Notes under the pieces: generated by a model | Told to the model about the DNA's origin: nothing | Seen by the model: only the letters and a program-made list of their open reading frames with translations | Database searches by the model: none | Shown: one piece after another, positions 1 through 64,000 of the stretch | How positions within the stretch are numbered: position 1 is the stretch's first letter | How the letters are laid out: every line of letters starts with the position of its first letter | Source: Armatimonadota bacterium | GTDB lineage: Bacteria > Armatimonadota > HRBIN16 | Direction: 5' to 3' | NCBI GenBank assembly: GCA_963677485.1 | Contig: OY781964.1 | Location: 2,816,001-2,880,000 of the forward strand | Length of the DNA stretch: 64,000 nucleotides | Program-made: the position numbers and the translations under genes

Positions 1-838
1 TCACATTGCCCGTTTTGCCGGAAAGCTGAGCGTTGGGGGCCTGCAGAACCAGCTCCGCCTTGCCTGCCCACATGCGGGAGGGCAGCTTGATGCTGACCGG
101 CCCAACGGCGTTGGTGCGTCCGGGCACGCACTTTGTGAGGTTCACCGGGGCACTGGCCAGCACCACTCCTTGCTGTTTGATCTGCAGCTCAGACCCCGCG
201 GCGATGGCCGAAGTGGGCTTTAGCTTCATTGAGACCTTGACGCTCTGCCCTGCTTTAGCCTGCTTGGGTACGCTCAGCGATAACAGCTTCACCGCAGGGT
301 AGCTGATGGGCGTGACGTAGAGGTCATCCAGCTTCACGATCACCCGCTGGCCTGGGACCAGCCCGCCGAAGGAGATGATTACCTTCGCCGTCGGGAAGTC
401 GAGATGGTTGTTTTGATCCTTGCTCCAGGATGACGAGACGAAACCCTTGAGTGGGAAACTGACATACTGCCATTGACCGCCTGGGGCCAACGTTACACCA
501 GATGACTCATACACCGCGCCGTCGTCTTCCACGATGTTCAGTGCCGCTTTCATCGGATGTTTTGTGACATTCTGCACCCACACACCGACGGATTCAAAAG
601 GGGCTTCAATGCGAGCCGGACCCCAGACGTCTGCGCCTGTCAGCTTGGGAACAAAATCCAGCTTCATGCATGATCCTGTGCGCCCCGCCGGGTCTGTGCT
701 CATTGACCAGGCTGAGTATTCTGCCTTCATACGCGCTTCATCACGGCTGGTAGTCCAGGCACGTATGCTGTTGAAGCCATTGACCAGCGTGCGTTGAGGC
801 GCCGCCTGCCCGGCGATCGCAAACGCCAACATGTACAT
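1..838 (-). CDS. Secreted protein, N-terminal part (runs off window start); probable carbohydrate-active enzyme with an N-terminal CBM-like domain
   Basis: My minus-strand translation is open from 838 to base 1: MYMLAFAIAGQAAPQRTLVNGFNS...VEDDGAVYES...WQYVSFPLKGF...KLDDLYV. Hydrophobic N-terminus. Missing from the ORF track because it has no stop in the window. Start uncertain because REPs abut it. Confidence 0.65.
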   Translation of the reverse strand, partial: MYMLAFAIAGQAAPQRTLVNGFNSIRAWTTSRDEARMKAEYSAWSMSTDPAGRTGSCMKLDFVPKLTGADVWGPARIEAPFESVGVWVQNVTKHPMKAALNIVEDDGAVYESSGVTLAPGGQWQYVSFPLKGFVSSSWSKDQNNHLDFPTAKVIISFGGLVPGQRVIVKLDDLYVTPISYPAVKLLSLSVPKQAKAGQSVKVSMKLKPTSAIAAGSELQIKQQGVVLASAPVNLTKCVPGRTNAVGPVSIKLPSRMWAGKAELVLQAPNAQLSGKTGNV

Positions 839-869
839 GCAGACGAGGGCCCATATTATCCGATGGCCC

Positions 870-981
870 GTAGGGGCGGGGTTTCCCCGCCCTGTAATTC
901 GCCCGCATCCGTGACCCGTAGGGGCGGGGTTCCCCCGCCCTAGAATCCGAACGTCATTGGGCGGGGAAACCCCGCCCCTAC
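870..981. repeat. Cluster of three GTAG-type REP palindromes
   Basis: GTAGGGGCGGGGTTTCCCCGCCC (870-892), GTAGGGGCGGGGTTCCCCCGCCC (918-940) and inverted GGGCGGGGAAACCCCGCCCCTAC (959-981). Confidence 0.9.
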
Positions 982-1002
982 GGCGTGTATACCAAAATGC
1001 CC

Positions 1003-2451
1003 TCAAGGCAGCTTCTCCACGTGATGCCCACGCCCGGTTTCGCGAAGCCGTTTGGCATACCGTTCGCGAAGACCCCGCACATGCCACGGACCGCCTTCGT
1101 GCATCACGGTCCATAGCGGGTCGACCGGCTGGCTGCTGGTGACCATCATCTCCGTGTGCCACTCTGCCAAAAATGCCTCGGCCTGGTTGACGATGTCCGG
1201 CCGTTGATCGGCCAGATTCGTGGTTTCGTGAGGGTCGTCCTCGATGTTGAACAGCATATGCGACGGGTAGTCCTTGAACCCAGCGTGGTAGGTGCGGATC
1301 ATCACCCAAGGCCCAAACCGCACCGCTCGCTGGCAGCTCCAGGCACACTGGCTGAGCACCAGATAATCACGGCCTGTGGGTGTACCCTCACGCAGTGATT
1401 CCGCAAAACTGATGCCGTCCCAGACGGCCGGACTCTGACCGCCTAGCAGCTCCACCGTGGTAGGCGGCAGGTCGAGGTTGTAGTGCAGGCCATCATCCAC
1501 CGCACCCTGGCGCATACCGGGCCAGGAGACTATCAACGGGATGTGGCTGCAGATATGGTCAGCGGTCTGATGGTCGCCATATACGTTTAGCTCGCCGAGG
1601 TTCTCACCGTGGTCAGAGCTGATGATCACCGCGGTGTCCTCCAGCACACCCTGTGCTTCCAGGCAATCGATGATCTGCCCAATGTGGTCGTCCATATACC
1701 GGATCCCGGTGTCGTATCCGTCGATCCATCGGCGGAAGTCATCGAGATTGTTTATTGTGGTGGGCACCCTCGGGTAGGGGTAGTTGATAGGCTGCTCCAT
1801 GTCGATCGGCTCCTGTGCAGAGTGCGGACCGAAGCTGGCACGGTGCTCATCGATAATCTCCTGGGTCAGCCAGTCGGGGATCGGCTCGCCCTCGAAGGGG
1901 TTGCCACACTCCATGGGCGTGCGGTAAGGGGTGTGGGGATCCCAGAAGTTGACCTGCAGAAACCAGTTGTCGCTCTGGCCGTTCTGCTGCAGCCAGTTGA
2001 GGGCCACCGGCGCGATCTCGTCGGCGCGTTCCATCCCGCCTTTGCCGGTGTTGATCATCTCGTTGAAGCCGGTGTAGAACCACCACGCGGAGTGCCGCTC
2101 CGCAAATGGGCTGACCGATACCGTATGATACCCCGCCCTGCGCAGCATCATGGGCCAGGCCGTGCGGGATGCTGCCGTTCCAAAACCGCGGCTTGTGCCC
2201 TCAATGCAGGGATCTGCCGCGGTGCCCCCATGCCCCACCACGCCGGTGTGGATGCCAAACCGGCCGCTGAAGAGTGCGGATCGGGAGGGCAGGCAAGGTG
2301 CATCGGTGGCGTAGTAGTTCTCGAAGCGCACGCCTCTTGCCGCGATGCGGTCGATGTTCGGCGAGGTGTTCCGCTGGTAGCCGTAGCAGCCCAGATGGTC
2401 CGGGCGCAGGGTATCAAGGTCGAGATATAGTATTCGCACAGTCGTCTCCAT
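1003..2451 (-). CDS. Sulfatase (formylglycine-dependent, Cys-type)
   Basis: N-terminal DLDTLRPDHLGCYGY, CLPSRSALFSG (CxPxR), DPHTPY, SDHGE motifs; 482 aa. Confidence 0.92.
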   Translation of the reverse strand: METTVRILYLDLDTLRPDHLGCYGYQRNTSPNIDRIAARGVRFENYYATDAPCLPSRSALFSGRFGIHTGVVGHGGTAADPCIEGTSRGFGTAASRTAWPMMLRRAGYHTVSVSPFAERHSAWWFYTGFNEMINTGKGGMERADEIAPVALNWLQQNGQSDNWFLQVNFWDPHTPYRTPMECGNPFEGEPIPDWLTQEIIDEHRASFGPHSAQEPIDMEQPINYPYPRVPTTINNLDDFRRWIDGYDTGIRYMDDHIGQIIDCLEAQGVLEDTAVIISSDHGENLGELNVYGDHQTADHICSHIPLIVSWPGMRQGAVDDGLHYNLDLPPTTVELLGGQSPAVWDGISFAESLREGTPTGRDYLVLSQCAWSCQRAVRFGPWVMIRTYHAGFKDYPSHMLFNIEDDPHETTNLADQRPDIVNQAEAFLAEWHTEMMVTSSQPVDPLWTVMHEGGPWHVRGLRERYAKRLRETGRGHHVEKLP

Positions 2452-2596
2452 GGGTGTGTTGTCTTCTGGTTACCAATTCGGGATTTGGAGACGGAATACC
2501 TGCATGAGGCGGGAGGGATCGTCTCACGCGACACCACAGGTGACGGCGAGAAGACGCGAAGGGGTGGTTACACATGAACTAAAGTGCATGAGTTCA

Positions 2597-2668
2597 TTCA
2601 TTATTAGATTCATTATATATTTCATTTTAAATTTCAAAATTTATTTCAATTTATATGTCAGTTAATAC
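2597..2668 (+). repeat. Six degenerate AT-rich 12-bp tandem repeats upstream of the Fic gene
   Basis: TTCATTATTAGA / TTCATTATATAT / TTCATTTTAAAT / TTCAAAATTTAT / TTCAATTTATAT / GTCAGTTAATAC. Confidence 0.75.
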
Positions 2669-2716
2669 TTAAATAGTGCATAATAGGTAGTAATACCATC
2701 CATAAGGAGCACGAAA

Positions 2717-3901
2717 ATGAAATATGAGAGCTCGCATCTGTGGCTGCAGTTTCGGTATGACTACAGGCAGATACCACCGCATGTATGGACGATTATAGGC
2801 GAATGTGCCAGCAAAATCGACCACATCATACACACGCCGTTGAATGCCGAGATTCGCAAGCTCATGCATGATGTCTGCCTCATCAAAGGTGCTCAGGCCA
2901 CCACGGCAATTGAAGGTAATACGCTCAGTGAGGAACAGATCAGGTCGATCTTGGAGCACAAATCCACTGTGCCCCCCAGCTTCAAATACCAGGAGCGAGA
3001 GGTTGGTAATATCCTGAGGTTGTTTGGTGATGTAAGTGCTCATATGGTGTTAGCTCAAAGCTCCAGGATTTCACATAGTAATGTGTGCGAGTGGAACAGG
3101 CGAATACTTGAGGGTGCCGAAACGGAAGGTGTGCCAGGCAGGATTCGTGAGGTGGAGGTCGGCGTATCCAACTACCTCGGTGCGCCAGCTCAGGACTGCG
3201 AGTGGTTGCTGAACAGGCTTTGCACTTGGAATAACGAGCTCCAAACAGGGCACGAAAAAGAGTTGAAGCTAGATGTCACGAGCAATGCAATCCTGCGCGC
3301 GATCATCATGCATCTGTATTTTGTATGGATCCATCCATTTCAGGATGGCAACGGTAGAACGGCTCGCTTGTTTGAATTTGCGATTCTTCTAGGTTCGGGT
3401 GTGCCTACTCCGGCGGCCCATCTACTGAGCAATTTCTACAACCGCACGAGGGATATGTACTACCGACGGTTGGATGACGCGAGCAAGCTCCATAATGGGT
3501 TGCCGTTATTTATTGAGTATGCAGTGACAGGCCTGCGCGACCAACTGGTGGACCAGCTGGATCTATATATCTACCCTCAACTCTGGCACTTGACGCTTCA
3601 GGATCAAATTGCGGTAATGTTCCGAAAGGAGACCGGTAAAACTGCCGACCGAAGACGGCTGCTCATCGAGACGATGACCGGAGACAACGCCTTGTTGTGG
3701 AAGCCAGTCGCCATGAGTGAGCTGCGGCGTATTAGCGTTGATGTTGGGGTGAAGTATGCCGACATCAGCGACTCCACCTTGAGGCGTGATGTATTGTGGC
3801 TGGTCGAGCAAAAGCTGCTCACCGTCACGGGTGATCAGGTGGCGGTGGCATTGGGAAGTGTGGTGGAGAAGCTACCCGACAGGCGCATTGAACGGGCGTA
3901 G
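2717..3901 (+). CDS. Fic family protein (class II) with probable C-terminal wHTH
   Basis: Canonical HPFQDGNGRTAR motif, N-terminal inhibitory TTAIEGN ((S/T)xxxE(G/N)), C-terminal TLRRDVLWLVEQKLL; AAGGAG RBS. Confidence 0.9.
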   Translation: MKYESSHLWLQFRYDYRQIPPHVWTIIGECASKIDHIIHTPLNAEIRKLMHDVCLIKGAQATTAIEGNTLSEEQIRSILEHKSTVPPSFKYQEREVGNILRLFGDVSAHMVLAQSSRISHSNVCEWNRRILEGAETEGVPGRIREVEVGVSNYLGAPAQDCEWLLNRLCTWNNELQTGHEKELKLDVTSNAILRAIIMHLYFVWIHPFQDGNGRTARLFEFAILLGSGVPTPAAHLLSNFYNRTRDMYYRRLDDASKLHNGLPLFIEYAVTGLRDQLVDQLDLYIYPQLWHLTLQDQIAVMFRKETGKTADRRRLLIETMTGDNALLWKPVAMSELRRISVDVGVKYADISDSTLRRDVLWLVEQKLLTVTGDQVAVALGSVVEKLPDRRIERA

Positions 3902-3935
3902 ATGCTTTACCGGTTGAGCTAAACAGGGAAGTCAA

Positions 3936-3967
3936 GACCGGCCCGGAAATGGAAAACCGGTCCGGTC
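3936..3967. terminator. Hairpin between convergent genes (probable terminator)
   Basis: GACCGGCCCGG...CCGGTCCGGTC inverted repeat between the Fic stop and the sialidase-like stop. Confidence 0.5.
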
Positions 3968-3988
3968 ATATAGTATCCGAGCCGGCCA

Positions 3989-5089
3989 TCACCTCACCCG
4001 CCCCAGCTTCACCAGTGTGCCCTCATCTTGCTTCTCGTATTGCACCAACAGGGAGCCCCGGTTTTTGCCATAGCGTAGTTGCGTCACGCCCGGGAAATAT
4101 ATGGTGTACCGGCTGTCGATGGTCTGCGCGCGGCTCTGCCAACGGCCGCCCTCGTCGAGACTCAGCACACACTTCAAGTTCATCTCCAGCTTCCCGGTGG
4201 AGATCACACCAGGGGCGAGTCGGTCCTCATCGGTGGTGAACACGCACAGAAGAGCACCGTTCTCCAACCGGACCATCCAGGGAGCGGTGACGTTGAAGTT
4301 GCGGTCGGCGGGCTCATACAGCGTTGCTCGCTCCTGCTTCTGCCAGCTCCAGCTTTTCCCGCCGTCGTCGGATGTGGTGGTTCGCAACAATCCCCGGTGC
4401 GGCGGGTAGTTTTGCACGCCTTCAAACGCGCAGATCAGCCGCCTGCTGGGCAGCTCTACCACACTGCACATGCCGTCGCGCGAGAGGTGGCTGGGGTCGT
4501 GCGCCCGGCTGACCGTCACCGGGTTCATCCAACTGCAGAGCACCGGATCCCAGCTCCTCATGGTGAGCCACTGGTGCCGCGGAAAGCCCAGGGTTGACGG
4601 CGTGACTTCATCGTCGTAATAACACTGAAGCGTGCCGTCGCGCCTCTGCAACAGGAACGTGGACCACAGCCCTGCTTTGGTGCCGTGCGACGAGGTGATG
4701 TCCGAGTGGTGCGACCAGGTGAGCCCGTTGTCGCAGCTTTGAGCGACCCTTAGCCGAAATATCCGCTGAGCGATGGGGAGATCACTATGACACAGGTTAT
4801 CGCGGTAAGAGTAGAGCAGCCTGCCGTCGCGGAGCTGGGTCATGTGACCATCGCCGATGTCCGCACCTATAGCAGGGTTATAGGCGACCCGGCTGAGGTA
4901 TTCCCAGCGGAGCCCGCCATCCAGACTGCGGTGGCACTGCACCTCGAAACCACCTGTGCTGACGGGTACCGTCTTGGTGACCAGTACTGATCCGTTGCGC
5001 AGCTCCAGCGGTGTCTTGAAACCGGCACCGCGATGCGCATCGGCATCCCAGATGATACTCGGTCGTGCGTTGATAATGAATAACCTCAC
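3989..5089 (-). CDS. Sialidase-like / BNR (Asp-box) beta-propeller protein
   Basis: Four Asp-boxes: SLDGGLRW, SCDNGLTW, SDDGGKSW, SLDEGGRW. Confidence 0.85.
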   Translation of the reverse strand: MRLFIINARPSIIWDADAHRGAGFKTPLELRNGSVLVTKTVPVSTGGFEVQCHRSLDGGLRWEYLSRVAYNPAIGADIGDGHMTQLRDGRLLYSYRDNLCHSDLPIAQRIFRLRVAQSCDNGLTWSHHSDITSSHGTKAGLWSTFLLQRRDGTLQCYYDDEVTPSTLGFPRHQWLTMRSWDPVLCSWMNPVTVSRAHDPSHLSRDGMCSVVELPSRRLICAFEGVQNYPPHRGLLRTTTSDDGGKSWSWQKQERATLYEPADRNFNVTAPWMVRLENGALLCVFTTDEDRLAPGVISTGKLEMNLKCVLSLDEGGRWQSRAQTIDSRYTIYFPGVTQLRYGKNRGSLLVQYEKQDEGTLVKLGRVR

Positions 5090-5204
5090 ATGATGGCGTG
5101 CCTAATGATACTATAGCCAACCCAGGGTGTCCTGTGCACCTCTGCGTGTGTATACTTCTTATAGAACCGGCTTCTCTGCGGTCACGAAAGCGAGCGACAA
5201 CCCG

Positions 5205-7307
5205 ATGCGAACCCTCATATGCAGCCTGATACTCTTCACCGTGGTGCTGATGCCATCCCTAGCCCAGCCAGCGGAAGAGCAGCCGCCCGCCTGCCAGATC
5301 AATGTGCTGGTAGCCGATGGCAAATGGGTGAAGCAGCCGCTGGTGATCAACGACCGCGCGCAGGCGGACGAGAATGTGCAGCGAATCCGTCAGATCATCG
5401 AAGCGGCTCCCGCCGGTGCCGCGATCCATTTCCCGGCCGGCGACTATTACCTTCACGGCTCCGCGCTGCCCAACCGCGGCTCGGTGGAGACAACCCAGCC
5501 CGGACAGGTGATCTACGGCGATGGGGCCGACGTGACCAACTTCATCCAAACCGATGGACGCAAAGACTTCGGCTTCACCTGCGATCAGGCCCGCAAGCGC
5601 GTGCCCACCGCCACGGTGCGTGTGCGTCACAAAGGCTGTCGCGTGAGGGACCTCAGCGTGCTGGTTGACCCCACCCTGCCGCAATTCGCGATCATCCCCT
5701 CGGCGGCCGTTCAGTTGGCGCACATCAAGTATTTCGCTGATGGCAACATCGGCATCATCGAAACCACCGGTCAAGGCGCGGACTACCTGCTGGATTACAT
5801 CAACATCACCAGCGTGAACGTGGGGCGCAACATCAAGTCGGGCATTCAGGGATGGCATTTCTTTGAGGTGGGTGTGGACATCGTGGGCTCCGGCGGCGAG
5901 GTGAAGGTGTATGACATGGACCGCATAGACGCCAAAACCGGCGTGCGACTGGACAACGGCAACCACTGCGGTCAAGGCGGCTATTACTTTGAAAACTTGG
6001 AGAACACCGGCCGGCATGGCGTCACCAACGGCGGGGTGTTCTTCGACTGGGTGGGCGGTCAGGCCCCCATGCTGCGCAACTGCAATGTGGGCTTCAATAA
6101 CGGTCTGCACGCGGGCGCGATGGGGGCGTTTGGGGATCGGTTTGAGCCCTTCCCTGAGGGTGAAGTGGTGCGTCGCGCCGGCAAAAACTGGGACTGGCTG
6201 ACACTGCACGGTCATGCGGTGGTGGATGAGCCTAACCCGGCGCAACGCACGGAGTGGTACGGTCTGCCTCGATACGTGGAGCGGGTAGTGCGGATCGGCA
6301 GTGAACCGCGCACCGGCGGCACCGAGTGGATCGAGGGCCGCGACTTTAGCGTGGAGACCATCACCAAGGACGGGGATCTGAAACAGGCCTCCAAAATCCA
6401 CTGGATCACCGAAGGGCCAGCGCCGAACTCCATCTACTACGTCACCTTCCAGCAGCCCAAAGAGTATCGCGTGCATGACCTCGAGTGGGGTTACCTCATC
6501 AACAGCCAGTTGGGCGAGGCATTGCAGACCGCGGCCGATGGCTACGCGTTGAAGTTTGATGACCAGGGGTTTGGCTACAAGAACCCCGATTTCCGGTATG
6601 GTGTGGGTTACGGCTTCCAGATTTCCAACACGCTGGTGCTGAACGGGCTGATGGTGTTCAAGGGGTATGTGGACTATGTCAGCGTGCTGAACAACACCAT
6701 GGCGGCCTGCAACTTTTCGATTGAAGGATACGCGATGGACCGCATGGCCAGCCGGATCACCCTCAACGGCAACAAGATGAACGGCTTGAGTATCGGCGAC
6801 TACGTGGCGCAGATCACCTTTGAGGGCAACGAGACGGGCGGGATCGTGAAACTGAACGCACCAAACCATGCCGATGACATCAACATCAACCGCAACACGC
6901 TGGTCTCCGGCGACCTCAGCGCGGTCGACCTGTCGGGCCACATCATCAACCTGCGAATGGAGAGCAACGACCTGCGCTTGACCGGCGGTTACGGCATCAA
7001 GCTGAAGGGCGTGACCGATGGCATCATCGCACGCAACAACCTCAACGGGGCCTCCCAGGACGGGCTGTTTGTGGAGGCCAGCAAACGGCTGATCATCAGC
7101 GAGAACATCGCCAACCGCTGCAATAACGGCATTACAGTCGCCACCGGTGCTGAGAGCGGGATATCGCTGCGGGGTAACCTCTGTGCTGATAACCGCCAGG
7201 CGGGCATCCGCATCCTCAGCCCCAGCGGCAAACTGCCCAGGGGGTTGGTACTGAAGGACAACAATCTTGAGGGCAACCCGAAGGCGGTAGCGGTCGCCAA
7301 GCCGTAG
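5205..7307 (+). CDS. Secreted right-handed parallel beta-helix protein (pectate-lyase-like fold)
   Basis: Signal peptide MRTLICSLILFTVVLMPSLA (ATG 5205, within ORF 5127..7307), IHFPAGDYYL motif, C-terminal N/I-rich beta-helix repeats. Confidence 0.8.
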   Translation: MRTLICSLILFTVVLMPSLAQPAEEQPPACQINVLVADGKWVKQPLVINDRAQADENVQRIRQIIEAAPAGAAIHFPAGDYYLHGSALPNRGSVETTQPGQVIYGDGADVTNFIQTDGRKDFGFTCDQARKRVPTATVRVRHKGCRVRDLSVLVDPTLPQFAIIPSAAVQLAHIKYFADGNIGIIETTGQGADYLLDYINITSVNVGRNIKSGIQGWHFFEVGVDIVGSGGEVKVYDMDRIDAKTGVRLDNGNHCGQGGYYFENLENTGRHGVTNGGVFFDWVGGQAPMLRNCNVGFNNGLHAGAMGAFGDRFEPFPEGEVVRRAGKNWDWLTLHGHAVVDEPNPAQRTEWYGLPRYVERVVRIGSEPRTGGTEWIEGRDFSVETITKDGDLKQASKIHWITEGPAPNSIYYVTFQQPKEYRVHDLEWGYLINSQLGEALQTAADGYALKFDDQGFGYKNPDFRYGVGYGFQISNTLVLNGLMVFKGYVDYVSVLNNTMAACNFSIEGYAMDRMASRITLNGNKMNGLSIGDYVAQITFEGNETGGIVKLNAPNHADDININRNTLVSGDLSAVDLSGHIINLRMESNDLRLTGGYGIKLKGVTDGIIARNNLNGASQDGLFVEASKRLIISENIANRCNNGITVATGAESGISLRGNLCADNRQAGIRILSPSGKLPRGLVLKDNNLEGNPKAVAVAKP

Positions 7308-7317
7308 GGGAGGGGAA

Positions 7318-7480
7318 TTAACCGCGGATAGACGCGAATGAACACGGATGGGAATGGCTTACGCGAAGACGCGAAGACGCGAAGGGGTAGCCAAGCCATG
7401 TCCTACTCGTCTTACTCATCCTACGTGTCCTTTTGGGGGCTTTTTTAACCGCGAATGAACACGAATGAACGCGAATGCCG
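7318..7480. repeat. Composite of short-period (8-9 nt) tandem repeat modules
   Basis: AACCGCGGATAGACGCGAATGAACACGGAT, ACGCGAAGACGCGAAGACGCGAAG, GTCCTACTCGTCTTACTCATCC and AACCGCGAATGAACACGAATGAACGCGAAT; the same modules recur at many intergenic sites. Confidence 0.85.
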
Positions 7481-7532
7481 GACGGCAACCGCCTGTGGAA
7501 CTCCGTGCATACCGTGCCATGACTGATCATCT

Positions 7533-8798
7533 CTACCCGATGACAATCATCTTCGGAAATGGCTCTTTCGCCATGACATTCCACATTTTATCGATGTATG
7601 CCAGCGTGTAAAATTGTTCATAGTAGTGATAGAAATAGGCACCTTTGGACGTCATCTCATAGATTCCGTTCTTCTTCTTAGCGAGTCCCAATGCCGTTGC
7701 CATGAAAAACTCAATGCCATATTTCGCCAGAAGTGACGTATGGAAAAACCGACTGAACTCTTTAGGGTCCACTCTCGTAGTGTATGCCGTCCAGAAAAGG
7801 TAATAGACCATTCTTTGATTTTTCGTGAATCGCACTGTCAAGGCGGTAGGCAGATTATGTTCTGAAATTCGTTGGATATACGCCTCAACGGAAAATGTAT
7901 TGATTTTGAATTGATCTGGTAATAGGGTGGTTGCGGAACAACCAAAGCCGAGGAAGTTGTCTCTCGTCATAGATGAATACTTCCCAGCACCAGCTTTCGT
8001 GAAAGTCCAGATGGATTCTCTCACATATCCATTGTCATTAAAGTATTCAGTGATGGCATCCATTAATGCCCGCTTTTGCTTTTCACCCATTGGCATCATC
8101 TTTGTCTTCGTAAAGGAGAAGTCAATAAACGGATAGATGGCCACGTGATTGGCACCATTTTGAAAGGCAGTGTCGATATCGGCCTTCAAGGTTTCGAATG
8201 TCTGTCCAGGGATGGCAAATATAAGGTCCATGGAGACCGTCTCAAAGGGAACCTTCTTGAGTGCCGTGAACATCTCACGATAGTATTCACCAAATCTCCC
8301 TAGCAACGTCAGACTAGTTTCTTGAAAAGACTGGATTCCGATACTGATTTTCGAAATTCCAATGTTCTTTAGTGTTGTCAGAATCTCGGCGGTTACATCG
8401 GCAGGATGCAGCTCAATCCCTATTCCCTCGGTGATTGTGAAATACTTTTGAATTGTTTCGATGATCTGTCCGATATAATCCACCAATAATGCGGGCGATC
8501 CACCACCAAAGTAAAGGCTCGTAACGACCTTTTTGGCAACTGCGCTATTATGATGATCATTCCCCACCATAATGATTTCCTTGAGAAGAGCCTCGACATA
8601 CGCCTTGGCCTGTTCCTGACGATAAACAACCTTGCAATAGGGGCAGAAGCTGCAAATGCTTCGACAAAACGGGATGTGAACATATAGTCCCAATCCACTG
8701 GCGTCTCTGTACTGAAGGGTTGCATCATAATCATCACCAAACACAAATGGTCGAAGTGATCGTGTCAACCAGATTCTGGCCAAGGATGCTTGTTTCAT
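7533..8798 (-). CDS. HemN/coproporphyrinogen III oxidase-like radical SAM protein
   Basis: LYVHIPFCRSICSFC (CxxxCxxC), LYFGGGSP, ISIGIQSF, DLIFAIPGQT. AT-richer than the flanks. Confidence 0.88.
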   Translation of the reverse strand: MKQASLARIWLTRSLRPFVFGDDYDATLQYRDASGLGLYVHIPFCRSICSFCPYCKVVYRQEQAKAYVEALLKEIIMVGNDHHNSAVAKKVVTSLYFGGGSPALLVDYIGQIIETIQKYFTITEGIGIELHPADVTAEILTTLKNIGISKISIGIQSFQETSLTLLGRFGEYYREMFTALKKVPFETVSMDLIFAIPGQTFETLKADIDTAFQNGANHVAIYPFIDFSFTKTKMMPMGEKQKRALMDAITEYFNDNGYVRESIWTFTKAGAGKYSSMTRDNFLGFGCSATTLLPDQFKINTFSVEAYIQRISEHNLPTALTVRFTKNQRMVYYLFWTAYTTRVDPKEFSRFFHTSLLAKYGIEFFMATALGLAKKKNGIYEMTSKGAYFYHYYEQFYTLAYIDKMWNVMAKEPFPKMIVIG

Positions 8799-8810
8799 TT
8801 AGGTCTGCTC

Positions 8811-9722
8811 TCAGATATACTTCGTATAAGTGCTTAACATTTCGCATACCATGCGGGGATTCCCCTGGAATATCAGCGTATATTCAGCAACAAAGAAGTA
8901 TCCACATTTTGCGCACAGGCCAGGATTGTTGATGCATCTCCCACAGGTTGACAGAACTCCGTTTTCCATCACAACGCACTGATGACATGGCGTCGGAAAA
9001 CTGTTATTGATGATGTAAGGGAATGCACTTTTCAAATTGAAAATCGGGTATCCCGCCCTCATCAGCTCCGATATCTCATTGCAACAAGCCGTCTTGTCGT
9101 CAACTGTAAGCTCAAGTTCCTCTGTACCTGGATACGGCGTGTGGAAGTTAAAGGAAACGGCTTTCACATGCTTTTCCTGTCGCACTCGTTCACAAACACT
9201 TCGTATCTTGCCCTTGTTCAATTGGTTGATCGCCATATAAAAACAGATATTGTCGGCTGTGGCGTTTTTGACATTTTTCATGATGAGGCCGTAAGTTTCG
9301 CCGCGGATTGAATCATGAGCCTCACGGTCACCGTCAATACTCAGAAGTATCAGGTCTGCTTCAGGAAGGTCGATGGGATATGTTCCATTCGTCACAATAT
9401 TGACGATCAGAAACCCAATATTCTTAGCCTCAACGACCAAGTCCCGCAATGATTTACCACTGTCAGTCCAAAGAAATGTTTCCCCTCCACTAAAAAACAG
9501 AATTCGGATGCCCATTTCATACAACTGTTTCATTTCTTGCTGTATTTGGAGGTAAGGATGAATGACCGAAGTAATATTACTAACAGCGCAATGTTTGCAG
9601 GTGATATTGCATTTGTCTGTTACTATAATGGTTCCTAGAATAGGATTCTTCTTCTTGAACAGGATCGTAGAAATCCCGAATTTCAGAAATCGATAAACAG
9701 ATGATGATTTCAATAAGGTCAA
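8811..9722 (-). CDS. Radical SAM protein
   Basis: TDKCNITCKHC, FSGGE, VTNGT, LSIDG motifs; C-terminal Cys cluster (CGRC...LCAKCG). Confidence 0.88.
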   Translation of the reverse strand: MTLLKSSSVYRFLKFGISTILFKKKNPILGTIIVTDKCNITCKHCAVSNITSVIHPYLQIQQEMKQLYEMGIRILFFSGGETFLWTDSGKSLRDLVVEAKNIGFLIVNIVTNGTYPIDLPEADLILLSIDGDREAHDSIRGETYGLIMKNVKNATADNICFYMAINQLNKGKIRSVCERVRQEKHVKAVSFNFHTPYPGTEELELTVDDKTACCNEISELMRAGYPIFNLKSAFPYIINNSFPTPCHQCVVMENGVLSTCGRCINNPGLCAKCGYFFVAEYTLIFQGNPRMVCEMLSTYTKYI

Positions 9723-9881
9723 TCCCTTCGCTTAATCATACGACGACAGAGTTAATACATAGATCATGAAATGGCTTGTAGAACACCTACCATCACTGCT
9801 CATGTTGAAACACAGATGGGTGTTAGCAACTACATTATGACGGTTTTCAGCGCATATCACCAGAAGGCGTGATGTGTGATA

Positions 9882-10221
9882 AGGGGAGGCCAATCGGGAG
9901 ATTGGCGTGCCCAGGGGGCGGATTTTAACCACGGGTGGACACGAATGGACGCGAATGGGTGACCGGTGTAGGGGCATTCCCCCTGTGGTTGCCCCCAGAC
10001 AGACACGGCAAACGGCCCCTGGGGTTCCCTGATACCTCACGCGGTGGGCGCGGAGGTGGCCCATCCGAACTCATCCTCCCCATCCGCGTAATCCGTGGTT
10101 CAGACAACCCTCCCGCACCGTCAAACCCGGAAAGACCGCCCCGGTTAGGAGAAAACCGGCGCGGACATGGCATCTCCCTCCCTCTTCGTGTCTTCGTGGC
10201 GTCACCTGTGGTGTCGCGTGA
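9882..10221. repeat. Mixed repeat cluster (REPs and short-period repeats) upstream of proS
   Basis: GCCAATCGGGAGATTGGC palindrome (inverted copy near 61940-61966), AACCACGG...CCGTGGTT inverted pair, GTAG REP 9968-9994, and an inverted copy of the 2523-2560 repeat at ~10181-10221. Confidence 0.8.
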
Positions 10222-10332
10222 GATTCCGGACAACCCACCCCCCGTCTGGCACCGGAACGCGGTACCCCGTACAATATCCATGTGGAATAACGCCCCCCAA
10301 GGGTAGGAGGGGCTCACAGGAGGAACCGTACC

Positions 10333-11772
10333 TTGCCAAAAGAAGGAATCACCCCCCGAAGTCAGGACTACAGTCAGTGGTACCTCGACATCGTGCAGAC
10401 GGCCGAAATGGCGGACTACTCCGCGGTGCGCGGCTGTATGGTCATCCGTCCCCATGGTTACGCCATCTGGGAAGGCATCGTCAGCGAGCTTGACCGCCGC
10501 ATCAAAGAGACCGGACATCAGAACGCCTATTTCCCGCTGTTCATCCCACTCAGTTTTCTCACCAAAGAGGCCGAACACGTGGAGGGATTCGCCCCCGAGG
10601 TGGCACTGGTCACCAGGGGTGGAGGCGAGGAGTTAGCCGAACCGCTGGTCGTGCGACCCACCAGCGAGGCCATCATCGGCAACAGCTTCAGCAAATGGAT
10701 CAAGAGCTGGCGCGACCTGCCGCTGCTCATCAACCAGTGGGCCAATGTGGTTCGCTGGGAAATGCGCACGCGCCCCTTCCTGCGCACCACAGAGTTCCTG
10801 TGGCAGGAGGGCCATACCGCCCACGCCACGGGTGAGGAGGCCAACGAAGAGGCACTGATGGTGCTGCACCACATCTACAAGGACTTCGCCGAGAAGGTGA
10901 TGGCCCTGCCGGTGTTGGTCGGCCGCAAAAGCGAAAAAGAGAAGTTCGCTGGCGCAGAGGCCACCTACGCCATCGAGGCGATGATGCAGGACGGCCGCGC
11001 GCTGCAGTCTGGCACCACGCACTATCTGGGGCAGAACTTCGCCAAGGCGTTTGACATCACCTACACCACCGCGGACAACAAGCTGGAATACGCCCACACC
11101 TCCAGTTGGGGCGTCTCCACGCGGCTCATCGGCGCACTCATCATGGCGCATTCCGATGACGAGGGGTTGGTTCTTCCGCCCGCGCTGGCACCCATTCAAG
11201 TGGTGGTCGTGCCCATCTACCGCAAGGAAGAGGAGCGCGCCAGCGTGATGGAGGCGATTGAACGCATCACCTCCGACTGGAAAGGCAAGTTCCGCTTCAA
11301 ACTGGACGACCGCGACCAGGTGAGCCCGGGCTTCAAGTTCAACGAATGGGAGAGCAAGGGCGTGCCCGTGCGCGTGGAAGTGGGCCCCAAAGACGTTCAG
11401 AAGGGCACCGTGGCTCTGGCTCGGCGCGACATGCCCGGCAAGGCCGGCAAGAGCTTCGTGCCGCAAGAGGGTCTGACCGACACGGTGGTGGCTCTGCTGG
11501 CCGACATCCAGCAAAGCCTCTACCAGAAGGCCCTGGACTTCCGCGAGGCGCACATGCAGACGGTCAACAGCTACGAAGAGCTGACCGCCGCTGTGCAGAC
11601 GGGCTTCGCCCGATGTTACTGGGACGGCAGCCGCGAGGACGAACAGAAGGTGCAGGATGAGCTGAAAGCCACCATCCGCGTCATCCCGTTCGACCAGCCG
11701 GATGAAGAGGGCACCTGCGTGCTCACCGGCCGGCCGACCAAGCAGATGGTCATCTTCGCAAAAAGCTACTAG
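10333..11772 (+). CDS. proS: Proline--tRNA ligase (archaeal/eukaryote-like type)
   Basis: [57 protein letters not shown]-terminal FAKSY. TTG start with AGGAGG RBS. Confidence 0.97.
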
Positions 11773-11797
11773 CGGCTCTGATCTCTGGATATCTGAA

Positions 11798-11832
11798 ACA
11801 GGCCGAGGTGCATATGAAGCACCTCGGCCTGT
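11798..11832. terminator. Hairpin between convergent proS and TolC-like genes (probable bidirectional terminator)
   Basis: ACAGGCCGAGGTGC / GCACCTCGGCCTGT perfect 14-bp stem. Confidence 0.8.
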
Positions 11833-11835
11833 CCG

Positions 11836-13149
11836 CTATTTGGTATAACGACCTACCGCACGGTCAAGCTCAACTTGCGATGAGAGCTGATCGTATCGGG
11901 CGTTCACAAGGTTGCTTTGCGCCTGTGTGAAAGCCAGTTCCGCATCACTCAACTCCACCTGACTCGCCATGCCTTCTGCATAGCGGGCACGGGAGAGGCG
12001 CAGGCTTTCGGTCGCCTGTTCGAGCCCTTTGCTTGCGGTGGTCAGTTTTTCCGAAGCATTTTGAACATGAACATAGGCTACACGCACCTGAAGGGTGATC
12101 GCCGCCTTCGTGTCCTCCTCTGCGGTGGCCGCTGAGCGGATTCCCGCTTTGGCCTGCTCCAGCCGACCAGACCTCTGCCCGCCATCAAACACTGGAACTG
12201 ACACCGTGAGTGCGACGGAGGCATTGCTGTCCTGATGGGCTCTCTCCGCTGCATCCACCTTGGCAGTGGCACTCAGCACCACGCTGGGGCTCATGTCTCT
12301 GCCGGCCAGTTTGTGGTTCAACTTGGCCAATAACGCATTCTTGCCGGCAATTGCCAGCTCTGGGCGGTTGTTCAAGGCTTCGGTCAGGTATGTCTCATAC
12401 GATCCGAGCGTCACTGCCTGATCGGCAGGCTTCACCAGCTCCAGTGGGGCATTGACATCCATGCCCATCATACGGTTGATGATTGACTTAGTGACCTGAA
12501 TGGCATTCGTGGCATTGATGACCGACTGTTGTGCAGCCGAAATCGCCGCATCTGCCCGGATGGTATCTACCTTGGATGCGATCCCCGTTTCGACCAGCGA
12601 CTCAGCGGTGTGCTTGCGTGTGACTGCGTTGCGCATCGCCTCCTCCGCTACAGCCAGCATCTCCTGGCTGCGCAGCATATCGTAATAGGCCATCTTGGTC
12701 TGCATCACCACATCGTTGCGGGTGCCGGTAACCATCAAGTTGGCTGATTGCGCATTGGCCTGCGCGGCATGTGTCCCAGTGCGGATCATTCCGCTGAAGT
12801 CGAGGACCTGACTGACGGATACCCCGTATGAAGCGACAGCTTGAGGCACATACGGGAAGTTGTAAGTGACCAGTTGCTGGTTGTCAATCCCAACGGCCAA
12901 AGGCAGGTTGATCTCTGCGCTTCGATCCGAGGCATATCCAAACATGCCGAGATGGGGGTTTGCTGTGCTTCGGGCCTCCTTGACACGGCCTTCGGCGGCG
13001 TCTGCGTTCTGTTTTGAAAGCTGTATTGCATAGTTATGGGTGAGTGCGGTGGTCACGCATTCATCGATTGTCTGTGCTGTCTGTGCAAAGCACATAGAGG
13101 GCAGCACGCAGAGCACTGCGCATATATAGGTTTTTGATCTTGTTTTCAT
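11836..13149 (-). CDS. TolC family outer-membrane efflux protein
   Basis: Signal peptide, two OEP halves (TALTHNYAI..., ALNNRPEL..., SVPVFDGG, YAEGMASQVELSDAE). Confidence 0.92.
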   Translation of the reverse strand: MKTRSKTYICAVLCVLPSMCFAQTAQTIDECVTTALTHNYAIQLSKQNADAAEGRVKEARSTANPHLGMFGYASDRSAEINLPLAVGIDNQQLVTYNFPYVPQAVASYGVSVSQVLDFSGMIRTGTHAAQANAQSANLMVTGTRNDVVMQTKMAYYDMLRSQEMLAVAEEAMRNAVTRKHTAESLVETGIASKVDTIRADAAISAAQQSVINATNAIQVTKSIINRMMGMDVNAPLELVKPADQAVTLGSYETYLTEALNNRPELAIAGKNALLAKLNHKLAGRDMSPSVVLSATAKVDAAERAHQDSNASVALTVSVPVFDGGQRSGRLEQAKAGIRSAATAEEDTKAAITLQVRVAYVHVQNASEKLTTASKGLEQATESLRLSRARYAEGMASQVELSDAELAFTQAQSNLVNARYDQLSSQVELDRAVGRYTK

Positions 13150-13198
13150 GGTTTACCTCGAGTTGTTGAACGTATCATCGGCTGACAGATTGAGCTGA

Positions 13199-14797
13199 TT
13201 AGTGCATAGAAGCCTGAACCTTCGGTTCTCCCGGTTTGGGATCCCTTAAGAACACAATGAAGGGCAACACGATGGCAAATACGATGGCGATGATCAGGAA
13301 CAGGTCATTGTATGACATGATCACCGCCTGGCCTTGTATGGTTTGTTGCAGAACATACAGCGACTTGCCTTGAGCGGTCGCGATATCCGAACCTTTGCTC
13401 ATAAACGCTTGCTGATACATCGTAAACCGTGCGAGAGTTTCTGGGTTGTAGATGTTGATATGCTCCGTTATCATCGTATCGTGAAAGTGAATCCGCTTAG
13501 TGAGGATGGTGGAGATCAATGCAATTCCAATGGTGCCGCCCAGTTGACGGGTCATATTGAACAGCCCAGATCCATCTCCTAGATCGGTGCCTGTCAACCC
13601 TGCCAGGCTGGCCGTCATTAACGGAGCCATGATGAACCCGATACCGACACCCAGCCATACCTGCGGCCAGAGGATGTGCTCTGGTCCGCTGAGATAGGTG
13701 ACGCTGTTCAAGGCATACATGGAACCTGCACTACAGAGAACCCCAATCACCACCACCAACCGCGCGGGTACCTTATTGCCTATAAACCCGGTGAGCATCA
13801 TGGCTACCGAGGAGGCCAGTACCCATGTCAACATAATCACACCAGACTGTTGTGCGGTATACCCTCGAAGGTTCTGTAGGAATACTGGCAGTACAAAAAG
13901 CGTACTGAACAAACCAACACCTGAGACGAACGAGCATATGCATCCTGCCGCCAGCGCTTGATTCTTGAATACCCGCAGATTGACGATAGGATACTCTGTC
14001 GTCAGAGACCGGTAGATGAACAACACCATGCTCACGGTACTGATGATGAGCAGCCATACGATGAAGTTTGACTGCATCCATCCTTGTCGTTCGCCTTTCT
14101 CCAGCATCACCAGCAGACATCCCAGCCAGGAGGACAGCAGCACAATACCGGCGACATCAATCGGTTTGGTCAAATCGGCGGGAATTTGCGGTTCCTTAAT
14201 CATCGCCCATAACACCATGATCGCTGCGATGCCGGGCAGCACGTTGACATAGAATATCCATGGCCAGGCGTAGTTGTCTACCAAGTATCCCCCAATGATA
14301 GGACCTAAAGCAGGACCCACCATGACCCCTGTACCAACCAACGCTGTGACTAGTCCTGCTCTTTCGGGAGGAAAAACATCCAGCAAAGTTGATAATCCGG
14401 TGGACATCAAGGCCGCTCCGCCGATCCCTTGCAATATCCGGTAGAAGATCAGCAGACCCAAAGTCGTGGCTGTTCCACACAGGAGCGAGGTTATCGTAAA
14501 TGTAATTAACGAGGTGACCAAGAGCTTTCGGCGGCCGAACCGCGCTTCCAGCCAACCCGACATCGGCAGCACAATCACGTTGGTCAGCATATATCCTATG
14601 GACACCCAACTTATCTGGTCTATGGTCACACCAAGGTTGCCCATCATCGTAGGAATAGCTACGTTAATGATGGTCGAGTCCAGTGCTACCAGGATGATGC
14701 CCAATGTGATTCCTGCTAGTATCAATAGCCGCTGGTTTCGATTGTAGCGCATATACTCGGCGACAGGCTGTGATGTTTTTTGGCTCATATCAGCCAC
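13199..14797 (-). CDS. DHA2 family MFS efflux permease (EmrB/QacA)
   Basis: LDSTIINVAIP, GWLEARFGRR, GPALGPIIGG, WPWIFYVNV; many TM segments. Confidence 0.93.
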   Translation of the reverse strand: MADMSQKTSQPVAEYMRYNRNQRLLILAGITLGIILVALDSTIINVAIPTMMGNLGVTIDQISWVSIGYMLTNVIVLPMSGWLEARFGRRKLLVTSLITFTITSLLCGTATTLGLLIFYRILQGIGGAALMSTGLSTLLDVFPPERAGLVTALVGTGVMVGPALGPIIGGYLVDNYAWPWIFYVNVLPGIAAIMVLWAMIKEPQIPADLTKPIDVAGIVLLSSWLGCLLVMLEKGERQGWMQSNFIVWLLIISTVSMVLFIYRSLTTEYPIVNLRVFKNQALAAGCICSFVSGVGLFSTLFVLPVFLQNLRGYTAQQSGVIMLTWVLASSVAMMLTGFIGNKVPARLVVVIGVLCSAGSMYALNSVTYLSGPEHILWPQVWLGVGIGFIMAPLMTASLAGLTGTDLGDGSGLFNMTRQLGGTIGIALISTILTKRIHFHDTMITEHINIYNPETLARFTMYQQAFMSKGSDIATAQGKSLYVLQQTIQGQAVIMSYNDLFLIIAIVFAIVLPFIVFLRDPKPGEPKVQASMH

Positions 14798-16369
14798 CTA
14801 TTGGGTAGTAATGACTGCGGTGACAGACATCCCGGCATGTAGGCGGTCAATGCCCCGTTGGTCTGGAGTGATCGTGAGTTTTACCGGGATACGCTGCACT
14901 ACTTTTGTGAAGTTCCCAGATGCATTATCTGGTGGGAGCAGGGCGAATGTCGCACCGGTTCCAGAAGCGATGCTATTGACAGTGGCCGCAAAGGACTGCC
15001 CTGCCAGGCTGTCGACTTTGATTTCTGCACTCTGACCAGGCCTGAGTTTTGCCATCTGCGTCTCTTTGAAGTTTGCGACCACCCAGATGTTTTGCGACGG
15101 TGGGGGCACAATCGCCATCAACGGCATACCGGGTTGGACGAGTACGCCTTCATTTACGCTGCGCTTGCTGACAATACCCGCAACAGGTGCCGTAATTCGG
15201 GTGTAGGACAATCGGAGTTTAGCGTCGGCGAGTGCCGCCCGTGCCTGACTAACCCTGGCACTTGCTTGATGTGCTGCGGCTTGGCTCATCGCCACCTGTT
15301 TTGGAGCCGTTTGTGCCTGTGTCAGCATCGCGAGGGCCTGTGTGTGACGCGCTCTTGAAATCAGCACCGCACTCCCAGATGAGACTAACTGAGCCCTTGC
15401 CTGTGTCACGCCAGCCAGCGCGGCATTATGCAGCTCCTGAGCCGCGGCATACTGAGCCTGTGCCTGATTGATGGTGGCATTCGCTGAAATAGTCTGCTCT
15501 TTGGCGGCACGCAGATCGGCCTTTTTCGCGTTAAGTGAGGACTTAGTTGAACCCAAATGCTGCTGCGCCGTCTGTAGCTGTGACTTCGCAATCTGCTCAC
15601 CGACGGCGGCTTGTTCCGCCACCTGGGTTCCAATCACATTATCGGATAGAAGTTTTTTGTATCTTGCGTTGTCGTTGACGGCTTTAGTATAGACCGCTTC
15701 TGCTGTTTCCAATGCGGCAGTTGCTGAGTTAACGTCGGTCTCTGCGGTTTCTACTTGTGCAGAAGCCGCCTCTATGGCAGCATCAGCGCGCCTTTGCTGA
15801 GCTTGCGCAGAGATGATGGCGGATTTCGCAACGGTGATGTTCGCTTGCACCCCTTTGGCATTAGCCGAGGCTTGCATCACGGAGGCTTCGTTGCGTGCCA
15901 CATCAGCTTCAGAACCGCCGATAGCACTCTCTGCTTGATTGGCCCCTGCTTCCGATTGTTGAATCTGAGCCATGCCGGTATCGTTGGTCAGCCCGACGTT
16001 GACTCCGCTCGCTTGTGCTGCGGCGATAGCCACGTCGAGGTTGGCTTCCGCCTGCTGAACTGATGTTTTATATGTGGAATCATCTAGCACTGCGATCAAC
16101 TGTCCTGCTTGAACATGCTGGTTATCTGTCATGTAGACCCGTTTCACTGTTCCGCTTACCTGGGGAGCGATAGTGATGATGTCAGCGGTCAGATAGGCGT
16201 CATCAGTGGAGGCATGCGCTGAGGAATACCTCCAGTAGTTCGTCCCACCGACAATGACGGCTATGGTGATTGCTACAACCGCGATCTTACCCAGCAAGTT
16301 TGCGGTCGTTTTGTTTTTTTGCATTACGTGATGATCGGGTTTCATATCAGATGGTTCTGATGCGCTCAT
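14798..16369 (-). CDS. HlyD/EmrA family membrane fusion protein with long coiled coil
   Basis: STDDAY, APQVSG, ITAPVAG, WVVANFKETQ, FALLPPDNASGNFTKVVQRIPV. Confidence 0.93.
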   Translation of the reverse strand: MSASEPSDMKPDHHVMQKNKTTANLLGKIAVVAITIAVIVGGTNYWRYSSAHASTDDAYLTADIITIAPQVSGTVKRVYMTDNQHVQAGQLIAVLDDSTYKTSVQQAEANLDVAIAAAQASGVNVGLTNDTGMAQIQQSEAGANQAESAIGGSEADVARNEASVMQASANAKGVQANITVAKSAIISAQAQQRRADAAIEAASAQVETAETDVNSATAALETAEAVYTKAVNDNARYKKLLSDNVIGTQVAEQAAVGEQIAKSQLQTAQQHLGSTKSSLNAKKADLRAAKEQTISANATINQAQAQYAAAQELHNAALAGVTQARAQLVSSGSAVLISRARHTQALAMLTQAQTAPKQVAMSQAAAHQASARVSQARAALADAKLRLSYTRITAPVAGIVSKRSVNEGVLVQPGMPLMAIVPPPSQNIWVVANFKETQMAKLRPGQSAEIKVDSLAGQSFAATVNSIASGTGATFALLPPDNASGNFTKVVQRIPVKLTITPDQRGIDRLHAGMSVTAVITTQ

Positions 16370-16456
16370 GACATCCTCCAGTTAGTTGAAATGGCAGGGG
16401 TGATACCTACCATCGCAGGGATAGTTGGTGATAGACTGATTGATACAGCCATCATG

Positions 16457-16478
16457 ATAGTTAGTGGTCACTAACTAT
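16457..16478. promoter_or_regulatory. Probable TetR operator
   Basis: Perfect palindrome ATAGTTAGTG-GT-CACTAACTAT just downstream of the efflux operon promoter. Confidence 0.8.
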
Positions 16479-16483
16479 ATTTC

Positions 16484-16511
16484 ATAATATACTATTTCTA
16501 TAGTTTGTCAA
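16484..16511 (-). promoter_or_regulatory. sigma70-type promoter of the efflux operon
   Basis: Minus strand TTGACA (16511-16506), 16 bp spacer, TATTAT (16489-16484). Confidence 0.65.
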
Positions 16512-18170
16512 TAGTATCTTACCAACCATATTTTGAACACGGTGTATAGAATATTCTGATATTACGCACCACACAAAGCGTTAGGCACAACGATCTGGCG
16601 AATAGCAAGTGCTGCCATGATGATACGCTTGCCAAGTGCAGTGAGGTAGTATTTGTAGCGTTTACCGCATTTTTTAACGAGCCGGAATACTCGGCATCGC
16701 TTGATGAAGTATGATATCTGAGAGCTGGACATCTGCGGTAAGGCTTTTTGAAGCATACGGTTTGTGATCCCGCTGATGCATCCCTCTCCGCGAGCAAGTG
16801 CAATGAGACATTCCAAATCCTTCTTGAGGAAAAGGTTGAATCCTCGATACGAGCGATGATCACGGGTGGTCGAGGTCGCGATTTTGATGATCTGATGTTC
16901 ACCATCGCTGTTGTCATCAAGGGCGGAAAGAAAGTCAAGATATCTGTTGTTTGCAGATAATAACAGTTCCCTCAATGGAGGAAGGCTGTAGATGGTCTTT
17001 TGCATAGGGGCGTATTTAATCTCAGTCGTCCCATCATGATGTTCTACCTCACGGTAGTGTTTAAATTCAGAGACGTCATTCACAGTCGTCTCGATACGCA
17101 AGATTATCCCTTGCTTGTCATACATTTTGATAGAAGCCCATCCCATGTAGTGTTTGATGCGCGTGCCTTGTATGCGGCGATCGAACTTGTAGTCAGTGCC
17201 GATCTCAGCGAGTGTTCGCCCATCAAGTTTCTTACCAAGAAACATCGCGATAGACTCTGGCGTTACCGTATGTATCGCTGTTTTGACTAGATTATCGTAG
17301 ATGGCTTTGAGGTCTTCGGCGCGTTTGAACACGATGTCTGTAGCATATTCCACCTGCATTAGCGACCAATGATATGAATTGTCAGCAAGCCGTATCACGG
17401 GGCAATACATTCTGGCAAATGCATCCAGCGCATGGTGCAGCTTATCAGCAGGAAAAGCGTCTGCCAGCCTCTGAGCACAGCTAAAGTCGTCGATTTTTAC
17501 AAAGGCGTTGTCCAGTGGAGTGAAAACTACTCCCTCGGATTGAAGGCAATGCGCGAGATAATTGTGTCCATTACAATAGAATTGCAGACGGAAGGGCACC
17601 CAGGTCGGAACTCGTAGATAGCACAGTCCAAACTCTGCATCGATGAAATAGAAGTAGTAATGAAGACACTTGGTCTCCTTGATATTCAGCCGGGTTTTGT
17701 GGGTAATCTTGTCGTGCCACGGGGTGTATGCAGGACATTTTTCCAACACTGAGAATATGTGGACGAGACCGGGGTGACACCCTCGACTACTAATGATCTC
17801 TTTGATGCGGTCTTCTTTTCGAAATGAAGAGGCACGGCGTATATACTCAATTTCAATGCTGTTGGTAACGGCAAGGCGTTCCGCATTGGCTTTGATCTCA
17901 TCTCGTAGAGGTTCGGCAAATTCCTTAGGAAAGTCAAATAGCCTGATGTTGCGTTGATGAAGATAGATGCCCATTCCGTCGCTATGACACCAGCCTGGGA
18001 TTGTACCGGTGATAACTATGCGGTCGAAGCATGAATATACCCCAGCTATCTGCTTTGCATAGCGTTCTTGAAGTGATGTCATTCTGGGCAACCTCACGAA
18101 AGGGTGTTTGAATGTATATTACGTGGCGAATGCAATCATTCCTTTTTTGGTTGCGGCTAAGCCGCCTTAG
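16512..18170 (-). mobile_element. Putative TIR-less insertion element (candidate rolling-circle type)
   Basis: Single ORF splitting a tetR/efflux divergon. Terminal hairpin GCGGC-TAA-GCCGC (18153-18165). TAG at both inferred junctions (16512-14, 18168-70). No TIR or TSD seen. Boundaries are approximate. Confidence 0.6.
16562..18097 (-). CDS. Putative transposase with Rep_trans-like motifs and C-terminal wHTH (often mis-annotated as a MarR regulator)
   Basis: 511 aa; QVEYATD, IKMYDK, LRIETTVN in the order of the Rep_trans RxDxAxD / YxK / RxE motifs; wHTH-like C-terminus ...YKYYLTALG. Confidence 0.7.
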   Translation of the reverse strand: MRLPRMTSLQERYAKQIAGVYSCFDRIVITGTIPGWCHSDGMGIYLHQRNIRLFDFPKEFAEPLRDEIKANAERLAVTNSIEIEYIRRASSFRKEDRIKEIISSRGCHPGLVHIFSVLEKCPAYTPWHDKITHKTRLNIKETKCLHYYFYFIDAEFGLCYLRVPTWVPFRLQFYCNGHNYLAHCLQSEGVVFTPLDNAFVKIDDFSCAQRLADAFPADKLHHALDAFARMYCPVIRLADNSYHWSLMQVEYATDIVFKRAEDLKAIYDNLVKTAIHTVTPESIAMFLGKKLDGRTLAEIGTDYKFDRRIQGTRIKHYMGWASIKMYDKQGIILRIETTVNDVSEFKHYREVEHHDGTTEIKYAPMQKTIYSLPPLRELLLSANNRYLDFLSALDDNSDGEHQIIKIATSTTRDHRSYRGFNLFLKKDLECLIALARGEGCISGITNRMLQKALPQMSSSQISYFIKRCRVFRLVKKCGKRYKYYLTALGKRIIMAALAIRQIVVPNALCGA

Positions 18171-18276
18171 GACTAGCAGAAATGAGCTCATGAAATGGTA
18201 TGAGCAAACTGCAGTAGGTAGCTGACAGGCAGAATGAAGTAAAATGGGGTGGGCAGGAATACACATGGAGATTTGC

Positions 18277-18855
18277 ATGAACGCATATGATAAGTCGGAG
18301 ATGACGCATTCGGATCAAACAAGAGAGCGGCTGCTCACATCAGGGCTGAACCTGCTGGCAGTGAAGGGATACCGCGGTGCTGTCACCCGCGAGATCGCTG
18401 CAGGAGCAGGCGTCACTGAAATGACGTTATATCGCCATTTTCGGTCAAAAGACGAACTTTTCGCCGCCGCCATTGATGTTAATGGCAAACGGATGTTGTC
18501 ACTCATTCCAGAACCGAGCGGTGACATCACAGCCGATCTGGTGCTACTCTCTGCGAACTTGGCCAAACAGATTCACGCCGTTTTAATGCAACTTATTCAA
18601 ATCGTACCGGAATTACGGCAACACGATGAGTTAAAAGAACAGGTCAATAAGGCGAAGCACGAGTTCCGGACCAAACTGATAACACTCTTGAGCTATTACA
18701 CCAATGGTAACGCGCCTAGCACCTCGGATACGATGCGGTTCTACATGTTTATTGGACCCATACTGCTGCACTTGCTGGACAGTGATGATTCTGAGTTTGT
18801 GTTTGACTGCGAACAACACGTTAAATTGTTCCTGGAAGGTATCTCCGTCGCCTAG
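18277..18855 (+). CDS. TetR/AcrR family transcriptional regulator
   Basis: TRERLL...KGYRGAVTREIAAGAGVTEMTLYRHFRSKDELF HTH; GGAG RBS before ATG 18277. Confidence 0.93.
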   Translation: MNAYDKSEMTHSDQTRERLLTSGLNLLAVKGYRGAVTREIAAGAGVTEMTLYRHFRSKDELFAAAIDVNGKRMLSLIPEPSGDITADLVLLSANLAKQIHAVLMQLIQIVPELRQHDELKEQVNKAKHEFRTKLITLLSYYTNGNAPSTSDTMRFYMFIGPILLHLLDSDDSEFVFDCEQHVKLFLEGISVA

Positions 18856-18975
18856 CCACGCTGCTTCCCTTCTGAAGGAACCTGCTCCCTTCACGGTGAA
18901 ATGGTAAGTTAGCAATACTGCCATATCGCACTACTGTGTAACACATCGGCAGCACCGTATCCAAGGGGGCAATCA

Positions 18976-21006
18976 ATGCTTGAGAGATTCGATTATAACG
19001 GGGTCACCCTTCACGACGGCAACTTCAAACGACAATTCGATGAGGTGCGGGATTTCTACCTGCGCCTGCCCTGCGACGACCTGCTGAGAGGCTACCGAAT
19101 CCGCGCTGGTCGACCAGCCCCCGGGGTGGATCTGGGCGGATGCTACCTCAGCCACAACACCTTTGGGCAGGTGATGTCGGGATTGGCCCGCATGTATGCC
19201 GCGACCGGTGACGCCGCCTGTAAGGCGAAGGCTCTCTCGCTGATGCACGGCTGGGCGGAATGCATCGAGCCCGACGGCTATTTCATGATTGAGCGGAAGT
19301 CACCGCTGATCCCCTACCAGTTTGACAAGATGCTGGTGGGCCTGCTGGATGTTTTCATCTACTGCAAAGACAAAGATGCTCTGAAACACATGCACACCAT
19401 CACTAACTGGGCCATCAAAAACATGAGCCGCGAAAAGCCGTTTGCCAGACCCACCGGTCCAGAAGTCGGTGAATGGTATACCCTCAGCGAGAACCTCTAC
19501 AGGGCCTACCTCGCCACCGGAGATGCCAAGTTCCGCGACTTTGGGAAAGAGTGGGAATATAAGGAGTTCTGGGACATGTTCACCAGCAATTCCGACATTT
19601 TCCAGCACCCCATGAACGGCGGATGGTACCACGCCTATAGCCACGTGAACTCCTTCAACAGCCTGGCTGCGGCCTACGCGGTGAACAAGAACCCCGTCAC
19701 CCTGCAGACGCTCAAGAACGCCTTCGAGTTCATGTGGAGCCAGCAGCTTTGGGCCACCGGCGGATACGGTCCGGGTGAGTGCTTGATCCCGCGCAAGGAG
19801 CTTGTGGGTTGGTTGACCAAGGCCAGCAACCACTTTGAAACCCAGTGCGGCTCCTGGGCGGTTTTCAAGATGAGCAAGTACCTCACGGAGTTCACCGGCG
19901 ACGCCAAATATGGCGACTGGACGGAGCTGATGTGCATCAACGCCATTGGGGCCAGCATACCCATGGACGCCGACGGCAGCGTGTTCTATTATTCCGAATA
20001 TGAGCTGAACGGATCGAGCAAAAAGAACGTGGCACCGTGGGCCTGTTGCTCCGGCACCCGGCCGCAAGCGGTGGCTGACTTCCATGACATCATATACTAC
20101 AAAGATAAAAGCGACATCTATGTGAACCTGTTTGTGCCCTCCTCGGTGGAGCTGAACGGGGTTATGTTAACTCAGAACACGCGTTTCCCCGAGACAGCCG
20201 GCACCGAGCTGGTGGTTTCCACCGAGAAACCCATGGCATTTGCGATCAGCATACGCAACCCGGGCTGGCTCTCGAGTCCGATGAAGATCAAGCTCAATGG
20301 CAAGCCGATCGAGGCCAGAGTCGACGCCACGCGCTGGGTGACAGTCCGTAGAACCTGGACCGACGGTGATACCCTCAGCGTAGAACTGCCCATGAGCTTC
20401 AGCCTGAGCTCCATCGACCCTGAAAAGCCGTATCCCGCCGCGGTGATGTATGGCCCGGTGACGATGGCCTCCAGAATGTCAGGCGCTGGTATTCTGCGTT
20501 CATTCGACCTGAAGCACCTGAGCAGCGTTCTGAAGCCCGTCGAAGCGGAGCCCTTGAACTTCCGTGTGGCGGATGACCCCTCGGTGCTTGTGAGGCCTTT
20601 CTACCAGTACAAGGCTGGCGAGAAGTATTTTGTCTACCTCAACATCGATCAAAACGTGCGGAATGTGCCCAACAGTGCGTTGAAATACAGCTCAGGATGG
20701 ACAGATTACAACCAGTGGATGACATCAAATACACCGGGAACCACAGTAGAGTATCGCTTCACAGGCGCCGGGATCCGCCTTTATTACGCCCTGTATGATG
20801 ACGCTGGCCAGTTGGAGGTCAGTTTGGACGGCCAGAAGCTGGGTGTCGTGGATGAGTATGGTCCGTACCGGGGTAAGAACAGCGAGCAGGACTTCAAGGG
20901 CCTCGAGAAGGGGCCGCACACCCTCACCATGACGGTTCTGCCCAGTAAATCGGCCGACTCCAAGGGCACCTTCGTGAACATCGCCGGGCTGACGGTGTTT
21001 GAATAG
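18976..21006 (+). CDS. GH127/GH146-like beta-L-arabinofuranosidase with C-terminal beta-sandwich
   Basis: HAYSH, ETQC, WACCSGT, IYVNLFVPS, AVMYGPV motifs. Confidence 0.85.
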   Translation: MLERFDYNGVTLHDGNFKRQFDEVRDFYLRLPCDDLLRGYRIRAGRPAPGVDLGGCYLSHNTFGQVMSGLARMYAATGDAACKAKALSLMHGWAECIEPDGYFMIERKSPLIPYQFDKMLVGLLDVFIYCKDKDALKHMHTITNWAIKNMSREKPFARPTGPEVGEWYTLSENLYRAYLATGDAKFRDFGKEWEYKEFWDMFTSNSDIFQHPMNGGWYHAYSHVNSFNSLAAAYAVNKNPVTLQTLKNAFEFMWSQQLWATGGYGPGECLIPRKELVGWLTKASNHFETQCGSWAVFKMSKYLTEFTGDAKYGDWTELMCINAIGASIPMDADGSVFYYSEYELNGSSKKNVAPWACCSGTRPQAVADFHDIIYYKDKSDIYVNLFVPSSVELNGVMLTQNTRFPETAGTELVVSTEKPMAFAISIRNPGWLSSPMKIKLNGKPIEARVDATRWVTVRRTWTDGDTLSVELPMSFSLSSIDPEKPYPAAVMYGPVTMASRMSGAGILRSFDLKHLSSVLKPVEAEPLNFRVADDPSVLVRPFYQYKAGEKYFVYLNIDQNVRNVPNSALKYSSGWTDYNQWMTSNTPGTTVEYRFTGAGIRLYYALYDDAGQLEVSLDGQKLGVVDEYGPYRGKNSEQDFKGLEKGPHTLTMTVLPSKSADSKGTFVNIAGLTVFE

Positions 21007-21054
21007 GCTGGTTGATAAGTCAGGCTCACGCGAAGACGCGAAGGGAATTAAAAC

Positions 21055-21084
21055 GCGGTCCTCACTCCTGAGGGTAAGGACCGC
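21055..21084 (+). terminator. Hairpin downstream of the GH127-like gene
   Basis: GCGGTCCT...AGGACCGC inverted repeat. Confidence 0.45.
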
Positions 21085-21117
21085 ATGCATACGCAGGTGA
21101 ATCGGCGAAGGTTAACC

Positions 21118-21371
21118 CAGTCTATCACCCAAACGAATAACAAGCATATGGCCTCCGTTTCCGCGACATAAATGTCTCGGCTATTGACCTGCCAAGCCTG
21201 CTGAAGCAGTCTAGGTTCAGCCACAGTATATCAGCCGCACATACAGGGCGAAGCCCTACAGCCTGCTTCAGCAGGCTTGGCAGGTCAATAGCCATGTGCT
21301 TTAGCGCGTGGCATGGCGGAATGCGATGGTTTACAACGCACGACCCAAATCTGTATTTGTGGGTAATAGAC
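21118..21371. mobile_element. MITE copy (CAGTCTATTACCCACAA-TIR family), diverged
   Basis: CAGTCTATCACCCA...TGTGGGTAATAGAC ends; internal GGCTATTGACCTGCCAAGCCTGCTGAAGCAG inverted repeat. Confidence 0.75.
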
Positions 21372-21377
21372 CAGGTG

Positions 21378-24050
21378 CTACCCTTTGGCGAAGCGCACCG
21401 TCAGGCTTTCGCCCGCCTTGAACTGCACACCACCGGGGAAGCTGAGCACGCCCTGCATGTACTGGAAGGGCACGCTGGTTCCTGCCACACTCACGCTTTG
21501 GGGATGTGATCCCGCCTTGTTTTGAAGCTTCAGGCTGTTGAGTTTCATCTCTCCGCCCAGCAGTTTGATGCTGGCGGTCTTGCTGGTGAACTCCACCTGG
21601 CCCCAGCCGCTGTCCAGCGACCACATGCAGCGGAACTTCCCGTCTTCCCACCAGACCGGTGCAAACCCGAGATGCCCGTTGACCATATCGAACTCCATCC
21701 CGCTGAGGGTGGGCAGCAGTGCGAAGCTGGCCATACTGCGGGCATAGTTGTTGCCGCACTCGAACTCATTCCATGGGTTGCGCTTCTCGCCGTCATAGCG
21801 GTCACGCACAGCTCTGACTACATCCAGGCCTTGTTTGATCAGCCCTTCTTGAATCATGTGGATACCGGCCTGATATTCAAAGCCGTTCATCGCCTCTTCT
21901 GCGTAGGTCAGTGGGAAGTAGGGCTTCGTCTCTTCATCCGGCCAATGGCAAATGACCGTGGCGGCCTCGCCGTTCACGGCGTAGATGCGCCAGCTGTTGT
22001 AGAAGTCGCGCATGGTGCGCTTGTAGTTGTATTTGTAGATCGACTGCAGGGCCTTTTTGGTCAGATCGGTGTCGAAAATACGGCCCAAGCCACACAGATT
22101 GGCGTGCCATTGCGCCACCACTTGGTCGATGTGGCAGCCCTCGGCGATTTGGTGCCTGATCTGCTGCGTTTCAGCATCCCAGTAGGCGTCATGCACGGAG
22201 CCGAACTTAGCGTCGGCGTCGGTGAAGCGGTCCAGGATGCTCTTGTCAGTGAAGTCGACCAACTGGTGGAAATACTCGCCATTGAAGCAGTGCTCTTCGA
22301 TGTATTTCTGACCGCTGGCAAACAGCGAACGGTAGAGCTCCGCACTCTCGGGCTCACCCATCGCTTCAGCCATTTCGGCACCCGCCTTCAGTGCGGCCAG
22401 GTAGAAGCCGGTCAGATAACTGTTCGCACCGAACAGCTCGGTGTCGAGTGTGTGATGCTGCCGTCCCTCGAGCACACCGTCTTTATCGGCGTCCCACTTG
22501 TCTTCGTTTGTCTCGCTCCAGGCCCACTCCAGGCTCAGCTTGACCTTCGGCCACCAGGCGCGCAGCCATTCCGTGTCGCCGCAGATTTTCCAGTCGCGAT
22601 ACACCTTAATGATCCCGCCAAACTGACCGTCAGCACAGGCATGGAAGTCCCATTGAGCGCGGCCGAGGGGCAGCATGATGCGGAAACTCATCATGCCGTC
22701 TTCGCGAAGGTTGTGGGTATACTCCAGCTCGCGCAGGCTGCGCTCCAGTTTGGGGAACAGGAACGGCAGTGCATAGGCGTAGTTCCACACATGTGTGCAA
22801 CTGCCCTCGCAGCAGCCCGTGCGCTGGCAGCAGCCCTCGAAGCCGTAGAAGGAGCCGTCTGTCAGCCGAATGCAGGTCGCGGATTTGAGCAAAGAGACAT
22901 TAGCTGAGACCGCATCCAGCACCTCCTCAGGCAGCGTGCTGCTGAAGAGTGCCTCGTGATACGCCTCGGTATCGGTGCGCAGCCGATCCCACTCGGACAG
23001 GCAGTATTCCGCGGTTTCGGAGCTGTCCTTCCACTGAGTGGCATACCAGTTGGTCCACATATTCATCTGCTGCTCAGACTTGTCCCCGCAGCAGCCCTCA
23101 GCGCAGTCGCACTTTTTCGGGTTCCAGAAGTTCACGTGGTTGGGGAAATTCCAGGCGATCACGAACTTCACCCGGCGTGTCTCGCCCGGCTGGAGCGTCA
23201 AGCAGCCGCTGATGGCGCCGGTGTCGCCGCCTGGTACATCCGCTTCAGCCGCATAGGCGTCATAGTCGCGGGCCACCAGTGCACCTGGCTTGATGAACTG
23301 CCGCCAGAAGAGGGCCACATGCCCGGAGCGGCTCCAGTAGTTCTGCACGCTGCTGATGTGAGCGTCCGAGCCAATGGTGAGGTCGCCATACTCAGGAGCG
23401 TCCGATGCGAATTTGCTGCTGCCCAGCTTGAGCAGGGTCAGACCCTCCGCTGTCTGCGGGGTGTTCAGATTGTTTTTGGGCAGCGGATTGCACACGGAGA
23501 GCGCCACGGTGTAGTCCACCTCGAAGGCGTTGGTGTTCTTGATCTCTACCTCGTAAAAGGCCGCGGGGATGCTGGAGTCGCGGTCATTCAAAGGGATCAG
23601 CGGGTTGAAGGCGTGCAGCGTGACCTTGCCCGGGAAGCTCTTGTCCTTGAACTGCAGAGCCGCGAACGGGTACTCGCCGTCGAACACAGCGTCCTTGAAA
23701 TGCGGGAAGCCCGCCATAGTATCCCGCCCGATGCCGTTGCCGTTACCCGAGGGGTCGGTGTAGGGAGGCAGTTGGTCGCTGTGCATCACGCGCGCGTCCA
23801 GCACACGGCCCTCAGCCTCCGCTTTGATGGCGAAGTGGTTGAAGCCGTTCAGGCTGTTTTTGTTTGGGCGGTTCTGCATTTCCCACTCCACCAGCCGGCC
23901 GTTGCCGCTCAGGCCGATGCATCCTGTGCCGATGCCGCCGATGGGCATGGAGATGGTCTGTGTTTTTCGGTCTCGATACTTCAAGGGGTGCCTCCAGGAT
24001 ACGGTATATCGTTCATCATTACTGATTTTGCGGTATGTTGTGGAAAACAT
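21378..24050 (-). CDS. GH116 family glycoside hydrolase (non-lysosomal glucosylceramidase-like)
   Basis: MPIGGIGTG, GCCEGSCTHVWNY, ADGQFG, GRQHHTLD, NPWNEFECGNNYARSMAS. True start may be slightly downstream. Confidence 0.92.
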   Translation of the reverse strand: MFSTTYRKISNDERYTVSWRHPLKYRDRKTQTISMPIGGIGTGCIGLSGNGRLVEWEMQNRPNKNSLNGFNHFAIKAEAEGRVLDARVMHSDQLPPYTDPSGNGNGIGRDTMAGFPHFKDAVFDGEYPFAALQFKDKSFPGKVTLHAFNPLIPLNDRDSSIPAAFYEVEIKNTNAFEVDYTVALSVCNPLPKNNLNTPQTAEGLTLLKLGSSKFASDAPEYGDLTIGSDAHISSVQNYWSRSGHVALFWRQFIKPGALVARDYDAYAAEADVPGGDTGAISGCLTLQPGETRRVKFVIAWNFPNHVNFWNPKKCDCAEGCCGDKSEQQMNMWTNWYATQWKDSSETAEYCLSEWDRLRTDTEAYHEALFSSTLPEEVLDAVSANVSLLKSATCIRLTDGSFYGFEGCCQRTGCCEGSCTHVWNYAYALPFLFPKLERSLRELEYTHNLREDGMMSFRIMLPLGRAQWDFHACADGQFGGIIKVYRDWKICGDTEWLRAWWPKVKLSLEWAWSETNEDKWDADKDGVLEGRQHHTLDTELFGANSYLTGFYLAALKAGAEMAEAMGEPESAELYRSLFASGQKYIEEHCFNGEYFHQLVDFTDKSILDRFTDADAKFGSVHDAYWDAETQQIRHQIAEGCHIDQVVAQWHANLCGLGRIFDTDLTKKALQSIYKYNYKRTMRDFYNSWRIYAVNGEAATVICHWPDEETKPYFPLTYAEEAMNGFEYQAGIHMIQEGLIKQGLDVVRAVRDRYDGEKRNPWNEFECGNNYARSMASFALLPTLSGMEFDMVNGHLGFAPVWWEDGKFRCMWSLDSGWGQVEFTSKTASIKLLGGEMKLNSLKLQNKAGSHPQSVSVAGTSVPFQYMQGVLSFPGGVQFKAGESLTVRFAKG

Positions 24051-24308
24051 ACCATTGCTAATAACTAATGATACCCCAGCGACGTGCCTTGCGCCATATT
24101 GGGGCTTCTCGGATGATCACGCGGAGACGCGGAGTGCGCGGAGGGGGGAAGGCTTACCACAGCGTTCTCCAGTTAGTCATTTGACTTCTTCGTGCTCTGT
24201 TACCTGCCAAGAATTACGATAGTGAAGGGAGTGTACTGATACCATATTCTCTATAGCAGTCTGAATTACAGATGCAAAAACGTGTTATGATATGCGTGTA
24301 TACCCTGA

Positions 24309-26183
24309 ATGAGGAGAACTATGCGGTTGTCTACTTACGAGGAACAAACATCGCCATTCATCGGCGCTCTTGAGACCATGTCTGCCAAACAGCTCACCGA
24401 ACTATCCGAGAGTGATGTGTTGATGCATTATATGATAAGAGCACAAATCCATCATCGTGCTTCAGTCAAATATTGCGAGGAGGGGTTCGATGAAGAATCG
24501 AAACAGCAGCTTTGTGAATCCATCGCATTCAAGTTCATGGTCAGCAACGATGATGAAAAACGACGATTTTACCCCAGTGTTGTATTTACGAATGGTCAGA
24601 ATGGGAAAGTCGAATTTCCAAGCTTGTCGAATTTCGACAATAAGGTTTATGATTACTTAAGGGGAAGAATTCATGACACCCAAAATCCGGCGATTATAGC
24701 TCGATTTGCAGATATCATTTGGTGCGCCCGCAGGTCAGATAGTTATACCCAGGCTAAAGTGGCGATCGATGCATACCATGCATTTGTTGACAGATGGCTG
24801 GCAACCCCAGCCAATACACTGAACTACGGAATAGACTTGTGCGATGCACTAATACGTTCCATAAACATAGCCCAACAACTGAAACAAAACGATCTAGTCG
24901 AAACAGGTGTCCATAAAGCGATTGATGTATGTAATCAGCTTGATGCAAACAATTATAACATGCCTATGCAAGATATTCTGGCAGGCCTGTTGACAAAATA
25001 CGATAAAATTAAGCAGTACGTTAGCGAAACAAATCTCCAAGACATGATCAAAAACGCTAATAGTTCCATCAAATTATTGGACGCTCAATATCCGTATTAC
25101 GCTGATATGCAACGATGTTTGATGGTTTCTATACGTAAGATCTACACTATATTGAACAATGCGAGAATGATTGAGGAAATGACAAAGCGTATTGCAGATA
25201 ACTGTGTGTTTGAAGCAAATTGGATTGTGGATAATCTTCATTTGGGACATCGTCAGGCGATTCGCCTAGGGGAAGAAGCTATTATCGAATACCATAAAAT
25301 CGGCGACAAGCACCTGATCTGTGCCGTCCAAGCACATATTTTCGGCTGGCACAAAGCCGCCGAATCAGAGATGTCGGTATTTGATACATCAGTAGAAGTA
25401 CCTAAAGACGAAATCGATAGATGGCTTCATAAATTCAAAGTGGCTCCCATATCGGACGTTGCCATGCTGATATGCAGCGACCGTACCTTGATGCCCTCAG
25501 CCATTAGAGCAAGAATGCAAGCAACGCGATATAAAGAGGAATTTCCTTTGATATTTGCGATTAACCATCAACTAGTTTCTGAAGAAATGAGCTTGAAATT
25601 CATACCAACCACCGAAAGTGGGGATGAACTACTTGAATACTATACCGCTTGGAATATACGGATTAATTACCAGTTTGTAGCTCGTATATTATTGATAAAG
25701 CTATTTGACCACCTAGAACAGTCACATAAAGATTACATTGAACATTTCGTTAAGCACGTAAGTGGATCGCCAATGATTAAGCATTCCAGAGCAACCATAG
25801 TTGTATGGGCGTTCGAAGCACAATCAAGAGGTGACTACACATCGTGCATACATATTCTCGCGCCACAAATTGAAGGATGTCTTCGAGATATTGCGAAACA
25901 TCTGGCAATTCAGATAACAGAAATGAAAAGGCAGGGTGAATGGAGCTACATTACTTTAAATACCATTATTCAACGAATATCTGATACAAAACGAGTCGAT
26001 GACGACCTATTACGCTTCATAAACCTTTTATTATGCAGCCAATACGGTGATAATTTACGAAATGAAGTATGTCATGGGATTGCGAATATCCGCGATATGT
26101 CAAGAGAAAACGCGTTACTTATGATCTATATCGTATTAATGTTATGCTCCATTGATCTAGAATCAACACCACAGGCGAACTAA
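24309..26183 (+). CDS. DUF4209-like protein with C-terminal HEPN-type RxxxxH motif
   Basis: ILAPQIEGCLR and NLRNEVCHG near the C-terminus; helical N-terminal region; markedly AT-rich. Confidence 0.75.
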   Translation: MRRTMRLSTYEEQTSPFIGALETMSAKQLTELSESDVLMHYMIRAQIHHRASVKYCEEGFDEESKQQLCESIAFKFMVSNDDEKRRFYPSVVFTNGQNGKVEFPSLSNFDNKVYDYLRGRIHDTQNPAIIARFADIIWCARRSDSYTQAKVAIDAYHAFVDRWLATPANTLNYGIDLCDALIRSINIAQQLKQNDLVETGVHKAIDVCNQLDANNYNMPMQDILAGLLTKYDKIKQYVSETNLQDMIKNANSSIKLLDAQYPYYADMQRCLMVSIRKIYTILNNARMIEEMTKRIADNCVFEANWIVDNLHLGHRQAIRLGEEAIIEYHKIGDKHLICAVQAHIFGWHKAAESEMSVFDTSVEVPKDEIDRWLHKFKVAPISDVAMLICSDRTLMPSAIRARMQATRYKEEFPLIFAINHQLVSEEMSLKFIPTTESGDELLEYYTAWNIRINYQFVARILLIKLFDHLEQSHKDYIEHFVKHVSGSPMIKHSRATIVVWAFEAQSRGDYTSCIHILAPQIEGCLRDIAKHLAIQITEMKRQGEWSYITLNTIIQRISDTKRVDDDLLRFINLLLCSQYGDNLRNEVCHGIANIRDMSRENALLMIYIVLMLCSIDLESTPQAN

Positions 26184-26397
26184 CCCTAGCCATATGGCAG
26201 ATGACTGTAGAGGACATATCCTTATGTTGTTCGTAAACTACCCCTTCGGTGCATCAAAAGACTACCGCAGGTCGCCGAACCTTAGTAATGGACATTCTGC
26301 GGAAAATCGAGATATCCAAATAGGCAGCGGGATCAGTGTTCTATGTCACGAAGTATAGGCCAGCCCGGATAGGGCAAAACCGGGCCCGCCACCGTTA

Positions 26398-29193
26398 CTA
26401 CCTCCCAACAGCCCCGCGATATGCCCGCATCACGCGGCCGGTCTCGTCGAGCTTCGCAGTGCCCTGGCCCTTGTCGGGTATCAGCCAGCCGCCCTCGTCG
26501 ATCTCGTTCCAGGCATACCACAGCATCGTCCTGGCCTCGGCGGATTTCGGGTTGGCGTCGATCCACTTGAGGGCGGATTGCAGATGTGCCGCAATCTCGC
26601 CCGGTTTGGGCTGAAGCTTATCACCCGAGCCGTCTCGCGGACCACCCCAGCCGGCGCTGAGGTTGGGTATCACTTTAACACCCGTTGCTTTCATGGCATC
26701 CCAGAAGCGCACATGCGCCGCACACAGACCGGCGTAGTCGGGCCCACCCCAACTGGTATACGCGCTGATGGCGTCCAGACCGCCGTCCGTAGCGATCGAA
26801 GCACCGCCCTCCGGTGTCTGCGCCAGCGCGACTAGGTAGGGGTTCGGCAGACCAGCCTCCATCACGCGCTTGCGAAGAGCATCCAGCCAGCCACGGCCGT
26901 TCTCCGCTGTATCAAAGAAGGAGACCTTGGTGCCGCCGCCCAGACGCTCATCGGGGTTCCAAAACATCAGGTAGAGCAGCGGCCGACCGCCAACCACGGT
27001 TTGATAGTTCGGCTGCTTCATCAAGCCAATCAACTCTTGCGTCCGCTTGTCGTTGGGGTTGCGAGGGTCGGTCTTGTTCAGCAGATAGGCGTGACCGGGG
27101 CTGTCCAGCATACAGAATTTCACATCATCCTTGTGCTTGCTGGCTAGGTAGAGCTCTCTCGCCCGGATCATTTTGTCGTGCCGGAAGCCGTCCTCACGCA
27201 CATCCGGGTAGTGGAAGGGGAACACAAAGTAGTCCACACCACCGTTTTTGGCGTAGGCGATTTCCTGGTCGACCACTTTCTGCGTGTCACCGTATATCTG
27301 CACCTTCGTGTCGGAGAGCACTTTGGCGTAGAATGGCAGCCGTCCGTGCCAGCGTTTGTCGGCCAGATTGTCTGCATAGGGGTTGAACGGATCGGTGAAC
27401 CAGGCATCCCAGCGGATGACACCCATCGTCACGCCCACGGTGTCAATCCGTTCGTCCTTGATGCGCAGCCCCGTTTGTTTCACAACCAGGCCGTCCTTTC
27501 CGGCAGGCACCAGACTTCCCACCCGCATGTCGAGTTTATAAAGCGGATCTTGCACTTTCAGCCCGTCCACCGTCACACCGGAGCAGTAGTCCACATCCAC
27601 GGCCGTGGCGGCTCCTGCGAAGAAATAGTGCGTAACGCGGCGCTTGTCCCGATCGCCCAGCAACCTGTTGTTCTCCAGCACCACCCCCGCCACGCCTCTG
27701 AGCATAATCGCGGGAGCGGTCAGGTTCTCGAAGCGGTTATCGCGGATCGTCAGGTTGCGCATCACGATCTTACCCAGGTTCTCCGGTCCGTCGATGGGAT
27801 CACCAGCGCTGACCCGCACGGTGATGGAGGCCAGAGATCCGCCCATGCCTGCGAACCGGTTGTTGGCGATCAGCAGGTTCTGCGGAGGCGGCCCCTCGCC
27901 CCAGATGCGCTCACCAAACCCCAGGTCGATGCCCCACCCCTCGTTGTTATCAAACAGGTTCCGCTCAATCACCCCGCCGATGGAACTGGCGAGAATTCCA
28001 CGTCCGCGGAACGCCTTGAAGTGGCAGTTGCGCACGATGAACGGCGTCTTCGACTCGGGCAGGTTGTAGATCCGACCGCCATCGGCGAAGGAGCTGCCAC
28101 CCACCATACCCTCCACAGGTTCCGTAAAGCGCACGCGGGTCAGTGCGGCGACCGGATCAGCGGAGGCGACGGTGACACGCGCTTTCTCCTTCAGCGTGCG
28201 GCCATCGTAGATGATCATCTTCATGCCCGGTTTGGGCTCGTAGTTCAGGCGCGAGATCGCCACCTCGGTCGGTGAAATCACCTGGTTGAGCAGCAGCGTG
28301 GTGCCGCGCACGTTGATGGCGTCGTCCGCCATGCCCTCAAATGAGCAGCGCTCGATCCGAAGCACACCGCGGTTGCCAGGCGCATGCACGCCGTCGGCAT
28401 TGGTGGAGATCAGGCGGCCTTTCCCAACCTTCACATGGCAGTCAAGATAGGATATGTTGCCGTCGTTGTTGGTCGGATAGAAGCAAAGCGCAGGGGACGA
28501 CAGAATATCCACACGCTCCGCCCTGGCGTCCGTACACTCCGAGAAGCAGACGCCGGAACCCGAGTATGACCGCGTGAGGTGGACATATCCTGCACCGGGG
28601 GTGATCGTCGGACGGAACCAAGCCGGCACATCGCTCAGCTTGCTCACACGCCAACGCCGGCCCGTGAGGTGCTTCATCGTCACGCCTTGAATCACACCAG
28701 GACCATACCGTGTCACCCCATATTCCGCATCGGGCTTCACCGTCATGGCGAACTGCAGCCGCGCCTTGGTGAACGCCTCATGGGTGAAGTCCATCGATGC
28801 CGAATCCAGCTCCAGATCGTAGCTATCGCCTTTTTCGTCCACACTCACCACCGTGCCGAAGGCGTAGGGAACCGGCTCCCAGTCGATCTGCAGATCGCGG
28901 ATGACGACGTTGCGGCATTTCTCAAACGCCACTCCGCCAGCCAACGGGTTGGTGAAGACCAGCGTGGTGGCCTCGCCCGCGCCGCGCAGTGTGATATTTG
29001 AGCCATTTCGGATGAACAGCGACCCCATCTCGAAGTTCACCTCATCGGGTAAAGGCGCCACGCGGTATTTGCGGGCGCCAAACACCACCTCAGAGGCCTT
29101 TTTGGACTCGAGTGCGGCCTCAATCGCCTTGCGGATCGCCGCTCCGTCATCGCCAGTTGTCCCCTGCTTGAAATCATCTACGAAAAACCGCAT
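26398..29193 (-). CDS. Fusion of a beta-helix (GH110-like) domain and a C-terminal GH99/WbsX-like domain
   Basis: STNADGVH, GMADDAINVRG, RGRGIL in the N-terminal part; IRWDAW, VDQEIAYAKNGGVDYF, YAWNEIDEGGWL in the C-terminal part. Confidence 0.72.
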   Translation of the reverse strand: MRFFVDDFKQGTTGDDGAAIRKAIEAALESKKASEVVFGARKYRVAPLPDEVNFEMGSLFIRNGSNITLRGAGEATTLVFTNPLAGGVAFEKCRNVVIRDLQIDWEPVPYAFGTVVSVDEKGDSYDLELDSASMDFTHEAFTKARLQFAMTVKPDAEYGVTRYGPGVIQGVTMKHLTGRRWRVSKLSDVPAWFRPTITPGAGYVHLTRSYSGSGVCFSECTDARAERVDILSSPALCFYPTNNDGNISYLDCHVKVGKGRLISTNADGVHAPGNRGVLRIERCSFEGMADDAINVRGTTLLLNQVISPTEVAISRLNYEPKPGMKMIIYDGRTLKEKARVTVASADPVAALTRVRFTEPVEGMVGGSSFADGGRIYNLPESKTPFIVRNCHFKAFRGRGILASSIGGVIERNLFDNNEGWGIDLGFGERIWGEGPPPQNLLIANNRFAGMGGSLASITVRVSAGDPIDGPENLGKIVMRNLTIRDNRFENLTAPAIMLRGVAGVVLENNRLLGDRDKRRVTHYFFAGAATAVDVDYCSGVTVDGLKVQDPLYKLDMRVGSLVPAGKDGLVVKQTGLRIKDERIDTVGVTMGVIRWDAWFTDPFNPYADNLADKRWHGRLPFYAKVLSDTKVQIYGDTQKVVDQEIAYAKNGGVDYFVFPFHYPDVREDGFRHDKMIRARELYLASKHKDDVKFCMLDSPGHAYLLNKTDPRNPNDKRTQELIGLMKQPNYQTVVGGRPLLYLMFWNPDERLGGGTKVSFFDTAENGRGWLDALRKRVMEAGLPNPYLVALAQTPEGGASIATDGGLDAISAYTSWGGPDYAGLCAAHVRFWDAMKATGVKVIPNLSAGWGGPRDGSGDKLQPKPGEIAAHLQSALKWIDANPKSAEARTMLWYAWNEIDEGGWLIPDKGQGTAKLDETGRVMRAYRGAVGR

Positions 29194-29211
29194 GTGACTG
29201 TTAACCTCGAT

Positions 29212-31407
29212 TCACAATGAGCGCGTGGTGAAGAACACCCGCGTGTCCTTCTTGGCTATATTGACCGTGAAGCGGTCTGTGACCCCGAGATCACGCGCTT
29301 CGTAGGCATCATAAACGCGACGTTTCTCCGGCAGACGGATCTCACGCTCACCAGCCTCGTTCACCGAAATGGTGAACACCTCTTTAGTGGCCCAGAGCGC
29401 ATCGCCAGCCTTCGCGTACAGATGGATGCCCGCCTGTGAAGCGATTGCCCGGATCAGCTCCTCCGGTATCAACGGCGACGAGGAGTATATCGACGTCCAG
29501 TTGCTGTGCCGTTTAACGACCAGCCCTGGCCGACCATCGTCCAGACGGCCCAGCACCGTCGCCGCAGGATCGTCAGCGATAAACACGGGGTCCACTTTCC
29601 GCATGGTTCCGTAGCCGAGGCCGTTCAAGCTGGAATAGGCCGGGTCATCGTTCTTGATCGTGATGTGCAGGTTCGCCGATGGCCCACCCCGCTTGATCTC
29701 GATGCCCGTCATCGCGCGCATGGCGCCCATATCGATCGCGCCGTTCCGATAAACCCCAGGGGCATACAGGAAGATCAGGATGTTGCCGTCGCGCTTGAGC
29801 GCATCGATCTGCCGACGCTCAGCTTCGGTCGGTGCCATCACATTCGCGAAGTGGAACACCTTATGTTTTCGGATTTTATCCAGGTCAGATAGTGAGTAGG
29901 CTCCAGACGCCCCGCCATAACGGACAAGTGCCGGCAACTGCATCATCAGCAGTTCGCGCCCCATCAAGTCGCCGATTCCATGGTAGAACACGCTCTTCGG
30001 ATCGACTACAAAAGCTACTTTGTCGACAGGCGACCGGTCGCAGGTCTGCGCCCGTTGCGCGAGAGATGTCAGCTTGGCGATCTCTTTTTGAAGCAGCGGG
30101 TGCTCATAGTTGATGTTGCCCACGTTGAACCAACCCTGCATGATGCCGTTTGCCATGATCCAGCCCTGCGCGCGGCGCTGCTGCAGGGAGTCCTCATCAA
30201 CGCCTGAAGCCTCGCTGTAGCCCTTCTCTGTGATAGAGGTGACGAAGTCGGTCTCGTTGATCCAGCCCTTCCCATGCAGCGCGACGCTGCCCGGTAATGA
30301 CATCGTGGCGGGGGTGCCCACGCCGAGTGCGCGGAACTCCCAATACAACGCCGGGCTATACAGGAAGTCGATGTTCGGGCTGTGCAGCAGCCGATCGAGG
30401 TCGTGGTGACCGGAGTTTTGCTGCCGAGGTTCACCCGCCAGGCCGACTACATAGCCACATGCCGCACCGACGAGTTTACTGCCGCCGGAGGCTTTCTTGA
30501 CCTCCTTCGCCAGGCACTCGATGGTGTCTGCCGTCATCCACGAGTTGTAGATGAGGTAGTCGATCGTCCACTGCTCCTTCGCGGGGTCGCGCAATTGGCC
30601 GAATTCCGTCTTTTTGCGGACGATCGAGGGCGGAGGGACAGCGGTTTCGAAAGTCACAGAAGGCTGCCGCCAGGCGGTCTGGAGGGCCCTGTCGCTGCGG
30701 TATTTCGTGCTTAACCACTTCCGAAAGAGCAGGGTGTTGGCCTTGCAGAAGTCCGTAGTGATGTCAGCGGCATCACTCTGCCACATGAACCATTCCTGGC
30801 TGGACCCGCTAGCTAGGTGGAAGCCGATCACACGGTCGGCATAGGGTGACTGTTCGATGTGCTTCACCAGCTCGCGGAGTGCCTTGCAGGTGTCGGTCCG
30901 CCACGCCTCAGATGCCCAACTGGGCATCGGCTTCGTCATGGACGAGTTCAACGCGAAGCCGGCATTCACCAGCCCATCGACATAGCTTTGCGATGGCATC
31001 AGCTTGCGGCTGCCGTCGTCCGCCTCGTAGATCGAGAGATCGTCAGGGTGCGAGTCCAGCCACCAGTCGGGTGCCCGGATATCCAGCCGCGGCAGGATGT
31101 AGGCCTCGGGGTCAGCTTTCAGCACCCCCGCCACCATATCGTCAAAACTCGTGTAGTCGAACTTGTCCGGTGCCGACCAAAGCTGCCCGCCAAACCCCTC
31201 CCAGAACGGCGCCGAGGCTGTGTTCGTGAAGTCAAACAGCTTCACCCCCGCCTTGGAGAAGTAGCGGATGTATTCCGGCGAGTTGCCGTAGTAGATGCAC
31301 ATCGTGCCCGGGTGCGGCTTGCCGTTGATGGTGAGCGTCGGCACGCCGTGGTATTTCACGAACTTCACAGCGGCGGGTTTCTTGCTGGTAGGTCTGGCAT
31401 TGCTCAT
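29212..31407 (-). CDS. Beta-galactosidase-like (GH42/GH35-related) glycoside hydrolase
   Basis: GVPTLTING, PSWASEAWR, IGFHLASGSSQEWF, FRKWLSTKY, WINETD. Start taken at MSNARP (ORF extends to 31473). Confidence 0.75.
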   Translation of the reverse strand: MSNARPTSKKPAAVKFVKYHGVPTLTINGKPHPGTMCIYYGNSPEYIRYFSKAGVKLFDFTNTASAPFWEGFGGQLWSAPDKFDYTSFDDMVAGVLKADPEAYILPRLDIRAPDWWLDSHPDDLSIYEADDGSRKLMPSQSYVDGLVNAGFALNSSMTKPMPSWASEAWRTDTCKALRELVKHIEQSPYADRVIGFHLASGSSQEWFMWQSDAADITTDFCKANTLLFRKWLSTKYRSDRALQTAWRQPSVTFETAVPPPSIVRKKTEFGQLRDPAKEQWTIDYLIYNSWMTADTIECLAKEVKKASGGSKLVGAACGYVVGLAGEPRQQNSGHHDLDRLLHSPNIDFLYSPALYWEFRALGVGTPATMSLPGSVALHGKGWINETDFVTSITEKGYSEASGVDEDSLQQRRAQGWIMANGIMQGWFNVGNINYEHPLLQKEIAKLTSLAQRAQTCDRSPVDKVAFVVDPKSVFYHGIGDLMGRELLMMQLPALVRYGGASGAYSLSDLDKIRKHKVFHFANVMAPTEAERRQIDALKRDGNILIFLYAPGVYRNGAIDMGAMRAMTGIEIKRGGPSANLHITIKNDDPAYSSLNGLGYGTMRKVDPVFIADDPAATVLGRLDDGRPGLVVKRHSNWTSIYSSSPLIPEELIRAIASQAGIHLYAKAGDALWATKEVFTISVNEAGEREIRLPEKRRVYDAYEARDLGVTDRFTVNIAKKDTRVFFTTRSL

Positions 31408-31693
31408 CGGAGTGGGCTTCCTTTCGGATGGTGGTCTTATGTGTATTATGGTGCATCTCTCGTGCTGGCGCAAAGGGGGGAGGGAATGGCCTCACGCGGA
31501 GACGCGGAGGGCGCGGAGGGGGAGAGGGGAGCACGAGGGGAACGAAATTAACTCACGCGAAGACGCGAAGGCGCGAAGGCGCGAAGGGGAAGCCGTTGCA
31601 GACTGAACAGCCCTGACCGGGGCTGTCGTACATAAGGATTGCGGTTGCAGATGGCGATCACTCTTGCCGGTCTGGCAGGCGCGGGGCCTTCCC

Positions 31694-32012
31694 ACGCCCG
31701 CCGGAACGCGGGCCGGTAATGATCAGCGATGGGTGACAGTGCCCGTACCGGGACGAAGTCACGGACGGGCCACGGAACCCGTCGCCAAGTGCCGGTAGTG
31801 TGCATCGCAGGTGATCAGCCACGCTGCCGTGGGTTTAGTCACCCACACGACTACGTTCCGGGAGCTGGCACCCCGGAACTGCGTCCTGTGCGGGTTCCTG
31901 CACCGCACGGCTGATCAGTATCGGCCGGCGTCGCTTCGCTCCTCCCGGCGCAGGGATGCCCATGTCACCCATTGGTCACTACGAATGACCATCGCCAGTG
32001 CTGAGTAGTTAC
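31694..32012 (+). ncRNA. Candidate structured ncRNA or folded ssDNA element, copy 1
   Basis: Near-duplicate at 37928-38245; multiple helices with compensatory changes between the copies; no credible ORF. Confidence 0.55.
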
Positions 32013-32065
32013 GGATGTTTATCATCCAACATATTCAGATTATGGTGACATTAAGATGCAAATGG

Positions 32066-32124
32066 CCCTCTATCCGAAAAGCGTCTACGACGTCAACCTC
32101 CGCCTACGGCGGATAGGATAGAGG
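32066..32124. repeat. Hairpin with nested CCGCC-TAC-GGCGG palindrome
   Basis: CCCTCTATCC...GGATAGAGGG arms enclosing TCCGCCTACGGCGGA. Confidence 0.5.
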
Positions 32125-32253
32125 GTCGCACTACATTTTAGTGAAACCACCACTCATCATCTATTAATCCGGCATGTATTAGCTGATTCCAGTGTCGAAG
32201 CCACCTGGGGTTCTGGTGTATGCGGCCTAACTGATCGTCGGCCAATCATTGCC

Positions 32254-32676
32254 CTAGAATGGTCCGTACGACTTCCCATGACGTGCGTCTTTTAGCGAAA
32301 CCAAGGGGAAGTTATTCTCAACAGTGATCGCGATCAGATCATTCCCTTTGGCATTCGACAGCCATATGCCCGCTCCGTCGTGTCCAGTCGCTGCCCCTTT
32401 TCTCGGACTCCCGTTGGAGTCCATCAGTGACAGTCCTGGCTGTTTATTTGCTACTCCCAGAACGACCGCCGGTCGACCATTATCGTATTTTAGCATTAGG
32501 CTACCCGATCCATTGGTAGTACCCAGGGTTGCGACTACCTTGTTTTGGCTTACTATATCAATCTGTTGAACCTTAAGCTGCCGTACAGGACGTTCCATGG
32601 CTATCATGGCACCGACGTATCCGGCCAAGGCACCACAGATTAAAACTGCGGTATACATTTTTACTCGTTCATTCAT
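32254..32676 (-). CDS. Hypothetical membrane-anchored beta-rich protein
   Basis: ATG 32676 with GGAG RBS, N-terminal TM helix, repeated L-x-L-x-D-x-x-G units. Confidence 0.65.
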   Translation of the reverse strand: MNERVKMYTAVLICGALAGYVGAMIAMERPVRQLKVQQIDIVSQNKVVATLGTTNGSGSLMLKYDNGRPAVVLGVANKQPGLSLMDSNGSPRKGAATGHDGAGIWLSNAKGNDLIAITVENNFPLVSLKDARHGKSYGPF

Positions 32677-33099
32677 CCGACTATCTCCTTGCATCACAGT
32701 GACGATGGTGAAGATCAGACTGTGTATCAACCATGCGATTTGTGCTCATAACATGGTATTCAACGCATGGTTTACAGAATCCTTCTTTCAAATACGCGAA
32801 TTTGAATATGACGCATCACTCACGGATAATGAGTCCGCTGTTAGCTCTAGATGAATGGCCAAAAATCATCAGTGGGAAACCACCGGAGATTGCTCCACAG
32901 CTGGTGTGATATGGCGCGGTTGGTAGAAGTCGCGTCTTACCTTGCATTTACTCCGTGGGGAGGATGGAACGGACGTCATATCACAACCGCCAGCCCACCA
33001 TGCGCCAGCTCCCCTCCTGACTCCTCTTCTCCTCTCCTCCTATCTCCCGGTATACTATCCTTAAGCGTTCGCCATTCCACCCAATAAGGAGCTCACACT

Positions 33100-34122
33100 A
33101 TGCGGCAAGCGATCATGACTTCACCGGGAATCATCGAGTTTCGCGACGTCCCTACGCCTACACCTGGACCAGGGCAGGTGGCGATGCGCATCCAGCGGAT
33201 CGGCATCTGCGGCAGCGACATGCACGTCTACCACGGCACGCACCCCTTCACCAGCTACCCCATCGTGCAGGGCCATGAGTATAGCGCGGTGATTGAGGCC
33301 ATCGGCCCCGGCGTGACCGGCATCCACATCGGCCAGAAGGTCACCGCAACCCCGCAAGAGGTCTGCGGCCAATGCCGACCTTGCCTGCGCGGGCAGTATA
33401 ACGTCTGCGAAAAGCTGAAGGTTCGCGGTTTTCAGGCCCCCGGAGTGGCGCAGGATGTGTATGTGACCGATGCGGACAAGATCGTGCCGCTGCCGGGCAA
33501 CTTCACACTGGAGCAGGGCGCCTTCGTGGAGCCCGTAGCCGTAGCGGTTCACAGCACCGGCCGGGCAGGAAAAATCAAAGGTGAGAATGTGGTGGTGCTG
33601 GGCGCAGGGCCCATCGGCATCTTTGCGGCCCAGGCGTGCCGAGTCCGCGGTGCCAAGAAGGTGCTGATCGTCGACCTCAGCGACTACCGCCTCGACATCG
33701 CCAAGCAGGTGGGCATCGATGAGGTCAGCAACGCCTCGCGTGAGACGCTGCCCGAGGCCAGCCGCCGCGTGTTCGGTGACGAGGGCTTCGACCTGGCGAT
33801 GGAGGCCGCGGCTTCCGAGCAGAGCATGAACGCTGCGATTACCACCATCGGCAAAGGCGGCACGATCGTGGTTCTGGGCGTGTTCGGCAAGAAGCCAAGC
33901 ATCGATATGGCCAACATGGGTGAGCATGAGATCAGCCTGGTCGGCACGCTGATGTATCGCCATGAGGACTACGCAGAGGCGGTGCAGTGGATCGCGGACG
34001 GACGTATCAAAACCGCTCCGCTGGAGACCAAGCACTTCCCATTTGAGCAGTTCCTGGAGGCCTATCACTTCATCGAGCAATCCGCCGATAAGTCGATGAA
34101 GGTGTTCGTGGACCTCGTATGA
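33100..34122 (+). CDS. Zinc-dependent (sorbitol/threonine-type) dehydrogenase
   Basis: GICGSD, GHE, CGQCRPC...C, GAGPIG; AAGGAG RBS. Confidence 0.93.
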   Translation: MRQAIMTSPGIIEFRDVPTPTPGPGQVAMRIQRIGICGSDMHVYHGTHPFTSYPIVQGHEYSAVIEAIGPGVTGIHIGQKVTATPQEVCGQCRPCLRGQYNVCEKLKVRGFQAPGVAQDVYVTDADKIVPLPGNFTLEQGAFVEPVAVAVHSTGRAGKIKGENVVVLGAGPIGIFAAQACRVRGAKKVLIVDLSDYRLDIAKQVGIDEVSNASRETLPEASRRVFGDEGFDLAMEAAASEQSMNAAITTIGKGGTIVVLGVFGKKPSIDMANMGEHEISLVGTLMYRHEDYAEAVQWIADGRIKTAPLETKHFPFEQFLEAYHFIEQSADKSMKVFVDLV

Positions 34123-34985
34123 CAGAAGCCAAACCCATCGTGTGCGGCATCGGGGAGCTGCTCTGGGATGTGCTCCCCCAGGGGAAGGCTCTGGGCGGAG
34201 CCCCGGCCAACTTCGCATTCCACGCCTCCTGCCTAGGCGGCCAGAGCACCGTCATTAGCCGCGTCGGCTGTGATGAACTGGGCGACGCGGCCATACAGAT
34301 ACTGGCGGAAAACGGGCTCTCATCGGACTATGTGCAGCGTGACTCGGAGCACCCCACCGGCATCGCCGAAGCGCAGTTGGATGATGAGGGTGTGGCGCAA
34401 TTCGTCATCCATGAGGGGGTAGCGTGGGATTACATCTCATGCAGTCCGGAGGCTCTGAAGCTCGCAGAAAACTGCCAGATCGCCTGTTTCGGCAGCCTGG
34501 CACAGCGCAGTCCTGTCAGCCAAGCCAGTATCATGGCTTTCGTGGGGGCGATGCCGAAGGAGAGTATCCGCGTGTTCGATGTGAACCTCAGGCAGCACTA
34601 CTACAGTCGGGAGCTGATCGAGCAGTCGCTGAAGGTGGCCACGGTCTTCAAAATCAGCGATGCGGAGTTACTCACCGTCACCAGGCTACTGGGCTGGCCG
34701 GATGCCGAACCCGAGCCGCTGCTGAGGCGGTTCTGCGGTGAGTATGATCTGCAAATGTGCGCCTACACCCGAGGAGCGCACGGCAGCCTGCTGGTCACCG
34801 GTGATCAGACCGCGGAGCACCCGGGCTTGAAGGTCAAAGTGGTCGATACCGTCGGAGCCGGCGACGCCTTCACCGCGGCGATGAGCATGGCGTTGTGGCG
34901 GGGGGAATCCCTGGAGGCGATCAATGAAGCCGCGAACCAGCGCGGTGCGCTTGTTTGCGGGCAAAAAGGCGCGATGGGCGGGTGA
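34119..34985 (+). CDS. PfkB family carbohydrate kinase (fructokinase-like)
   Basis: GELLWD, GGAPANFA, FDVNLR, DTVGAGDAF; ATGA overlap with the dehydrogenase gene. Confidence 0.93.
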   Translation: MTEAKPIVCGIGELLWDVLPQGKALGGAPANFAFHASCLGGQSTVISRVGCDELGDAAIQILAENGLSSDYVQRDSEHPTGIAEAQLDDEGVAQFVIHEGVAWDYISCSPEALKLAENCQIACFGSLAQRSPVSQASIMAFVGAMPKESIRVFDVNLRQHYYSRELIEQSLKVATVFKISDAELLTVTRLLGWPDAEPEPLLRRFCGEYDLQMCAYTRGAHGSLLVTGDQTAEHPGLKVKVVDTVGAGDAFTAAMSMALWRGESLEAINEAANQRGALVCGQKGAMGG

Positions 34986-34991
34986 TTGTGG

Positions 34992-35216
34992 GGGTGGGAT
35001 ATGGCGTGCCGTGCCCACCATGATCATCGGACGGATCTGACGGATCGGTCCGATTAAACGTACTAGGGGCGGTTCGCGAACCGCCCTTGGGCGTGGGGAC
35101 CACGCCCCTATGATCGAATAAACGGTTGTGGGGCGGTAGGGGCGGGGTCACCTCGCCCAAAAAACATCGTTCGGCTGGGTTACCCCGCCCCAGGGCATGG
35201 CACGCCATGCCCCTAC
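34992..35216. repeat. REP cluster between convergent genes
   Basis: ATCGGACGGATCTGACGGATCGGTCCGAT; AGGGGCGGTTCGCGAACCGCCC (35065-35086); GTAGGGGCGGGGTCACCTCGCCC (35136-35158); GGGCATGGCACGCCATGCCCCTAC (35193-35216). Confidence 0.85.
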
Positions 35217-35234
35217 GTGCGTCCTATACCGTGC

Positions 35235-37439
35235 CTACACCACCTGCTGGGTGCGGTTGATGATCATATCCTGCCACTGCTTGTTCAACGTGGCGAAGCG
35301 GGCGCTCCATCCAGCCACACGAACCGCGAGGTTAGGGTACTTCTCCGGGTGTTTCTGAGCATCAAGCAGCACGGCGGAATCCACGACATCGATGTGCAGG
35401 AAGCAGCCACCCATCTTCTGGAAGCCCTTGAGCAAGCTGACCATGGTCTGAATGCCCTTCTCTCCCTTGACGCTGCTGGGCATGATCTTCAACTCAAATG
35501 CGCCGATGCCGGGCATGTTGGTGAAGTCCATCTTACAGTAGCTGCACAGAGCCGCGGTCGGCCCGTATTTGTCGGTGCCGGGCGATGGCGAGAAGTTGGT
35601 GGCCAGGATGTCGCCAGCATGATGCCCATCGGCTGTAGCTTTGCGGAGCGGGCTCCACTCGATCTCGCGACCAAAGGTGCTGATACCCGCCGGGCGGAAC
35701 ACGCCTTTACGGAACTTGGTCTCGGCGACCAAACCGGTGAAGCTGTTGTATACCCGCTGCGCCATGGCATCCGCCTCATCGTTGTCGTTGCCGTATGCGG
35801 GCACTCGGCTGGCGATCAGCCGTCGCAGGCTTTCGTTGTCGCGCCAGTCGTTGCGCATGGCGGTCACAATGTCATTCCAACTAATCAGCTTGGCATCATA
35901 AACGGCATGTTTGATGGCCATCAGGCTGTTGGCGGTGTCGGCCATCCCGCCGGCATGGCAGGCCAGTTGGCAATATTTCGATCCGCGGTCATTGTAATCG
36001 GCGGCTTTTTCGATACAGCCTTCGACGAACAGCGAGGGAACCGTGGCCGGTAAGCCGCCTATTTGCCAGGCATCCGCGATGTCGTGATGCCACTTCACGT
36101 GGGTAGCCAGACGCTGCTCGAATGCCGCATACAGGTTCTCGAAACTGGCATACTGCGGAATCAACGCGTTGGCGTTTGTGACGCCCATGGCGTCCTGAAG
36201 CAGTTGCAGGGTATCAAAAGGCACGTAGGTGAAGGCGGTCTTGCCCGGCACCAGCACCTCCCAGCAGCCATCATTGGTGAAGTTGCGCGCCTCTTCCAGC
36301 GGATATCCCAGCTTCGTCATCGCCTCAATCACCACCGGCTCGTTGTAGGTGGCGATGATCCCGCCGCCCAGTCGCTGCACCTGTGCGATGCGTTTCAAAA
36401 GCAACTCTGGCGATTTGGGGTTCAGACGCACCGCGATCGGGAAGTCGCTCATGCGAAGCTCTTCGACCACATCCAGCACGAGGTAGGTGACCGGGTTGGT
36501 GACCTCTACGCCTTTTTCGTCGATCCCACCCAATACGATGTTCTGGTAGAACTGCGCGTCACCGGAGCCGGGGCCGACAGGGCGCGTCCACTCCGCACCC
36601 ATTAGCCAGAAGTGCGCCACCAGCTCGCGGGCTTCAGCGATGGTGATCTTACCCGCATCGAGGTCTTTGGCAAGCAGGGGGCCCAGCATCTTATCGAACC
36701 GGCCGATACCGCTCCAGTTGCCGCACAAACGGGTCCATGCCCAGGTGAGATGCAGTGAGAGCACCGCCTCAAAGAAGTTACTGGGGGGCAGCTCGGGAAC
36801 GCGTTTCATCGCGGCCACGATCTGTGTTTCGCCGTTTTTGGCTGCCAACTCCATATTGCGTTTGTGCCAAGAACCGTAGGCGTCCAGGCAGATCCGCATC
36901 GACTCCAGGTAGTCGCGCTGTCTCTTGCTGAGGTCTGTGTCTTTCAGACGGGCTTCCAGCTTCGCGCGGATGGCGCTGTGACCGGATTTTAGGGCCTGTT
37001 CGTAGCCGAAAGTGGTGTGGCTGACGCTACTCTGGTTGTATAGAGGTACCGAATGCCCGGCGGCCTCCAGCACGGTGGCACTGCCAATCAGGCGCATACC
37101 GGGTTCATACCGGAGGGGGGCATTTTCGGAAATCAGCCGGATGCTGTGCGCATACTTCATGTATTCGCTCATACCGGTGACATCGACTTTATCTTCCAGC
37201 TTGAAGGGCAGAGGCTTCATCTCGCGGCCCCATTCGCCCATCACCGCCTTGGTGGCGAGACGGATGGTGTCATCGCAGAGGTGCATTTGGTGCGGCAGGG
37301 TGACCACAGGCGTGTTTGCCGACCCAGGAGCGAGTGTCTGTGCGGCACCCTTCTCCTTGACGTCAGCCACCGCAGCTGCGCCTAATATGCCTGTACCGAT
37401 AGCCGTCGCCCCAGAAAGTAGGAACTTGCGTCGATCCAT
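35235..37439 (-). CDS. Glycyl radical enzyme (PFL family) with N-terminal Tat signal peptide
   Basis: Gly loop VRVAGWS, Cys loop NDGCWE, GRFDK, ATADG, LLDAQKHPEKYPNL; N-terminus MDRRKFLLSGATAIGTGILGAAAVA with GGGAGG RBS. Confidence 0.9.
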   Translation of the reverse strand: MDRRKFLLSGATAIGTGILGAAAVADVKEKGAAQTLAPGSANTPVVTLPHQMHLCDDTIRLATKAVMGEWGREMKPLPFKLEDKVDVTGMSEYMKYAHSIRLISENAPLRYEPGMRLIGSATVLEAAGHSVPLYNQSSVSHTTFGYEQALKSGHSAIRAKLEARLKDTDLSKRQRDYLESMRICLDAYGSWHKRNMELAAKNGETQIVAAMKRVPELPPSNFFEAVLSLHLTWAWTRLCGNWSGIGRFDKMLGPLLAKDLDAGKITIAEARELVAHFWLMGAEWTRPVGPGSGDAQFYQNIVLGGIDEKGVEVTNPVTYLVLDVVEELRMSDFPIAVRLNPKSPELLLKRIAQVQRLGGGIIATYNEPVVIEAMTKLGYPLEEARNFTNDGCWEVLVPGKTAFTYVPFDTLQLLQDAMGVTNANALIPQYASFENLYAAFEQRLATHVKWHHDIADAWQIGGLPATVPSLFVEGCIEKAADYNDRGSKYCQLACHAGGMADTANSLMAIKHAVYDAKLISWNDIVTAMRNDWRDNESLRRLIASRVPAYGNDNDEADAMAQRVYNSFTGLVAETKFRKGVFRPAGISTFGREIEWSPLRKATADGHHAGDILATNFSPSPGTDKYGPTAALCSYCKMDFTNMPGIGAFELKIMPSSVKGEKGIQTMVSLLKGFQKMGGCFLHIDVVDSAVLLDAQKHPEKYPNLAVRVAGWSARFATLNKQWQDMIINRTQQVV

Positions 37440-37618
37440 CGTAGCCTCCCGTGTTTGTGTGCAAACAGGTGATTGATTACCTTGATTATACCCCATATTC
37501 GTAACTACTAAGCCCTAAATAGCAATGTCCGGGGCGGTCTGCCGGATAGCCGTACTGTCACACCTGGGCTGGCAGCTTATGAAAGGCCATCAGCCCACGC
37601 TGCCGCGGGTTTTACCAC

Positions 37619-37846
37619 CAGTCTATTACCCACAAGTCCAGATTGGGATCGTATCGACCATGTACCGCGACATAAATGTCTCGGCTATTGATCATCAAGC
37701 CCGCTAAACCGGGCTGCGGAGCTCCTTGCCGACAAAGATAACGTTAATTTAGACTGCTTCAGCAGTCTTGGTGTTCAATAGCCGAGACATTTATGTCGCG
37801 GAATCGGTGACCTACTGGCCATGCAATATTTGTGGGTAATAGACTG
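37619..37846. mobile_element. Intact MITE with 17-bp TIRs and 11-bp target-site duplication
   Basis: CAGTCTATTACCCACAA...TTGTGGGTAATAGACTG flanked by GGTTTTACCAC (37608-18, 37847-57); internal perfect 27-bp inverted repeat. Confidence 0.9.
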
Positions 37847-37927
37847 GGTTTTACCACCCCGGAAACGTGCTTCCTTCACCGCGCGTCTGATGGGTGACAG
37901 CCAGCAGACGGGGGCCGGGCCTACCAA

Positions 37928-38245
37928 CGCCCGCCGGAACGCGGGCCGGTATTGATAAGCGATGGGTGACAGTGCCCGTACCGGGACGCAGTCACGGACG
38001 GGCCACGGAACCCGTCGCCAAAGGTCAGTGGTGCTGATTGTAGGCGACTAGCCACCGTGCCACGGGTTTAGTCACCCACACGACTACGTTCCGGGAGCTG
38101 GCGCTCCGGGAACTGCGTCAAGTGTGGGTTCCTGCACCGCGTGGCTGATCATTAGCGGCCGGCGTCGCTTCGCTCCGGCCGGCGCAGGAGAACGTCGCGA
38201 CGCATGCGGAATAATGAATGACTATCTCCAGAGCTGAGTAGTCAC
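37928..38245 (+). ncRNA. Candidate structured ncRNA or folded ssDNA element, copy 2
   Basis: Homologue of 31694-32012. Confidence 0.55.
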
Positions 38246-38353
38246 CCAAATACTATTAGTATAGTGGGTAAATGAACACAGGGTTTATGTGGCAGTTTGA
38301 CAGGGAATAGGACCGCTCTTGAGTTCAATGCAGCCCGTACTACTGATACGACC

Positions 38354-38437
38354 GTAGGGGCGTCCCTTGTGGGCGCCCAAAACGTTACTTTGTTGATAGT
38401 TAGTGTTCTTTAGGGCGCCCACAAGGGACGCCCCTAC
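38354..38437. repeat. Inverted REP doublet (REPIN-like); intron insertion target
   Basis: GTAGGGGCGTCCCTTGTGGGCGCCC (38354-78) and its exact reverse complement (38413-37). Confidence 0.9.
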
Positions 38438-39179
38438 GTGCGCCTGCAAGCGTACGCGAACAAAGAGGTGCAATTCCTCTTCGAGGCCACGCCAACTCTG
38501 GCCTTGTAGTCGGCAGTAACTGCGTCACCGCGAGGTGGGGTGGAGAGCAACTGTTGGCGAGTGACCAGTCCGTAGGATAACGAACCCGTTTCGGCCGCGT
38601 AGAACCAACGAGCCAGCGTAGGAATGGTGAAGTTTGTGCTGTGAAAACAGTGCCTGTTATGCTTGAGAGTGAGCGTATAGAGCAGTGATGGGGGTTGCGA
38701 GGTGCTTGGGGATGGAATGGTCACAAGAGGTCGCGTAAGAGAAGCAGGGAGATCTGCCTGCAGTAGTGGCGATAATAAGTTCGTTGCAGGCAGAAGTCAG
38801 AGCGCCCATAGTAGCGTTGAAGCGTCTGTAATGGATGTGGAGCCAAGGGAGCGCAGGAAGGTAGATCCGTGAAGTCTCAGCCACCGAATATAGCTCCGCG
38901 CGAGAAGTGCCTAAAAAAAGGCTAAACAAGCGGAAACAACTAGCAGGCGACTGCTCAGCCATCGGTGGACTGGACAAATCGGATGTTGGTGCCCCATCAT
39001 ATGGGGGCAAAGAAGGCTGTCGCCTTCAATGCTGAGTATAGGTGTTTACACTACAAACATCCTGTGCAAAGAATCACCAATCCTCAAATGAGGTAACACT
39101 ACCAACTGGAGAGCCGTGTGCGGGAGAACCGCACGCACGGTTCGGAGGGAGGGGGAACGAAAGTTCTCCCTACCCCTAT
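38438..39179 (+). mobile_element. ORF-less group II intron (probably bacterial class E-like)
   Basis: 5' GTGCG; domain V GAGCCGTGTGCGGGAGAACCGCACGCACGGTTC (39111-43, AGC triad); domain VI ending CCCTACCCCTAT; 742 nt with no RT ORF. Confidence 0.93.
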
Positions 39180-39239
39180 GACCAGTTACTTACAAGATCG
39201 GTCGGATCTGGCTGATCCGACCGATACACAGGTTGTGGC

Positions 39240-40229
39240 TTACTCTTGTTTTGGGGGACGAGTCATCAGTTCATATACAGCCTGATGGATGTTCATGCTG
39301 CCGTCCACCACATTGCGAACGACTTGGCATAACGGCATCTCGATGTCCAGTCTGGCGGCCAAATCACACACCGCATAACTGGTCGGGACACCCTCCGCAA
39401 CCTGGCGCAGTTCCTGAAGAGCTTGGTAGAGGTTCATCCCATCGGCCAGGAAATGACCGACGCGGTAGTTTCGGCTGAGCCGACTGCTGGCGGTGGCTAC
39501 CAAATCGCCCACTCCCGCCAGGCCGATGAAAGTGCGCTCCTGGGCTCCCAGCGCGATGCCCATACGGGTCATCTCAGCCAGGCCGCGGGTGATCAGCACC
39601 GCTTTGGTGTTATCACCGAAACCCAGACCGTCACTGATGCCGGCGGCGATGGCGAACACGTTCTTGATGGCACCGCTCAGCTCCACACCGATCACATCAG
39701 GATTAGTGTAGACCCGGAAGGTATCGTTCATCAGCATCTGCTGGGTCGCCTTCGCCGCCACCAGACTGCGGCTGGCTGCCACGGTGGCCGAAGGAGCTTC
39801 GCGGGCAAGCTCTAAAGCCAGGTTGGGGCCAGACAGCGCCACGATGGCACTGACGCTCTGACCTAACACCTCGGAGATCGCCTCCGAGGGGCGTTTACCC
39901 TCATCTGTCAGCCCTTTGGCGGCGCTGATGATGATGGGCTGATTTTTGAGGTGTGGCTTACAGTCATGCGCAACATCCGCGACGCCCACTACCGGCACCG
40001 CGAAGATAATCTGCTCGCAGTCGCTGACCGCTTCCGCGATGTCGGTCACCACATTGATGCACTCAGGGAATGCATAGCCGCCTAAGTAACGAGCGTTCTC
40101 ACGCTCCTTCTGAAGCGTGTCGGCATGTTCGGGGTTGCGGTCCCACAGGGTGACGGTCGTTCCCTTTTTTGCCAGATGTATGGCGAGGGCGGTGCCCCAT
40201 GAGCCCGCCCCCAAGATTCCGACATGCAT
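39240..40229 (-). CDS. gpsA: NAD(P)H-dependent glycerol-3-phosphate dehydrogenase
   Basis: GAGSWGTALA, LSGPNLA, GAIKNV, GDNTKA, GDLVAT, SRNY. Confidence 0.96.
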   Translation of the reverse strand: MHVGILGAGSWGTALAIHLAKKGTTVTLWDRNPEHADTLQKERENARYLGGYAFPECINVVTDIAEAVSDCEQIIFAVPVVGVADVAHDCKPHLKNQPIIISAAKGLTDEGKRPSEAISEVLGQSVSAIVALSGPNLALELAREAPSATVAASRSLVAAKATQQMLMNDTFRVYTNPDVIGVELSGAIKNVFAIAAGISDGLGFGDNTKAVLITRGLAEMTRMGIALGAQERTFIGLAGVGDLVATASSRLSRNYRVGHFLADGMNLYQALQELRQVAEGVPTSYAVCDLAARLDIEMPLCQVVRNVVDGSMNIHQAVYELMTRPPKQE

Positions 40230-40233
40230 CGAC

Positions 40234-41481
40234 TTACGCCCCGTATTTTTCTTGGACGTTCATCAGGCTGGTCAGCATATTTACCAGGTGTTTTCCGCTG
40301 AACCGGCACAGGCCGCCCTTCTGAGCTGGGCGTTCGCCGAACGTCTGAACATCGTCCGTGAGCACTTCTGGGCCGTAGAGCACGATCGGCACTGGCTCGC
40401 CGGTATGGTCGCCATAGCTGCAGGAGGTGGTGTGGTCGGCGGTGACGGCAAGATAGGTCTGGTCACCCATCTTCGCGATCAGCATGCCCACCATCTCATC
40501 GATCTTCTCAATGATCGCCACTTTGGCTACAGGGTTCCCATCGTGTGCGGCGACATCCGGCCCTTTGACGTTGCACAGCACGAAATCGTGTGTCTCCAGA
40601 GCCTTCAGCACCGTGTTGCCCATAGACATCACATCGCTGTCCAAGCCGCCGGTGGCACCAGGGGCGTCCAGAAGGTCTAGTCCCACGAAGTCTGCAATAC
40701 CCTTGATCAAGCCTGTTTCGGCCACGCAGGCACCATGCAGCAGGTTCTTCTCGTTGAAGCTGGGGATATTCGGAGCCTGTCCTGCGCCACGGGGAAGGAT
40801 GATGTTGGCAGGGTTGAGCCCTTGTTGCTTGCGCGCCACATTCACAGGATGCACATCCAGCTTCTCGTAGCTCAATTTGATGAAGGCGTTCAGAATGCGT
40901 GCGGTCTTTTCGCCAGCAGCATCACCTGCGGTGATGGCCTTGACTTCAAGCACTTTTTCGCCGGTGACATGAGGGTCGCTGTCGGTGACGAGTGCGTTCA
41001 GGCCTGGCCCACGCAGCACGAGTGCGCAGCGATGAGCGACGCTCTCTTTAAAGAGGATCTTCGCATCTTCGATCATCACGCCATTGACCTGGGCGGCTAG
41101 TTGGTCCGTACCCTCTTCGATGCGTCCGGCCCGTCGGTCGGTGATCATCATATCGGCTTCCACGGTGCTGAAGTTGCAGCGGAAGGCCACATCGCCGGGC
41201 TTCACGCTGAGCCCGATGCCAGCCGCCTCGAAAGGTCCGCGGCCTGTGTAGACCACATAAGGGTCAAATCCAAGAACAGCCAGGTGGCCGGTGTCGGAGC
41301 CGACGCGCACACCTGGTGCGATGAGGTCCATCAGGCCATTGATGCCCTTAGAGGCCATGGCGTCCAGGTTGGGGGTTTTGGCGGCTTCGAGGGGCGTCTT
41401 GCCTCCCAGCTCTGGGCAGGGGCGGTCACCCATACCATCGCCGATGAGGATGACGGCCTTGCGATTACTATTTGCAGACAT
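40234..41481 (-). CDS. apgM: 2,3-bisphosphoglycerate-independent phosphoglycerate mutase (ApgM type)
   Basis: DGMGD, TPLEAAKTPNLD, GSDTGHL, YTGRGPFEAAG, DVAAHDG, TADH, HTGEPVP. Confidence 0.92.
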   Translation of the reverse strand: MSANSNRKAVILIGDGMGDRPCPELGGKTPLEAAKTPNLDAMASKGINGLMDLIAPGVRVGSDTGHLAVLGFDPYVVYTGRGPFEAAGIGLSVKPGDVAFRCNFSTVEADMMITDRRAGRIEEGTDQLAAQVNGVMIEDAKILFKESVAHRCALVLRGPGLNALVTDSDPHVTGEKVLEVKAITAGDAAGEKTARILNAFIKLSYEKLDVHPVNVARKQQGLNPANIILPRGAGQAPNIPSFNEKNLLHGACVAETGLIKGIADFVGLDLLDAPGATGGLDSDVMSMGNTVLKALETHDFVLCNVKGPDVAAHDGNPVAKVAIIEKIDEMVGMLIAKMGDQTYLAVTADHTTSCSYGDHTGEPVPIVLYGPEVLTDDVQTFGERPAQKGGLCRFSGKHLVNMLTSLMNVQEKYGA

Positions 41482-41667
41482 TTTGTGCTCCTTAAGGTGT
41501 TGCGGCGTACCGCGCGTGAAATTGCTTCAATAACATATTACCTTATGGGGAGGGGCTGGGAACCGCAGTCGGTGCTCTATTGAGATGTGCTGGCCCTCTG
41601 ACAATCCCGCAAGCGAAGGTAAAATGTATTGTGCCCGCAATACGAGGGAGCACAGTAAGGAAGCTTT

Positions 41668-42315
41668 ATGGCAAAAATCGTGCTAGTATATAGCGGCGGG
41701 ATGGATAGCACGGTGTTGCTGCATGAATACCGCGATGAGATCGCACTTGCGTTGTCGTTCGATTATGGCGCGAAACACAACGCGCAGGAAAGCCGCATGG
41801 CAGAGTCGAACTGCAACCGACTGGGCATACCTCGGCGGGTCATATCGTTGGACTTCATGAAGCTGTTCCACAGCTCGCTGACCACCGATTCGCTGGCGGT
41901 TCCCGAGGGGCATTACACCGACGAGTCGATGCGCAACACTGTGGTGCCCTTCCGTAACGGCATCATGCTGGCAATCGCCGCAGGGATAGCTGAGGATATG
42001 AACTGCTCCGCGGTTGGAATCGCCAACCACGCCGGAGACCACGCCATCTACCCGGACTGCACCACCGCCTTCATCAACAGCATGGCCCAGGCGATCCATC
42101 ACGGCACCTACGTCGAGATCGAGCTGCTGGCACCTTATACCGAGCTTACCAAACGGCAGATTGCATTGGTTGGACAGAAGCTTGGGGTGGACTTCAGCCA
42201 GACCTGGAGCTGCTATAAGGGCGGTGAGAGGCACTGCGGCAGATGCGGTACCTGCGTGGAGCGGCGCGAAGCACTTGACGGTTTTGATCCAACACAATAT
42301 GAGGAGACGGAATAA
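41668..42315 (+). CDS. queC: 7-cyano-7-deazaguanine synthase
   Basis: SGGMDS, VPFRN, YPDC, WSCY...[11 protein letters not shown]. Confidence 0.96.
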
Positions 42316-42316
42316 A

Positions 42317-42712
42317 ATGCCATACGCAGAGGGACGCATTTACGATTTGAAGACCGAGGATGCCATCGATACGGAAGCACTGGAGGTGGTCGACTTCGAT
42401 ATGCCTCAGCAGTTGATCGAGATCGAGACGAAAGAGTTTTCGGCGGTCTGCCCCTTCTCCGGCCTGCCCGACATGGCGACGGTGCAGATTAAATACAAAC
42501 CCACTGGCGGCAAAATCATCGAACTGAAGAGCTTGAAATACTACTTCATCTCCTATCGCGATGTGGGCATCTACCAGGAGGGTGCCACCAAGCGGATATT
42601 TGAAGATATGAAGCGGGTATTGCTCACCGATGAGCTGCAGGTGGTGACCAAATACAACATCCGCGGCGGCATGGATGTGCGGTGTACTGCTGGGCACGTG
42701 AGCGAGCCGTAG
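42317..42712 (+). CDS. queF: preQ1 synthase (NADPH-dependent preQ0 reductase, short type)
   Basis: [27 protein letters not shown]. Real start is ATG 42317, right after the queC stop. Confidence 0.93.
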
Positions 42713-42722
42713 GATTATAAGC

Positions 42723-43013
42723 CAGCCAACTACCGGTAATTATAGTTTGGGGTCGTACTCATCTGGTGCCGCGACATAAATGTCTCGGCTATTGGTCAGC
42801 AAGCCCGTTGAAACGGGCTGCGGAACTCCGTACCGATATTAATAACGACATTATAGACTGCTTCAGCAGTGTTGTACGTAGCCGGCCGTAGGGGCGTCCC
42901 TTGTGGGCGCCCTAAAAACCATCGAATGAACAACGATTAGGGCTGGTCGTAGGGGCGTCCCGACAGTATCAGTGATATATTGGCTCTGCATAAATATATG
43001 GGTAATTCACTGG
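42723..43013. mobile_element. Degenerate MITE copy containing GTAG REPs
   Basis: CCGCGACATAAATGTCTCGGCTATTG core, AAGCCCGTTGAAACGGGCT palindrome, eroded end GGGTAATTCACTG; REPs at 42888-42912 and 42949-42961. Confidence 0.7.
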
Positions 43014-43053
43014 GTATTTAATTACGGATCCGTCCAATTCTTATAAACTAACC

Positions 43054-44244
43054 CTACCGCCCTGCCTTCCCAAAACACTCTAAAGCAGCCTGGTGGAATG
43101 GTATGGTTAATGGTGAACTATCGGTCATGTTCCCAACCTGAACCATGAACACGTATATCAACTCGTTCTCCGGGTCGATATACATATCGGTGCGGAAAGC
43201 TCCGCTGTGAGCGTATGGCTTTCTGCTTAGCGGATCACCGCTGACGAAGTATTGCCCCGTGTTCCAGCCAAGCCCGTAGCCGGTTTCTGCCACACCATCG
43301 TTCAAAAGATGGCCGGTCGTGGTGGTGGTTGCCTGCCCTACTGCCTGCTCCGACAGTACGCGCACGCCCTTGTACACACCACCGTTTTACAGCATCTGAC
43401 AGTATTTCGCGATATCTTTCGCATCCGACAATAGCCCGCCTGCTGCAAAAGGTATCCGGTTTCGGTCAGTGAGCGGGAATGTGACAGGAAATGGCGTTTC
43501 CTCTAACTCGGTGCCCGCCTGGTTTGGGGTGTAGAGTTTGGCAAGTCGGCTTACCTGTGCTGCGGTCGGAATGAAGCGGGTTTGACTCATACCCAGCGGT
43601 TTCAGCAGGCGCTTTGTCAGGAACTCGCCGTTACTCATACCTGTCACCACTTCGATGATACGGCCAGCCGTTTCGTAGCCGCAGTTGCCGTAGGAGAACT
43701 GGCTTCCAGGTTCAAACTGCAGTGGGGTCATGGCTGCAGCCAGTACTCGCTGGTATTGCGAGGGGGTATCTACAAGCGGTGTGTATGGGTAGTTAGTCAA
43801 CAGGCCGCTAGTATGGTTGAGTGCCTGCAAAATAGTGATGGGTGCCTTCGGCTTTCGCAGCAGTTTATGCTCGTCGTCACCTTCCACCAGCACCATCTGC
43901 CCCTTGAACTCCAGAAGGTACTTCTCTACAGGGTCATCAAGCTTTAGCTTGCCTTCATCAACGAGCATCATGATGGCTGTGCCAGTCATCGCTTTGGTCA
44001 TGCTGGCAATAACGAACATCGTGTCTGCTTTCATTGGACGCTTGGTCTCAAGGTCTGCATACCCGACGGATTCAATGGCCAGAACCTTCTGCTTGTTGGC
44101 CACGAGCATCACCGCACCGGCAATCTGATGTTTGTCAATCGCGGGCTGAATGGATCTGGCCAGCATACCCGGCTGGTACGGTGATGCGATGCTTGCGGCG
44201 TTACATCCAAATAGCAGGATCGCTAAGATCAGGGCGATAAGCAC
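43054..44244 (-). pseudogene. Serine hydrolase (class C beta-lactamase-like) interrupted by one in-frame TAA
   Basis: SMTK, YGN and HSG motifs; ORFs 43387..44244 and 43054..43377 are in the same frame (CAG ATG CTG TAA AAC GGT GGT GTG). Confidence 0.8.
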
Positions 44245-44292
44245 AGCAGAGTTCTCCTTGGTTCAATTCGGGTATCTATTAAGATCCGATGA

Positions 44293-47157
44293 TCAGATTG
44301 ATGTTCCGCTGTGCTGAGACCGTCCCAGCAGCCTCTTCAGATACCGGCCCGTGTGGCTGGCCTCGCAGGCGGCGACCTGCTCAGGCGTGCCCTCTACCAC
44401 CACGGAACCGCCATCGCGGCCGCCCTCAGGGCCCATGTCGATTATCCAGTCTGCGCACTTGATGACGTCCAGATTGTGCTCAATAATGAGCACACTGTTA
44501 CCGGTATCGACCAGCCGCTGCAGAACGCCCAGCAGCTTCTCGATGTCCGCGAAGTGAAGGCCGGTGGTGGGCTCATCCAAAATGTAGATGGTGCGCCCGG
44601 TGGCGCGCCGGCTGAGCTCGGTCGAGAGCTTCACGCGCTGCGCCTCTCCGCCAGAGAGCTGCGTGGCGGGCTGTCCCAGCCGGACGTAATCCAGACCAAC
44701 ATCGTGGATTGTCTGCAGCCTGCGATATATCCTGGGCACCGCTTTGAAAAACTCCAAAGCCTCCGACACCGTCATCTCCAGCACCTGGGCGATGGATTTA
44801 CCCTTGAACTTCACTTCCAGTGTCTCACGGTTATAACGCTGGCCTTTGCATACCTCGCAGGGCACATACACATCGGGCATGAACTGCATCTCGATTTTGA
44901 TGATGCCGTCACCCTTGCACGCCTCACACCGGCCGCCCTTCACATTGAAGCTGAATCGCCCGGATGTGTAACCGCGCATCTTGGCATCCTGCGTCTCGGA
45001 AAAGAGGGTTCGGATGTGGTCAAACACACCGGTGTAGGTGGCCGGGTTCGAGCGTGGCGTTCGTCCGATGGGGGACTGGTCGATATCCACCACCTTGTCC
45101 AGATACTCCATGCCCTCCACGCCGTCATGCAGCCCCCAGCGGGGATGGGCGTTGTGGATGTGGTGCTGCAGCCTTGGGTATAGGGTTTCCTGCACCAGGG
45201 TGGACTTGCCGGAGCCGGACACGCCGGTCACGCAGGTTAGCACACCCAGCGGGAAGTTGACCGTGATGTTCTTTAGATTATTCTGCCGGGCTCCCTTGAT
45301 GGTGACCATCCGGCCATCGCATTGCCGGCGCTCTGACGGCACCGCGATGCGGCGCGTTCCGCTGAGAAACTGGCCGGTGATGCTCAGCGGATCGTCCACA
45401 ATATGCTGAGGGATGCCTTCGGAGACTATCATGCCGCCGTGCTCCCCGGCACCAGGGCCGACGTCAATCAGCCAGTCGGCGGCCATCATCGTCTCTTCAT
45501 CATGCTCCACTACGATAATCGTGTTGCCGATGTCGCGAAGGTGGGTGAGTGTTTTGATGAGCTGCCCATTATCGCGCTGATGCAGTCCGATGCTGGGTTC
45601 GTCAAGGATATACAGCACGCCCATCAGTCCCGAGCCAATCTGCGAAGCCAGTCGGATGCGCTGCGCCTCACCGCCGGCGAGTGTGCCGGCAGAGCGGTCC
45701 AGCGTGAGGTAGCTCAAGCCCACATTCTTCAGGAAGCTCAGCCGGTTGTGTATCTCTTTGATCAACTGCCGGGCGATAGTGTTCTGGCGATCGGTCAGTT
45801 TAGGCGTGAGTTGAGAGAAGAAGTCGACGGCTTCCTCGACGCTCATGCACACGATCTCGCTGATGTTGTGCTCATCAATGTGGACCGCCAGGAACTCGTC
45901 CTTCAGCCTCTTGCCCTGGCACTTCACGCAAGGCTTTGCCGAGAGATAGCGGTTGAGTGCCTCTTTGATGCGGTCACTGTCGGTTTCGTCCAGGTGACGC
46001 TGCAGGATGGTGCAGACACCTTCCCAATGGGTATCGAAATAGTGAGTGCGCCCCCAGCGGTTCTTCACGCTGACCGAGACGTGGTCGGGCATACCCCTCA
46101 TGATGATGGCCTGGTGCTCGGGCGATAGCTCCTCGTATGGGGTTTTGATGGAAAAGCCGTGCTGCTTTGCCACGGTGCTCAATACGCGTTCGTAGTTGCC
46201 TTGAAGTTCGCCTTTGGCATTGGTCAGTGCTTCGATGGCACCATTGGCGATGCTCAGCTTGGGATTCGGTACGATCAGGTCGGGGTCAAACTCGAAGTGA
46301 AAGCCCAGTCCCGCGCAATCGGGACAGGCACCGAAGGGGCTGTTAAACGAAAAACTGCGGGGTTCGATTTCCGGCAGGCTGATGCCGCAGTCCGCGCAGG
46401 CGAATTTGTCGCTGAAGATGCGTTCGCCCTGCTCCATCAGATCGGCGATGACGCTGCCCTGCGCGATGCGCATGGCCGTCTCCACCGAGTCGGACAGCCG
46501 GCGCTCAATGCCCTCCTTGACCACCAAACGGTCCAGCACCAGGTCGATATTGTGCGCTTTATACCTGTCGAGTGCGGGGATATCATCGGTGGTGAGGTCT
46601 ACCAGCTCACCATCGATCCGCAGGCGGGTGTAGCCGTTGCGTCGGGCTTCCTCAATCTCCTTGCGGTATTCGCCCTTGCGTCCTTTGATCAGGGGGGCGA
46701 GTATCTGCATACGGGTGCCGACGGGCAGCGCGCTGAGGGTATCCGTGATCTGCTCCACCGTTTGTGCGGCGATCACCTTACCGCACTGGGGGCAGTGCGG
46801 GGTGCCGATGCGGGCATACAGAAGCCGCAGGTAGTCGTATATCTCGGTGACCGTGGCCACCGTGGAGCGCGGGTTACGGTTGGTGGACTTCTGGTCGATA
46901 CTCACCGCAGGGGAGAGGCCAATGATATCATCCACGTCCGGCTTATCCATCTGCCCCAGGAACATGCGGGCGTAAGAGCTGAGGCTTTCCATGTAGCGGC
47001 GCTGACCCTCCGCGTAGATGGTGTCAAACGCCAGGCTGGACTTGCCGGAGCCGGAGAGTCCTGTGATGACCACCAGCTTATCGCGCGGTATCTTAACGTC
47101 GATATTTTTCAGGTTATGTTGGCGTGCTCCACGCACCTCGATGAATTCTTGCGGCAT
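44293..47157 (-). CDS. uvrA: Excinuclease ABC subunit A
   Basis: GARQHNLKN, two Walker A motifs ([16 protein letters not shown]), Zn fingers, LSGGEAQR; 954 aa. Confidence 0.98.
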
Positions 47158-47235
47158 AGTTCACCATTTATATGTGTATTTATGTCTATATTCTAAGCCA
47201 TTCGGGGGCGGGAAGCAAGGGAGGGCGGTGAATGT

Positions 47236-47786
47236 CTCACGCGAAGACGCGAAGGCGCGAAGGGTGGTACGGTATGCGGGTCAGCTTGGCCATGTCCTAC
47301 TCGTCCACCTCATCCTACCCGTCCTGTGGGGTTCATTTTAACCGCGAATGAACGCGAATGAACGCGAATGGGAACTGGAGCGTTGCGCATAGACGCGAAG
47401 GGGACGGAGAATCGCGATTGCCTATGTCCGGGGCGGTCTTTCAGAGGGATTGCGGCTGCAGATGGCAATAGACCGCGCCGGTCTTGATTCAGGGCGACAA
47501 TCTGTTGTCCCAGAAGGCTCCCAACGCAACGGCGCAAGGGACGGCGAACCGTAGGGGCAGGCCCCCGTGCCTGCCCTGTTTCGGCAGGTGGCAAACCGTA
47601 GGGGCATGGCGTGCCGTGCCCAAACGTCGCCGTGCCCAAACCCCACCATGTGCACACGAAAATGCGGGAACGCCATGGGGGCACGGCACGCCATGCCCCT
47701 ACGTGCGCGTCGTCGTCACCCCGCCCCAGGGCGCGGAAACCGCGCCCCTACACGTCGATTCCAGGCGGTCGGGAAACCCGCCCCCT
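47236..47786. repeat. Large mixed repeat array with five GTAG REPs, ending at the IS110 insertion site
   Basis: Short-period modules 47236-47370; CCGGGGCGGTCT...AGACCGCGCCGG 47428-81; REPs at 47551-76, 47598-621, 47679-702, 47729-51 and 47764-86. Confidence 0.88.
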
Positions 47787-47799
47787 AGTACGCTATATA

Positions 47800-47999
47800 T
47801 GGTGAGCTCCCCGGACACCAAAAGCAGTCGGGGAGCTAATCTCACCCCTTAGCTGGGGGTGAAGGAGAAGGATTGGATGCCGGAACCGCCCCTGGTGGAA
47901 AACACCGTGACGTAGATAGGCATCCTTCTCCCAATCAACCCATATCGAACAGTATCTTGGGAGAAAACCCCGTGTTCGCTAGGCTGATTTGGTTGATTG
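47800..47999 (+). ncRNA. IS110 bridge RNA
   Basis: 5' hairpin(s), then a target loop closed by GGATGCC/GGCATCC with ACCGCCCCT and ACGTAG, then a donor loop closed by CAATCAACC/GGTTGATTG with ACAGTATCT and GCTAG. Ends approximate. Confidence 0.85.
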
Positions 48000-48032
48000 C
48001 ACCATCAATCACTACCAACTGGAGATTACCAC

Positions 48033-49325
48033 ATGCACGAAGTTGAAGACAAAATCTACATCCATTATGTCGGGATCGACATCTCGAAATTGACGTTTGA
48101 CGCGTCTGTATTAGGTTCATCGCACAAGCCGATAGACCATAAGGAGTTCAAGAACAACAAGGCCGGATACAAGGAGTTGTTGTCATGGGTGAAGAAGCTT
48201 ACCCGAACTCCCGCCTTGTATGCGGCTGAAGCCACCGGGCCTTACAGCCGACCGCTGCTTGATTACCTCTACGAGCACCAGCACGATGCTGTCCAACTGG
48301 AGCCAAAACGGGTTCTCTATCACCGCAAAGCCAAAGGCTGGGAACAAAAGACGGACTGCTCTGACAGCGTGCTAATCGCTGACTATGTGAAAAGTCACAA
48401 TGTCTCACTCTATGTCCCTCGTCTAGCATGCTATGATGCGCTTATTGGTTACACCAATGACCGCCGTATGCTGGTGCAACACAGACAGGCGATCGCCCAG
48501 CGCCAAAGCTGTCGGCTTACGCGGAGCACAGTGCTGGACGAGATGATCGCTTTTCATGACATGGGCATCAAAAAGCTTGATGTTCAGATCAAAGAGCTTG
48601 TGATGAGTTCACCGCAGATGACCGAAGATATGGCTCTGCTGAAGAGCATTCCGGGTATCGGCGACGTCACAGCAAGCTATTTCCTTGCGAAAATCGGTGA
48701 TGCTAAACGATTTGAAACATCGAAAGCGGTCGCGCGCTATTTCGGAATGAACCCCTGCCCGCAACGGTCAGGAAGCTGCAAGACATACGACGGCTCCATA
48801 TCCAAGATGGGTGACCGATATATGCGGACATTACTCTACTGTGGATCGAGCACTGTGGTGAAGATGGTCAACGGTAAGTCGAAAAAGCTTGGCCAGAGCA
48901 TGCACGACTTCGTGAAGGAACTGCAGCATCCGAATTTGGTAAAGAATCCCAATAAGAAACCGAAGTCCAAGCGAGTTGTCCGGTGCGCAATCATGCGCAA
49001 GCAGCTGGTGCTCATGTGGTCGGTATTAATCAGCCGTCAGCCATATGATCCAAACTTCGGCATCGAACAAGCTTCAAATGCGGCCAACCAGCAACCGCTG
49101 ACCGACGCGAACGGACATGTCCAGGATCGTGCCGGAGCGGCCCATGATATAGCCGGTGTAGGCAATGATCCTGGGCTGGACGTGAGCGTTCCAAGACGGG
49201 GATGCGTGGATGGAAATCCCACCAATGAGCCCACTCCTGCCGGCGGTGGTCGGCCCGCATCCCGAAACCGGCCATCGCGCAGTCGGGTGGGCAACAAACC
49301 GAGGGTTCTGACACCAGTATCCTAG
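48033..49325 (+). CDS. IS110 family DEDD recombinase/transposase with C-terminal extension
   Basis: GIDISK, EATG, KTDCSDS (DEDD), SIPGIG, QRSG (catalytic Ser), ISKMG; GGAGA RBS before ATG 48033. Confidence 0.95.
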   Translation: MHEVEDKIYIHYVGIDISKLTFDASVLGSSHKPIDHKEFKNNKAGYKELLSWVKKLTRTPALYAAEATGPYSRPLLDYLYEHQHDAVQLEPKRVLYHRKAKGWEQKTDCSDSVLIADYVKSHNVSLYVPRLACYDALIGYTNDRRMLVQHRQAIAQRQSCRLTRSTVLDEMIAFHDMGIKKLDVQIKELVMSSPQMTEDMALLKSIPGIGDVTASYFLAKIGDAKRFETSKAVARYFGMNPCPQRSGSCKTYDGSISKMGDRYMRTLLYCGSSTVVKMVNGKSKKLGQSMHDFVKELQHPNLVKNPNKKPKSKRVVRCAIMRKQLVLMWSVLISRQPYDPNFGIEQASNAANQQPLTDANGHVQDRAGAAHDIAGVGNDPGLDVSVPRRGCVDGNPTNEPTPAGGGRPASRNRPSRSRVGNKPRVLTPVS

Positions 49326-49596
49326 CTGCGGCAGTCTGCCGATAGCACGCATCGAAGCATAACGATATCTTTCGAAGCCACGAAGATGTCGCACGTCCGT
49401 TCGCGACTCCGAGCGTCATGTGAGGTGCTACGGACCAACTGATGCCATCTGAGCCTGTTTCTGTCGCGGATCCAGGTTTGGTCTATATGCCACAAACATC
49501 ACATTAACGTTATTCTACGTGGTCTAGAGCCAGTGTCTGATATTCAGGTCCAAATCCCCAGATTTGCCCCTGGGGACTTGACAAAAGCCACAGTAT

Positions 49597-52500
49597 CTAC
49601 TCCAGCACGGCGAAGTGGACGCCGCCCTGGTGGGCGCTGCTGTCCAGCTTGCCCAGAGGCAGGCGGGGGGTGTCTTCTTCGCTAAGCACGGCGCTGACGC
49701 CGCTCAGGCTGACGCCCTGCTCAGGCACCAGCTTGATGACTAGCCCCTCCAGCGGATACTGCGCACGCAGCGTGAAGCGCAACTGCTTCTGACCGGCCGG
49801 TATAGGCAGCACGGTACTCAGACCGGGCAATACCGACCCATCGTGCAGCACCTGCACGCGTACATGACTGTCATGTGCGGCGGAGGCCACACCGGTGAGC
49901 TCCACCTGCGTGCCGCTGTCCAGCCGAGGCAGCGGGCCCACGGTGTTCAGTTTGACAACCTGTGGCTTCACAAGGATACGGGCATGGAACGGTGTGACAT
50001 ACACATCACCAGTCCACTCGCCGGCCTCATTTACGGCTTTAATCAAGCCGGTCCGTTTACCGGTGCCGATACCTGCCAGCGCGATGGGCTTGCCCTGCTT
50101 GTGGTAGATTTGGATTTCGCCCACGCCGCCGGTCACGCCGGGACGCGGCTTATCGCTCTCCAGCATCAGCTTCCGGATCGCCTCGTCCATCGTCTTGTTG
50201 AAGCCCTCATCGTATTCCTTCGGCCACTGCATACAGTGGACGGAGTAAACGCCGTGCTCCCACATATACTTCAGTTGCTTGTAGGCATCGTCCGCGTTGG
50301 GGGTGAGTGCTTGATACTCGCCGATGCTGATCATGTTCTGACCGGCCCGCCAGGCGTCCTGCAGCGCCTCGTGTTGCTTGTTGTACCACACGCCGTATCG
50401 GGTGAAGCCGTAAGCGGCCCCGGTGTTCAGCGCCCAGTCGATGGGGGTGATGCGCGAGGTGACGTTGCTGAATGCGCTCAGGTTGCCGATGGCGTAGGTA
50501 TCGGGAATCTGGTGTGTGCAGAGCAGCTCGGGCGGGAAGCCTGCCGCCAGTGCATTCGCCAGCGTCTGCGCGATGAAGCGGTTGACCACCGTGCGGTTGA
50601 AGTTCACCCAACTAGCGAACATCGGGTTGGTCTTTTCGTAGGCGTCCCAGGCACCGCGGTCGTTCTGCCGGGGGGCATCAAACAGATTGGAGACGGGCGC
50701 ACCCAGCTTCTTCGCGCTGGTAGTGAGCTGGTCGCCCTCCGTCTGGCGCAGATAGTCGGCGAAGTTCTGAATGTTCAGCGGGTTGTAATCGCCGTAGGTG
50801 CCGTCCGCTTCGACTGCGATTTCGTGTTCGTGGTTGGGCTCCAGCATGGCGATGTGCTCGGGGGTCTTTCGCCAATTGGTGAACAACGCCCTCAGGAAAG
50901 CCTGGTTGGGCCGATGGTAGAAGCCATCGAGGATCGGCGATCCCGTGGCGTAGGTGCTGCTGAAGAAGTCCACCGTGTCGAACTCGCCGTACAACGCCAT
51001 CTTGTTGGTGCGAGTCAGCATCGCATACGCGGGCAGTTTGGACTGAGGGTCGATGGCCTCCATCAGTTTCGGGGCCGCATGGCGTGACTGCCGGTGGGTG
51101 TAGCACGGCTCCCATTGCCCCACTATCGATGTGGCGTAGCTGTCGATCCGGCTCTTGCTGGGCACATCGTCCAGCGTGCTGAAGTCGCCAGCCAGTATTT
51201 TGTCCAGATTGCTGTATTGAGAGCCATCGGTGCGCAAATGCAGGAACTCGGAGAACTTGATGTATTTCCCATCCTGCAGCGGGTTGCCGAATGGCCAATA
51301 CCACTGGATGTAGAAGTTGTTCTCACGCTTGCCCAAATCCATCGAGGTGATCTCGTTGGCCGGGCTGAGTTTGAAGGCGATGCTCTGTAAGGGGTCGTTA
51401 CCGCTGGCCCAGAGGCTGCCGTCCTCGAACGCGCTGGGGTTCAATCGCAGCTCACGTAGTGGCTCCGGCAGGCTGATGCGCTCCACAGCTGCTGTGACTG
51501 GGTTGATCTTGCTGGCCGCATCCGCCCCTTTGTGCTGGCAGATCAGGCCGTCGCTGCTCTGGCCCGGGTTCAGGGTCAGCCAGACCGTGCTGCTGGTATC
51601 GGCCGCGGGCACCGCTCCAAGAAGCGTCTTGACAGGTCGGCCGAGTTCATCGATGATACAAACCGGTGAGCTGGCATCGTATACGCTGCCGGTGATGGCG
51701 ATCTGATCGGCTTTCGAATTAGGATCAAACCGGCCGGTGACCACGGCATATGGCGGTTTCACGGCTGCCGGCGGGGTGATCTCGCGGATCAACAGCCCAT
51801 CCTGGGTATACAGCCGCAGGTTGCGGACAGTGGCGTTGCTGGCGGGTGCGGTAAGTATCGCCACGATACCCGACTGTGTTTGCAGGCGGCGCACCGTGAC
51901 ACCACCCGTAACAGTGGCCGGATAGGCCAGGAACTGCGCCACGGGCATGGAGAACTCGTTGAGCACCCGCACCACCGTGTGGTTGTCCGGGTCGCTGCCC
52001 TCGCCGGCCACGATGACCGGTGCCTGACCTTTAGCCTGAGGTACGGTCTTCGCCAACGCCGATAGCTCCAGAGTGGGGTCCAGCAGACCCACGGCACTGG
52101 CGCCTTCATCGCTGATGGACACAGATATGCGTTCGGGCAGTTTCCTCTGCTGCAGGTTCTTGACCTGTAGTTGGGGGATATTCAAAAATTCCAAAGGTGA
52201 TGGCCTCCCTTTGATGATCAGTTGGGGTTGGCCCCACACTGCCCAGTCCAACGCGCTGTTCTTCTGCGGGTCAGTCAACAGGCTGATCGTCACCGTCTTG
52301 CCCGCATAGGCTTTCAGGTCGACTTTGAAGGGCACCCATTTCTGCTGGTTGTTTGATAATGCCAATGCGGTGGTTCCATTGATCTTGATGATGAACTTCA
52401 CGCCATCAAACAAATTCTCCACCGACGGTTTGAAGCCTTCACGGATACCCACCCAACCGGTGAGCACGAGTTTCTCTTTCGCTTTGATGGTCGGCAGCTT

Positions 52501-52746
52501 GATACCGGTGAAGTCCACTTGCACCAGCGGCTTATCGGCGGCGGCCGGGTGCTGCGAAATCACCGGGCGGGCGATGCCCTGAATGGTGCCCACGTCGGTG
52601 GATGCTTTGTTGGGGTTCTTGGTGGTTGGGCTTGTGAGCGCGTCGGTCAGACGCAGCAGGGTGGTGTCTGGCCTGGTGAGCGGCGCACACAATCCGCTGA
52701 CAGAAAGCATACAGGCCATCATTGCCGCACCGAAATGAAGTCGCAT
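49597..52746 (-). CDS. Large secreted protein, probable glycoside hydrolase (TIM-barrel-like) with accessory beta domains
   Basis: Signal peptide MRLHFGAAMMACMLSVSGLCA with GGAGGAG RBS; PNHEHE, GDYNP...FADYL, THQIP, IGEY motifs. Family uncertain. Confidence 0.65.
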   Translation of the reverse strand: MRLHFGAAMMACMLSVSGLCAPLTRPDTTLLRLTDALTSPTTKNPNKASTDVGTIQGIARPVISQHPAAADKPLVQVDFTGIKLPTIKAKEKLVLTGWVGIREGFKPSVENLFDGVKFIIKINGTTALALSNNQQKWVPFKVDLKAYAGKTVTISLLTDPQKNSALDWAVWGQPQLIIKGRPSPLEFLNIPQLQVKNLQQRKLPERISVSISDEGASAVGLLDPTLELSALAKTVPQAKGQAPVIVAGEGSDPDNHTVVRVLNEFSMPVAQFLAYPATVTGGVTVRRLQTQSGIVAILTAPASNATVRNLRLYTQDGLLIREITPPAAVKPPYAVVTGRFDPNSKADQIAITGSVYDASSPVCIIDELGRPVKTLLGAVPAADTSSTVWLTLNPGQSSDGLICQHKGADAASKINPVTAAVERISLPEPLRELRLNPSAFEDGSLWASGNDPLQSIAFKLSPANEITSMDLGKRENNFYIQWYWPFGNPLQDGKYIKFSEFLHLRTDGSQYSNLDKILAGDFSTLDDVPSKSRIDSYATSIVGQWEPCYTHRQSRHAAPKLMEAIDPQSKLPAYAMLTRTNKMALYGEFDTVDFFSSTYATGSPILDGFYHRPNQAFLRALFTNWRKTPEHIAMLEPNHEHEIAVEADGTYGDYNPLNIQNFADYLRQTEGDQLTTSAKKLGAPVSNLFDAPRQNDRGAWDAYEKTNPMFASWVNFNRTVVNRFIAQTLANALAAGFPPELLCTHQIPDTYAIGNLSAFSNVTSRITPIDWALNTGAAYGFTRYGVWYNKQHEALQDAWRAGQNMISIGEYQALTPNADDAYKQLKYMWEHGVYSVHCMQWPKEYDEGFNKTMDEAIRKLMLESDKPRPGVTGGVGEIQIYHKQGKPIALAGIGTGKRTGLIKAVNEAGEWTGDVYVTPFHARILVKPQVVKLNTVGPLPRLDSGTQVELTGVASAAHDSHVRVQVLHDGSVLPGLSTVLPIPAGQKQLRFTLRAQYPLEGLVIKLVPEQGVSLSGVSAVLSEEDTPRLPLGKLDSSAHQGGVHFAVLE

Positions 52747-52849
52747 GGTTGGTTCTCCTCCGGATATTCGTATGTGTCTATTATTAAAGCACAATTTGGG
52801 GGAGGAGTGGAGAAGGAAGGAGCAGAGGAGAGGAGGAGAACGGGACAGG

Positions 52850-53770
52850 TACCCAACGCAAAGGCGCAAGGGTGCAATGGCGCAATGTGATGTCCTACTC
52901 GTCCTACTCGTCCTGCCCGTCTTGTAGAGGTGCATTTTAACCACGGATGAACACGAATGAACGCGAATGCATCTTGCCTAAGTCCGGGGCGGTCTGTGCG
53001 CAGGCTAGCGGTTGTGGAAGGCTCGAGACCGCGCCGGTCTGGCGGTTAGCCTACCGGTTTGTTCCTTAACGTTAATATGGTCACCCGAGAGGAATGCACA
53101 ACCTTAAAGGCGCATAGTGATGCCCACTCGTCCTACCCGTCTTATTAGGGGGCCATTTTTACCACGGATGAACACGAATGAACGCGAATGGGTCTTGCCT
53201 AAGTCCGGGGCGGTCTGTGCGCAGGCTAGCGGTTGTGGAAGGCTCGAGACCGCGCCGGTCTGGCGGTGAGCCTTCCGGTTTGTTCCTTAACGGTAATATG
53301 GTCGCCCGAAGGGAACGCACAACGCAAAGGCACAAGGGTGCAATGGCGCAAAGTGATGTCCTACTCGTCCTACCCGTCTTATAAGGGGCCTATTATAACC
53401 ACGAATGAACACGAATGAACGCGAATTGGTCTTGCCTAAGTCCGGGGCGGTCTGTGCGCAGGTTAGCGGTTGCGGAAGGCTCGAGACCGCGCCGGTCTGG
53501 CGGTTAGCCTTCCAGTTTGTTCCTTAACGGTAATATGGTCGCCTGGAATAAATACACGACGCAAAAGCGCAAGGGTGCAAAGGCGCAACGTGTTGTCTCA
53601 CTCGTCCTACTCGTCCTACAAGGGGCCTATTATAACCACGAATGAACACGAATGAACGCGAATGGGTGTATTCCAACGCAATGGCGCAATAAAACGCCTG
53701 ACGCGTACTAGGAGCGGTTCGCGAACCGCCCTTCTCGCGTCGCTGGTTAGCCATGTCCTACTCGTCCTAC
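52850..53770. repeat. About 3.5 tandem copies of a 221-237 bp composite repeat
   Basis: ACCACG(G/A)ATGAACACGAATGAACGCGAAT recurs at ~52940, 53161, 53398 and 53635; the three full units carry CCGGGGCGGTCT...AGACCGCGCCGG. Confidence 0.9.
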
Positions 53771-53824
53771 CGGTCTTAATCTGGGCACTGTAATCCGCGG
53801 TTCAGACCACTTTGCAGCGGAATG

Positions 53825-53853
53825 TTGCGGAAAGCCCAATGATGTGATATCAT
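53825..53853 (+). promoter_or_regulatory. sigma70 promoter for the tRNA pair
   Basis: TTGCGG, 17 bp spacer, TATCAT with an extended TG. Confidence 0.65.
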
Positions 53854-53896
53854 AAGTGCTTGGTTGAGATGGATATCTACCCAAAAAACCACCTGC

Positions 53897-53972
53897 GCCC
53901 CTGTAGCTCAGCGGATAGAGCAACTGCCTTCTAAGCAGTAGGTCGGAGGTTCGAGCCCTCTCGGGGGCGCCA
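53897..53972 (+). tRNA. tRNA-Arg (TCT)
   Basis: GCCCCTG/CGGGGGC acceptor stem, anticodon loop CTTCTAA, GGTTCGAGCC T-arm, encoded CCA. Confidence 0.96.
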
Positions 53973-53992
53973 GATATTTATCCAATCATCGC

Positions 53993-54070
53993 GGCGGCTA
54001 TAGCTCAGTTGGTTAGAGCGCCTGACTGTGGCTCAGGAGGTCGTGGGTTCAAATCCCATTAGCCGCCCCA
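53993..54070 (+). tRNA. tRNA-His (GTG)
   Basis: G-1:C73 pair, anticodon loop CTGTGGC, GGTTCAAATCC T-arm, encoded CCA. Confidence 0.96.
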
Positions 54071-54437
54071 TTACCTTATCCGCATCCCGCCACACAGACT
54101 ACCTCGAAACCGGCCCTTTACCCGCCACATCATGAATTCCGCCAGCTGCAGATCACGCTGTTAGCACCAAATCTCCATACTCTGCCTGCCCATTGCGACC
54201 ACCACCGCATGATAGTGCCATAGCCCTTCTAAAAACGTCTTTCTGCAACCCTCCTGTGAGCATAGTAGCATACACCTCCTACACACCAAAAAACACGATT
54301 TCTTCATCACCTGGCTTGGTAGACTTCAAGTACCGATCGGCGTTAATCCCGAAACGACGATTAGGCTGACTGCCGCTAGCCTGTCCCGCATGACATATCG
54401 TGCCCTACAGTGCTCTATGATACCAGGAGGTGATACA

Positions 54438-56582
54438 GTGGAAAAAACATATCCAAACTCGATCTGCCGGAGAACATGGTGGATCGCGTCACTGCTGCTA
54501 TTGACATGCTCTCTTCAGTCGTTCGCTGTGGGGGGCACAATTGAAAGCTGGGGATTTCGGCATACCGTCCCAGGCGAACTCAACGGATTCCAGGCTATCG
54601 CCGCTGGAATCGGCCATACCGCCGGGTTGAAATACGACGGCTCTGTGGTGGTATGGGGTGATAACAGTGCAAACCAGTGCATCGTACCCCTGCCCAATTC
54701 GGGATTTACCGCTGTGACGGCCGGAAGGAATCATACGGTAGGGCTCAAACTCAACGGATCGGTGGTGGCCTGGGGCCAAAACTACAACGGTCAGCTCAAC
54801 ATTCCAGCGCCAAACCAGAATTTTACGGCTATCTCCGCAGGATATAAACACACCCTTGGATTGAAGAGTGATGGCTCAGTGGTGGCCTGGGGCTATAATA
54901 GTTATGGTCAGAGCACTGTACCTTCCCCGAACACCGGCTTCATTGCCGTTGCCGCCGGTTACAACCACAGCGTGGGGCTAAAGACCGACGGCTCGCTGGT
55001 GATATGGGGCGACAACACTTCCGGCCAGACCAACCTCCCGTCTCCCAACCTGGGTTTTACGGCCATCGCGGCAGGAAATGCGCATACTGCAGGGCTGAAA
55101 ACCGATGGGTCTATTGTGGCCTGGGGAGACAACACCTACGGGCAATGCAGTGTTCCAGCACCCAACCTGGGTTTTACCACTGTAACTGCAGGTTACGAAA
55201 CTACCATCGGCCGTAAAAGCGGCGGGGTTCTGGTGGCATGGGGTAACTCCGCAAGTGGACAACTCAATATCCCTGCACCTAATTCCAGCTTCAAATCCGT
55301 GGTGGCAGGCCAGTTCTCGGTTTCAGGTTTGAAATACGACGGCTCTGTGGTGGCATGGGGTGACAACTACTATGGCCAGACGGGTTTACGAACCCCCAAT
55401 ATCGACTTTTCGGCTATCAGTGCCAGCCCATACCACACCCTGGCTCTGAGGTCGGATGGCTCCATCATGGCATGGGGCAATGACGGCAACGGCCAAAGCA
55501 CCGTGCCGGTACCGAACACCAGCTTTACCGGTGTGGCGACGGGTCAGTTCCACTCCCTTGGCCTGAAATCAGATGGATCCGTCGTGGCTTGGGGTGACAA
55601 CTTCAACGGCGAGTGCGATGTACCGGCCCCCAACCAAAACTTCACTGCCGTGACCGCCGGTGCGAGGTATTCAGCCGGACTGAAGAATGATGGCTCCGTG
55701 GTGGTCTGGGGTGACACGGCCAATGGTCTTGGCAGCGTGCCCGCTCCCAACACCGGATTCGCCGCCATTGATGCTGGTTATGGTTATCTGGTTGGGCTCA
55801 AGGCAGATGGTTCCGTCGTCGCCTGGGGCGACAACGCATCAGGCCAGTGCAATGTGCCGTCTCCCAACACGGGTTTTACGGCCGTAGCCGGAGGGGTATG
55901 GCATTCCGTTGGGGTGAAATCCGATGGTTCTCTCGTGGCATGGGGCGACAACAGCTACGGTCAGTCTAACATACCCACGCCAAACACAGGCTTTATAGCG
56001 GTGGCGGCCGGTGACATGCATACCGCCGCGCTTAAGGCAGGCGGATCGATTGTGTCTTGGGGTGTCGATAACTACGGTCAGGTGGATGTGCCAGCACCAA
56101 ATCTGGGTTTTCAAGCCATCTCCCTGGGGGGCGCTCACACCGTGGCAATACGCAGCATGCAACAGGTCACAGGGCAGATCGTGCTGAACGGCTTCCTGGG
56201 TAATCTGGCATCTCACCCAATCAACATATCGGTCATTTCGGGAAACCCGATGTCGCCCTTCAGCCAAACCAACAGCCTGTTCCCGTTGAGCGACGGCACA
56301 TTCACATTCAACACTATCCTACCGCCGCCATTTGACATGAGGGTACGCGGCCTTAACTTGATCGGGCTGCTGATACCGGCTGTGCAGAAGCTGACCGGTG
56401 TGAACATATCGCTAATAAACGGCGACGCCGATGGCGATAACCAGATCAACCTGTTCGACTTCGTGGTGCTCGATAAAAACTTCGGCACGATGAACCGAAT
56501 GGCCGACTTGAATGGTGATGGTCAGGTAAACCTGTTTGACTATGTGATCATCGACCAGAACTTCGGCGCCAGAGGTGATTAG
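54438..56582 (+). CDS. Secreted RCC1/BLIP-II repeat protein with C-terminal dockerin-like domain
   Basis: About 13 repeats of AGxxHxxGLKxDGSVVAWGDNxxGQxxVPxPN; GDADGDNQINLFDF / ADLNGDGQVNLFDY; GTG start with AGGAGG RBS. Confidence 0.9.
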   Translation: MEKTYPNSICRRTWWIASLLLLTCSLQSFAVGGTIESWGFRHTVPGELNGFQAIAAGIGHTAGLKYDGSVVVWGDNSANQCIVPLPNSGFTAVTAGRNHTVGLKLNGSVVAWGQNYNGQLNIPAPNQNFTAISAGYKHTLGLKSDGSVVAWGYNSYGQSTVPSPNTGFIAVAAGYNHSVGLKTDGSLVIWGDNTSGQTNLPSPNLGFTAIAAGNAHTAGLKTDGSIVAWGDNTYGQCSVPAPNLGFTTVTAGYETTIGRKSGGVLVAWGNSASGQLNIPAPNSSFKSVVAGQFSVSGLKYDGSVVAWGDNYYGQTGLRTPNIDFSAISASPYHTLALRSDGSIMAWGNDGNGQSTVPVPNTSFTGVATGQFHSLGLKSDGSVVAWGDNFNGECDVPAPNQNFTAVTAGARYSAGLKNDGSVVVWGDTANGLGSVPAPNTGFAAIDAGYGYLVGLKADGSVVAWGDNASGQCNVPSPNTGFTAVAGGVWHSVGVKSDGSLVAWGDNSYGQSNIPTPNTGFIAVAAGDMHTAALKAGGSIVSWGVDNYGQVDVPAPNLGFQAISLGGAHTVAIRSMQQVTGQIVLNGFLGNLASHPINISVISGNPMSPFSQTNSLFPLSDGTFTFNTILPPPFDMRVRGLNLIGLLIPAVQKLTGVNISLINGDADGDNQINLFDFVVLDKNFGTMNRMADLNGDGQVNLFDYVIIDQNFGARGD

Positions 56583-56652
56583 GGATCGCAGGGTGGCAAG
56601 GTTGATGCCTTAGCCCCTGCCTAATCTACACGTTAGTGAGTGCGCAAACCGC

Positions 56653-56696
56653 AAACCGCTGGGTATCGATTATGTCGATGATGCCCAGCGGTTTTT
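56653..56696 (+). terminator. Rho-independent terminator
   Basis: AAACCGCTGGGTATC...GATGCCCAGCGGTTT stem ending in a T-run. Confidence 0.7.
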
Positions 56697-56780
56697 CTCA
56701 TGCGCAACAAATCCCACCAGTTCTGAGGTATTATACGTATAATAAGCGCAAACGACACCATCAGCACGGAGGAAATTGGT

Positions 56781-57404
56781 TTGAAGATTACAATACAAGA
56801 TAACAAAGGCCACACCATCATCTCAGGAAATTACGCGGATTTAGCCACTGCCATACTGGCCAACAAGGCTATCCTGCTGGATGCCAACCTGGAAGGGGTG
56901 GATTTAAGCGGTGCGAATATGTGTGACGCCAACCTGGTGGGCACCAACCTGACTGGAGCCAACCTGCAGAACGCCGACCTCAGCAGAGCCTATCTCATCA
57001 ACGCCAACCTCAAGAAAGCCGACCTGCAGTTTGCATCGCTCGTTGGAGCCAACCTGCTGGGTGCTGACTTAACGGGGGCTAACCTTGAAGGGGCTGATCT
57101 GGAAAGTGCGAACCTCAGCAGTGCCATACTCGGTAAAGCGATTCTGACCCGTGCTGACTTCCGTGGAGCCGATCTCAGCGGAGCCGACTTAAGTGGTGTG
57201 CATGGGCAAAGTGCCGGTTTTCGTAGCAGCCATCTGAATGGTGCCGACCTGACCGAATCATTTCTGCACAGCGCGGATCTCCGCGGGGCAAGCCTGAACA
57301 ACGCTGATCTGAGCAATGCGATGCTCTGCAACGCCTATCTGCAGGGTGCCGATATGACCGATGCGGAGCTCAGTGGTGCCGATTTGGAAGATGCCCGGCA
57401 GTAG
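56781..57404 (+). CDS. Pentapeptide repeat protein
   Basis: Continuous A(D/N)Lxx repeats; TTG start with GGAGG RBS. Confidence 0.92.
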   Translation: MKITIQDNKGHTIISGNYADLATAILANKAILLDANLEGVDLSGANMCDANLVGTNLTGANLQNADLSRAYLINANLKKADLQFASLVGANLLGADLTGANLEGADLESANLSSAILGKAILTRADFRGADLSGADLSGVHGQSAGFRSSHLNGADLTESFLHSADLRGASLNNADLSNAMLCNAYLQGADMTDAELSGADLEDARQ

Positions 57405-57457
57405 TTCGACTGTGACATTAGCGAGAATACACCAGAGCTGACCGCATCCTGGTATAT

Positions 57458-57568
57458 CAGTCTATTACCCACAAATACAGATCGGGGTCTTATCCATCCT
57501 ATACCGAGACATTTATGTCGCGGAATTGGTGATATATCGGCTCTGCTGTATTTGTGGGTAATTAGCTG
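57458..57568. mobile_element. Internally deleted MITE copy
   Basis: CAGTCTATTACCCACAAATACAG...CTGTATTTGTGGGTAATTAGCTG with a CCGAGACATTTATGTCGCGG core. Confidence 0.8.
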
Positions 57569-57740
57569 TCCTTCAGGGCGCGGGGGCGGTGACCGTCACC
57601 GAACTGCTGCTGGCCGCCAACCGGTGACCGGCCTGATTTCGTAAACCAAGATAAAACTCCATACTCAGACCCCTCTAATCCATGACATACGCCCCTTACC
57701 TGCGATACACTGTGGGCAATAACAACCGAAAGGGGCCGAT

Positions 57741-60700
57741 ATGAAGTTCCTATTTGCATCCATTCTTCTTTTCGTGCTGTCCGTCTACGCGATGGCAGCG
57801 CCGCCCAATGTGAGCAAAGGCGTCAACATGCGCATGGCGGGCTGGCATATGAGCATCATCTCTGTGGATGAGCAGACGCCCAACCTCTGCCTGGCCACCT
57901 ACATGAACGACAAATTCGCCTACATGGACCTCTATTCCGTAGCGATGGTGGCCCCTGCGCTGCGTATCGATGGCAATCTGATCGGCTTCGATATGGCCAC
58001 CGATGTGACTGTGGAGGATTTCCCCGGCGGGGTACGCGCCAGCATGAAGCTGGCCGGCGTGCGTGTGAGCCTGGAAGCTACCCCGCTGATGGTGGGCCGC
58101 TATTCGGCGCAGCAGGATGGGGCGATGATGCTTAACATCAACACCTCGCCAGCCACACCGGTGGTGCTGCGTGTGGGCGGAAGTGCCCCTACCAACAACG
58201 GTGCTGCGAACTCCCAGCCGGTGTGGCTGCGAGCAGGCAAGTTCTGGGAAAACACCACCTCAGTCAAAGTGGTGGGCGAAATCGGCCGACTGGATAGCTC
58301 CGCGGTGCCCTTCAAGATGGCGGTCACCGCCTCTGGCCCCCTCACCGCCAGCGATGAAGCGGACAAAAACTATCTGCAGGCGGAACTGAGCAAGGGCTCC
58401 GGCGAAATGTTGGTGGCATTTAGCACCACCGAACCCACCGTGATGCAGATCGCTGAGGGCAGCCGGGCGACCTATAAGGCTGAACTGAAAGCATACTACA
58501 AGCAACTGATGAGTAACAGGGTGAACACACCCGACACGCTCATCAACAAGACTTTCGCGAGTGCGCTGTATAACCTGGAATACAACTACATCTATCCCTA
58601 CGGCTGGAACGAGTGCATCCACCACTGGGAGGCCCTCTGGCACATGCAGCACACCGGTGCGGCGGACTGGATCGGCCAGAGCATCCGCACCCGCGACGTG
58701 AATGTGGTGAGTGCCAAGAACCTGTTTGGCGATGGCAATGTGCCGCAGTTTATGCCATCCGGCAAAACCCGCAGCGACTTCGGTGGCTCCAACCAGTTCT
58801 TTGGCCAGCAGGTCAACCACTACTGGAAGCAAACCGCCGACCGTTCGCAACTGCAGTTCTTTGCGGACACCATGGAGAAAGTCACCACGGCCACCTTTAA
58901 TCGGTATGACACCAATGGTACTGGTTTACTTCGCTGGGGACAGCAGATCGGCAACCAGGAGGACTATGTCAGCACCCCGGGTGACGGCACCTCCACCACC
59001 GTTGAGGGCATCAACCTGCTGCGCACCACCGCGGAGCTGCAGGCTGCGTTGGGTAACACCAAGCGAGCGGAGGAGCTCACCAGCCGCGCGGATCAGATCG
59101 CGATGAAGATGCGCAAAACCCTCTGGCAGCCGGAATTCGGCCGCTACGCCTTCTACACCGACGCCTCAGGTGTGGTTCGCCCCGATGGACAGTATCACAC
59201 GCTGATCTATCCGGTGATCTACGGCCTGCTCGATCCGCTGGACAGCTACACCTCGATCCGGCAGATGAATGACCGGCTGACCGATTCCCGCGGGGCCATC
59301 ACCTGCAGCAACAACATGCCCAACCATATGACGGGCACCTGGGGTATGCAGATTGGGGCCGCGCAGCAGCCTTGGGCCGCGATGGGACTGGCCGCTGTGG
59401 GTGACCGCAACCGCACCTGGCAGCCTCTGCGAGCTGTGGGCGATTGGGTATGGGATGTCAACCACCGCGGCAGTTGGCCCGAGATCTCCATTGAAGGCTG
59501 GCCGTCCTACTTCTCGCCGCCCGCCGGATTGTATGTGCAGTCCACCATCGAGGCTTTGTTTGGCCTGAAGATGGACGTGCCTGCGAAGAGCATCCACGTG
59601 TCACCCAGCTTCCCCGATAAGTGGAACTATTCTGACATCAATCTGACCGACGCCAGTGCGTCATACAAACGCGACGGCAGCAAGATGAGCTACACCGTCA
59701 CCACGCCCAAATCACTGAAGCGTGTGATCCGCTGGAGCCTGCCGCCAGTGAACGCCGTGAAGCTGCTGGTAAACGGCAAGCCCTGCGCGTTCAAGCTGGA
59801 GGCTGTTCCTGAGGGCGTGATGCTGACGGCCACCACAGCCGCGATGACCAGCAGCCGCATCGAGCTGGCCATCGAACCAGCCGACGTGGTACTGAAAGCC
59901 CCAAAGAGCATCGCTGAGGGCGAAGTCCTGAACGTCACGATGAGCGGCGCGAAGATGGTGTCGGTGGAGGACAGGCAGAAGCTGCTTTCGCGCTTCGAGC
60001 TGAATTCAGCGAACCTGCAAGCTCGTTTGGACACCGATCTGATGAAACGCGCCCAGAGCTACGGCCGTTTGGGAGCCATGAACTTCAGTCAGCGCACGCT
60101 GTTTGTGAAGGCCATCACCACCGGCGGCATCGCCTTCTGGCAGCCGATCAACATCACCCTGCTGCCCCGTGTAGAGGCGACTCCGGTGAAGGCGATCCAA
60201 CTGACCGAAGAGGGCGGGGAGCTTCGGCTGCTCGTGCGCAATAACACCCAGAACAGCATCAGCGGGCAGTGGCAACTGAGTATTACTCAGTGTGTCTACC
60301 CCTTCAATCTGAAACTAGCGGCCCGCTCTGAATCTGAGGCGGTCGTCAAAATCCCCAAGGGCCGTCTGGCGTTGTTTAGCGCGGGCGACAACACGGGCGA
60401 GCTGTTCACACCGGACCATCAGCGGATTTCCGTGGTATGCAGTGCAGATGAGCTTTACAAGCAGCCCGCACTGGCCTCCTATATGGCCCCGAAGATCAAG
60501 CACCTGGCACTGCCTCAGACCAAGCTGGCAGAAGATACCAAGTGGCGCGAATGGCGGCAGTATACCGCCTTTGGACACTGGCCATGGGCGAACAGCCGTC
60601 CACCGATGGAGGCACTTGGTGAAAAGACCGGCGTGACCGTGCCCGGACTAGAGGGCGTGAGCTTCATCACCAACCCTCGAAAGCTGATCCCTCTGTCGCA

Positions 60701-61706
60701 GAGGTCAGGCCAGCCTTCCATCCAACTGCCGGTTGCCCAGGAAGGCGTTCGGAAGATATACCTTCTCGTTCTACCCCTGCTGGATAATCACGACACCTAT
60801 GTGTCAGCCGCACGCGTGGATGTACAGTTGAACAATGATGAGATCATCTCACGCACCTTCACCTCTCCTGGCGACCTGGACTGGTGGGTACCGCAGGAGG
60901 TGGTGGGTGAGTTCTGCACCAGCCGCATTCCGCGTGAGAACCGCTTCGGTCTGCTGCCGATGCTCAAATCCACACAAGGTGACTGGGCGATCGCTCATCC
61001 CATCGCATCTGGTGATGTGGACAGCCATAAAGGTCTACCGCAGCCGGAGTTCTGGGCCAGCAGCCGAAACTTCAACACGGCCTCGGCCACATTCAATGTG
61101 CTTGAGATCGACCTTGGGGCTCCCCGGCGAGTGGAGTCACTCAGCGTGAGTGCGCTGGGTCTGGAACCTGCTATCGGGCTGGTAGCGGTGAGCTACGAAC
61201 AGGGCGATGGCGGCAGCTTGCAGGGCACCGAGTACCAGTTGGCTGGAGAGTATCGCATGCCGACCACGCTGTTCCAGGCCGACGCGCCGAACGCACTTGA
61301 TGGCTGGCAGTTGGAGGGCGACGCCTTCAGCGTATGTGCCATTCCCAGCCTGTTCACGGAGCACACGTTTAACAGCATGGGCAAGTCTGGTGAGAAAGCC
61401 ACAGGAACCGCCACCTCTCCGGCGTATACCGTGCCGGTGGACGCAAAGTATCTGGAGTTCTACCTGCAGGGTGGTACCAGCACCGGGCTCAGCGGAGAGG
61501 GCTCGCTGCGGATCGAGGTCCGAGATGTGGTATCGAACCAGCTCTACCATGCCATCAGCATAGAGGGCAGCCATCAGTTGCGTCGGCAGTATGTGGATGC
61601 CGCGAAACTGCACGGCAAGCAGATCAAGCTGGTGATGGTGGATAACAACCGCAACCTCAGCTACGCCTGGCTGGGGCTGATGTCATTGAAGGTGGCCTAT
61701 CGGTAG
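57741..61706 (+). CDS. Large secreted glycoside hydrolase-like protein, (alpha/alpha)6-barrel type
   Basis: Signal peptide; RYDTNGTGLL, NQEDY, LWQPEFGRY, GSWPE, IEALFGL...SPSFPDKW typical of six-hairpin glycosidases; 1321 aa. Confidence 0.7.
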   Translation: MKFLFASILLFVLSVYAMAAPPNVSKGVNMRMAGWHMSIISVDEQTPNLCLATYMNDKFAYMDLYSVAMVAPALRIDGNLIGFDMATDVTVEDFPGGVRASMKLAGVRVSLEATPLMVGRYSAQQDGAMMLNINTSPATPVVLRVGGSAPTNNGAANSQPVWLRAGKFWENTTSVKVVGEIGRLDSSAVPFKMAVTASGPLTASDEADKNYLQAELSKGSGEMLVAFSTTEPTVMQIAEGSRATYKAELKAYYKQLMSNRVNTPDTLINKTFASALYNLEYNYIYPYGWNECIHHWEALWHMQHTGAADWIGQSIRTRDVNVVSAKNLFGDGNVPQFMPSGKTRSDFGGSNQFFGQQVNHYWKQTADRSQLQFFADTMEKVTTATFNRYDTNGTGLLRWGQQIGNQEDYVSTPGDGTSTTVEGINLLRTTAELQAALGNTKRAEELTSRADQIAMKMRKTLWQPEFGRYAFYTDASGVVRPDGQYHTLIYPVIYGLLDPLDSYTSIRQMNDRLTDSRGAITCSNNMPNHMTGTWGMQIGAAQQPWAAMGLAAVGDRNRTWQPLRAVGDWVWDVNHRGSWPEISIEGWPSYFSPPAGLYVQSTIEALFGLKMDVPAKSIHVSPSFPDKWNYSDINLTDASASYKRDGSKMSYTVTTPKSLKRVIRWSLPPVNAVKLLVNGKPCAFKLEAVPEGVMLTATTAAMTSSRIELAIEPADVVLKAPKSIAEGEVLNVTMSGAKMVSVEDRQKLLSRFELNSANLQARLDTDLMKRAQSYGRLGAMNFSQRTLFVKAITTGGIAFWQPINITLLPRVEATPVKAIQLTEEGGELRLLVRNNTQNSISGQWQLSITQCVYPFNLKLAARSESEAVVKIPKGRLALFSAGDNTGELFTPDHQRISVVCSADELYKQPALASYMAPKIKHLALPQTKLAEDTKWREWRQYTAFGHWPWANSRPPMEALGEKTGVTVPGLEGVSFITNPRKLIPLSQRSGQPSIQLPVAQEGVRKIYLLVLPLLDNHDTYVSAARVDVQLNNDEIISRTFTSPGDLDWWVPQEVVGEFCTSRIPRENRFGLLPMLKSTQGDWAIAHPIASGDVDSHKGLPQPEFWASSRNFNTASATFNVLEIDLGAPRRVESLSVSALGLEPAIGLVAVSYEQGDGGSLQGTEYQLAGEYRMPTTLFQADAPNALDGWQLEGDAFSVCAIPSLFTEHTFNSMGKSGEKATGTATSPAYTVPVDAKYLEFYLQGGTSTGLSGEGSLRIEVRDVVSNQLYHAISIEGSHQLRRQYVDAAKLHGKQIKLVMVDNNRNLSYAWLGLMSLKVAYR

Positions 61707-61740
61707 GGGATGAACTAACGACTCATTTCGCTATTGGCGT

Positions 61741-62020
61741 GTAAGGGCGGTTCGCGAACCGCCCTTCACGTGTTGCTGGTCTGTTGATAGATGGAACCCA
61801 ACGTAAAGGCGCAAGGGTGCAATGGCGCAAAGATATGTGACCGCGCCGGTTTCTCGGTACGCTGCCAATCGCCATGCAAATACTCTCCGGCGCGGTCTGG
61901 CGGACAGCCCAATCCGTAGCTGAAACATACAAAGGCCCCCCTGGGAACGCCAATCTCCCGATTGGCATTTCCCTTCCCATCCTCCCCATCCGCGGTATCC
62001 GTGTCATCTGTGGTTCAGAC
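61741..62020. repeat. Mixed repeat cluster
   Basis: GTAAGGGCGGTTCGCGAACCGCCC, GGCGCAAGGGTGCAATGGCGCAA, GACCGCGCCGG...CCGGCGCGGTC, CTGGGAACGCCAATCTCCCGATTGGC, ATCCGCGGTATCCGTGTCATCTGTGGTT. Confidence 0.85.
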
Positions 62021-62212
62021 AAATGGTAAGCAACACGGTGGCCTATTGCTCACTTGCCGGCTGACCAACCCAGATTCGATGATGGGCATCGTCATTTGGA
62101 TTCAGCATAAAGAACAGAGATGAGATTACAAACTTTCTGTGAATAGGCAAAATGGCAATGCAGTTCGAGAAATAACCATAGTGATACAGCATACTCATAT
62201 TGGAGGTCGGTA

Positions 62213-63118
62213 ATGACATTATCGGAACCGGTAAAAGCTGTAATACGTATGCAAGATTACATTCACCGAAGTATCCATGACGAACTAACCATTGATGATA
62301 TATGCTCCGAATCGGGTTATTCAAATAGGCACTCTTTACGGTTATTCAAAGTGCATTTGAATAAAACAGTTTTTGAGTATATACGGGATTTACGGTTAGC
62401 AATAGCTGCTGGTAAACTAATTGGTTCCAATAGCCATGAATGCATTTTGGAAATTGCGCTAGATTCAGGATTTGGGTCACACGAAGGGTTTACAAAAGCA
62501 TTCAACAGTCACTTTGGAGTATTACCGAGCTATTATCGTAAAAAGTGGTTCCCGACCAACTATACAGCTCCAACTCCTATGAGTTATTACTATCTACTGC
62601 TGCGTTCGAAAGGAATGAATACGATGGGTGAATCAAGAACCGTGACGGCCACCTATATCACAAAACCCGCTTGTAAACTGATTGCCAGGCGTGGGATATT
62701 ATCGACCGACTACTGGTCCTATTGTGACGAAATCGGGTGTGACATCTGGGACACTTTGGTACAGGTACCGAACCGACTAGATAAGGTCGCGTTTGTCATA
62801 CTGCCAGATGCTTTGGTTACTGACGGCACATCGAAACCATGTTGTGCTGTCGAAGTGCCGTTGGATTATACACAGCCTGTGCCTGAGGGCTGTGATATCA
62901 TCGAACTGACTGAACACACTATGCTGTGGTTTCAAGGTGCGCCATATGAAGATGAGGATTGGTATGGTGGTGCGCATTCCGAAATGTCCAATGCCATACA
63001 ACACTACAAGCCTGAACTGTATGGATATCGGTTTGCTTATGACATGGCACCGGAGTTCCACTACGGCACTTCAGCGAAGGATGGCTGCAGACAGTTAGTT
63101 CCGGTAGTTGCCTTGTGA
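62213..63118 (+). CDS. AraC family transcriptional regulator with C-terminal effector (GyrI-like) domain
   Basis: ILEIALDSGFGSHEGFTKAFNSHFGVLPSYYR HTH; GGAGG RBS; AT-richer than the flanks. Confidence 0.9.
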   Translation: MTLSEPVKAVIRMQDYIHRSIHDELTIDDICSESGYSNRHSLRLFKVHLNKTVFEYIRDLRLAIAAGKLIGSNSHECILEIALDSGFGSHEGFTKAFNSHFGVLPSYYRKKWFPTNYTAPTPMSYYYLLLRSKGMNTMGESRTVTATYITKPACKLIARRGILSTDYWSYCDEIGCDIWDTLVQVPNRLDKVAFVILPDALVTDGTSKPCCAVEVPLDYTQPVPEGCDIIELTEHTMLWFQGAPYEDEDWYGGAHSEMSNAIQHYKPELYGYRFAYDMAPEFHYGTSAKDGCRQLVPVVAL

Positions 63119-63294
63119 TATCGCCAAGGTGGCTTAACGTCATGCGGCCTGGCGGTTGCCATCGGCAACCGCCAGGCTTTCACCTTGCGACAGTCTGTTG
63201 GCCCAAAGTGGATTCCAACGAATAGCTGCCATGGTATGTCACCGCGCCGGAAGTAATCTGCATAGCGATTGCCAGCATACTGAGAAATCGGCGC

Positions 63295-63437
63295 GATCAT
63301 TATCTGATCTGCGTCATCTGCGTCATCTGTGGATGTTAACTCCCCTTCGTGCCAAGCGTCAACCGCCAAGGAGCAAGACCGGCGCGGTCTGATAGCTTTC
63401 AGTAGCCGCTATACCTCTGAAAGACCGCCCCGGACAT
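63295..63437. repeat. Repeat cluster between convergent genes
   Basis: ATCTGCGTCATCTGCGTCATCTGTGG and an inverted CCGGCGCGGTCT...AGACCGCCCCGG copy. Confidence 0.8.
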
Positions 63438-63457
63438 GGCAAATAGTTGCCCCTCCG

Positions 63458-64000
63458 CTACTCCTCGGGCTTGCCCAGGTCGGCGGGGGCTTTGGAGCGG
63501 CCGGCGAAGCCGGCCAGCACGATGACGGTCAGTATATACGGCATCGCCAGGAATAACTCGCTGGGTATCTCTACGCCTCGGAACAGGCTGCCTTGAAGCC
63601 GCTGCTGCATGGCATCCAGCAGGCCAAACCCCAGACTGGCTCCCACCACTCCCAGCGGGGTCCAGCGTCCGAATATCACCGCAGCCAGTGCCACAAACCC
63701 CTTGCCAGCACTCATGTTGTCGGAGTAGACATTCATCTGGCTGATGCTCAGGTAGACGCCTGATAGCCCGGCCAGCGCCCCGCTGATCCCCACACAGATC
63801 ATGCGGATACGCCGCACAGGCAGACCGGCGAGTCGGCTGTGCGAGGCACTCTCGCCGCAGGCACGGATGCGCAGTCCCCAGCCGGAGTGGTTCATGAGGT
63901 GGTGCATGGCCAGTAACATCAGGATCAGCAGCCACACGAAGGGGCTTTGGTCGTTCAATACCGGACCGATCACCGGAATACGATCGAGCCAGGATGCACT
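63458..64000 (-). CDS. ABC transporter permease (nucleoside/sugar type), 3' part
   Basis: WGLRIRACGE, AGKGFVALAAVIFGRWTP, MPYILT...APADLGKP; 5' end lies outside the window. Confidence 0.9.
   Translation of the reverse strand, partial: SASWLDRIPVIGPVLNDQSPFVWLLILMLLAMHHLMNHSGWGLRIRACGESASHSRLAGLPVRRIRMICVGISGALAGLSGVYLSISQMNVYSDNMSAGKGFVALAAVIFGRWTPLGVVGASLGFGLLDAMQQRLQGSLFRGVEIPSELFLAMPYILTVIVLAGFAGRSKAPADLGKPEE

Follow-up and report, generated by a model that had tools for sequence, protein, structure and literature searches.

A widespread one-gene insertion sequence with a candidate transposase of predicted Rep_trans-like fold

What kind of enzyme moves a repeated unit that carries a single gene of no named transposase family? 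The question is raised by a locus in an Armatimonadota bacterium, in a 64,000-nucleotide stretch of DNA (GenBank assembly GCA_963677485.1, contig OY781964.1, positions 2,816,001 to 2,880,000) that we refer to as the window. Insertion sequences are classed by the chemistry of their transposases, and the list of enzyme types is short and stable. A first-pass annotation of the window had proposed a rolling-circle transposon with a Rep_trans-like enzyme. From the evidence presented here, it is probable that the unit is an active insertion sequence, that the family to which it belongs is unnamed and very widespread, and that its single protein is the transposase.

The unit is 1660 bp long (16512-18171; Table 1), with the gene on the minus strand. 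Alignment of the copies in this genome recovered it 22 times, each time with exactly this span. Identity among the copies was at least 99.88% for 21 of the 22 and 99.2% for the remaining one, and an identical protein was encoded by 21 of them. Contigs from other sequencing runs broke at 16512 and at 18171, and the contig depth in those runs was ∼264 within the unit versus 13 to 15 in its flanks. The boundaries originally given (16512-18170) were thus right to within one base, the true end being 18171 in all 22 copies.

Table 1. Features of the repeated unit, in window coordinates
Feature	Position	Strand	Basis or remark
Whole repeated unit	16512..18171	-	22 copies, contig breaks, and depth
Gene-distal junction TAG (3-nt repeat or core; CTA in gene orientation)	16512..16514		Empty versus filled sites
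Gene-distal terminal motif GGTAAGATACTA (gene orientation)	16512..16523	-	Family form GTAAG-N3-CTA(A)
Candidate transposase gene (506 aa plus stop)	16562..18082	-	ORF call and P0002 match
C-terminal winged helix-turn-helix, residues ~391-506	16565..16912	-	MarR-like in the model
Catalytic domain, residues 1-390	16913..18082	-	Predicted TBP-like fold, two five-strand modules
Tyr321 codon (proposed nucleophile, in IKMYDK)	17120..17122	-	Invariant in 65 of 65 homologues
AACCAA motif (gene orientation; TTGGTT on plus strand)	18147..18152	-	Directly after the hairpin
Subterminal hairpin GCGGC-TAA-GCCGC	18153..18165		5-bp GC stem and 3-nt loop
Gene-proximal terminus CTTAGG (CCTAAG in gene orientation)	18166..18171		Second TAG and target G within

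Two of the insertion sites have uninterrupted paralogues (n = 3), all of which read flank-TAGG-flank, and the filled form of these sites reads flank-TAG..(element)..TAGG-flank. The empty allele predicted earlier for the locus under study, in which the flank ending in TAG is followed directly by G and the other flank, has the same form. If TAGG is counted as target, the net insertion is 1656 bp. A retained TAGG predicts 1 (mod 3) extra base in interrupted reading frames, and a test across interrupted genes agreed with this. Open frames of at least 70 codons lay on both sides of the element in 12 of the 22 copies, and in 8 of those 12 the best frame pair needed 1 (mod 3) extra base; with a threshold of at least 120 codons on both sides, this was the case for 6 of 7 copies. 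The base preceding TAG was T in 18 copies and A in 4. A search for the empty allele in relatives found the locus at the DNA level in 0 of 40 related genomes, with short matches only. In the copy studied here, TAG stands at both junctions (16512-16514 and 18168-18170), as the first-pass annotation had noted. Its statement that there is no target site duplication needs qualifying because of this 3-nt repeat. Alternative readings of the repeat are a 3-bp duplication and a recombination core.

In its present position the element parts a TetR-type repressor gene, on the plus strand, from an operator-like palindrome and an efflux operon (OEP, MFS, and HlyD-type genes, on the minus strand), in keeping with the earlier description of an insertion amid a tetR/efflux divergon. 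The TetR-type repressor probably controls the operon from which it has been split.

The two ends of the element are unlike each other. A search for inverted pairs in the element and its flanks found no terminal inverted repeats joining both ends, as had been reported, and the 25 longest of the 34 pairs were all internal or flank-internal. The GC hairpin and adjacent TTGGTT that had been described at one end were present there. The hairpin alone was thermodynamically ordinary (z, -0.5 and -1.6), and there was no Rfam match in 16300-18400 at E values up to 1. Its conservation was apparent among related loci, for which the search was seeded with 11 closer sequences. Their end features follow the order CCTAA, GC hairpin, AACCAA. 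Of 80 related loci, drawn from many phyla, 62 had a perfect hairpin directly before AACCA, with CC[T/C]AA ahead of it, and 69 fit a looser end pattern; 23 of 27 distinct stems were fully paired. Most related loci had CC[T/C]AA[C/G] at the gene-proximal terminus, and six short contigs began exactly at CCTAAC. Among aligned related ends, AACCA was invariant (51 of 51) and the A of the hairpin loop was kept on one strand (column 16). Stem pairs 1 and 2 varied solely by double changes (CG->GC 4, CG->UA 2, CG->UA 4; rows selected for pairing). The hairpin is kept upstream of homologues, with compensatory changes in its stem. At the gene-distal end, ∼27 of 47 related loci carried [T/A]AAG-N3-4-CTA[A/T], as judged by eye, and short contigs terminated in ...CTAA. 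We regard the mobility, boundaries, target, and end motifs of the element at 16512-18171 as demonstrated.

A TGGTT lies near the far end and could pair with the AACCA after the hairpin in a circle junction; AACCA, being invariant, offers no covariation in support of such pairing.

Relatives of the protein are multicopy and nonsyntenic, and they are spread over many bacterial phyla and one archaeon; 658 clusters at 50% identity scored an E value of 1e-30 or better. In unrelated phyla and the archaeon, the gene and its ends recur as a multicopy unit of 1.6 to 1.75 kb. Full-length matches numbered 1 to 3 in each of five complete genomes from relatives. Database names for the homologues are hypothetical protein or MarR/ArsR family regulator, never transposase. 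These names, together with the winged helix that forms the C-terminal domain, are what one would expect if the ORF encoded a mere DNA-binding regulator of the MarR/ArsR type, or the initiator of a small integrated replicon, and the 1.66-kb unit were moved by an enzyme encoded elsewhere. We consider this extremely unlikely. The winged helix makes up only the last ∼115 residues, the unit has one gene, 50,697 phage records contained no match to the protein, and its plasmid matches were all on large replicons. Moreover, the joint recurrence of gene and ends in unrelated phyla and an archaeon makes a shared helper enzyme unlikely.

The longer reading frame of the gene, 511 aa from a GTG start at 18097 (minus strand, 16562-18097), contains the QVEYATD, IKMYDK, and LRIETTVN motifs that the first-pass annotation had singled out. 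The ATG at 18082 is the likely start codon, giving 506 aa, and this product is 100% identical to database protein P0002. Pfam yielded no family for it at E values up to 10, and NCBIfam yielded one chance-level row, an unrelated heme-degrading family (E, 0.11; 12 bits versus a cutoff of 311). Sequence searches of the PDB returned chance matches and one weak MarR match, nothing else, and the ESM Atlas returned no usable match among named clusters. The Pfam and NCBIfam searches revealed neither an HUH metal motif nor a match to the Y1_Tnp or Y2_Tnp profile, and the IS110 domains DEDD_Tnp_IS110 and Transposase_20 had no Pfam match in the protein, just as the Rfam search gave no structured RNA of the IS110 (bridge RNA) kind.

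Structure prediction was more informative. Both domains were confidently modelled (pLDDT, 93.7 over the full-length protein and 90.9 when the catalytic domain was modelled alone), and the TBP-like part (residues 1-390) and the winged helix (391-506) together cover the whole chain; the latter agrees with the C-terminal helix-turn-helix proposed from the sequence. The structural matches of the catalytic domain were TBPs and the Rep_trans initiators RepDE and RepSTK1, and Rep_trans initiators were the sole enzymatic relatives among the top fold matches. The best Foldseek probabilities against the PDB were 0.85 to 0.97 for RepSTK1 (4cij) and 0.89 to 0.98 for RepDE (4cwe), with low TM-scores (0.17 to 0.36). 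A viral structure library gave TBPs and A0A345MNV4 (E, 6.3e-4; probability, 0.99), which is a PF02486 inovirus initiator according to PMC13107129. The matches listed included no RNase H-fold chain, which in itself is no exclusion. The predicted fold appears to be a TBP-like two-module sheet rather than an RNase H/DDE fold, and the structure comparison supports the earlier reading of a Rep_trans-like enzyme.

Residues D20, E245, K319, Y321, R329, and E331 were invariant in 65 of 65 homologues (28 to 54% identity), and K323 and D249 were each kept in at least 90% of them. In the model, K319-M-Y321-D-K323 lies on strand 316-323. We assigned strands to TBP-fold positions by hand, using the secondary-structure string of the model and the strand description of Carr et al. 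(PMC4797284). This placed the invariant residues on strand 1 of module 1 and, within module 2, on strands 1, 4, and 5. The corresponding strands of RepD are said to carry D46, D142, R189-x-Y191-x-K193, and E214 (Carr et al., PMC4797284), and PMC5714925 gives the motif order of Rep_trans as N' (D), I (RxD), III (YxK), and IV (W/LxRxE). By this hand assignment, D20, E245, K319-x-Y321, and R329-x-E331 would match the Rep_trans metal ligands and catalytic tyrosine in order and strands, the equivalence being one of strand order and motif order and not of superposition. On the same assignment, D20, E245, and E331 would fall on three separate strands in an order matching that of the RepD ligands. The three motifs named from the sequence, all invariant or nearly so in the 65 homologues, likewise fall by hand at Rep_trans motifs I, III, and IV. 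The motif I position reads Q-V-E, not R-x-D, and motif II (T/SxY/ExG) is not evident; the strand there reads G306-T-R-I-K-H, in which only G306 is nearly invariant.

At the sequence level, the protein is not a member of Pfam Rep_trans. The PF02486 profile had no matches in the whole genome despite the 22 copies, the protein scoring below the Pfam gathering threshold. The profile-profile comparison that the first-pass annotation had recommended disclosed no link: over the whole length, hhalign against a 9-sequence Rep_trans alignment gave a probability of 0.4%, and comparison with RepC alone gave 0.1%. A profile alignment of the second module alone was weak (P = 0.004; probability, 8%), as was its placement of Tyr321 on the tyrosine of the Rep_trans (RepC) IRIYNK motif.

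Three invariant acidic residues would also suit a metal-dependent hydrolytic transposase of unusual fold, in which D20, E245, and E331 would act in DDE-like fashion, the tyrosine would be structural, and the TAG/CTA repeat, readable as a 3-bp duplication, would be a true duplication of CTA from staggered cuts. This is very unlikely. The element lacks terminal inverted repeats by which both ends could be recognised symmetrically, its two ends differ, with just one of them bearing a hairpin, and target preference alone would have to account for the C that precedes CTA and the W that follows it. Further, the tyrosine of K-x-Y-x-K is invariant in 65 of 65 homologues, and the two modelled domains appear to fill the chain, leaving no room for an RNase H domain.

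We favor a nuclease-transposase with a Rep_trans-like fold, cleavage by Tyr321, and a circle route, an explanation that as a whole we hold to be likely. We infer its tyrosine chemistry, strand used, circle, rolling-circle or single-strand route, and donor-copy fate. The N-terminal nuclease domain would have the two-module beta-sheet fold of Rep_trans rolling-circle initiators, and the C-terminal winged helix probably binds the ends of the element. If the protein works as Rep_trans enzymes do, Tyr321 (K-x-Y-x-K) would cleave a single DNA strand and remain bound to the 5' phosphate, with a metal ion held by D20, E245 (or D249), and E331. The cut sites would be CTA^A-like sequences in gene orientation. 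At the gene-proximal end the cut would fall 2 nt before the GC hairpin (CCTA^AG-hairpin-AACCAA), the proposed nick site lying 2 to 5 nt outside the hairpin, and at the far end it would fall in GTAAGATACTA^A/T. Cutting and rejoining at both sites would yield a single-strand circle joined as ...ACTA-AGG..., released with or without strand-displacement synthesis from the flank. Insertion would then follow from the same chemistry, applied to the circle junction and to a CCTA^(A/T) target, a route that would leave CTA at both junctions and need no inverted repeats. The contigs of four runs (X3, X6, X7, and X8; contigs, not raw reads) contained no excision or circle joint over 15900-18800.

The same element and enzyme might instead work by conservative site-specific recombination of double-stranded DNA, the tyrosine enzyme being topoisomerase- or recombinase-like and exchanging a double-stranded circle junction (ACTA-AGG) with the target (CCTA-W) in a 3-nt CTA core; neither rolling-circle synthesis nor a single-strand intermediate would be involved. 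As with a crossover core, each junction has CTA and the empty site has it a single time, and the copies showed no significant bias in replication strand. Their orientation, scored against local GC skew, gave 13, 14, and 15 of 22 at flanks of 25, 50, and 100 kb (P = 0.52, 0.29, and 0.13, respectively), and thus no clear preference for the lagging strand, such as IS608 is known to have. The origin in this genome is uncertain, with dnaA at 1.204 Mb, a skew minimum at 2.16 Mb, and a maximum at 4.76 Mb. We nevertheless judge double-strand exchange unlikely: paired cuts of two strands are known from no Rep_trans-type enzyme, a conserved GC hairpin whose loop A is kept on one strand suggests a folded single strand, and for a recombinase a core of 3 nt and a target of 5 nt would be very short.

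The favored single-strand route has parallels among HUH transposons. IS200/IS605 elements (HUH Y1) have no inverted repeats, no ordinary duplication, and a subterminal hairpin, and they move by single-strand "peel and paste," inserting beside a short target word that resembles their own cut site. The present element shares the lack of inverted repeats and of an ordinary duplication, the subterminal hairpin, and the cut-site-like target word. It differs in that its enzyme has an unrelated fold and lacks an HUH motif, its hairpin is at one end only, its 22 copies show no clear strand bias, and its protein has 506 aa versus ∼150 aa. Helitrons carry a hairpin a few bases from one end. As in IS91/ISCR elements and Helitrons (HUH Y2), the ends here are distinct, inverted repeats are missing, and a short target word lies beside one end, whereas the enzyme belongs to another superfamily, has one invariant tyrosine in its motif rather than a Y2 pair, and lacks a helicase domain. 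The model for IS91 described in PMC5714925 distinguishes an "ori" end from a "ter" end and has a short target word beside one of the two.

The Rep_trans set itself (PF02486) comprises RepC/RepD of pT181/pC221, RepSTK1, inovirus initiators, and the MOB_T relaxases of ICESt3, Tn916, and ICEBs1. Common to these and the protein studied here are a TBP-like two-module beta-sheet catalytic domain (here predicted); conserved D, E/D, K/R-x-Y-x-K, and R-x-E residues that, by the hand assignment, follow one order along beta strands; a helix-turn-helix DNA-binding part after the catalytic domain; and a GC hairpin beside the presumed cut site. In contrast, sequence homology is undetectable, and the catalytic domain has ∼390 residues versus ∼200 to 240. 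Neither motif II nor the motif I Arg is evident, the presumed cut is outside the hairpin instead of within its loop, and the host element is a chromosomal multicopy insertion sequence and not a plasmid, phage, or conjugative element. Another distant TBP-fold relative of Rep_trans, found by structure and not by sequence, is Rep-Arvir (DUF7845), which comprises initiators of archaeal viruses and plasmids. According to PMC13107129, its catalytic domain is followed by a MarR-like winged helix and its hairpin origin is adjacent, an arrangement like the one here, and its structure search matched the viral entries A0A2N9QVX7 and A0A345MNV4, as did ours. Rep-Arvir replicates viruses and plasmids whereas the protein here belongs to a transposable element, and its tyrosine stands in KHYYM versus KMYDK; no family in the Pfam copy searched matched our protein.

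Among openly licensed PMC papers and bioRxiv preprints, we found no report of any transposon or insertion sequence whose transposase is Rep_trans-like or of TBP fold, and we came across no annotation of one. The family is large and spans many bacterial phyla as well as archaea. The chances are slightly better than even that this element is the first to be recognised from a new class of prokaryotic transposons, in which the transposase is a TBP-fold, Rep_trans-like tyrosine nuclease. If so, a further transposase type would stand beside the DDE, DEDD, HUH, serine, and tyrosine-recombinase enzymes. The Rep_trans superfamily would have a transposon branch, as the HUH enzymes have in IS91, IS200, and Helitrons, and transposons would have arisen from the second, non-HUH family of rolling-circle nucleases as well. 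Reannotation would extend to thousands of genes that currently bear the names hypothetical or MarR/ArsR regulator, and mechanistic studies would gain a compact system of one protein, simple DNA signals, and a 5-nt target. Many metagenome contigs break at this 1.6- to 1.7-kb unit.

Twenty-two genes in the 5.22-Mb genome encode the element protein (21 with an identical product, 1 with a product at 99% identity). The first-pass annotation had proposed that the ends be fixed by aligning multiple genomic copies, and the 22 DNA copies agreed, all spanning exactly window positions 16512 to 18171 (1,660 bp), with 21 at an identity of at least 99.88% and one at 99.2%. The flanks of the 22 copies were unrelated to one another. 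Contig depth in another sequencing run was ∼264 in the element and 13 to 15 in the flanks, and contigs of three metagenome runs stop at 16512 and 18171. We found no inverted repeat joining the two ends, which bears out the lack of terminal inverted repeats claimed from the sequence. The element is genuine and looks active, and its identity as an insertion sequence carrying its own transposase is nearly certain.

Two copies (host genome positions 3,219,951 and 3,224,646) are separated by 4.7 kb and point the same way, and two others (392 and 5,217,906) flank the contig start in opposite orientation; either pair could be a composite unit or a substrate for inversion. At window position 18143, the T run that lies between the gene start and the hairpin was 1 base shorter in three contigs of run X3 and in the variants of the element from metagenome runs X6 and X7. 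Variants with 3 to 8 differing positions occurred in X6, X7, and X8 (one such run is labeled wastewater), and one X6 contig extends into a flank nearly identical to the one next to the copy at 2,650,754.

Uninterrupted versions of the site were available as genome repeats of the sequence around two insertions. One copy (824,515 to 826,173) is inside a group II intron copy, and two other copies of the intron read flank-TAGG-flank, as does a diverged paralogue of the copy at 2,411,325. Because these empty sites contrast with occupied sites reading flank-TAG[...]TAGG-flank, the target holds TAGG (CCTA in gene orientation), with a net insertion of 1,656 bp and TAG at both junctions. The reading frames of genes interrupted by copies served as an independent check. 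Frames of at least 70 codons were open on both sides in 12 of the 22 copies, and for these the best pair called for 1 additional base (mod 3) in 8 cases, 0 in 3, and 2 in 1; at 120 codons or more on both sides, 1 extra base was needed in 6 of 7, with a chance expectation of one third. The base preceding TAG was T in 18 copies and A in 4, and thus the target is CCTA(A/T) in gene orientation, the form also taken by the empty allele that had been predicted for the window copy. The base two before TAG was never C in the 22 copies. The sequences are compatible with a cut at any point of the 3-nt identity. Domain V/VI of a group II intron was also found at window positions 39109 to 39179 (Rfam RF00029, 58.7 bits); this intron is repeated in the genome, with copies at 109.4 to 109.9 kb and 824.4 to 826.5 kb, and one copy holds the nested element ∼140 nt before the intron 3' end.

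The 511-aa frame of the first-pass annotation was present, and a 506-aa database protein (P0002) is identical to its product from an internal start. Since the efflux genes are on the minus strand and the TetR-family gene is on the plus strand, the element splits a regulator/efflux divergon, as had been read from the sequence. In the intergenic region between the efflux and TetR genes, at a distance of 34 nt from the left end of the element, window positions 16457 to 16478 form a perfect inverted repeat of 10 bp (ATAGTTAGTG GT CACTAACTAT, 2-nt spacer). It is probably the TetR operator, and the tetR gene is now 1.66 kb from it owing to the insertion.

A word-indexed protein search returned 7,998 of 8,000 candidates at an E value of 0.001 or better, most of them on contigs of 1.6 to 2.5 kb. 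An exhaustive search of 50%-identity representatives gave 6,552 matches at 0.001, 3,173 at 1e-10, and 658 at 1e-30, the weakest of which may share the winged helix only. Homologues were named in the databases only as "hypothetical protein" or as a "MarR family" or "ArsR family" regulator. No homologue was found in 50,697 phage records, and the 15 plasmid records with one were all replicons of 56 kb to 1.95 Mb. A relative was encoded in 497 of 590 candidate stretches (one genome per species), and several genomes carried 2 to 4 copies with unrelated flanks. The 80 loci retained came from Chloroflexota, Acidobacteriota, Desulfobacterota, Planctomycetota, Nitrospirota, Gammaproteobacteria, Bacteroidota, Bacillota, Actinomycetota, Armatimonadota, Spirochaetota, a Parcubacteria-group genome, and one Bathyarchaeia genome. 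An archaeal locus (L077, Candidatus Bathycorpusculum) holds a 53%-identical copy with matching ends (CCTAAC, hairpin TCGGC/GCCGA, AACCAA, ... GTAAGATACTAA); this identity, together with the same ends, would point to the family having crossed between domains.

The hairpin proposed as the origin proved to be conserved upstream of homologues. In the 220 nt preceding the gene, 62 of the 80 loci had a perfect 4- to 6-bp hairpin directly before AACCA and after CC[T/C]AA[C/G]. A looser pattern without the pairing requirement was found in 69, and several of the 11 loci missing it were truncated by a contig end. Among distinct versions of the looser pattern, 23 of 27 pair at all four outer positions, a less biased count than the covariation across 51 distinct rows (stem pair 1, CG 45, GC 4, UA 2; stem pair 2, CG 47, UA 4), in which the absence of one-sided changes at both pairs is partly built in because the rows were selected for a perfect stem. 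When the partner was shifted by 1 to 3 columns, pairing fell from 93% to 4 to 38%. In the alignment of these 51 ends (gene-sense strand), 90% or more of the rows have A as the third loop base (column 16), and the stem closes with C-G or A.G. These features are reminiscent of the stable GNA triloop DNA mini-hairpins, a hint that folding may take place on the sense strand. At the gene-distal end, [T/A]AAG-N3-4-CTA[A/T] was seen in about 27 of 47 loci examined by eye and by heuristic scan; the window element ends in GGTAAGATACTA. Six short contigs start exactly at CCTAAC, and short contigs finish in ...CTAA. In gene orientation, the family signature is CCTAA-(C/G)-hairpin-AACCAA ... GTAAG-NNN-CTA(A).

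Sequence searches with the element protein gave no Pfam family at E values up to 10, one chance-level match in NCBIfam, and nothing meaningful in the PDB; an Rfam search inside the element gave no family. The full-length model, built with 65 homologues at 28 to 54% identity, had a mean pLDDT of 93.7 and a pTM of 0.81 (residues 1 to 390 alone with 46 sequences, 90.9 and 0.89), and its N-terminal domain is predicted to run through a strand-helix-four-strands-helix pattern twice. Foldseek placed the Rep_trans structure 4cij (RepSTK1) first in the PDB for the whole model (E value, 4.5e-4; probability, 0.93 to 0.97) and 4cij and 4cwe (RepDE) among the top rows for the N-terminal domain (probability, 0.85 to 0.98), with low TM-scores (0.17 to 0.36). 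In a viral structure library, virus TBPs, an Inoviridae "REP," and A0A345MNV4 (E value, 6.3e-4; probability, 0.99) were matched. One paper describes A0A345MNV4 as an inovirus initiator with a PF02486 (Rep_trans) domain and gives Rep_trans enzymes a TBP fold (PMC13107129).

In RepD, according to Carr et al. (PMC4797284), the metal ligands are D46, D142, and E214, the nucleophile is Y191, R189 and K193 are also named, and the conserved motif residues sit on strands 6, 9, 10, and 11; a review lists motifs N' (D), I (RxD), II (T/SxY/ExG), III (YxKxxE), and IV (W/LxRxE) (PMC5714925). Invariant columns of our 65-sequence alignment include D20, E245, K319, Y321, R329, and E331, with D249 and K323 retained by 90% or more of the sequences. 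Judged by their order and by the strands to which we assigned them by hand in the predicted model, these residues correspond to motifs N', I, III, and IV; the element protein showed no evident motif II or motif I Arg. In nine aligned Rep_trans proteins from plasmids and genomes, R140, D142, G180, R189, Y191, R212, and E214 were invariant. Profile comparison of the full alignments gave no relationship between the two sets (probability, 0.4%). Profiles of the second module only aligned IKMYDK to IRIYNK and LRIETT to WRVEIE (P = 0.004; probability, 8%), a collinear but weak correspondence at the sequence level. We regard a Rep_trans-like tyrosine nuclease as the likely identity of the enzyme.

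Features of the element, its neighbors, and the predicted active site (residues numbered as in P0002; strand labels S1 to S5 are our hand assignment from the secondary-structure string rather than a superposition result)
Feature	Location	DNA strand	Remark
511-aa frame from GTG	window 16562-18097	minus	ORF listing
P0002 start, ATG	window 18082	minus	506 aa, database protein
Outer-membrane efflux protein		minus	neighbor
MFS pump		minus	neighbor
HlyD-type adaptor		minus	neighbor
TetR-family gene		plus	neighbor
D20	model strand 12-27		S1 of module 1
E245, D249	model strand 238-252		S1 of module 2
K319-x-Y321-x-K323	model strand 316-323		S4 of module 2
R329-x-E331	model strand 327-334		S5 of module 2

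The asymmetric ends without inverted repeats, the presence of a conserved hairpin 2 nt away from one junction, the similarity of the short words at the two cut sites (CCTA^A and ACTA^A/T), and a target that is the same as the cut-site word, taken with the Rep_trans-like active site, fit a rolling-circle type nuclease serving as transposase. A single-strand or rolling-circle route has roughly an even chance. Weighted together, an insertion sequence with a Rep_trans-like enzyme and such an inferred route is the best overall explanation, held with moderate confidence, and each proposed test that was run supported the earlier reading of a Rep_trans-like transposon. By function the element resembles IS200/IS605, IS91, and Helitrons, but its enzyme differs from theirs in not being HUH. 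Rep_trans and the recently described Rep-Arvir family are closest to it by predicted fold and motif pattern. By sequence the protein did not come out as a member of Rep_trans, so we class it as a new family of a Rep_trans/TBP-fold nuclease superfamily. Papers on Rep_trans name only plasmids, phages, and conjugative elements as Rep_trans hosts (PMC4797284, PMC13107129, PMC5714925). Literature searches of openly licensed PMC papers and bioRxiv preprints turned up no transposon with such an enzyme; prior naming in ISfinder, TnCentral, or supplements is possible.

Copy orientation followed local GC skew in 13 to 15 of 22 copies (P = 0.13 to 0.52), the position of the replication origin being uncertain. 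Cumulative GC skew over the whole contig is irregular (minimum, 2.16 Mb; maximum, 4.76 Mb; flat from 1.06 to 1.58 Mb), which, with dnaA at 1.204 Mb, suggests large rearrangements in the host genome. Nine identical 262-aa frames (e.g., at host genome positions 830,584 and 2,759,634, the latter just upstream of the window), each with the same weak Bac_DnaA match (42.5 bits), look like the IstB-type ATPases of a nine-copy IS21-family element.

Follow-up and report, generated by a model that had tools for sequence, protein, structure and literature searches.

The 64,000-nt window analysed here, a stretch of the genome of an Armatimonadota bacterium, contains two similar segments rich in complementary sequences. 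An earlier note had described them as two copies of a large element with crossing (pseudoknot) helices, and it offered two readings, a large noncoding RNA (ncRNA) or ribozyme and a mobile element that folds as single-stranded DNA (ssDNA). We asked which of them accounts for this locus.

Two direct repeats and the family around them

The two segments are direct repeats on the + strand, located at positions 31678-32012 (copy 1) and 37911-38245 (copy 2) of the window. They are 83 to 88% identical, as BLAST gave 83% over 335 nt (E = 1e-94) and three ungapped blocks gave 87%, 88% and 87%. The copies are thus found where they had been placed (31694-32012 and 37928-38245), but each is about 16 nt longer at its 5' end. 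The complementary segments named earlier are all present, the double change from GCCGTG:CACGGC to GCCACG:CGTGGC in copy 2 was seen, and both copies have the CGCTTCGCT hairpin and termini of the form GCTGAGTAGT(T/C)AC. As the earlier note expected, neither copy matched any Rfam family at gathering, and at E values up to 10 no match to either copy attained the gathering score of its family. A match to sR46 within copy 2 (38196-38239), at 16.3 bits where the threshold is 50, was taken as chance.

Both copies are composite repeats with the module order A-B-C, and both are real, but they do not represent a two-copy RNA gene. BLAST of the window's genome (G000) gave 65 matches, and a separate count gave 124 HSPs in 84 clusters. 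With nhmmer, module A had 217 hits and module B 99 in G000; removal of overlaps left 224 module hits in 121 clusters, amounting to 25,844 bp. The repeat family therefore occupies at least 121 intergenic loci in G000. Its modules occur solo, as A-B, B-A or A-B-A, and in head-to-tail arrays of up to seven hits with a period of 215 to 230 nt. The full unit measures about 260 to 335 nt, or 215 to 335 nt if array-type units are included. The latter have P1 only and lack the right arm (see below for the hairpins), and the P2-V-P3 core is kept in window-type and array-type units alike. Tail C is carried by just four copies in G000.

According to crude longest-ORF gene calls, 110 of the 121 clusters lie outside ORFs. 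All modules are on a single strand in 119 clusters, and relative to the two neighbouring genes every combination of orientations occurs (co/co, 26; anti/anti, 41; co/anti, 29; anti/co, 25). Between 1011 and 1028 kb, elements follow successive genes in runs. Family matches were found in all three genomes of the genus sample, one of which is split over 260 contigs, and in none of 38 other genomes, 15 from the same family and 23 from the same phylum.

Comparison with a sister genome of the same genus (G001) revealed turnover. Copy 1 is missing from the orthologous site in G001, and copy 2 is retained there with about 91% identity and a 31-nt deletion at its 5' end. Two repeat islands of about 590 and 660 nt in G001 correspond to sites of 18 and 93 nt in G000, and at the c2077 site the family member present in G001 is a different one and points the other way. 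Islands that differ between the genomes are composite, and no clean pair of empty and filled sites defining the exact ends was found between these genomes; at such polymorphic sites we saw no target-site duplication.

Hairpins and covariation

We then dissected the unit hairpin by hairpin, with copy 1 as the reference and on the + strand throughout. P1 (31696-31713) is a small terminal hairpin, GCCCGC-CGGAAC-GCGGGC, whose helix (helix 1) is 97.5% paired in the 27 full copies from the three genomes that we aligned. In window-type units it corresponds to the REP-like hairpin of array-type units (GGAGCGAAGCGAC loop) with a deletion of 8 loop nucleotides; the full loop is retained in two units, c1594 and G1_L052, and these are the only ones in which P1 and P4 have a common loop motif. 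P2 (31726-31785), taken from the RNAalifold consensus, has the base stem GCGATGGGT / ACCCGTCGC and inner hairpins. Its helices 2 to 4 are 94 to 100% paired, and pair 52:151 is UA in 11 copies, UG in 11, CG in 5 and unpaired in none. V (31786-31825) is a variable hairpin. Extraction and folding of 54 V regions showed that the stem sequence varies among copies, whereas the loop is semi-conserved (...ATCGCAGG...). P3 (31826-31911) has GCCGTG:CACGGC as its basal stem and helices 5 and 6 that are 95% paired, with GC (24) or AU (2) at pair 206:286 and CG (12), UA (3) or other combinations (12) at 207:285. P4 (31924-31949) is a REP-like terminal hairpin, GCCGGC - loop GTCGCTTCGCTCC(N) - (G)CCGGC, whose helix 7 is 98.7% paired; pair 307:322 is CG in 18 copies, UA in 5 and UG in 2. 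P4 is inverted relative to P1, and the two hairpins with their TGATCAG linkers make up what had been called the outer stem.

The C tail (31956-32012) comprises a small hairpin and the terminal motif GCTGAGTAGTTAC at 32000-32012; copy 2 ends correspondingly in GCTGAGTAGTCAC at 38233-38245. This motif is common to several repeat families, with 11 exact copies in the genome and three matches in the window. It is a putative recognition or cleavage site. In inverted form, GCTTAGTAGTTAC, it is found on the - strand at 37501-37513, on the outer edge of a different repeat module, and other loci end in the same module and motif. The motifs at 37501-37513 and 38233-38245 bracket a repeat island upstream of a glycyl-radical enzyme gene.

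We tested covariation on the alignment of 27 copies with 500 shuffles as a control; these controls ignore relatedness, and the structure tested came from the same sequences. The local-hairpin model was 95.8% paired, and none of the shuffles reached the observed values. Changes on both sides concerned 8 pairs and 21 cells, compared with 2.9 and 4.5 in the shuffles, and the hairpin helices taken individually were 94 to 100% paired. In contrast, the crossing helices were 88.0% paired, a value that 471 of the 500 shuffles equalled or exceeded, and their covariation was 0.042 compared with 0.046 in the shuffles. The end pair of crossing helix H2 is C-A in 5 of the 27 copies, and none of its pairs has changed on both sides; the end pairs of H3 are C-C in 17 copies and A-C in 10. 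The segments involved are better accommodated by nested or local hairpins. The earlier note would have taken a lack of significant covariation in a deeper alignment as a refutation; such a lack is seen for the crossing helices and not for the local hairpins.

The claim that G-T wobbles favour the + strand did not hold. There are 88 G-T and 55 A-C cells, but a single pair, U-G in 26 of the 27 copies, is the source of 26 of the 88, and the counts become 62 and 55 without it. The two strands of the alignment fold equally well (-196.0 and -200.3 kcal/mol). The RNAalifold consensus also pairs columns 4-38 with 226-269, which resembles terminal inverted repeats. However, a C-G pair of P4 is replaced by U-A in five copies, where the long outer stem would show G-T plus C-A, and the covariation therefore speaks for a P4 that folds locally rather than for the outer stem.

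Y1 transposase genes and related repeats

G000 has three Y1_Tnp genes and G001 four Y1 hits. REPs with a CGCTTCGCT loop flank the RAYT genes of G000 at about 376 kb and 4122 kb. Of the 152 occurrences of this 9-mer in G000, 99 have a stem of at least 5 bp. It forms the loop of three classes of hairpins with differing stems, namely the RAYT-flanking REPs, P4, and P1 of array-type units. BLAST of the repeat family against the sequences flanking the three RAYTs of G000 gave nothing above a 15-nt match, and within 1.5 kb none of these three loci is flanked by the family, the closest hit being about 2 kb from the RAYT at 4122 kb. The apparent link of the family to the RAYTs of G000 rests on a common loop motif of 9 to 11 nt.

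A Y1 gene is embedded in the family in G001. Among the four Y1 loci of this genome, family hits at E < 0.1 were found only at locus L075, where an array of the family contains an ORF of 144 aa with a Y1_Tnp match (63.9 bits, E = 2e-17). The unit on its left stops at model position 142 and the unit on its right resumes at position 99, indicating that the V hairpin is duplicated on either side of the gene, which sits in the V position of a split unit. The flanking units are in direct orientation, whereas the REPs flanking the G000 RAYT at 4122 kb are inverted. By tblastn the L075 protein is 36%, 39% and 25% identical to the three RAYTs of G000, and nothing else matched; its gene is single-copy in G001, and no relative from another phylum exceeds 40% identity. 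The orthologous site of G000 holds one A unit and an insertion sequence (IS).

Several known systems share features with this family. E. coli BIMEs and Streptococcus pneumoniae BOX elements are mosaic intergenic repeats of a few module types. The A, B and C modules are likewise intergenic, solo or combined in variable numbers and endowed with strong predicted secondary structure, although the sequences are unrelated. Within BIMEs, REPs alternate in orientation, whereas the arrays described here are head-to-tail. PATEs are gene-less derivatives of IS200/IS605-family insertion sequences, and the gene-less unit similarly resembles a left end and a right end joined at V. As in IS200/IS605 elements, the L075 gene lies between similar V hairpins in direct orientation and no target duplication was seen. 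Unlike in those elements, the gene is single-copy, there are extra hairpins and arrays, and a TnpB gene is missing, with no match to PF07282 above the cut-off.

The features of REP/REPIN-RAYT systems come from Pseudomonas fluorescens SBW25, as set out in two reports (PMC3337134, PMC3116915). The former describes REPINs as inverted REP doublets that form a hairpin in ssDNA or RNA, with spacers that differ yet remain hairpins, and also in tandem arrays; a genome can contain a number of different RAYTs of about 500 bp, each present once and paired with a repeat family of its own (PMC3337134). Our repeats are similarly extragenic, high-copy and lineage-specific, and they are built from short imperfect palindromes. 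The two inverted hairpins may form a long one. As in REPINs, the variable middle stays a hairpin and there are tandem arrays, and each genome has several distinct single-copy Y1 genes of about 150 aa, one of them embedded in the family in G001. Conversely, the units are 215 to 335 nt long with four or five hairpins, compared with 89 bp for the REPIN shown in PMC3337134, and window-type left hairpins lack 8 nt of loop. The Y1 gene of G001 lies inside the V hairpin of a unit, between direct-orientation units, and the window's genome has no cognate Y1 gene.

Nature of the element and rival explanations

Taken together, these data indicate that both copies probably belong to a genus-specific, extragenic, hairpin-rich and mosaic repeat family of the REP/BIME/REPIN type. 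Rather than a new ribozyme, the element is likely to be a selfish repeat of an ordinary type, like those disseminated by ssDNA transposases. The mobile-element reading of the earlier note is supported by the compensatory changes in the hairpins, the presence/absence differences, the loop motif common to the RAYT-flanking REPs and the embedded Y1 gene. The modules would fold into hairpins as ssDNA, and a Y1 HUH transposase of the IS200/RAYT type would copy them, or would once have copied them, into new intergenic sites, with local amplification afterwards producing the head-to-tail arrays. An L075-type or related Y1 enzyme may move the units, for which the differences in occupancy between genomes are indirect evidence. 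If the hairpins are recognised by such an enzyme and are under selection, what looks like conserved RNA structure would be the footprint of that recognition. As no cognate Y1 gene was found in G000, the repeats there could be relics, or the other RAYTs of that genome could be moving them in trans.

A family of large structured ncRNA or ribozyme genes with a pseudoknot fold on the + strand appears highly improbable. In its favour, the complementary segments do exist, compensatory changes occur in the local hairpins, both unit types share the P2-V-P3 core and Rfam has no name for it. Nevertheless, the pseudoknot helices do no better than shuffles, with end pairs broken in 5 to 17 of the 27 copies, and there is neither a wobble bias nor a better-folding strand. 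The distribution of the repeat also contradicts this reading: it is modular and lies at 121 loci in either orientation to the neighbouring genes, its modules separate and occur in either order, it is restricted to one genus, with no match in 38 other relatives, and its copy 1 has no counterpart at the orthologous site in G001. A transcribed, structured P2-V-P3 core that is more than a transposase substrate and is carried inside a REP-like shell, acting as a scaffold or guide for an HUH enzyme or as a cis element for neighbouring transcripts, is very unlikely; if true, Armatimonadota would have a mobile structured RNA of a new class. Host-serving structural elements spread by recombination, with or without a transposase, are an unlikely explanation, although one compatible with the REP-like mobile repeat that we favour. 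One report credits REPs with roles as terminators, in the protection of mRNA 3' ends and as protein-binding sites (PMC3479197). By manual count from the cluster list, 27 of the 121 clusters begin at most 35 nt from a stop codon, and the runs at 1011-1028 kb and the retention of copy 2 in G001 fit such roles. However, both orientations occur after stop codons, and site occupancy varies between the sister genomes. The antisense orientation is weakly commoner there (19 versus 9 clusters, counted manually), an excess that could hint at a role at the transcript level.

It is also quite unlikely that the element is a classical MITE, a non-autonomous element moved by cut and paste through terminal inverted repeats of about 35 bp (the outer stem) by a DDE transposase encoded elsewhere. 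The arms in the RNAalifold consensus and the dispersed, intergenic and polymorphic distribution would suit a MITE, but the lack of visible target-site duplications at the polymorphic sites and the covariation in favour of P4 would not. Furthermore, the halves are found solo and as B-A, array-type units lack the right arm, and the abundant 1.66-kb IS of G000 has unrelated ends. In G000 a B end is found 450 to 6000 nt from an A start in only two cases. One is a tandem copy; between the ends of the other are an Nramp gene, a hydrolase gene and one whose function is unknown, but no transposase. Lastly, there is next to no chance that the repeat is part of a group II intron, an idea raised by an Rfam domain V-VI match about 860 nt downstream of copy 2 (Intron_gpII, 39109-39179, 58.7 bits). 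Copy 1 has no such match, positions 38311-39196 of the window, which include the intron, are absent from G001, where copy 2 is present, and the other intron copies of G000 match positions 38431-39180 only and not the repeat. The last two results refute membership in the intron.

Copy number, modules and range of the repeat family

The two direct copies described in the earlier note were recovered as matching blocks (31678-31876 and 37911-38109, 87%; 31872-31954 and 38106-38188, 88%; 31983-32012 and 38216-38245, 87%), and BLAST aligned copy 1 with copy 2 at 83% over 335 nt (E 1e-94). Every complementary segment named in that note was found in the sequence. The copies are not a pair, as it had supposed, but members of a high-copy family: a first search of the genome holding the window (G000; 5.22 Mb, one contig, on which the window is C1:2816001-2880000) returned 65 matches, and a more permissive blastn search returned 124 HSPs in 84 clusters. 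Query coverage was stepped, internal blocks being covered by 20 to 70 copies and the last 55 nt reached by only 4. The blastn hits in this genome delimited module A (from position 16 to about 175 of the query), module B (147-286) and tail C (287-343), in the arrangements single, A-B, B-A and A-B-A. Head-to-tail arrays with a period of 215-230 nt contained modules mixed with related shorter units. In two rounds of nhmmer, module A had 217 hits and module B 99 (both strands, overlaps counted); with overlaps removed, 224 module hits remained, grouped in 121 clusters over 25,844 bp.

We assessed gene context in G000 with crude calls, a greedy choice of the longest ORFs (100 aa or more) that gave 3,731 genes. 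Outside these ORFs lay 110 of the 121 clusters, and in 119 of the 121 all modules were on the same strand. By the same crude calls, the clusters were oriented in mixed ways with respect to their flanking genes (co/co 26, anti/anti 41, co/anti 29, anti/co 25). By hand count, 27 clusters started at most 35 nt from a stop codon; with respect to the gene concerned, 19 were antisense and 9 sense. A one-strand gene run at C1:1011000-1029000 carries six family clusters in its intergenic spaces, all antisense to the genes, and four of the six start 10-23 nt past a stop codon.

The family was present in all three genomes of the genus, G000 and its sisters G001 and G002, and gave no match in any of the 38 other relatives searched, 15 from the same family and 23 from the same phylum. 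Copy 2 is kept at the orthologous G001 locus with approximately 91% identity and with 31 nt deleted at its 5' end; copy 1 is missing from its orthologous locus, which holds approximately 430 nt of unrelated AT-rich DNA instead. Family-containing repeat islands of approximately 590 and 660 nt were found in G001 where G000 holds 18 and 93 nt. The site of the G000 copy 2077687-2078023 is occupied in G001 by another member of the family, which is oppositely oriented. No clean pair of empty and filled sites that would fix the ends of the element was found between genomes, and the polymorphic sites detected were composite islands.

An Rfam scan of the whole window at gathering thresholds matched neither copy; the matches at that level were two tRNA genes on the + strand (53897-53969, 68.7 bits; 53994-54067, 74.2 bits) and, at 39109-39179, domain V-VI of a group II intron. 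At E values up to 10, the sole match within a copy was sR46 at 38196-38239 in copy 2, with 16.3 bits against a threshold of 50, which we took as chance. A leader of paralogous genes was rejected, as the two adjoining 753-aa ORFs are unrelated (one GH42-like, the other a glycyl-radical enzyme). A sigma-54 promoter in the TGGCAC segment was also discarded, its spacing being off by eye and the segment differing between the copies.

Fold and covariation of the units

We aligned 27 near-full A-B copies (10 from G000, 10 from G001 and 7 from G002). RNAalifold predicted a nested rod whose outer stem pairs columns 4-38 with 226-269 and which contains the inner hairpins P2 (columns 39-98) and P3 (columns 139-225), separated by a variable stretch, V. 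In V taken from 54 units, the stems vary and the loop is semi-conserved. The two strands folded equally well (-196.0 vs -200.3).

The pseudoknotted structure of the earlier note was not supported. It left 88.0% of cells paired, a value reached or exceeded by 471 of 500 shuffles, with a covariation score of 0.042 (shuffled, 0.046) and 6 pairs changed on both sides (shuffled, 4.8). The local-hairpin model had 95.8% of cells paired, 8 pairs and 21 cells changed on both sides (shuffled, 2.9 and 4.5) and a covariation score of 0.058 (shuffled, 0.042), scores that are inflated by the relatedness of the sequences and by a structure derived from the same data and set against controls that ignore the shared ancestry of the copies. 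None of 500 shuffles matched this model in percentage paired, in either count of changes on both sides or in covariation score; for further pair types, 388 of the 500 were at least as high. All-against-all column covariation was too noisy for use.

The four segments of the crossing helices can instead pair locally (TGGGT/ACCCG within P2, ACCC/GGGT within P3). For these shared segments, the variation at column pair 43:94 and the mismatches in crossing helices H2 and H3 favor the predicted local pairing. Column 43 (T or C) combines with column 94 (G or A) as UA in 11 copies, UG in 11 and CG in 5, with no unpaired cells, and the C variants make C-A in H2 in 5 of the 27 copies. H3 has C-C as its end pairs in 17 of 27 copies and A-C in 10. 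The double compensatory change reported earlier is real and belongs to the basal stem of P3 (206:286, GC in 24 and AU in 2; 207:285, CG in 12, UA in 3, other in 12); the A-U at 206:286 counts as one event, because it is common to copy 2 and its G001 orthologue. In P4, the second REP-like hairpin, C-G is replaced by U-A in five copies. The same two changes in the long outer stem would make G-T plus C-A, and thus, judged from the alignment, the local P4 hairpin and not the long outer stem is the predicted constrained structure. The proposal that G-T wobbles favor the + strand was not borne out: we counted 88 G-T against 55 A-C cells, and a single pair, U-G in 26 of 27 copies, accounts for 26 of the G-T cells.

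Loop and end motifs, Y1 transposase genes and the nature of the element

The loop 9-mer CGCTTCGCT occurs 152 times in G000, 99 times with a stem of at least 5 bp, and 53 of the 152 occurrences lie in or beside the family. Three classes of hairpin, which differ in their stems, have it as their loop: hairpins with CCAGGGGT or CCACGGGT stems followed by CTATAAGAATC, which flank genes for REP-associated tyrosine transposases (RAYTs) at approximately 376 kb and 4122 kb; the P4 hairpin of the family; and, on the other strand, the P1 hairpin of array-type units. The window-type P1 corresponds to the array-type hairpin minus 8 nt of loop, the full loop being kept in 2 of 27 copies. A CsrA sponge, an idea raised by GGA motifs in loops, was dismissed since G000 had no CsrA match. 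Copy 1 and the GH42-like gene have between them, at 31489-31590, a G/A-rich periodic 8-mer repeat (CGCGGAGG / CGCGAAGG words); words of this kind also flank one GCTGAGTAGTT end (C1:2488441) and the RAYT gene at approximately 4122 kb.

The 13-mer GCTGAGTAGTTAC has 11 exact copies in G000 by hand count, against approximately 0.2 expected by our own arithmetic. Many near-exact copies are intergenic, each at the outer end of a repeat, and the repeats belong to several different families. The window has it three times, once at the end of each copy (32000-32012 and 38233-38245) and once, inverted, at 37501-37513; 0.83 occurrences are expected by chance, and three were reached in 7 of 100 shuffles. 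Two inverted copies bracket an island in G001 (L039). The motif, often preceded by ATG, faces outward at the end of several repeat families that otherwise differ, and in five ends it is followed by GAAT. In L039, the sequence GAATGATAATCATTA (about 2035-2050) comes directly after the terminal motif and upstream of the start of a gene; we take it to resemble the Fur-box consensus.

Searches for Y1_Tnp, the HUH transposase domain of the IS200/RAYT type, identified three genes in G000, four hits in G001 and none in G002. The flanks of the three G000 genes had no BLAST similarity to the family, and no family hit at E <0.1 was found at three of the four G001 loci. At the remaining one (L075, 1411-1845, minus strand), a 144-aa ORF with a Y1_Tnp score of 63.9 bits lies within a family array. 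The nhmmer alignment of the left unit ends at model position 142 and that of the right unit resumes at 99, so the V hairpin is present on both sides of the gene. The units around it all share one orientation, a resemblance to the IS200/IS605 layout. A tblastn search for an orthologue in G000 found none, the best identities (36%, 39% and 25%) all being to other G000 RAYTs. In the orthologous G000 site, one A unit stands right after the same stop codon; the site also holds unrelated sequence and a 1.66-kb insertion sequence (IS) copy. Relatives of this Y1 protein found elsewhere were from other phyla only, at no more than 40% identity. The window's genome has lost the Y1 gene that G001 keeps inside a unit.

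REP/REPIN-RAYT systems comprise extragenic palindromes whose inverted doublets can form long hairpins in DNA that is single-stranded or in RNA, spacers that vary yet stay hairpins, tandem arrays, and, per genome, several distinct single-copy Y1 genes that are approximately 500 bp long and have a repeat family apiece (PMC3337134). The element is alike in its extragenic palindromes, variable hairpin spacers, tandem arrays and distinct single-copy Y1 genes, and probably in its inverted doublets, and because these features fit that description, we read it as a lineage-specific REP/BIME/REPIN-like mosaic repeat. It differs from the textbook case in unit size and number of hairpins per unit, in the direct orientation of the units around the G001 Y1 gene and in the absence of a cognate Y1 gene from the window's genome. 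Most likely, a Y1 single-strand DNA transposase uses it, or once used it, as a substrate. The Y1 enzyme would move the units, their folded form would be single-stranded DNA, and the GCTGAGTAGTTAC end motif may be a cleavage or recognition site.

A folded single-stranded DNA element was one of two readings offered in the earlier note; the other, a dedicated noncoding RNA or ribozyme argued from two covarying copies, is unlikely on the evidence above. Between any two copies, "covariation" is a property of such repeats. A putative function for the host in transcripts is compatible with the REP-like reading. A DDE-type MITE is disfavored: no target duplication was seen at the compared polymorphic G000/G001 sites, neither an autonomous element with matching ends nor a transposase between such ends was found in G000, and the halves of the unit behave independently. 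A TnpB/omega-RNA scaffold was rejected, PF07282 having no match over the cut-off in G000.

For annotation, the REP-like reading would make approximately 26 kb of G000, and similar amounts in its congeners, one REP/BIME-like repeat family and not RNA genes. Of modest interest are the unusually large units with many hairpins, the association of one loop motif with three stems and three repeat classes, two of them tied to different Y1 genes, and the 13-nt end motif common to several families. Owing to the large units, the common loop and end motifs and a Y1 gene in one sister only, the genus would be a usable natural system for the coevolution of REP families and RAYTs outside proteobacteria.

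Neighboring repeats and insertions

A palindromic element of approximately 230 nt lies at 37619-37848 (arms 37665-37715 and 37751-37801). It is missing at the orthologous G001 site, yet more than 40 copies at 88-97% identity are present in G001. Its arm sequence is found on both sides of the G000 Y1 gene at C1:2991965-2992447, and it therefore looks like a candidate REPIN family of that RAYT.

Relative to G001, the stretch 38311-39196 is an 886-nt insertion. Its first part is a repeat of approximately 130 nt with a 30-bp hairpin (38353-38438) and more than 20 related copies in G000. Immediately after it comes an ORF-less group II intron, approximately 745 nt long, with GTGCG at 38438 and domain V-VI at 39109-39179 (58.7 bits); the insertion right after a hairpin is reminiscent of class C introns. 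Six domain V-VI hits were found in G000. There, a copy of 750 nt at C1:109418-110167 has 99.6% identity; two intron copies reach approximately 1.86 kb, and the 1.66-kb IS interrupts one copy. The family is not a part of the intron, as the intron-bearing insertion is absent from G001, where copy 2 is present. The family was also rejected as a non-autonomous partner of the 1.66-kb IS, whose ends are AT-rich and unrelated to it. The stretch 16509-18171 is one of 22 near-identical copies (at least 99.2%) of this AT-rich IS, several of which lie within 0.2-2 kb of family repeats.

Follow-up and report, generated by a model that had tools for sequence, protein, structure and literature searches.

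A glycyl radical enzyme (GRE) encoded in the genome of an Armatimonadota bacterium begins with a predicted twin-arginine (Tat) leader, and leaders of this kind are conserved in a multi-phylum clade of its relatives. We consider it probable that this GRE is activated in the cytoplasm, exported through the Tat system, and active in the periplasm, where it would catalyze a 1,2-elimination on a glycan-derived substrate. The gene lies within a 64,000-nucleotide stretch of contig OY781964.1 that was analyzed as a whole (referred to here as the window). Positions are those of the window, and the features of the gene are as follows.

35235..37439, minus strand: gene for a GRE precursor of 734 amino acids, stop codon included (open reading frame and translation; Pfam PFL-like and Gly_radical domains)
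37445..37450, minus strand: Shine-Dalgarno sequence GGGAGG, 5 nt ahead of the ATG at 37439
37365..37439, minus strand: predicted Tat-type signal peptide, residues 1 to 25 (M-D, RRKFLL, a Gly/Ala-rich h-region, and AVA), recognized from its sequence, its conservation in the clade, and its place outside the modeled fold
37290..37364, minus strand: variable linker, approximately residues 26 to 50, lying between the leader and the point where the conserved blocks of the mature enzyme begin (little conservation in alignment A1; low pLDDT)
35688..37079, minus strand: PFL-like barrel domain, residues 121 to 584 (Pfam PF02901, E 5.6e-90)
37017..37019, minus strand: His141, the counterpart in phmmer alignments of His164 in glycerol dehydratase (1r8w) and His166 in propanediol dehydratase (5i2a)
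36258..36269, minus strand: Cys loop GCWE, residues 391 to 394, with Cys392 as the predicted thiyl site and Glu394 as the predicted base (translation; aligned with C433 and E435 of 1r8w)
35295..35603, minus strand: glycine radical domain, residues 613 to 715 (Pfam PF01228, E 7.5e-23)
35307..35321, minus strand: Gly loop RVAGW, residues 707 to 711, with Gly710 as the predicted radical site (translation, checked against the DNA)

The barrel domain, the C-terminal RVxG domain, and the catalytic Cys place the protein in the GRE superfamily, and the translation contains both of the intact loops (GCWE and RVAGW) reported in a preliminary description of this DNA. His141 and the Cys loop (Cys392 and Glu394) are invariant in 115 family sequences (alignment A2), as is R707, and at least 90% of them have G710. 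An AF2 model of the protein has a complete fold (mean pLDDT, 91.3; pTM, 0.90), and its best Foldseek matches are GRE dehydratases, with TM scores of about 0.8. GCWE and His141 align with their counterparts in the eliminases 1r8w, 5i2a, and 6vxc. Taking the roles of the glycerol dehydratase active-site residues as they are generally understood, we found that H141, S243, Y298, C392, and E394 align with H164, S282, Y339, C433, and E435 of that enzyme and that its D447, Y640, and H281 are not conserved in the aligned window GRE. The absence of these three residues weakens the evidence on the substrate.

None of the NCBIfam models for characterized GREs was reached at its equivalog or subfamily cutoff; the scores were 305 bits for PFL2-3 (cutoff, 678), 299 bits for HypD (cutoff, 1100), 223 bits for CutC (cutoff, 1050), and 239 bits for sulfopropanediol dehydratase (cutoff, 1000). 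HypD, CutC, and the sulfonate lyases were rejected because every score lies far below its curated cutoff. The same holds for classical PFL (TIGR01255, 84 bits versus 994), which the preliminary description had already excluded on the grounds of the single Cys; the Cys loop has one Cys and no CC pair. As judged from these alignments, the catalytic Cys-x-Glu and His match a GRE of the diol dehydratase type, and no characterized family fits.

The open reading frame extends over 35235..37496 (minus strand), and the ATG at 37439 is the start given in the preliminary description. A longer protein starting at the ATG at 37496 was rejected because that start is not conserved; the codon encodes Leu in the relative L034 (96% identical). 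The strong ribosome-binding site claimed for the gene is indeed present 5 nt upstream of the ATG at 37439, and the GGGAGG is also kept in the paralogue GRE4 and in the relatives L033 and L034, with the remainder of the 40-nt upstream region having diverged (22 of 40 positions differ between the window gene and GRE4, and as many between it and L033). The sequence GGGAGGCT, immediately 5' of the ATG, is retained in all four genes (the window gene, GRE4, L033, and L034). Over the 28 leader codons, comparisons with GRE4, L033, and L034 yielded 11, 10, and 9 synonymous differences and 8, 7, and 2 nonsynonymous differences, respectively. These patterns indicate that the start codon is conserved and that the leader is translated and under purifying selection.

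The preliminary description held its reading to be vulnerable to a translation start downstream of the leader. Apart from the general possibility of such an artefact, in which the leader would go untranslated, the window protein does contain Met51. However, Met51 is not conserved among homologues, gene calls made independently in many assemblies begin at the leader, the ribosome-binding site next to the 37439 ATG has been conserved, and the changes in the leader codons are mostly synonymous, which is how coding sequence evolves. We regard downstream initiation as extremely improbable.

The N terminus reads MDRRKFLL followed by 17 uncharged Gly/Ala/Thr-rich residues (mean hydropathy, 1.66), with AVA at residues 23 to 25; thus, the RR motif, the moderately hydrophobic region, and the cleavage motif of the preliminary description are all found in the translation. 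Set against the Tat motif S/T-R-R-x-F-L-K, the window protein has D-R-R-K-F-L-L, and the clade consensus is RRxFLK. The uncharged stretch and AVA supply the h-region and small-x-small motif of a Tat substrate. The leader is atypical in that its n-region consists of just two residues and its c-region has no basic residue. In the AF2 model, residues 1 to 43, including the disordered leader, have pLDDT values of less than 50 and are not part of the fold.

The Tat-signal HMMs PF10518 and TIGR01409 gave no match to the window's own leader, also when the leader was searched alone. PF10518 reported 12 of the 28 members of alignment A1 (E up to 1), including two leaderless members, and a glycoside hydrolase encoded in the same genome has a closely similar leader, which scored 16.6 bits against a cutoff of 16.7 in the Tat-signal profile search. 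A loose RR-leader regular expression run over six frames of the 5.22-Mb genome returned 53 candidates, of which approximately 8 resemble real RR leaders by eye; two of these belong to the window GRE and its paralogue. The RR leader of the window protein exceeds chance expectation. Other RR-leader proteins of the genome are a GH63-like protein, an NPCBM and melibiase protein, a CBM4_9 protein, an amidohydrolase, and a ferredoxin, the last of which parallels Tat-exported cofactor proteins.

An uncleaved leader might instead serve as a Tat-inserted N-terminal anchor, with the catalytic domain held against the inner membrane on its periplasmic side, and both the length of the h-region (17 residues) and the 25-residue variable linker, which would suit a tether, are compatible with this arrangement. 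Anchoring nevertheless appears quite unlikely, given that the Gly/Ala/Thr-rich h-region has a lower mean hydropathy (about 1.7) than a stable anchor would be expected to have and that most family members have small-x-small motifs after the h-region.

Homologues without the leader would likewise have spoken against the preliminary description; instead, the leader is conserved across the clade and across phyla. A strict rule combining RR with an h-region is passed by 78 of the 120 best database homologues (90% clusters), and a slightly wider rule is passed by 79; at least 4 of the leader-negative homologues among the 120 look like starts called within the leader. In a set of 80 loci drawn from species-representative genomes, reading by eye identified RR leaders at 26; at 10 others, all from Bacteroidales, the RR pair is replaced by RK, RS, or RA while xFLK and the h-region are kept. 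If the Bacteroidales variants, which lack the second Arg, use Sec, activation before export would not apply there. A FastTree phylogeny of 88 rows gathers all 38 rows with a leader into a single clade of 44 (support of 98, SH-like supports only), and none of the remaining 44 rows has a leader. The clade spans Planctomycetota, Armatimonadota, Hydrogenedentota, and Bacteroidota. Within it, the paralogue GRE5 (71% identical) and five other members are leaderless, which suggests that the enzyme can function without the leader. RR leaders also occur in a second, unrelated GRE clade that shares 31% identity with the query: 18 of its 34 close members have them, whereas none of 84 more distant relatives do. 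This clade has acquired its leaders independently.

GRE activation requires a cytoplasmic radical S-adenosylmethionine (SAM) activase, SAM, and a reductant. No activase gene adjoins the window GRE, and the only full-scoring activase of the genome (TIGR02494, 353 bits), which has nine GRE genes and this one full activase, is 2.3 Mb away. Over loci with at least 1,200 nt downstream, a leaderless radical SAM activase is adjacent to the GRE at 19 of 31 leader-bearing loci versus 4 of 39 leaderless loci. In the relatives, a dedicated activase of the cytoplasmic type is genetically coupled to the leader-bearing GRE. The genome also encodes a single TatC (206 bits) and two TatA/B/E proteins (TatA); of 10 other genomes holding leader-bearing GREs, 9 have an identified TatC.

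These linkages bear on whether the exported protein carries a radical at all. It could conceivably be a nonradical enzyme or a binding protein, or be activated outside by an unfamiliar route, and in favor of this are the lack of an adjacent activase in the window and the fact that we know of no route that keeps a glycyl radical in the periplasm. On the other hand, Gly710, Cys392, Glu394, and their loops are invariant or nearly so in the 115 sequences, and the excess of activases beside leader-bearing genes speaks for a particular importance of activation in the exported forms. We judge an exported GRE without a cytoplasmically installed radical to be improbable.

We infer export itself, leader cleavage, activation preceding export, and both the kind of reaction and its substrate; the favored pathway of cytoplasmic activation followed by export would run as follows. 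The precursor would be made and folded in the cytoplasm, where a leaderless radical SAM activase would place the radical on Gly710. The folded, radical-bearing enzyme would then be exported by TatA and TatC via its N-terminal RR leader, which is probably cleaved after AVA25. In an anoxic periplasm, the radical would be relayed from Gly710 to a Cys392 thiyl, as is usual for GREs, and Glu394 and His141, together with Cys392, would support a diol dehydratase-like 1,2-elimination on a hydroxylated, glycan-derived substrate. To our knowledge, there is no route for restoring a quenched glycyl radical outside the cytoplasm.

The domain architecture and gene contexts of the family are relevant to both location and substrate. 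A Laminin_G_3/ConA-like domain is inserted in 20 of the 120 homologues, and 19 of these 20 have the leader. When 805 open reading frames from 83 loci were clustered, the activase was the only well-conserved partner, and no other conserved pathway neighbor that would reveal the substrate was found; the next commonest neighbors were AraC-type regulators (9 loci) and sulfatases (7 loci), and some sulfatases near family members carry RR leaders of their own. Pfam contexts, based on neighbor sets trimmed by hand, are CAZyme rich but heterogeneous for both leader-bearing loci (119 proteins from 14 loci, of 188 listed) and leaderless loci (80 proteins from 15 loci, of 116 listed). Rhamnosidases and fucosidases recur among the neighbors and are too rare to name a substrate. 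The sugar or polyol substrate suggested in the preliminary description is plausible in view of the CAZyme-rich contexts, but the heterogeneity of those contexts leaves it weakly supported. The bacteria that carry leader-bearing GREs degrade glycans anaerobically, and Bacteroidales of the rumen and gut are among them; cultured carriers exist (e.g., an Alistipes isolate; locus L079).

The leader need not lead to translocation: it might bind a chaperone or dock the GRE at the membrane or TatBC, with the enzyme working on the cytoplasmic side. A model is the nitrate reductase NarG, which has a vestigial Tat motif and functions on the cytoplasmic side. GREs are oxygen labile and depend on a cytoplasmic activase, the leaderless paralogues indicate that cytoplasmic function is possible, and the Tat HMMs do not call the window leader, all of which agree with docking. 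However, all three parts of the export signal, including the h-region and AxA, are kept across several phyla; the lectin-type insert, of a kind typical of extracytoplasmic proteins, occurs almost exclusively in leader-bearing forms; glycoside hydrolases of the same genome bear similar leaders; and no TorD/NarJ-type chaperone was found among the 119 scanned neighbor proteins. Docking without translocation therefore seems unlikely.

Under the export reading, a bolder and rather doubtful proposal is that the GRE attacks periplasmic glycans themselves, abstracting a hydrogen beside a ring hydroxyl so that the neighboring O-substituent is eliminated. It draws on the leader, the lectin insert, and the CAZyme- and sulfatase-rich neighborhoods. 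The leaving group might be water, the oxygen of a glycosidic bond, or a decoration attached through an ether or ester, and in the Hydrogenedentota forms the inserted lectin-type domain might grip the polymer. Such an attack would give anaerobes a radical, nonhydrolytic route into recalcitrant carbohydrates and would be the anoxic counterpart of the oxidative enzymes of aerobes.

The statement in the preliminary description that characterized GREs are cytoplasmic or microcompartment bound agrees with general knowledge, and no exported GRE appeared in the literature searched. A full-text search of articles found no description of an exported, Tat-leader, periplasmic, or secreted GRE; in PMC9324843 and PMC9719856, the passages in which glycyl radical and export terms co-occur are unrelated. 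A Tat leader conserved in a multi-phylum clade would imply that a protein carrying a carbon radical can traverse the Tat pore and work in the periplasm. This would represent a new class of "cofactor" for Tat biology and a new compartment for radical enzymology, with radical chemistry possibly occurring in the outer compartment of anaerobes that degrade sugars. Since the carriers are anaerobic glycan degraders, the GRE reaction may be a missing step of anoxic carbohydrate turnover.

Among known systems, the B12-independent glycerol dehydratase of Clostridium butyricum (1R8W) and the GRE 1,2-propanediol dehydratase of Roseburia inulinivorans (5I2A/5I2G) share the ten-stranded barrel of the window GRE (Foldseek TMq, 0.81 to 0.83; phmmer E, 2e-65 to 3e-68), and both catalytic loops (Gly and Cys-x-Glu) of 1R8W and 5I2A align with it, as do their active-site His, Ser, and Tyr. 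However, their identity to it is just 23 to 25%, and in place of their first ~150 residues the window GRE has a shorter, family-specific N terminus with the RR leader. The glycerol and propanediol GRE dehydratases are cytoplasmic or microcompartment bound. HypD (trans-4-hydroxy-L-proline dehydratase; 6VXC), the second-best NCBIfam and PDB match, is likewise a GRE eliminase with Cys-x-Glu; it is not known to have a signal peptide, and its 299-bit score against a cutoff of 1100 shows that the window GRE is not an equivalog. In microcompartment GREs, too, an N-terminal extension sets the location. Encapsulation peptides are short amphipathic helices, unlike the extension of the window GRE, which consists of an RR signal, an h-region, and an AxA site, and no shell protein genes were found among the scanned neighbors of the window GRE and its relatives.

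Sulfatases and their anaerobic sulfatase-maturating radical SAM enzymes offer a precedent in anaerobic glycan degraders for the cytoplasmic modification of a periplasm-bound protein, although formylglycine is a stable covalent change and the window GRE would carry a radical; the tie between sulfatases and this GRE family consists of adjacency alone (7 loci). Tat-exported cofactor enzymes (e.g., the DMSO/TMAO reductase family, periplasmic hydrogenases, and Fe-S proteins) share the proposed logic of completion in the cytoplasm followed by export through an S/T-RRxFLK signal. We know of no Tat substrate with a protein-based glycyl radical; in the window GRE, the "cofactor" would instead be just such a radical, installed by a radical SAM enzyme.

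The open reading frame, its translation, the ribosome site and the Pfam matches bear out all coordinates and motifs given for the glycyl radical enzyme (GRE) gene in the preliminary description, which had proposed a GRE with a twin-arginine (RR) leader.

35235..37496, minus strand: ORF whose translation gives the GRE
37439, minus strand: start ATG chosen in the preliminary description (734-aa product)
37450-37445, minus strand: ribosome site GGGAGG, 5 nt ahead of the ATG at 37439

The protein begins with MDRRKFLL, followed by 17 uncharged Gly/Ala/Thr-rich residues and AVA at positions 23-25; the Cys loop GCWE occupies residues 391-394, and RVAGW occupies residues 707-711. Pfam assigns residues 121-584 to a PFL-like domain (E = 5.6e-90) and residues 613-715 to Gly_radical (E = 7.5e-23). 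In an AF2 model (115-sequence alignment; mean pLDDT, 91.3; pTM, 0.90), residues 1-43 have a pLDDT of <50 and the fold begins near residue 50; this predicted disorder is as expected for a signal peptide and linker. Curated Tat-signal HMMs gave no match to the leader.

Whether translation instead begins downstream of the leader was assessed by comparing the 40 nt before the ATG and the first 28 codons with those of GRE4 (a paralogue in the same genome) and of the homologous loci L033 and L034. The upstream 40 nt were mismatched at 22, 22, and 2 positions, respectively, and GGGAGGCT immediately 5' of the ATG was retained in all four. The codons carried 11, 10, and 9 synonymous and 8, 7, and 2 non-synonymous differences, the latter concentrated at the c-region. 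Because the upstream DNA diverges, GGGAGGCT is kept, and synonymous changes outnumber non-synonymous ones, the leader codons are taken to be translated and under purifying selection, which argues against a downstream start. A longer start, the ATG at 37496 (19 additional residues), was rejected; this codon encodes Leu in L034, which is 96% identical.

A protein homologue search scored 8000 candidates, 1022 of them at E ≤ 1e-20; the best 120, all ≥50% identical to the window's GRE, were examined. A strict rule (RR in the first 40 residues, then ≥12 uncharged residues with hydropathy of >0.6) found a leader in 78 of these 120, and a slightly wider rule found one in 79. At least four of those failing the rule appear to have a start called inside the leader, and most others start ≤38 residues before the first conserved block and are thus leaderless or truncated. 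In a 50%-identity library, the family aligning from residue ~52 onward is a discrete set of ~20 clusters, beyond which scores fall from ~480 to ~340 bits and clusters are mostly leaderless. Scanning one genome per species yielded 598 pattern matches (526 confirmed), and the N-termini of the best 80 loci were classed by eye. RR leaders were present in 26 (Planctomycetota/Phycisphaerae, Armatimonadota, Hydrogenedentota, some Bacteroidota, and a few other-labelled records), RK, RS, or RA replaced RR in 10 Bacteroidales loci that retain xFLK and the h-region, and the leader was absent or unclear in 44.

In a FastTree phylogeny, 75 of these loci were combined with three paralogues from this genome and ten distantly related leaderless proteins, for a total of 88 rows (L052, L069, L078, L085, and L112 were left out for a broken frame or contig end). 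All 38 leader-bearing rows fell in one 44-row clade (SH-like support, 98) with six leaderless rows, including the paralogue GRE5; no leader occurred in the 44 rows outside it. The leader, whose conservation had been proposed as a check, is common among the best homologues and, in this tree, confined to a single clade. The tree fits a single gain, long retention, and a few losses; since it was built by a fast method, the exact number of changes is unsure. In the wider GRE superfamily, sampled by 149 representatives, RR leaders occurred only on P0122, a member of the same family, and P0222, which is 31% identical to the window's GRE. The latter heads a separate clade (with P0271-P0303; named sources Planctomycetota, Verrucomicrobia, and Kiritimatiellales), in which 18/34 close members and 0/84 more distant relatives carry RR leaders; the leader has accordingly arisen at least twice on GREs. 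One RR-leader GRE (L041) comes from a MAG labelled Chthonomonas calidirosea, an aerobic species, and has a rubrerythrin gene directly downstream.

When 805 neighbouring ORFs from 83 loci were clustered, a single well-conserved partner emerged, a radical-SAM GRE activase (CxxxCxxC near the N-terminus) directly adjoining the GRE; no clustered activase had a signal peptide. Among loci with ≥1200 nt downstream, the activase adjoins 13/22 RR and 6/9 variant-leader GREs (19/31 together) and 4/39 leaderless ones. A Laminin_G_3/ConA-like domain is inserted near residue 170 in 20 of the best 120 homologues, 19 of which have the leader. The leader is accompanied by a dedicated cytoplasmic activase and, in one lineage, by a lectin-type domain. 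Insert-bearing forms of ~960 aa include loci L087, L100, L102, and L105-L107 and, among others, proteins P0075 and P0083. A different insert, of ~170 aa and closer to the N-terminus, occurs in leaderless Lentisphaerota forms (L088, L094, and L095). TatC was detected in 9 of 10 other genomes with leader-bearing GREs, the exception being a 1.7-Mb MAG.

The source genome, a single 5.22-Mb contig (54% G+C), has nine Gly_radical matches.

Other GRE genes (Gly_radical matches) on this contig, C1
251328-253550
273219-275351
1665289-1667442
1750266-1752428
2371734-2373896
3366301-3368532
3891560-3893776
5189804-5192182

The MDRRKFLL leader occurs on two of the nine, the window's GRE and GRE4 (85% identical), and is absent from GRE5 (71% identical) and the remaining six (24-30%). 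Just one TIGR02494 activase scores above the cut-off (353 bits; 5192183-5193073), adjoining a 792-aa GRE 2.3 Mb from the window's GRE, and a second fragment (5196478-5196750) is broken by an in-frame TGA; the single activase, 35-51% identical to the neighbour activases of relatives, may serve many of the nine. The genome encodes one TatC and two TatA/B/E copies. A six-frame search with a loose regex gave 53 candidate RR leaders, ~8 genuine-looking by eye, whose non-GRE carriers (GH63/MGH1-like, NPCBM plus melibiase, and CBM4_9 proteins, an amidohydrolase, a 4Fe-4S ferredoxin, and a 944-aa protein without a Pfam match) indicate that this leader type marks exported carbohydrate-active and redox proteins here.

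In the window, the monocistronic GRE gene faces convergent genes on its downstream side, for a Zn-dependent alcohol dehydrogenase and a PfkB kinase. On its upstream side are ~1.7 kb of ORF-poor DNA, then gpsA and phosphoglycerate mutase, with GH116, beta-helix, and GH42-like proteins farther away. The ORF-poor stretch (37500-39240; longest ORF ≤117 aa) contains long inverted repeats (e.g., 51-nt arms at 37665-37715 and 37751-37801) and a match to a group II intron domain (RF00029, 39109-39179, plus strand; 58.7 bits versus a gathering score of 40); it may represent a group II intron, decayed or lacking an ORF, plus MITE-like elements. GC-rich inverted repeats of REP-like appearance fill the PfkB-GRE spacer (34986-35234) and might serve as a bidirectional terminator; a simple terminator scan detected none there. 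These repeats and other features of the window are as follows.

34996-35016 / 35193-35213: inverted repeat in the spacer, 21-nt arms
35139-35160 / 35170-35191: inverted repeat in the spacer, 22-nt arms
24309-26183, plus strand: DUF7380/DUF4209 protein
43054-44244, minus strand: PF00144 (beta-lactamase-family serine hydrolase) frame as adjacent 285- and 107-aa ORFs, in three pieces in L034; the gene may be decayed
47997-49325, plus strand: IS110-family transposase
54390-56582, plus strand: RCC1-repeat protein with a terminal dockerin domain

GRE4 (locus L028, G000:C1:243000-262000) is flanked on both sides by PocR-AraC regulators, near a DUF1559/N-methyl pseudopilin, a fucose-isomerase-like protein, an FGGY kinase, a class II aldolase, and a CBM4_9/GH42-like protein, surroundings that might point to a deoxy-sugar or diol as the signal. 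Neighbours in relatives include sulfatases, rhamnosidases, fucosidase, SusD, GH97, Gfo/Idh/MocA oxidoreductases, 3-keto-disaccharide hydrolase, and AraC or IclR regulators, and Pfam-scanned neighbours of leader-bearing and leaderless loci revealed no recurring fixed pathway. These contexts fit an enzyme that works alone on some compound derived from glycans, without naming the substrate.

The window's GRE falls far short of every NCBIfam cut-off (best, PFL2-3 subfamily, 305 bits versus 678; then HypD, 299 versus 1100). Among solved structures, those of 1,2-propanediol dehydratase, glycerol dehydratase, and HypD are nearest (phmmer E, 3e-68 to 2e-65; Foldseek TMq, 0.80-0.83; 23-25% identity). 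Glycerol dehydratase (1r8w) residues H164, S282, Y339, C433, and E435 correspond to H141, S243, Y298, C392, and E394, all invariant or nearly so across the family, whereas H281, D447, and Y640 align with W242, a gap, and S587. Given the roles that we take these residues to have in 1r8w, the alignment indicates that the 1,2-eliminase catalytic apparatus is present and the substrate pocket is different.

As judged from sequence, the predicted leader has, apart from a match to the curated HMMs, every computationally testable property of a functional Tat signal and has long been retained in several phyla of diderm anaerobes. We lean toward a GRE that acquires its radical in the cytoplasm, leaves by way of Tat, and performs a radical 1,2-elimination on a substrate derived from glycans; within this reading, export is best supported and the substrate is weakest. 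Doubts come from the Tat HMM miss, the leaderless paralogues, and the Bacteroidales variants without the second Arg, and also from the periplasm itself, where we know of nothing that would restore a lost glycyl radical. In the portions of the literature accessible to a full-text search, no Tat-targeted or periplasmic GRE was found; set against the known enzymes, these proteins would represent a GRE subfamily whose targeting signal is new and conserved and whose place in the cell is, by inference, new as well.

Follow-up and report, generated by a model that had tools for sequence, protein, structure and literature searches.

An ORF-less, class-C-like group II intron beside a REP hairpin in an Armatimonadota bacterium

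The intron and its host repeat

The window, i.e. the whole 64,000-nt stretch of DNA analysed here (contig OY781964.1 of an Armatimonadota bacterium), contains an ORF-less group II intron of 742 nt at positions 38438-39179 on the plus strand, in the intergenic region between a gpsA-like and a PFL-like gene. The 5' exon ends with ...GGGACGCCCCTAC at 38437, the intron runs from GTGCG at 38438 to CCTAT at 39179, and the 3' exon starts with GACCAG at 39180. The Rfam model for domains V and VI (RF00029) matched positions 39109-39179 on the plus strand with 58.7 bits (E 5.7e-9; gathering score 40), and the hallmarks of a group II intron are present, i.e. domain V, domain VI with a bulged branch-point A, and the 5' GUGYG and 3' AY ends. 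No ORF of at least 118 aa was detected within the intron, the longest overlapping ORF being 117 aa on the minus strand (38657-39010). Thus, the preliminary description of this element as an ORF-less group II intron is borne out, and its coordinates all hold. The ORF-less intron is probably competent for splicing. The window copy runs antisense to the two genes beside it, and no promoter-like site was found upstream of it on its own strand; therefore, this copy may be silent.

The host site of the intron is a REP/REPIN-like repeat with approximately 100 arms in the genome. At the locus, two REP arms, each with a GTAG foot and an imperfect palindrome, form a REPIN-like inverted doublet (38353-38438); the arms (38353-38382 and 38409-38438) are 30 nt each, 97% complementary and spaced by 26 nt. 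Genome-wide, the family comprises 102 loosely matched arms, 64 of which lie in 32 inverted pairs spanning 78-84 nt; the REP 13-mer has 89 exact genomic copies, and compensatory stem variants are present among the arms. The +1 base after the arm is G in 99/102 cases, and two of the 102 arms are occupied by the intron. A search for a cognate RAYT returned three Y1_Tnp genes in the genome, none with this REP family within 900 nt. One Y1_Tnp gene is flanked by a different GTAG-foot repeat.

The uninterrupted 19-mer of the repeat has one further exact copy in the window (42943-42961, minus strand; 0/100 shuffles matched), and this copy is part of a rearranged repeat whose two CTAC arms point the same way (42882-42961, minus strand). 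Moreover, at least four canonical empty REP copies are present in the genome (1037661-, 1577281+, 3075612- and 3299317-), in which 13 + 17 nt of the flanks are identical. Because these uninterrupted genomic repeats match both flanks, both splice junctions are fixed, and the earlier use of an uninterrupted repeat to set them is confirmed by the empty paralogous repeats. The 3' exon GACCAGTTACTTACAAG (39180-39196, plus strand), with the G at 39180 as the candidate IBS3, is the outer flank of the REP, and its 17 nt also adjoin uninterrupted arms elsewhere in the genome.

Domain I (38453-38737, plus strand) is closed by a helix between intron positions 16-22 and 294-300 and is conserved: for 28 aligned sequences, RNAalifold predicts 77 pairs with compensatory changes in 52 of them. 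In the alignment, the 11-nt bulge AGGATAACGAA (38574-38584, plus strand) corresponds to the epsilon' region of the IIC type; this bulge is 11 nt long in 25/28 introns and starts with AGGA in 20/28, AGGAT being the commonest form. The EBS1 hairpin (38612-38628, plus strand) has the stem GCCA/TGGT and the loop GCGTAGGAA, with EBS1 GTAGG at 38618-38622, and RNAalifold keeps its stem pairs (alignment columns 212-214 / 227-229). A second hairpin comes after the EBS1 hairpin in the RNAalifold structure; in IIE/IIF introns, an additional stem-loop in DId3 bears alpha' at its tip. The C at 38705 (plus strand), in the alignment column that pairs best with the +1 base, is the candidate EBS3. By the Rfam alignment, domain V (39111-39143, plus strand) has the triad AGC and a distal stem of 4 bp, which we take to be one pair shorter than the usual form, with the 5-nt loop GAGAA, and domain VI (39147-39175, plus strand), after which comes CTAT, has its bulged branch-point A at 39172. 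Among the Rfam D1-D4 models, only RF01998 matched the intron, with 14.4 bits, which is under the gathering score of 35 and uninformative for class.

Genomic copies and the deletion of the RT gene

Five copies of the intron are present in the genome, including the 100% self-match of the window copy. Two of them (copies D and E), at genome positions 110161-112008 and 1447090-1448937, are full-length with 1848 nt each and contain an ORF for a 442-aa RT/maturase; thus, an RT-encoding copy in the same genome, which the preliminary description had proposed to look for, was found twice. The protein matched RVT_1 (1.6e-40), GIIM (2.3e-14) and TIGR04416 (373.5 bits, cut-off 300); only these three were matched, and no endonuclease (D/En) domain was detected in the 442 aa. 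The other three copies (A, B and C) have one common internal deletion of the RT gene. Copies A and B differ at 2/742 nt, and copy C contains, in addition to the common deletion, an IS of 1653 nt that splits it. The genome has only two intact intron RT genes, the third being split by the IS.

The alignment between the ORF-less and the full-length forms stops at intron position 438 and resumes at position 606. The stretch between these points, a domain IV remnant at 38876-39042 (plus strand; intron positions 439-605), marks the loss of approximately 385 codons of the RT/maturase gene. Remnants of both ends of the gene remain. On the C-terminal side, tblastn aligned VFTLQTSCAKNHQS (39042-39083, plus strand) with protein residues 400-413, i.e. 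the last codons, and this remnant is part of the region with 89% DNA identity to the full-length form. On the N-terminal side, DWTNRML is encoded at 38968-38988, in a 26-nt stretch as far from the 5' end as its counterpart, with WTNRML versus WTRRML in frame; the score of 24 equals the best of 200 shuffles and is weak alone. We conclude that the RT was lost by internal deletion, as had been proposed from the peptide remnant.

The ORF-less form is a mosaic relative to copies D and E, with 98% identity over positions 1-438 and 89% over 606-742. In domain VI, a compensatory change, A-T versus G-C, separates the ORF-less from the full-length lineage, and the two lineages have the same domain V. 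At the 5' side of domain IV, positions 439-532 did not align with the full-length copies; since this part is the usual binding region of the RT/maturase, recognition of the ORF-less RNA in trans is not assured. The ORF-less copies are 99.5-99.7% identical and occupy three distinct, precisely defined sites. A separate hairpin is present at every one of them, and this arrangement requires movement after the deletion. All five copies (four loci) are on the lagging-strand template, the cumulative GC skew being lowest at 2.14 Mb and highest at 4.74 Mb; the chance probability of this agreement in orientation at four loci is 1/16.

Contigs with 95-99% identity across the deletion region were found in one peat metagenome and one ice metatranscriptome library. 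Contigs from the RNA library cover the intron; these may be of DNA origin and are, therefore, no sign of transcription. Contigs from two isolate runs that join 38430 to 39173 were considered as an empty allele or spliced RNA, and both were rejected: the same 18,682-nt contig differs at 8 positions over the 89 nt upstream of the joint. From its sequence, we read this joint as a paralogous uninterrupted REP. A second contig joint, 38866 to 39091, most likely stems from the RT-encoding copies.

Target hairpins and guide pairings

In the window copy, the 5' exon contains the small hairpin GGGCGCCC-ACAA-GGGaCGCCC (38413-38433, plus strand) with its stem end 4 nt before the insertion site and a DNA folding energy of -9.3 kcal/mol. 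In all five genomic copies, the 5' exon consists of a GC-rich hairpin followed by CTAC (CTAT in copy B), and the base at +1 is G; the tail between hairpin and intron is 4 nt in four copies and 3 nt in copy B, which is in tandem and has the domain VI of another intron as its hairpin. GTAG-foot hairpins are present at 4/5 sites, the fifth being a look-alike. The stem sequences vary between the five sites, only (C/T)CCCTA(C/T) being common to all, and diverge from position -7 outward.

Relatives in other phyla are also placed after hairpins. Over 31 sites, the mean folding energy was -8.85 kcal/mol versus -3.45 +/- 2.13 kcal/mol for 2000 random 40-mers, 21/31 sites fell under the 5th percentile of this control, and the stem ended 2-5 nt upstream of the intron in 26/31 sites, whatever the stem sequence. 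The hairpin set includes L028, which is absent from alignment A1 owing to a doubtful call of its 5' end; L009, with 12 nt of exon, is in alignment A1 but was too short upstream (under 40 nt) for the hairpin set. L010, L033, L022 and L043, in which the intron begins at the contig end so that there is no exon, and L014 and L047, in which no GTGCG-type start was found, were dropped. The sites of one group of relatives are in repeats of 6-40 copies, a repeat family of their own in five other genomes. For another group, a search of five genomes returned the hairpin as single-copy in three and not at all in two.

IBS1 is CCTAC at 38433-38437 (plus strand) and comprises one base of the stem and the complement of the REP foot GTAG. 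In an alignment of 28 introns, 92.3% of the 168 cells between the EBS1 columns and exon positions -1 to -5 were paired, and 0/500 shuffles scored as high; slid controls gave 24-52%. Between 26 and 28 of the 28 sequences retain each of the EBS1-IBS1 pairs at -1 to -5, and 18/28 retain the pair at -6. The suggestion that the GTAGG loop is EBS1 is, therefore, supported by covariation with the last five exon bases. No partner column that would indicate an EBS2 was found for exon positions -6 to -12, the best score being 0.71 versus 0.96 for IBS1 and a background of 0.40 +/- 0.10. The candidate EBS3 column paired with the +1 base in 21/23 cases with 2 mismatches, the types being C:G, G:C and T:A; the column is C in the introns of this genome (+1 G), G in most relatives (+1 C) and T in L037 (+1 A).

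The preliminary description had taken the REP palindrome foot as the target. This holds for the GTAG-foot hairpins at 4/5 sites; the target itself is a hairpin followed by the 5-nt IBS1 and a G at +1. Homologues in non-REP contexts, which the same description had named as evidence against its reading, were found in part, namely at the copy B site and in the group of relatives at single-copy hairpins. REPs are the main target supply in this genome, and some relatives use single-copy hairpins.

In total, the element is probably a non-autonomous, ORF-less derivative of an IIC-like retroelement that reads REP arms by means of EBS1, the hairpin and the G. The EBS1 loop GUAGG pairs with CCUAC, or CCTAC, of the target; a G at +1 is required, probably read by the putative EBS3 C at 38705; and the small GC-rich hairpin approximately 4 nt upstream replaces the EBS2-IBS2 pairing. 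The REP arms of this genome, with the form palindrome-CTAC-G, fit this target exactly and offer approximately 100 landing sites, presumably intergenic. Because the protein is without an endonuclease, reverse splicing would be expected to occur into the lagging-strand template while it is transiently single-stranded and free to fold into the hairpin, and the two full-length copies would provide the RT/maturase in trans.

Class placement, rival explanations and meaning

Among proteins with solved structures, the best relative of the 442-aa protein was the GsI-IIC RT (8.7e-72, 245.7 bits), followed by the E. rectale IIC protein with 209.7 bits; the IIB proteins TeI4h (140 bits) and LtrA (139 bits) scored lower. 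The class E affinity that the preliminary description had suggested for DWTNRML did not stand up: the closest solved relatives are IIC RTs, with 245.7 bits versus 140 bits for IIB. Its analogy to IIC introns held for the hairpin targeting and understated the relationship, in that the element itself is IIC-like: it lacks an EBS2 signal, has a hairpin where IBS2 would be and shows the 11-nt epsilon' bulge. The features of IIC introns used for comparison are those given in Toor et al. 2006 (PMC1702495), Zimmerly and Semper 2015 (PMC4424553) and Waldern 2020 (PMC7306698). As in the IIC introns B.h.I1, O.i.I1 and GsI-IIC, the RT/maturase has no endonuclease domain, EBS2-IBS2 is missing, the epsilon' bulge is 11 nt, insertion is a few nt past a DNA stem-loop and an EBS3 is the probable reader of the 3' exon. 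The epsilon' bulge of 11 nt with AGGAA is described as a hallmark unique to IIC (Toor et al. 2006, PMC1702495), and a review restricts targeting of hairpins and terminators to class C (Zimmerly and Semper 2015, PMC4424553). However, the domain V triad is AGC and not the CGC of IIC in 42/43 members of the clade (40 found by pattern and 2 by eye), the distal stem of domain V, which in IIC is 2 bp shorter than that of IIA and IIB introns, is 4 bp with a 5-nt loop in 41/43, and EBS1-IBS1 is 5-6 bp here, whereas it is given as 3-4 bp for IIC (Toor 2006, PMC1702495). Moreover, the target hairpins here are REP arms without a T-run and not terminators or attC sites. The retroelement, which has no endonuclease domain, is probably a member or a close neighbour of bacterial class C; the AGC triad, the 5-nt loop and the 5-6 bp EBS1 make membership of IIC in the strict sense less certain.

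It is unlikely that the element is instead a class E or F intron with an IIB-like RNA that merely mimics IIC behaviour. A 5-nt domain V loop, present in 41/43 clade members, is listed as a peculiarity of IIE/IIF introns (Nagy 2013, PMC3753933), with which the element also shares the AGC triad, the small RNA and the absence of an endonuclease domain. In addition, the relative L017, with 55% identity, is from Candidatus Kuenenia stuttgartiensis, and c-Ku.st.I1 of that species, which may differ from L017, was placed among the basal class F introns (Toro and Martinez-Abarca 2013, PMC3552965). IIE/IIF introns are, however, described as having a clear, covarying EBS2-IBS2 (PMC3753933), and none was detected here; unlike them, the element has a hairpin in its 5' exon, and the 11-nt epsilon' bulge given as unique to IIC (PMC1702495) is present. 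The protein scores 245.7 bits to the IIC RT, whereas the more distant L077 group of the same search set, which may be class F, reaches 193.5 bits.

Two further rival readings are an inert relic and homing on a long REP sequence. If the ORF-less copies were dead deletion products without splicing or movement, their REP location would be meaningless; the missing ORF, the antisense position of the window copy without a promoter-like site upstream, the IS that breaks copy C and the 5' part of domain IV that does not align with the RT-encoding copies are in line with this. We nevertheless regard it as quite improbable: three copies with the same deletion and 99.5-99.7% identity are at three different precise sites with their own hairpins, domain VI has a compensatory pair relative to the full-length lineage with domain V identical, and the ORF-less form is present at 95-99% identity in contigs from other environments. 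Homing in the style of IIB introns, on a long REP sequence read by EBS1 together with an unrecognised EBS2 or by the protein, would make the hairpin incidental to the REP palindromes. The location of 4/5 sites in GTAG-foot palindrome families, the IIB-like domain V (AGC triad, 5-nt loop) and an EBS1 pairing that, at 5-6 bp, exceeds the 3-4 bp described for IIC introns (PMC1702495), would fit. This reading is nonetheless very improbable, as the sites share only (C/T)CCCTA(C/T), yet domain I is 98% identical between copies; no partner column was found for -6 to -12; the hairpin of copy B is the domain VI of another intron; the hairpin of one relative group is single-copy in 3/5 genomes and not found in two; and the stem ends 2-5 nt upstream in 26/31 sites with any stem sequence.

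The preferred reading, a non-autonomous and IIC-like element guided by EBS1 and a hairpin, has precedents of several kinds. Bacterial ORF-less introns are described as rare and nearly always beside related introns, with a trans-acting protein as a possibility (PMC4424553). Like these, the present intron has three ORF-less and two RT-encoding copies in one genome; unlike these, its ORF-less form targets hairpins, has multiplied since the deletion and, compared with the RT-encoding copies of the genome, is a mosaic. In Pseudomonas putida KT2440, 2/9 copies of a group II intron are REP-associated, and REP-targeting IS elements are tabulated in the same source (Tobes and Pareja 2006, PMC1525189). 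Unlike in that case, the pairing to the REP foot is identified here and backed by covariation, and relatives are in the own repeat family of five genomes. The foot that EBS1 appears to follow is CTAC in this genome and AATGA in the five other genomes. The AGC triad, the 5-nt domain V loop, the 5-6-bp EBS1 and hairpin-guided targeting occur in combination in these introns.

The behaviour of a hairpin-guided retroelement is of a known kind, of which this locus is a neat example, and the basic picture of group II intron biology is unaltered. The covariation shows how an intron guided by hairpins can match five guide bases to the conserved foot of a host repeat family; a guide to the REP foot would give approximately 100 neutral intergenic targets, and loss of the RT gene does not keep a copy from multiplying. 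The combination of a class-C-like protein and targeting with an IIB/IIE-like domain V blurs the boundary of class C, and the target rule, stem-CCTAC-G, is short and well defined and may be of interest for the design of gene-targeting introns. Tentatively, these introns could form a distinct endonuclease-less lineage beside class C in which EBS1 tracks the REP/REPIN foot of the host and REPINs serve as safe landing pads, the ORF-less form being a double parasite of the REPs and of the autonomous introns. If so, the ORF-less form would use the autonomous introns much as MITEs use transposases.

Intron copies and the repeat that houses them

The window contains a 742-nt group II intron (copy A; GTGCG...CCTAT) at 38438-39179 (+), preceded by a 5' exon ending in GGGCGCCCACAAGGGACGCCCCTAC at 38437 and followed by the 3' exon GACCAG from 39180; re-reading of the sequence confirmed these coordinates and the exon and intron sequences as first described. 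The Rfam group II domain V/VI model scored 58.7 bits at 39109-39179 (+; gathering score 40). Inside the intron no ORF reaches 118 aa, the longest overlapping ORF having 117 aa (minus strand, 38657-39010).

The host site lies within an inverted repeat, in one of two 30-nt arms that are 97% complementary and 26 nt apart. The 5.22-Mb genome has 89 occurrences of the 13-mer GGGACGCCCCTAC, and 102 arms with compensatory stem variants fit a less strict pattern (stem, ACAA, stem, CTAC); 99 of these arms are followed by G. Sixty-four arms make up 32 inverted doublets spanning 78-84 nt. Judged by sequence, the arms, with a GTAG foot and an imperfect palindrome, have the form of REPs and the doublets that of REPINs. 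The genome has three Y1-transposase genes, and this family was not found within 900 nt of any of them; we therefore refer to the element only as REP/REPIN-like. A second GTAG-foot repeat family (GTAGCCGAGACAT-TTATGTCGCGG...) flanks the Y1-transposase gene at genome 2991717-2992643 (L090), with which it may form a true REP-RAYT pair, and similar sequence is present at window 37765-37798 and 42780-42800.

The uninterrupted 19-mer GGGACGCCCCTAC-GACCAG has one further match in the window, at 42943-42961 (-), while 0 of 100 shuffles had a match. Moreover, at least four canonical uninterrupted genomic copies match the intron flanks exactly, over 13 nt on the 5' side and 17 nt on the 3' side of the junction. 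Because these copies match both flanks, the splice junctions are fixed; the preliminary description had set them by the 42943-42961 copy, which lies in a rearranged repeat. Around it, window 42882-42961 (-) is a rearranged REP doublet with its two CTAC arms direct rather than inverted, the left arm being replaced by a truncated arm and GACCAG.

Copy A lies between gpsA-like and pyruvate-formate-lyase (PFL)-like genes. Because it is antisense to both and no promoter-like site was found upstream on its own strand, it is probably silent and harmless. Upstream of the PFL-like gene, a stretch of approximately 850 nt (window 37500-38350) contains several repeat fragments and no ORF >60 aa.

Loss of the RT gene and spread of the ORF-less form

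An intron search of the genome identified five copies. In copy B (109419-110160, minus), 2 of 742 positions differ from those of A, and copy C (824378-826775, minus) has the same ORF-less form, with a 1653-nt IS-like element (824519-826171) splitting it at position 604. Copies D (1447090-1448937) and E (110161-112008) each span 1848 nt, differ from each other by one base and contain a 442-aa ORF; they are the RT-encoding copies that the preliminary description had proposed to look for. The protein has RVT_1 and group II maturase domains and matches TIGR04416 at 373.5 bits (cut-off 300); domain-family searches found no endonuclease domain. The IS-like element (approximately 1654 bp), also present at window 16514-18167 (genome 2832514-2834167), has 22 near-identical genome copies (99.2-100%), and its ORF of at least 477 aa matched no Pfam or NCBIfam family. 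A third group II intron, which is unrelated (2649881-2652832, minus; domain V match 45.9 bits), has an RT gene that the same element cuts into two pieces; relative to replication, this intron is on the strand opposite to that of the five copies.

A and D are 98% identical over positions 1-438 and 89% over 606-742. The 167 nt between (A positions 439-605) keep in-frame WTNRML, at the same distance from the intron 5' end as WTRRML (protein residues 6-11) in the full-length copy. The nucleotide similarity of this N-terminal remnant did not exceed the best of 200 shuffles and is weak alone; the last 14 codons of the RT gene are also retained. Together, the two remnants bear out the earlier suggestion that the RT was lost by internal deletion. 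At the sequence level, the ORF-less lineage is a mosaic and not a fresh deletion of D or E.

Because one shared deletion is found at three different precise sites, the ORF-less form moved after gene loss. The RT for this movement would come from the D and E genes, as no other intron RT gene in the genome is intact. A peat metagenome and an ice metatranscriptome library contain contigs 95-99% identical that extend across the deletion region and, thus, the lineage is not confined to this genome. A passage in Zimmerly and Semper (2015; PMC4424553) describes ORF-less bacterial introns as rare, with related RT-encoding copies almost always in the same genome, and introns without endonuclease as taking replication-fork strands as primers. 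The five copies, at four loci, are all on the lagging-strand template as judged by GC skew (minimum 2.14 Mb, maximum 4.74 Mb), which fits fork-primed insertion, although agreement at four loci would arise by chance with a probability of 1/16.

Target recognition

The five 5' exons have only (C/T)CCCTA(C/T) in common. Each consists of a GC-rich hairpin followed by CTAC (CTAT in B), the stem ending 4 nt before the insertion site (3 nt in B), and the first 3'-exon base is G at 5/5 sites. The stem sequences differ: GGGCGCCC-ACAA-GGGaCGCCC in A, GGGTGCCC-ACAA-GGGGCACCC in E, GGATGGGC-ACAA-GGCCCATCC in C and GGGCTGGG-AAA-CCCAGCCC in D, while B uses domain VI of intron E as its hairpin, with CTAT behind it. 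E and B form a tandem (genome 109419-112008; loci L002 and L005), RT-encoding E being followed by ORF-less B with 0 nt between them. B may have inserted behind domain VI of E; alternatively, E may have re-entered an occupied site, which the G at the start of the intron itself would permit. The intron 3' end (domain VI hairpin and CTAT) mimics the REP target and the intron's first G meets the +1 requirement, so that occupied sites may stay usable as targets. Domain VI of copy A holds CCCTAC (39168-39173), a perfect match to its own EBS1 that includes the branch-point A (39172).

A search of one genome per species gave 532 loci encoding relatives, the best 80 of which have 37-62% protein identity and come from many phyla. 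Among these 80, the intron 5' end could be placed, with 25 nt or more of exon before it, in 26 and the 3' end in 41. Across 31 sites (the 26 relatives and the five host copies), mean fold energy was -8.85 kcal/mol vs -3.45 +/- 2.13 kcal/mol for random 40-mers; 21 sites fell below the control 5th percentile, and in 26 the stem ends 2-5 nt upstream of the insertion site.

In an alignment of 28 introns with 12 exon bases each, the loop at 38616-38624, which includes GTAGG (38618-38622), shows covariation with the end of the 5' exon. Of 168 cells, 92.3% are paired, a level reached in 0/500 shuffles, and pairing fell to 24-52% when the partner was slid by 1-3 columns. Each pair from -1 to -5 is held in 26-28 sequences and that at -6 in 18; a one-base loop insertion accounts for two mismatches in L068, one of the relatives. 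We conclude that the GTAGG loop is EBS1, as initially proposed. For exon positions -6 to -12, no pairing partner was found among the columns of these 28 introns (best 0.71 vs 0.96 for IBS1; background 0.40 +/- 0.10) and, therefore, there is no sign of EBS2. At a single column, 38705, the intron base pairs with that at +1 in 21/23 cases, being C in the present genome, G in the majority of relatives and T opposite a +1 A; this column is a candidate EBS3. Domain I is well supported overall, 52 of its 77 predicted pairs having compensatory changes.

The preliminary description had EBS1 reading the REP foot, and it does match the local foot, but targeting is REP-specific only to a degree. The exon motif ...CCCGCTTTCGCGGGAATGA of one group of relatives is repeated in 5/5 host genomes searched (26, 15, 15, 40 and 6 matches, the last in the unpublished genome G010), often as inverted doublets, with 0 matches in reversed controls. 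By contrast, motif ACCGCGCGAGCGGTTTAGT of another group is single-copy in 3/5 host genomes searched and was not found in the other two. Because some relatives use repeats and others a single-copy motif, the general target rule is a hairpin with a short IBS1, of which REPs are a plentiful supply. Eight related introns, each in a different beta/gammaproteobacterial genome (L034, L041, L038, L031, L039, L051, L036 and L042), share a near-identical 5' exon (..TACCGCGCGAGCGGTTTAGT), single-copy in 3/5 genomes checked, and begin GTACG, not GTGCG; among introns that target hairpins, a single target conserved between species is unusual.

Class assignment and relation to known introns

Among solved RTs, the D/E protein matched GsI-IIC best (8.7e-72, 245.7 bits; roughly 45% identical, by eye), followed by E. 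rectale IIC (209.7 bits), vs 140 bits for IIB TeI4h and 139 bits for LtrA. A Kuenenia relative showed the same pattern (238.9 vs 161.5), with 193.5 vs 150.2 in a more distant group. As described in part of Toor et al. (2006; PMC1702495), IIC RNAs have no EBS2, an exon stem-loop and an 11-nt epsilon' bulge; the clade studied here likewise lacks EBS2 and has an exon stem-loop, and its bulge is 11 nt in 25/28 introns, mostly AGGAT. Targeting of hairpins or terminators is ascribed to class C only, as known, in a section of PMC4424553. However, domain V has AGC rather than CGC in 42/43 introns and a 5-nt loop in 41/43, unlike strict IIC, and EBS1 pairing extends over 5-6 bp instead of 3-4 bp. According to an extract of Nagy (2013; PMC3753933), the 5-nt loop is an oddity of IIE and IIF introns, which have a clear EBS2-IBS2; the clade shares the loop but not this pairing. 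A Kuenenia intron, which may or may not be that of the Kuenenia locus here, is placed with basal class F in the portion of Toro and Martinez-Abarca (2013; PMC3552965) concerned. Since protein and RNA traits argue for IIC and domain V and EBS1 length against, we treat the element as a relative of class C that works in a IIC-like manner and as only a possible member of IIC in the strict sense. The class E protein suggested earlier is unsupported, the best solved relatives being IIC and EBS2-IBS2 not being detected.

It is already published that IIC introns insert after "other inverted repeats" (in part of PMC1702495) and that ORF-less introns occur beside RT-encoding relatives, and a passage in PMC1525189 places 2/9 copies of a P. 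putida group II intron at REPs. In a literature search that covered main texts, with older papers thinly represented, we found none tying group II introns mechanistically to REPINs or RAYTs. Altogether, the present analysis adds a pairing, backed by covariation, through which the REP foot is read, repeat targeting that recurs in five other genomes, a clade with a domain V departing from canonical IIC, and an ORF-less derivative that has spread.
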